From positions 1 to 5,744 of IMG/VR virus record IMGVR_UViG_3300045988_003171: 5,744 nucleotides of DNA. One strand, written 5' to 3'. Source of the stretch: a virus. Position numbers and translations under genes: made by a program. This document shows positions 1 through 5,744 of the stretch, piece after piece. Every line of letters begins with the position of its first letter. Position 1 is the stretch's first letter. The notes beneath the pieces are model-generated. The model saw only the letters and a list, made by a program, of their open reading frames with translations, made no database searches and had not been told where the DNA came from.

Positions 1-22
1 AACTGGGCGAGTTTGACACCGA
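1..22. repeat. Terminal redundancy: 22 nt identical to 5723-5744, the circular-assembly overlap
   Basis: aactgggcgagtttgacaccga occurs exactly at both window ends. The reading frame is continuous across the implied junction. Confidence 0.95.
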
Positions 23-104
23 GACCGGCTACATGAGCGAAGCGATGCCCGAGCACATCGCGCGGCTCATCGACCTGAAGGAGACGGCCAATGTTAAATC
101 CTGA
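1..104 (+). CDS. 3' part of the junction-spanning small protein (84 aa in total, VP5-like conserved Microviridae non-structural protein). The 5' part is at 5572-5744.
   Basis: Frame 3 is open from the window start to TGA at 102-104 (..LGEFDTETGYMSEAMPEHIARLIDLKETANVKS*). It joins in frame to the ORF starting at ATG 5572 once the 22-nt overlap is removed. Confidence 0.75.
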   Translation, partial: LGEFDTETGYMSEAMPEHIARLIDLKETANVKS

Positions 105-516
105 TGTACTGGTAAGGTACTACGGACTGCCGACCGAAAGAGTGACAAACAATCCGGGCAGCAAAACCGCGCCAACGTGGAAAGCGGTCAAACGACCGAA
201 CGGCACAACCGACTACATCGAGCAGCCGGACGAGAACACATACGAAAAAATCCAGCGCGCCGGCGAGGGATACGACCTTGCAAGCGCAATCGCACGACTG
301 GAAGCGGGAGACACCAGCATCAAGGCAAAGAGCGTGGTATACACCGAAGGAACTGACCTTGAAAATCTGCCGAAGGATATCATGACGATGCACGAAAAGG
401 CCGAGGCAGCAGCCGAAACAATGGAACAACTGAAACAGGTACAACAGACCGAACAGCCGAAACCGAAAGAGGAAGAAAAAAAGGAGGAGGTGAAGGAAAA
501 CGAACAGAAACAGTGA
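91..516 (+). CDS. Hypothetical 141-aa protein with a Glu/Lys-rich C-terminal tail. By position (immediately upstream of the capsid gene) it is a candidate internal scaffolding protein (VP3-like).
   Basis: ATG 91 is preceded by AAGGAG (78-83) at 7-nt spacing. The start overlaps the upstream stop (ATGTTAAATCCTGA), suggesting translational coupling. I could not recognise a family-specific motif, so the function is positional inference only. Confidence 0.7.
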   Translation: MLNPDVLVRYYGLPTERVTNNPGSKTAPTWKAVKRPNGTTDYIEQPDENTYEKIQRAGEGYDLASAIARLEAGDTSIKAKSVVYTEGTDLENLPKDIMTMHEKAEAAAETMEQLKQVQQTEQPKPKEEEKKEEVKENEQKQ

Positions 517-541
517 AAACCATTTCGCACAAGTGCCGCGA

Positions 542-2206
542 ATGGAACGACCACGAAGCAAATTTGACCGGAGTCACCAGCTGTTGACGACCATCAACGA
601 AGGTGACTTAGTGCCAATCTACTGTGATGAAGTGCTTCCAGGCGATACGGCAAAAGTACGCCTGAACGGGCTTATTCGTATGAGCACACCCATCTATCCT
701 ATCATGGATAACTGCTACATGGACACCTACTTCTTCTTTGTTCCGTGCCGTCTGCTATGGGAGCACTGGGAGAACATGTTCGGCGAAAACGATACAGACT
801 ACTGGGCAGAAAAGACCGAATACAGCACGCCAACTTGCACAATCGGCGGCACATCCGGTCTGAACAACGGCACCATCGGAGACTACTTTGGACTGCCGAC
901 CGGAGTAAAAAACGCAATCAAAGTGAACGCGCTGCCAGCACGCGCCTATGCAATGATCTATAACGAGTGGTTCCGGGATGAGAACCTTGAAGCACCGTTA
1001 ATGCTGGGATACAAAAAAAGCGATGAAGGAGGCAAAGAAACAGCACCTGGAAACGCAGATAAAGAATACTATGCAAACAAACCCAGCCTAACAACAAACA
1101 CAAACGAAGCAACCTTATACGCGCGATATCCAGCCAAAGCGGGAAAATTCCACGACTACTTCACCAGCTGTTTGCCGAGTCCGTTGAAATCTGACCCTGT
1201 GGAAATCAGCCTAACGGGTAATGCGCCAGTAGGGATGTACAGAAACACAGAACTCACCGAATACGGAACAGCAGGTGGAAAACAGGCAATCTACTTCAAC
1301 CAAAAAGCCACAGATTCTTACATACCAGGAATCACGAACAACAAATCAGGAGAAAAAATTTCGCAGGTAGCAGGAAGCTCGAGCAATATAAAACATGTAG
1401 GAGATGTAGCATACCTAGGCGCCAACCTGAGCGCAGTAAGCGGCGTAAGCATTGCAGATTTGCGCATGGCAATCGCCTTGCAGCACATCTTTGAAGCAGA
1501 TGCACGCAACGGCACGCGATACCGTGAATTCCTTTCTGGTACATGGGGCGTAACAAGTCCGGACAGCCGTCTACAGATTCCTGAATACATCGGCGGACAG
1601 CGCATCCCAATCAACGTAAATCAGGTTGTGCAGACGAGCCAGACGGACCCGACAACCGGGCAAGCACTGGGCAATACGGCGGCATACAGCCTGACCACGT
1701 GCAGTAAAGAGATGGTTGACTATGCAGCGACCGAATACGGCTATATCATCGGTCTGGCAGTAGTACGAGTAGAGCACAGCTACCAGCAGGGGCTTGCGAC
1801 CAAGTGGACACGCGGCGGGCGATTCACATACTACGACCCGCGTTTGGCAGCACTGGGCGAACAGCCGGTGTACAACCGTGAAATCTATGCACAGGGCACA
1901 GCCGAAGATGACGAAATCTTTGGCTACCAAGAGGCCTGGGCGGACTACCGCTACAAGCCTTCTTACGTAACCGGTGAAATGAGATCTAACTACCAGACAA
2001 GCCTTGACGCATGGCACTATGCAGACGATTATAACACGCTTCCGTATCTCTCGGCAGAATGGATTCAGGAAGAAACAAAGAACATTGACCGAACAATTGC
2101 AATAACGAGTGCAAAAAGTCATCAGTTCTTGTGTGACTTCTACTTCACGGAAGACTGGTATCGCGAGATGCCTATCTACAGCATCCCGGGCATCGAAAGA
2201 ATTTAA
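542..2206 (+). CDS. VP1: Major capsid protein, Microviridae F/VP1 family
   Basis: The N-terminal signature RSKFDRSHQLLTTINEGDLVPIYCDEVLPGDT (nt 554-649) and the ~550-aa length are typical of Microviridae major capsid proteins. ATG 542 was chosen; an in-frame GTG at 533 is the maximal ORF start. No Shine-Dalgarno is visible. Confidence 0.95.
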   Translation: MERPRSKFDRSHQLLTTINEGDLVPIYCDEVLPGDTAKVRLNGLIRMSTPIYPIMDNCYMDTYFFFVPCRLLWEHWENMFGENDTDYWAEKTEYSTPTCTIGGTSGLNNGTIGDYFGLPTGVKNAIKVNALPARAYAMIYNEWFRDENLEAPLMLGYKKSDEGGKETAPGNADKEYYANKPSLTTNTNEATLYARYPAKAGKFHDYFTSCLPSPLKSDPVEISLTGNAPVGMYRNTELTEYGTAGGKQAIYFNQKATDSYIPGITNNKSGEKISQVAGSSSNIKHVGDVAYLGANLSAVSGVSIADLRMAIALQHIFEADARNGTRYREFLSGTWGVTSPDSRLQIPEYIGGQRIPINVNQVVQTSQTDPTTGQALGNTAAYSLTTCSKEMVDYAATEYGYIIGLAVVRVEHSYQQGLATKWTRGGRFTYYDPRLAALGEQPVYNREIYAQGTAEDDEIFGYQEAWADYRYKPSYVTGEMRSNYQTSLDAWHYADDYNTLPYLSAEWIQEETKNIDRTIAITSAKSHQFLCDFYFTEDWYREMPIYSIPGIERI

Positions 2207-2208
2207 GG

Positions 2209-2215
2209 AAGGAGG
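2209..2215 (+). promoter_or_regulatory. Strong Shine-Dalgarno (AAGGAGG) with no start codon at normal spacing; candidate split RBS for VP2
   Basis: AAGGAGG lies directly after the VP1 stop (TAA 2204-2206). The next 29 nt contain no ATG, GTG or TTG in range, and the nearest start is ATG 2245 beyond the hairpin at 2217-2236. Confidence 0.5.
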
Positions 2216-2216
2216 A

Positions 2217-2242
2217 AGCCCCGCAAAAGCGGGGCTATTTTT
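2217..2242 (+). terminator. Rho-independent terminator (or attenuating hairpin) between VP1 and VP2
   Basis: An 8-bp GC-rich stem, agccccgc (2217-2224) paired with gcggggct (2229-2236), has an AAAA loop and is followed by aTTTTT (2237-2242). Confidence 0.8.
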
Positions 2243-2244
2243 GA

Positions 2245-3102
2245 ATGGAGACATTATTAAGCTTTATGCCATACCTCATGCAAGGACTGAGCATGCTAAC
2301 AGGCATCATAACGAGCAGCAACCAGAGCGGAGCCAAGAACAGCCAAGGGGCAGGCAGCGAGACCACAACAGGCAGCGAGACCACAACAGGCAGCGTAACA
2401 GGACCACAACAGATAGGTTCAACACAAATCAGCACGCCAACAGGCGTAACAACGTTCGGGAATCAGAGCAGTGTAAACACCGCAAACGCTCTGCAAATGA
2501 TAAGCGGACTACTAAGCAACCTTGCGAATGCTGGAAGCCAAGCAAGCGCCAAGAAGTACAACAGCGCAGAGGCAGCAGCAGAACGAGCGTTTCAAAAGGA
2601 AATGCGCGGGACAGCTTATCAGGATACCGTAAAGGACATGATCGCAGCGGGCATCAATCCTATCCTAGCAGCGACCAACGGAGCAACAAGCGCACCATCG
2701 GGAGCATCTGCAAGCATTGGAAGCCAACGTTATAACCAGCAGAGCGCACAGGCTGCAAGCGTATCCGCAATGTACGAATATGGCAACAACACGGCAGAAC
2801 TGGCAGACAAATACTTACAGCTGGCAAAACAGGCGACCAGCGCAAAACAGTTTAAGAATGCGAAAAGCTGGGAACAGGCAGCGAGCGAGCTGGCAACCTC
2901 AAGCGCAAAACAGGCGCAACAGTACACCTATGCAGCTAGCAAATTAGGTGCAGGACTTGCGGGAGCTGGTAAAGCAGCCAAAAAAGCAGCAGAAAAGGCT
3001 GGCAAAGCAGCCAAAGACACAGCAGGAAACTTCAAAAAGTACAACCAGAGAGTGCCAATCATGCCAAACATGGACGCATTCAACGCATACACAGGAGACT
3101 AA
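2245..3102 (+). CDS. VP2: Minor capsid / DNA pilot protein (VP2/H-like)
   Basis: It sits immediately after VP1 and has a hydrophobic N-terminus (METLLSFMPYLMQGLSMLTGIIT). The conserved pilot-protein core AFQKEMRGTAYQDTVKDMIAAGINPILAA (nt 2587-2670) resembles the gokushovirus VP2 consensus (..TAYQR.v.D...AG.NP.LA). The tail is rich in Ala, Lys and Gln. Confidence 0.85.
   Translation: METLLSFMPYLMQGLSMLTGIITSSNQSGAKNSQGAGSETTTGSETTTGSVTGPQQIGSTQISTPTGVTTFGNQSSVNTANALQMISGLLSNLANAGSQASAKKYNSAEAAAERAFQKEMRGTAYQDTVKDMIAAGINPILAATNGATSAPSGASASIGSQRYNQQSAQAASVSAMYEYGNNTAELADKYLQLAKQATSAKQFKNAKSWEQAASELATSSAKQAQQYTYAASKLGAGLAGAGKAAKKAAEKAGKAAKDTAGNFKKYNQRVPIMPNMDAFNAYTGD
2353..2395 (+). repeat. 18-nt in-frame tandem repeat (2 full copies plus a 7-nt partial third) inside VP2
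   Basis: ggcagcgagaccacaaca is present at 2353-2370 and 2371-2388, followed by ggcagcg at 2389-2395. It encodes GSETTT-GSETTT-GS. Confidence 0.9.
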
Positions 3103-3108
3103 AAAAGG

Positions 3109-3137
3109 AAGGGGGATGGCAAAACATCCCCCTTTTT
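3109..3137 (+). terminator. Rho-independent terminator after VP2
   Basis: A 10-bp stem, aagggggatg (3109-3118) paired with catccccctt (3125-3134), has a 6-nt loop and a T run at 3133-3137. It lies just after TAA 3100-3102. Confidence 0.85.
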
Positions 3138-3165
3138 CAGTAACAAAAATCCAAAAAATAAAGAA

Positions 3166-3346
3166 TGTGGAAAACTTGAGTTTTCAACACTTTCAACAGG
3201 TTTTCAACAACAAGTTGCACAAAGAAATTAGTCAAAATGACGAACATTCAACAATTCAACAAGTCTTCAACAAAGTTTTCAACAGGCAAAAAGACAATAA
3301 ATAAACGTAGTAACGTTAAAAAAACGAGTTTTCAACACTTTCAACA
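3166..3346 (+). repeat. Iteron array: nine same-orientation TTCAACA heptamers in three clusters, plus one inverted DnaA-box-like element
   Basis: TTCAACA starts at 3183, 3192, 3203, 3247, 3255, 3266, 3278, 3331 and 3340. The 10-mer GTTTTCAACA occurs 4 times (3180, 3200, 3275, 3328). An exact 21-nt repeat GAGTTTTCAACACTTTCAACA is at 3178-3198 and 3326-3346. TGTGGAAAA at 3166-3174 is the reverse complement of TTTTCCACA. Confidence 0.9.
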
Positions 3347-3347
3347 C

Positions 3348-3365
3348 TACTACTACTACGACTAC
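3348..3365 (+). repeat. Trinucleotide microsatellite (TAC)4-GAC-TAC in non-coding DNA
   Basis: The sequence tactactactacgactac directly follows the last iteron. Confidence 0.8.
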
Positions 3366-3398
3366 AACAAGTTAATATACAAAGAAAGCGAGGTGTCA

Positions 3399-3433
3399 AC
3401 CGGCACAAGATAGACAAGGAAGCTTGTGCCGGT
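3399..3433 (+). promoter_or_regulatory. Perfect 11-bp stem-loop abutting or overlapping the rep start; candidate origin hairpin or translational operator
   Basis: accggcacaag (3399-3409) pairs with cttgtgccggt (3423-3433) around a 13-nt loop, atagacaaggaag, which contains the SD-like AAGGAAG (3416-3422). The alternative GTG start at 3426 lies in the 3' arm. Confidence 0.6.
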
Positions 3434-3440
3434 AACAAAA

Positions 3441-4430
3441 ATGCCATGTACAAAACCATTAGTATTTCAGATGGATACGAAAAAACCGCAACTGTGGGGA
3501 TCTCTGGAAAACCTATCAAAGCAAGGGCTTCAAACGGACATCATGGACGGAGTCAAAAAAGGAAAATTCGCATTGTTACCATGCGGTAAGTGTGAATACT
3601 GCCGCAAACAGATGGCTGACCAATGGGCAACCAGAATAGAACTAGAAGCCAAAGAATGGGACGATGTAATTTTCCTAACACTAACATATGACGATGAACA
3701 TATCCCATACGGCGAGATCCTCAAAGGCTACAGAAGCATTCAAAGCCAGACAGTAAGCAAACGAGACGTGCAGCTATTTATAAAGCGGCTACGAAAAGCA
3801 TACAAAAAGCCAATAAAATACTTTCTAGCAGCTGAATATGGTGACAGAACAAAAAGACCACACTATCACGCAATAATATTTGGACTGAAACCACCGGATG
3901 CACAATGGTATAAAAACCAAAAAGGCAACAGCTATTTCAAAAGCGAGTGGCTACAAAAAATCTGGGGCAAGGGCATGATAGACTTTTCACCAGCACAGCC
4001 GGGGAGCTTTGCATACGTGGCACAATACGTCAACAAAAAAGCCATAGGTGCAGAGCAAGCGGCAAAATACTGGATGGAAGGCAGAGAGCCAGAGTTCCGA
4101 ATCATGTCAAAAGGCATCGGCGAAAACTATCTAAACGAACACAAAGATGAAATCTTGAAAACGGATAGCATCATATGCGCAGGAGGACGCAAGAAAAGGC
4201 CTCCACGCTATTTTGATAAGATTCTAGATAAGGATACCAGCCAAGACACAGAAAGCTATTTTAGGGCACATTCTGACGAGCTGAGAGAGGTAAGAGCCAG
4301 ACGCAGACGCAGTGCAGTACAAAGTTTGGTCAATCTCGAACAAAGCACGAGCGTAGATTATGAAACCTATCTAAACATTCAGAAAGAAAAGGACAAACTA
4401 AAGCAAAAGTGGCGTGAACCAAAAGCATGA
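3441..4430 (+). CDS. VP4: Rolling-circle replication initiation protein (HUH endonuclease, Microviridae VP4/A-like)
   Basis: It has an N-terminus MPCTKPL typical of VP4 and a Cys cluster PCGKCEYCR. Motif 1 is FLTLTY (3672-3689), motif 2 (HUH) is PHYHAIIFG (HYH at 3861-3869), and motif 3 is the double-Tyr YVAQYVNKK (4014-4040). The alternative start GTG 3426 has AAGGAAG 3-5 nt upstream. Confidence 0.93.
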   Translation: MPCTKPLVFQMDTKKPQLWGSLENLSKQGLQTDIMDGVKKGKFALLPCGKCEYCRKQMADQWATRIELEAKEWDDVIFLTLTYDDEHIPYGEILKGYRSIQSQTVSKRDVQLFIKRLRKAYKKPIKYFLAAEYGDRTKRPHYHAIIFGLKPPDAQWYKNQKGNSYFKSEWLQKIWGKGMIDFSPAQPGSFAYVAQYVNKKAIGAEQAAKYWMEGREPEFRIMSKGIGENYLNEHKDEILKTDSIICAGGRKKRPPRYFDKILDKDTSQDTESYFRAHSDELREVRARRRRSAVQSLVNLEQSTSVDYETYLNIQKEKDKLKQKWREPKA

Positions 4431-4487
4431 CGCGCACAGCGCTAAAAAGGAATGGATTTAGCCGAATTCCGCTGCGCTCCATACGGC

Positions 4488-4506
4488 AAGGCGCTAAAGC
4501 GCTTTT
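4488..4506 (+). terminator. Weak candidate terminator or hairpin downstream of rep
   Basis: gcgc (4491-4494) pairs with gcgc (4499-4502) around a taaa loop, extendable by G-U and A-U pairs, and is followed by TTTT (4503-4506). The stem is short, so confidence is low. Confidence 0.3.
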
Positions 4507-4592
4507 CAAACCAGAGGAGCAAAACCGGGTTACAAAAGAAGGTTACAATTTTATTACAAAACAGCAAAATCATAGAAAAACCTATTGACATG

Positions 4593-4601
4593 TGATATAA
4601 T
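4593..4601 (+). promoter_or_regulatory. Extended -10 promoter (TGaTATAAT) upstream of the peptidase gene
   Basis: The sequence matches TGnTATAAT perfectly (TG 4593-4594, TATAAT 4596-4601), about 32 nt upstream of ATG 4633. The nearby TTGACA (4585-4590) is only 5 nt away, so it cannot act as the -35 element. Confidence 0.6.
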
Positions 4602-4632
4602 AGAATCAGAAAAAGAAAGGGAGGTTGACAAA

Positions 4633-5025
4633 ATGATTGAAAGTTATATACTGAACACAGACGGAAATGCACAAATTACAAAACACTTCAAAGTAAAAGA
4701 ATTTGCATGTAAAGACGGTTCACAAATCGTATTCATCGACAGATATTTAGTATCCATTCTGGATATCCTCAGAAACCAAATCGGAAAGCCGATAATCATT
4801 ACCAGCGGATACAGAACGCCGGAGTGGAACAAAAAATGCAACGGAGCAAAATATAGCTACCACATGCGCGGTATGGCAGCAGATATCCGGGTCAATGGCA
4901 TGAGCGCAAAAGAACTCGCCAACAAACTGAATGAAGTCATCCCGGATGGATGCGGCATTATCGTATACAACGGCTGGGTGCATTTTGATGTGCGAAGCGG
5001 GAAAAAATACAGAAAGGGGGTGTAA
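4633..5025 (+). CDS. Zinc D,D- or L,D-peptidase of the LAS/M15 family (Peptidase_M15-like cell-wall hydrolase); probable lysis enzyme
   Basis: Zn-ligand pattern: SYHMRGMAAD (H at 4861-4863, D at 4882-4884, spacing H-x6-D as in VanX/VanY-type enzymes) and a distal WVHFD (H at 4981-4983), plus TSGYR. ATG 4633 is preceded by AAGGGAGG (4617-4624) at 8-nt spacing. The track start at 4585 is unlikely. Confidence 0.88.
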   Translation: MIESYILNTDGNAQITKHFKVKEFACKDGSQIVFIDRYLVSILDILRNQIGKPIIITSGYRTPEWNKKCNGAKYSYHMRGMAADIRVNGMSAKELANKLNEVIPDGCGIIVYNGWVHFDVRSGKKYRKGV

Positions 5026-5090
5026 CAGTGGAACGTATCAGAATCAAGCGGTAACCAAATGAAACCATAACCTGGAAAGAAGGATAAGCA

Positions 5091-5306
5091 ATGAAAACAT
5101 GGAACATAAGAGACCAGCCCGAAGAATCACTAAAACGCCTCCTTGAAAAAAAACAAAAAGAAATCAAGGCTGGATATAAAATGCTACGAAAGCTAAGCAA
5201 CATAAAAGATGCAGAAATTATGCTGGAAGAAATCTGGCAAACAAAAGCATTTGCAAACGACATAGAAATGGAACTAATCAGAAGGGGGTATAACGATGGC
5301 ACATAG
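5091..5306 (+). CDS. Hypothetical 71-aa charged, predicted helical protein
   Basis: ATG 5091 is preceded by AGAAGGA (5078-5084) at 6-nt spacing. It fills the gap between neighbouring genes and overlaps the next gene by 11 nt. No motif was recognised. Confidence 0.55.
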   Translation: MKTWNIRDQPEESLKRLLEKKQKEIKAGYKMLRKLSNIKDAEIMLEEIWQTKAFANDIEMELIRRGYNDGT

Positions 5307-5412
5307 AAGCGGAGCGGGTCGAGGCGACCAGAAACATTTTACCCAGACTGCAAAGCGGGTAAAAAACATCAACGTTCGACCGAAGGTATCACGAGGCGGG
5401 ATTAGATTATAA
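5296..5412 (+). CDS. 38-aa Arg/Lys-rich small protein, J / ORF8(VP8)-like DNA-binding (packaging) protein
   Basis: It is below the ORF-track length cut-off. Hand translation gives MAHRSGAGRGDQKHFTQTAKRVKNINVRPKVSRGGIRL*. GAAGGGGG (5281-5288) lies 7 nt upstream of the ATG. The basic composition and C-terminal RGGIRL resemble the small basic proteins of gokushoviruses and phiX174 J (also about 38 aa). Confidence 0.65.
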   Translation: MAHRSGAGRGDQKHFTQTAKRVKNINVRPKVSRGGIRL

Positions 5413-5442
5413 ACCATACAAACAAAGAAAGGAGGTGAATTA

Positions 5443-5559
5443 ATGGCACTGATTAAGGTCAAGGACGTCAAGGAAGCAATCGAGCTGATGATGAGCATCC
5501 TTGAAAAGCTCGATGAAATCTACCACGCACTGAAGGACGCGGGCAAAAACGAAGAGTAA
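5443..5559 (+). CDS. Hypothetical 38-aa acidic helical protein
   Basis: It is below the ORF-track cut-off. Translation gives MALIKVKDVKEAIELMMSILEKLDEIYHALKDAGKNEE*. A near-perfect SD, AGGAGGTGA (5430-5438), places GGAGG 7 nt from ATG 5443. Confidence 0.6.
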   Translation: MALIKVKDVKEAIELMMSILEKLDEIYHALKDAGKNEE

Positions 5560-5571
5560 AGGAGAAAAAAC

Positions 5572-5744
5572 ATGAAACTGAAATTCTATTCATTCCACGA
5601 TTCACTGACCAACGGCTACTCACAGCCGTTCTTGCAGAACAACAGGGCACAGGCAGTGCGAACGGCACGCTGGAAAGCAAACGAAAGCAAGCCGAGTGAA
5701 ATCGAAGATATTTCGCTCGTAGAACTGGGCGAGTTTGACACCGA
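5572..5744 (+). CDS. 5' part of the junction-spanning 84-aa VP5-like small protein, truncated by the window end and continuing at 23-104
   Basis: ATG 5572 is preceded by AAAGGAG (5558-5564) at 7-nt spacing. The N-terminus MKLKFYSFHDSLTNGYSQPFLQNNRAQAVRTARW...ISLVELGEFDTETG fits the pattern M.(K).F.v.D......(Q)PF......A.R.F....(F.L)..(G.FD...G) that I recall for small conserved Microviridae proteins. Confidence 0.7.
   Translation, partial: MKLKFYSFHDSLTNGYSQPFLQNNRAQAVRTARWKANESKPSEIEDISLVELGEFDT
5723..5744. repeat. Terminal redundancy, second copy of 1-22
   Basis: It is an exact 22/22 match to the window start. Confidence 0.95.

Follow-up and report, generated by a model that had tools for sequence, protein, structure and literature searches.

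A repeat array in a non-coding stretch of a gokushovirus-like microvirus genome probably reproduces, in miniature and tuned to the host, the unwinding part of a bacterial chromosome origin, in which DnaA boxes are combined with a basal unwinding system (BUS). Recognition of this array by the host initiator DnaA is predicted with considerable confidence, and we consider that the odds lean slightly towards its actual use as an origin or unwinding element.

The stretch of DNA analysed here (5,744 nucleotides, hereafter the window) is a complete circular microvirus genome, whose bases 1-22 recur at 5723-5744. Members of the Microviridae are the textbook example of phages replicating by a Rep-driven rolling circle, and their virions package the coding-sense strand. 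Every gene of the window lies on the plus strand, and the genome is organised as follows:

91-516, plus strand, scaffold-like protein
533-2206, plus strand, major capsid protein VP1 (Pfam Phage_F, E = 3e-148)
2217-2242, terminator after VP1
2245-3102, plus strand, VP2
3109-3134, terminator hairpin after VP2
3135-3440, non-coding stretch between VP2 and rep
3441-4430, plus strand, Rep/VP4 (Pfam REP_ORF2-G2P)
4431-4632, second non-coding stretch (about 200 nt), containing a SigA-type promoter
4633-5025, plus strand, M15 peptidase

The heptamer TTCAACA occurs ten times in the window, always on the plus strand, with nine copies in 3183-3346 and a tenth at 2418; shuffled windows contain a mean of 0.85 and a maximum of 4 copies, and none of 200 shuffles reached 10. 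The clustered copies start at 3183/3192/3203, 3247/3255/3266/3278 and 3331/3340, with spacings of 9 and 11 nt, of 8, 11 and 12 nt, and of 9 nt within the respective clusters. Our recount hence agrees with a preliminary description of the window, which had reported nine same-strand heptamers in three clusters and one distant copy. Its further observations were also recovered, namely an exact 21-mer, GAGTTTTCAACACTTTCAACA, present at both 3178-3198 and 3326-3346 (148 nt apart), four heptamer copies that extend to GTTTTCAACA, and the occurrence at 3166-3174 of TGTGGAAAA, the reverse complement of TTTTCCACA. The same description regarded the array as occupying the only large non-coding region, which is incorrect since 4431-4632 is non-coding as well. 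When one mismatch is tolerated, the 9-mer TTTTCAACA gives 10 matches in the window for 1.8 expected, eight of the ten falling in 3166-3346.

The limits of the module were set by comparison with a relative (L339) that is empty at this site and carries an inverted copy downstream of rep; where the window has the cassette, L339 displays a single junction, ...aaaaaaaagaaagcgagg... The module has a G+C content of 31%, against 47% for the genome, and comprises the following parts:

3160-3165, left AAAGAA of a 6-bp direct repeat flanking the cassette, as read from the window sequence
3166-3386, plus strand, whole module, a 221-bp oriC-like cassette with box clusters, DnaA-trios and an A+T-rich end
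3166-3174, minus strand, inverted DnaA box TGTGGAAAA
3181-3189, plus strand, DnaA box 1, TTTTCAACA (column conservation at least 90%)
3190-3198, plus strand, DnaA box 2, CTTTCAACA
3201-3209, plus strand, DnaA box 3, TTTTCAACA (TTTTCCACA in many relatives)
3245-3253, plus strand, DnaA box 4, CATTCAACA
3253-3261, plus strand, DnaA box 5, AATTCAACA, offset by 8 bp from box 4
3264-3272, plus strand, DnaA box 6, TCTTCAACA
3276-3284, plus strand, DnaA box 7, TTTTCAACA (TATCAACA in some relatives)
3329-3337, plus strand, DnaA box 8, TTTTCAACA, upstream member of the trio-adjacent tandem pair, fitting the BUS rules of PMC8287927
3338-3346, plus strand, DnaA box 9, CTTTCAACA, trio-proximal
3347-3364, minus strand, DnaA-trio run (at least 90% conserved among modules whose retrieval did not rely on these positions)
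3365-3373, plus strand, CAACAAGTT, conserved extension of the trio run (at least 90% conserved, phage-specific)
3371-3386, A+T-rich end GTTAATATACAAAGAA, putative duplex-unwinding stretch, including the right AAAGAA
3381-3386, right AAAGAA of the flanking repeat

The trio run reads CTA CTA CTA CTA CGA CTA on the top strand and 3'-GAT GAT GAT GAT GCT GAT-5' on the bottom strand, with four perfect consensus trios (3347-3358) directly adjoining box 9; past the run, the top strand continues with CAA CAA GTTAATATAC. Relatives display TTATATAATAA-type runs at the place of the A+T-rich end, and several of them (L013, L028, L034, L036, L078, L096, L097 and L118) have the perfect consensus TTATCCACA at the position of box 6. 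The offset between boxes 4 and 5 is that of boxes #6 and #7 of Bacillus subtilis. The inverted box is restricted to the window clade and, in a different arrangement, the L022/L044 clade, and is predicted to pair with box 1 as a small hairpin on single-stranded DNA.

That the repeats act as DNA rather than as coding sequence, as had been proposed initially, is borne out by the lack of conservation of the overlapping open reading frames at 2948-3304 and 3237-3413. No frame stays open throughout the module in 147 relatives, the frame starting at 3237 stops after 10 codons in the pig-faeces microvirus MG945447, and a Pfam search of the two frames gave no match; we hence rejected a coding function. 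A structured RNA or single-stranded DNA was also discarded: an Rfam search of the module returned sub-threshold noise only, and its single-strand DNA fold is no better than that of shuffles (z = -0.49; the 4425-4640 region gave z = +0.29). A scan of 3135-3440 found no Sigma-70-type promoter, and L339 has a rep gene without a module upstream, so that a promoter within the array was not retained either. The module had no match among PLSDB plasmid records.

The BUS of bacterial origins consists of tandem DnaA boxes, DnaA-trios and A+T-rich DNA, the trios (consensus 3'-GAT-5') guiding a DnaA filament from two adjacent DnaA boxes onto a single strand (PMC6669920, PMC8287927). Reference scaffolds and their orientation were taken from the supplementary oligonucleotide table of PMC8287927. 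They read ACTTATCCACAAATCCACAGGCCC followed by TACTATTACTTCTACTA on the top strand in B. subtilis (core TTATCCACAAATCCACAGGCCC followed by TACTATTAC...), ACTTATCCACCAATCCACAGCACC followed by TACTACTATTACTA in Staphylococcus aureus, CCTTTTCCACATTTTCCACAGCCCC followed by TACTACTACTGATCTA in Synechococcus elongatus (core TTTTCCACATTTTCCACAGCCCC followed by TACTACTAC...) and GACTTTTCCACAGAATCAACATGCCC followed by TATTAC... in Enterococcus faecalis (PMC8287927). The counterpart in the window, TTTTCAACACTTTCAACA followed by CTACTACTACTACGAC, has its parts in the same order and orientation as these published scaffolds, and its trios are oriented identically to those of B. subtilis, S. aureus and S. 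elongatus. The window scaffold can also be rendered with CTACTACTACTA... or CTACTACTACTACGACTA after the same TTTTCAACACTTTCAACA.

The published BUS search requires a box that departs from TTATCCACA at two positions at most, another box in tandem with it, no more than 16 bp of spacer and at least three central-A trios (PMC8287927). On the trio side of the window array, box 8 has two mismatches to TTATCCACA and none to the box of Oscillospirales origins. It is adjoined in the same orientation by box 9, where the rules allow a gap of up to 3 bp and up to 4 mismatches. The spacer between the better box and the first trio, which may span 0-16 bp, is 9 bp long, and the bottom strand carries the 3'-GAT-5' trio four times in succession, at least three consecutive central-A trios being expected. 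Beyond the trios the DNA is A+T-rich (70% A+T over 3347-3386), though this stretch is short (about 15-20 bp). Among relatives, the proximal box and the trios are separated by 0, 3 or 4 nt, and the phage modules contain 3-6 consecutive trios. The phage module thus resembles chromosomal BUS regions in several respects: its paired boxes are offset from each other by 8-9 bp, 0-4 nt of G/C spacer follow, the trios match 3'-GAT-5' perfectly, and the flanking DNA is A+T-rich; four relatives (L044, L082, L109 and L112) even carry a 23-mer, TTTTCCACAGCCCCTACTACTAC, identical to the BUS of S. elongatus, and the BUS of E. faecalis likewise contains a TCAACA box. Unlike its chromosomal counterparts, the phage element resides on a 5.7-kb single-stranded-DNA rolling-circle genome, away from dnaA and dnaN, in the form of a portable 221-bp cassette that occurs in either orientation, bears the CAACAAGTT extension and has a predicted activity. 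Because it belongs to a microvirus genome, in which it lies between VP2 and rep rather than beside dnaA/dnaN, we describe it as a BUS-like element and not as a chromosomal oriC.

Relatives were collected by megablast, by scanning IMG/VR with two patterns, one built on the trio end and one on the middle cluster, and by retrieval via the Rep protein. The module was found in at least 144 microvirus-sized genomes, and the comparison of related microviruses called for in the preliminary description therefore upheld the conservation of the repeats, though their locus and orientation vary. Megablast returned close GenBank relatives as well as MG945447, which at that identity level matches the window only in the array. 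All boxes point the same way (473 of 473 in 52 unique modules). In 147 unique modules, which stem from the middle-cluster retrieval only, conservation amounts to at least 90% in the boxes, in the CTACTACTAC run and in CTACAACAAGTT, against 30-70% in the spacers between clusters. The box cores in these 147 modules, among the matches listed, are TTCAACA (1083), TTCCACA (100), TATCCACA (26) and TATCAACA (28), the last two being tallied as box cores with a TAT prefix; TTTTCCACA or TTATCCACA also appear at box positions in relatives. At homologous positions, the heptamer thus alternates with textbook DnaA boxes. The trio-proximal box contains TTCAAC in 89 of 144 genomes and TTCCAC in the other 55, where a G/C spacer of 4 nt, like that of Bacillus, usually comes next. 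Each complete genome retrieved by Rep similarity alone keeps one copy of the module, and this retention suggests that its function is important. When canonical boxes in tandem were sought together with trios, a second, distant microvirus lineage emerged (L391, L393, L425 and L431; VP1 36% identical), in which four to five TTATCCACA boxes accompany TTTCCACATTTCCACAatgcCTACTACTACTAC on the downstream side of rep. More than one clade thus displays the phenomenon, and the canonical boxes of this second lineage are compatible with the difference expected if box type tracks the host.

The box variant itself points to particular hosts. We scanned one genome per bacterial species with the pattern TTCAACN{1,3}TTCMACN{1,7}CTACTACTAC and obtained at least 120 matches, for about 3 estimated by chance. 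The matches listed are nearly all on chromosomal contigs and belong largely to the Oscillospirales, with Ruminococcus, Oscillospiraceae, Acutalibacteraceae, Ruthenibacterium and other Clostridia MAGs making up the majority, these taxon proportions being biased by a pattern that already contains TTCAAC. In at least 64 host matches, the end of the DnaA gene lies 76-560 bp upstream on the same strand. Two loci (L138 and L127) display dnaA, a box array with a BUS, and dnaN in this order, as confirmed with Pfam, and the spacer of L138 holds about 25 TTTCAACA boxes plus gTTTTCAACAgTTTCAACAcccccTACTACTACTACTAttttataaata. After exclusion of the boxes used for selection, the host origins among the matches listed contain TTCAACA 569 times, TTCCACA 135 times and TATCCACA 30 times. 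In these loci, box type and the recognition helix of DnaA vary together: the 54 DnaAs with a ...GGRDHSTIVY... helix are accompanied by a mean of 8.0 extra TTCAACA cores, and the 16 with the canonical ...DH(T/S)TVxH... helix by a mean of 0.06. Judging from these sequences, TTTTCAACA is the native, dominant DnaA box of the dnaA-dnaN origins of Oscillospiraceae/Ruminococcus-type Clostridia, which makes the phage array a mimic of the origin of this bacterial group.

Host dnaA-dnaN origins (such as L138, L127 and L159) share with the phage module the box variant TTTTCAACA, head-to-tail clusters and a near-identical core, gagTTTTCAACActTTCAACA(c/cccc)CTACTACTACTA (39 nt at 95% identity to L159). They differ in their length of 300-700 bp, in the presence of up to about 25 boxes in both orientations and in the absence of CAACAAGTT, their trios passing straight into A+T-rich DNA. 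No homology to the phage module extends outside the motifs, and because the likeness is limited to motif-level matches of 31-39 nt, without long homology, capture from a host is not demonstrable; a recent capture from a host origin was rejected on this basis. An independent link to an Oscillospiraceae-type host, here predicted, is provided by an integrated microvirus prophage in Pusillibacter faecalis (43% identity for VP1, 41% for Rep), which matched VP1 best when plasmid and chromid records were searched; in this one integrated relative examined, we found no such array. P. faecalis is an Oscillospiraceae isolate from the human gut.

The location of the module varies far more than its boxes. 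Among the matches listed (at least 144 genomes), 65 of 144 have the module between VP2 and rep on the gene strand, as in the window, with Reps 80-100% identical to that of the window; four have it downstream of rep, also on the gene strand (Rep 37-38%); and 75 have an inverted copy after rep, running against the genes (Rep 34-97%). L339, whose Rep is 97% identical, lacks the module ahead of rep; its inverted copy is situated between the stop codon of rep and a conserved element corresponding to 4431-4520. A location just upstream of rep, to which attention had been drawn initially, is hence incidental. These data weigh directly on the proposal that the repeats are iterons bound by Rep (VP4) and form a plus-strand rolling-circle origin, as in CRESS viruses or iteron plasmids. 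Direct repeats, their roughly helical spacing, the proximity of rep in the window and the conserved CTACAACAAGTTA after the repeats would suit such a function, but iterons are expected to keep a fixed place and orientation relative to rep and the nicked strand and to covary with Rep. Here, the same boxes accompany Reps of 34-100% identity, among them Reps only 34-43% identical, they match host chromosomal origins, their type tracks the DnaA recognition helix in host loci, and the module stands on either side of rep, inverted in 75 of 144 genomes and both moved and inverted in L339. We regard Rep iterons as the least probable of the explanations weighed here. Given that virions package the coding-sense strand and that the module is inverted in many genomes, a plus-strand nick or a strand-specific signal inside it is unlikely. 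A Rep nick site in CTACAACAAGTTA, which bears a loose likeness to the phiX174 origin, was rejected as the main reading, since half of the genomes carry the module in the orientation opposite to the viral strand. A hairpin at 3399-3433, outside the module, is a candidate location for the Rep nick. The orientation independence points instead to action on duplex DNA, and the module fits a duplex-DNA element read by a host protein.

Which host protein, and to what end, can be weighed from the same features. The hairpin with a duplex DnaA box at 3166-3189 could recruit DnaA and a primosome for complementary-strand synthesis in the manner of plasmid A sites, a role that the preliminary description had suggested for the repeats. 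The predicted pairing of TGTGGAAAACT with AGTTTTCAACA in the window and an analogous inverted box in the L022/L044 clade speak for it, but an A site is a conserved, stable viral-strand hairpin, and this one is found only in the window clade, most module variants having no inverted box. Moreover, the fold of the module as a whole does not surpass that of shuffles (z = -0.49), its orientation is opposite to the viral strand in roughly one genome out of two, and trios are meaningful only beside duplex boxes. Single-strand priming is thus not favoured and appears very unlikely. A different host regulator, for example Spo0A, as in phage phi29, or an OmpR-type response regulator on direct repeats, has a marginally lower probability still. 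The 0A box is TGTCGAA (reverse complement TTCGACA), from which TTCAACA is one mismatch away, likely hosts include spore formers, and direct repeats every 8-12 bp would suit response regulators; against this, the variants all move toward the DnaA consensus (TTCCACA, TTATCCACA), and the host copies are located between dnaA and dnaN, where the BUS lies, and vary in concert with the recognition helix of DnaA. Spo0A boxes were rejected, TTCGACA being absent from the approximately 1,240 box cores of the 147 modules. The main rival accepts DnaA as the ligand and supposes that the array is a sponge or sensor that binds it without origin use, tuning neighbouring phage transcription or, through the many copies of the replicative form, titrating DnaA to the point of blocking host re-initiation or derepressing DnaA-controlled genes. 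Titration by DnaA-box clusters is known from datA and from B. subtilis. A high-copy replicon with nine to ten boxes in each genome would serve this purpose, and the module is always intergenic and adjoins a transcription unit. Because titration needs boxes only, a sponge leaves the strict box-spacer-trio geometry unexplained: next to the box cluster, conserved trios and an A+T-rich flank are present, in an arrangement at least 90% conserved and with the exact orientation of validated unwinding modules, and the rep of L339 is expressed without an upstream module. We consider this reading to have a modest, minor share of the probability.

We thus favour a DnaA-dependent unwinding module. The preliminary description had noted a resemblance to DnaA boxes and suggested recruitment of host DnaA, a lead that the match to host-origin boxes and the adjoining trios strongly support at the sequence level. 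It was in fact understated, as the adjacent DnaA-trio run, which completes an oriC-type unwinding module, had been missed. We infer the following sequence of DnaA binding, duplex opening and replication start. In the duplex replicative form, the head-to-tail boxes would be occupied by host DnaA-ATP, and a DnaA filament growing from boxes 8 and 9 would reach the trios of the bottom strand, upon which the A+T-rich DNA beside them would melt. The opened module could then act as a host-initiator-dependent entry point for helicase and primosome loading, allowing the replicative form to be replicated or maintained in a theta-type or DnaA-assisted manner, in parallel with the rolling-circle synthesis driven by Rep. 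The spacing of the boxes, 8-12 bp, is like that of cooperative DnaA arrays. Features that run counter to the BUS reading are the shortness of the central-A trio run (four, then GCT), that of the A+T-rich stretch, and the conserved CAACAAGTT, which has no counterpart in host origins. To our knowledge, known microviruses do without DnaA-dependent opening, for which a phage replicating by a rolling circle has no evident need. A more speculative and rather doubtful extension is that the replicative form is kept as a DnaA-fired, oriC-like theta replicon coupled to the host initiation cycle, in a plasmid-like carrier state that replaces integration, the cassette being exchanged as a host-matching module. 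The absence of the cassette from the integrated Pusillibacter prophage, a single observation, is compatible with an episomal role.

Known replication elements offer partial parallels. The A site of the ABC primosome (R6K, pBR322) is a strand-specific single-stranded hairpin with a DnaA box; the phage module resembles it in bringing DnaA to a small replicon, as predicted here, and in the one window hairpin that would form a duplex box, and differs in being unstructured as a single strand and present in either orientation. The phiX174 origin (30 bp inside gene A) and those of CRESS viruses (iterons with a stem-loop) are Rep-specific elements of the viral strand that include the nick site. All are replication elements of small circular single-stranded-DNA genomes, by prediction in our case, and CRESS origins also have direct repeats, whereas the phage array is independent of Rep in sequence, position and strand. 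In plasmid and phage-plasmid origins (RK2 oriV, P1 oriR, pSC101, F), DnaA boxes lie near an A+T-rich region and are accessory to Rep, DnaA assisting a Rep that is bound to its own iterons; according to a 2024 review, an interaction of DnaA with the single-stranded DUE of plasmids has not been demonstrated (PMC10797057). Like these origins, the phage module would let a mobile replicon borrow host DnaA, the binding being predicted, but it has no separate Rep iterons and a full box-plus-trio module. The association of boxes, trios and A+T-rich DNA is an already known arrangement of bacterial chromosome origins. Full-text searches, within an incomplete literature coverage, found no paper on DnaA boxes or trios in ssDNA phages, Microviridae included; as far as this literature goes, an oriC-type unwinding module that depends on the host initiator is not described for the Microviridae.

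If functional, the module would provide very abundant phages of the human and animal gut with a second, DnaA-gated mode of replication or maintenance. It would also reveal a DnaA-box variant peculiar to one lineage, TTTTCAACA, that goes with the replacement of His by Tyr in domain IV of DnaA, and offer a 221-bp candidate replicon for genetic tools in gut Clostridia that are hard to manipulate. Because the box variant matches the DnaA recognition helix of the host, the array could further serve as a sequence-based host predictor for uncultured microviruses, pointing here to Oscillospiraceae/Ruminococcaceae.

The 221-bp oriC-like module (3166-3386) is a discrete cassette, flanked by short direct repeats and followed in the genome by two further non-coding elements:

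3160-3165 and 3381-3386, direct repeat AAAGAA flanking the cassette
3399-3433, hairpin CCGGCACAAG / loop ATAGACAAGGAAG / CTTGTGCCGG, shortly ahead of the rep start
4431-4520, on to 4632, conserved non-coding element GCGCACAGCGCTAAAAAGGAATGGATTTAGCCGAATTCCGC...GGCGCTAAAGCGC
4573-4601, promoter TAGAAA-17-TGaTATAAT, after the 4431-4520 element

In the microvirus relative L339, whose Rep is 97% identical, the site occupied by the cassette in the window is empty, and the cassette is found inverted, after rep. Together with the AAAGAA borders, this arrangement implies that the cassette is exchanged via recombination between co-infecting phages. Host-specific parts also appear to travel together, since the M15 peptidase of the pig-faeces microvirus MG945447 is 82% identical to that of the window, versus about 40% for VP1 and Rep. 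The window itself is a circular genome opened within a small ORF starting at 5572, as shown by a terminal redundancy of 22 nt (1-22 and 5723-5744); its VP2 gene harbors an exact 18-nt tandem repeat at 2351-2395 (CAGGCAGCGAGACCACAA, 2.5 copies), encoding a repeated GSETTT.

The number of boxes per module can vary, because the spacer and trio-proximal box pair are duplicated in tandem in the relative L102 (two TTTTCAACTTTTCCACAGTC units). Many relatives also display arrays of G+C-rich palindromic repeats (CGCGCGTGCGCGCGTGCGCGC...) beside the module or between the module and rep, for example L011, L017, L094 and L004 (2990-3040 in the latter); none of these repeats occurs in the window.

The 3399-3433 hairpin displays compensatory double changes at three stem positions among relatives, and it tracks the window-type rep, not the module, being present among the matches listed in 65 of 65 genomes with the module between VP2 and rep and in L339. 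This hairpin may be where Rep nicks the DNA, or it may regulate translation of rep; it bears a loose resemblance to the phiX174 origin (CAAC...G|ATA...TAGAC). The 4431-4520 element shares 87-89% DNA identity with MG945162, MG945334 and MG945447, microviruses otherwise distant, and directly adjoins the DnaA module wherever the latter lies downstream of rep, in either orientation. Up to 4632, it features no unusual single-strand fold (z = +0.29).

A distant microvirus lineage (L391, L393, L425 and L431; VP1 36% identical to the window) carries canonical DnaA boxes downstream of rep, namely a cluster of four to five TTATCCACA accompanied by TTTCCACATTTCCACAatgcCTACTACTACTACTAC and A+T-rich DNA (L391, 4100-4300).

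An integrated microvirus prophage adjoins a xerC gene in the Oscillospiraceae isolate Pusillibacter faecalis MM59 (NZ_AP023421.1; L437, 3758-8784), with VP1 and Rep respectively 43% and 41% identical to those of the window; it lacks both the TTCAACA array and the CTA-trio run. A near-complete phage relative of 5739 bp, 93% identical over the module, was deposited as a contig in the ‘Bacteroides sp. CAG:545’ genome bin (L199, CAVKUS010000079.1), probably through mis-binning, and this label would mislead host assignment.

Among the matches listed for bacterial origins (L125-L244, e.g. L138 3567-4958), box type covaries with the DnaA recognition helix. The 54 loci with the helix ...GGRDHSTIVY..., in which Tyr replaces the canonical His of DHTTVLHA, have TTCAACA-rich origins, with a mean of 8.0 TTCAACA cores besides the boxes used for selection, versus 0.06 in the 16 loci with the canonical ...H helix. 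In the literature searched we found no description of this pattern, which suggests a DnaA-box variant specific to a lineage within Oscillospirales.
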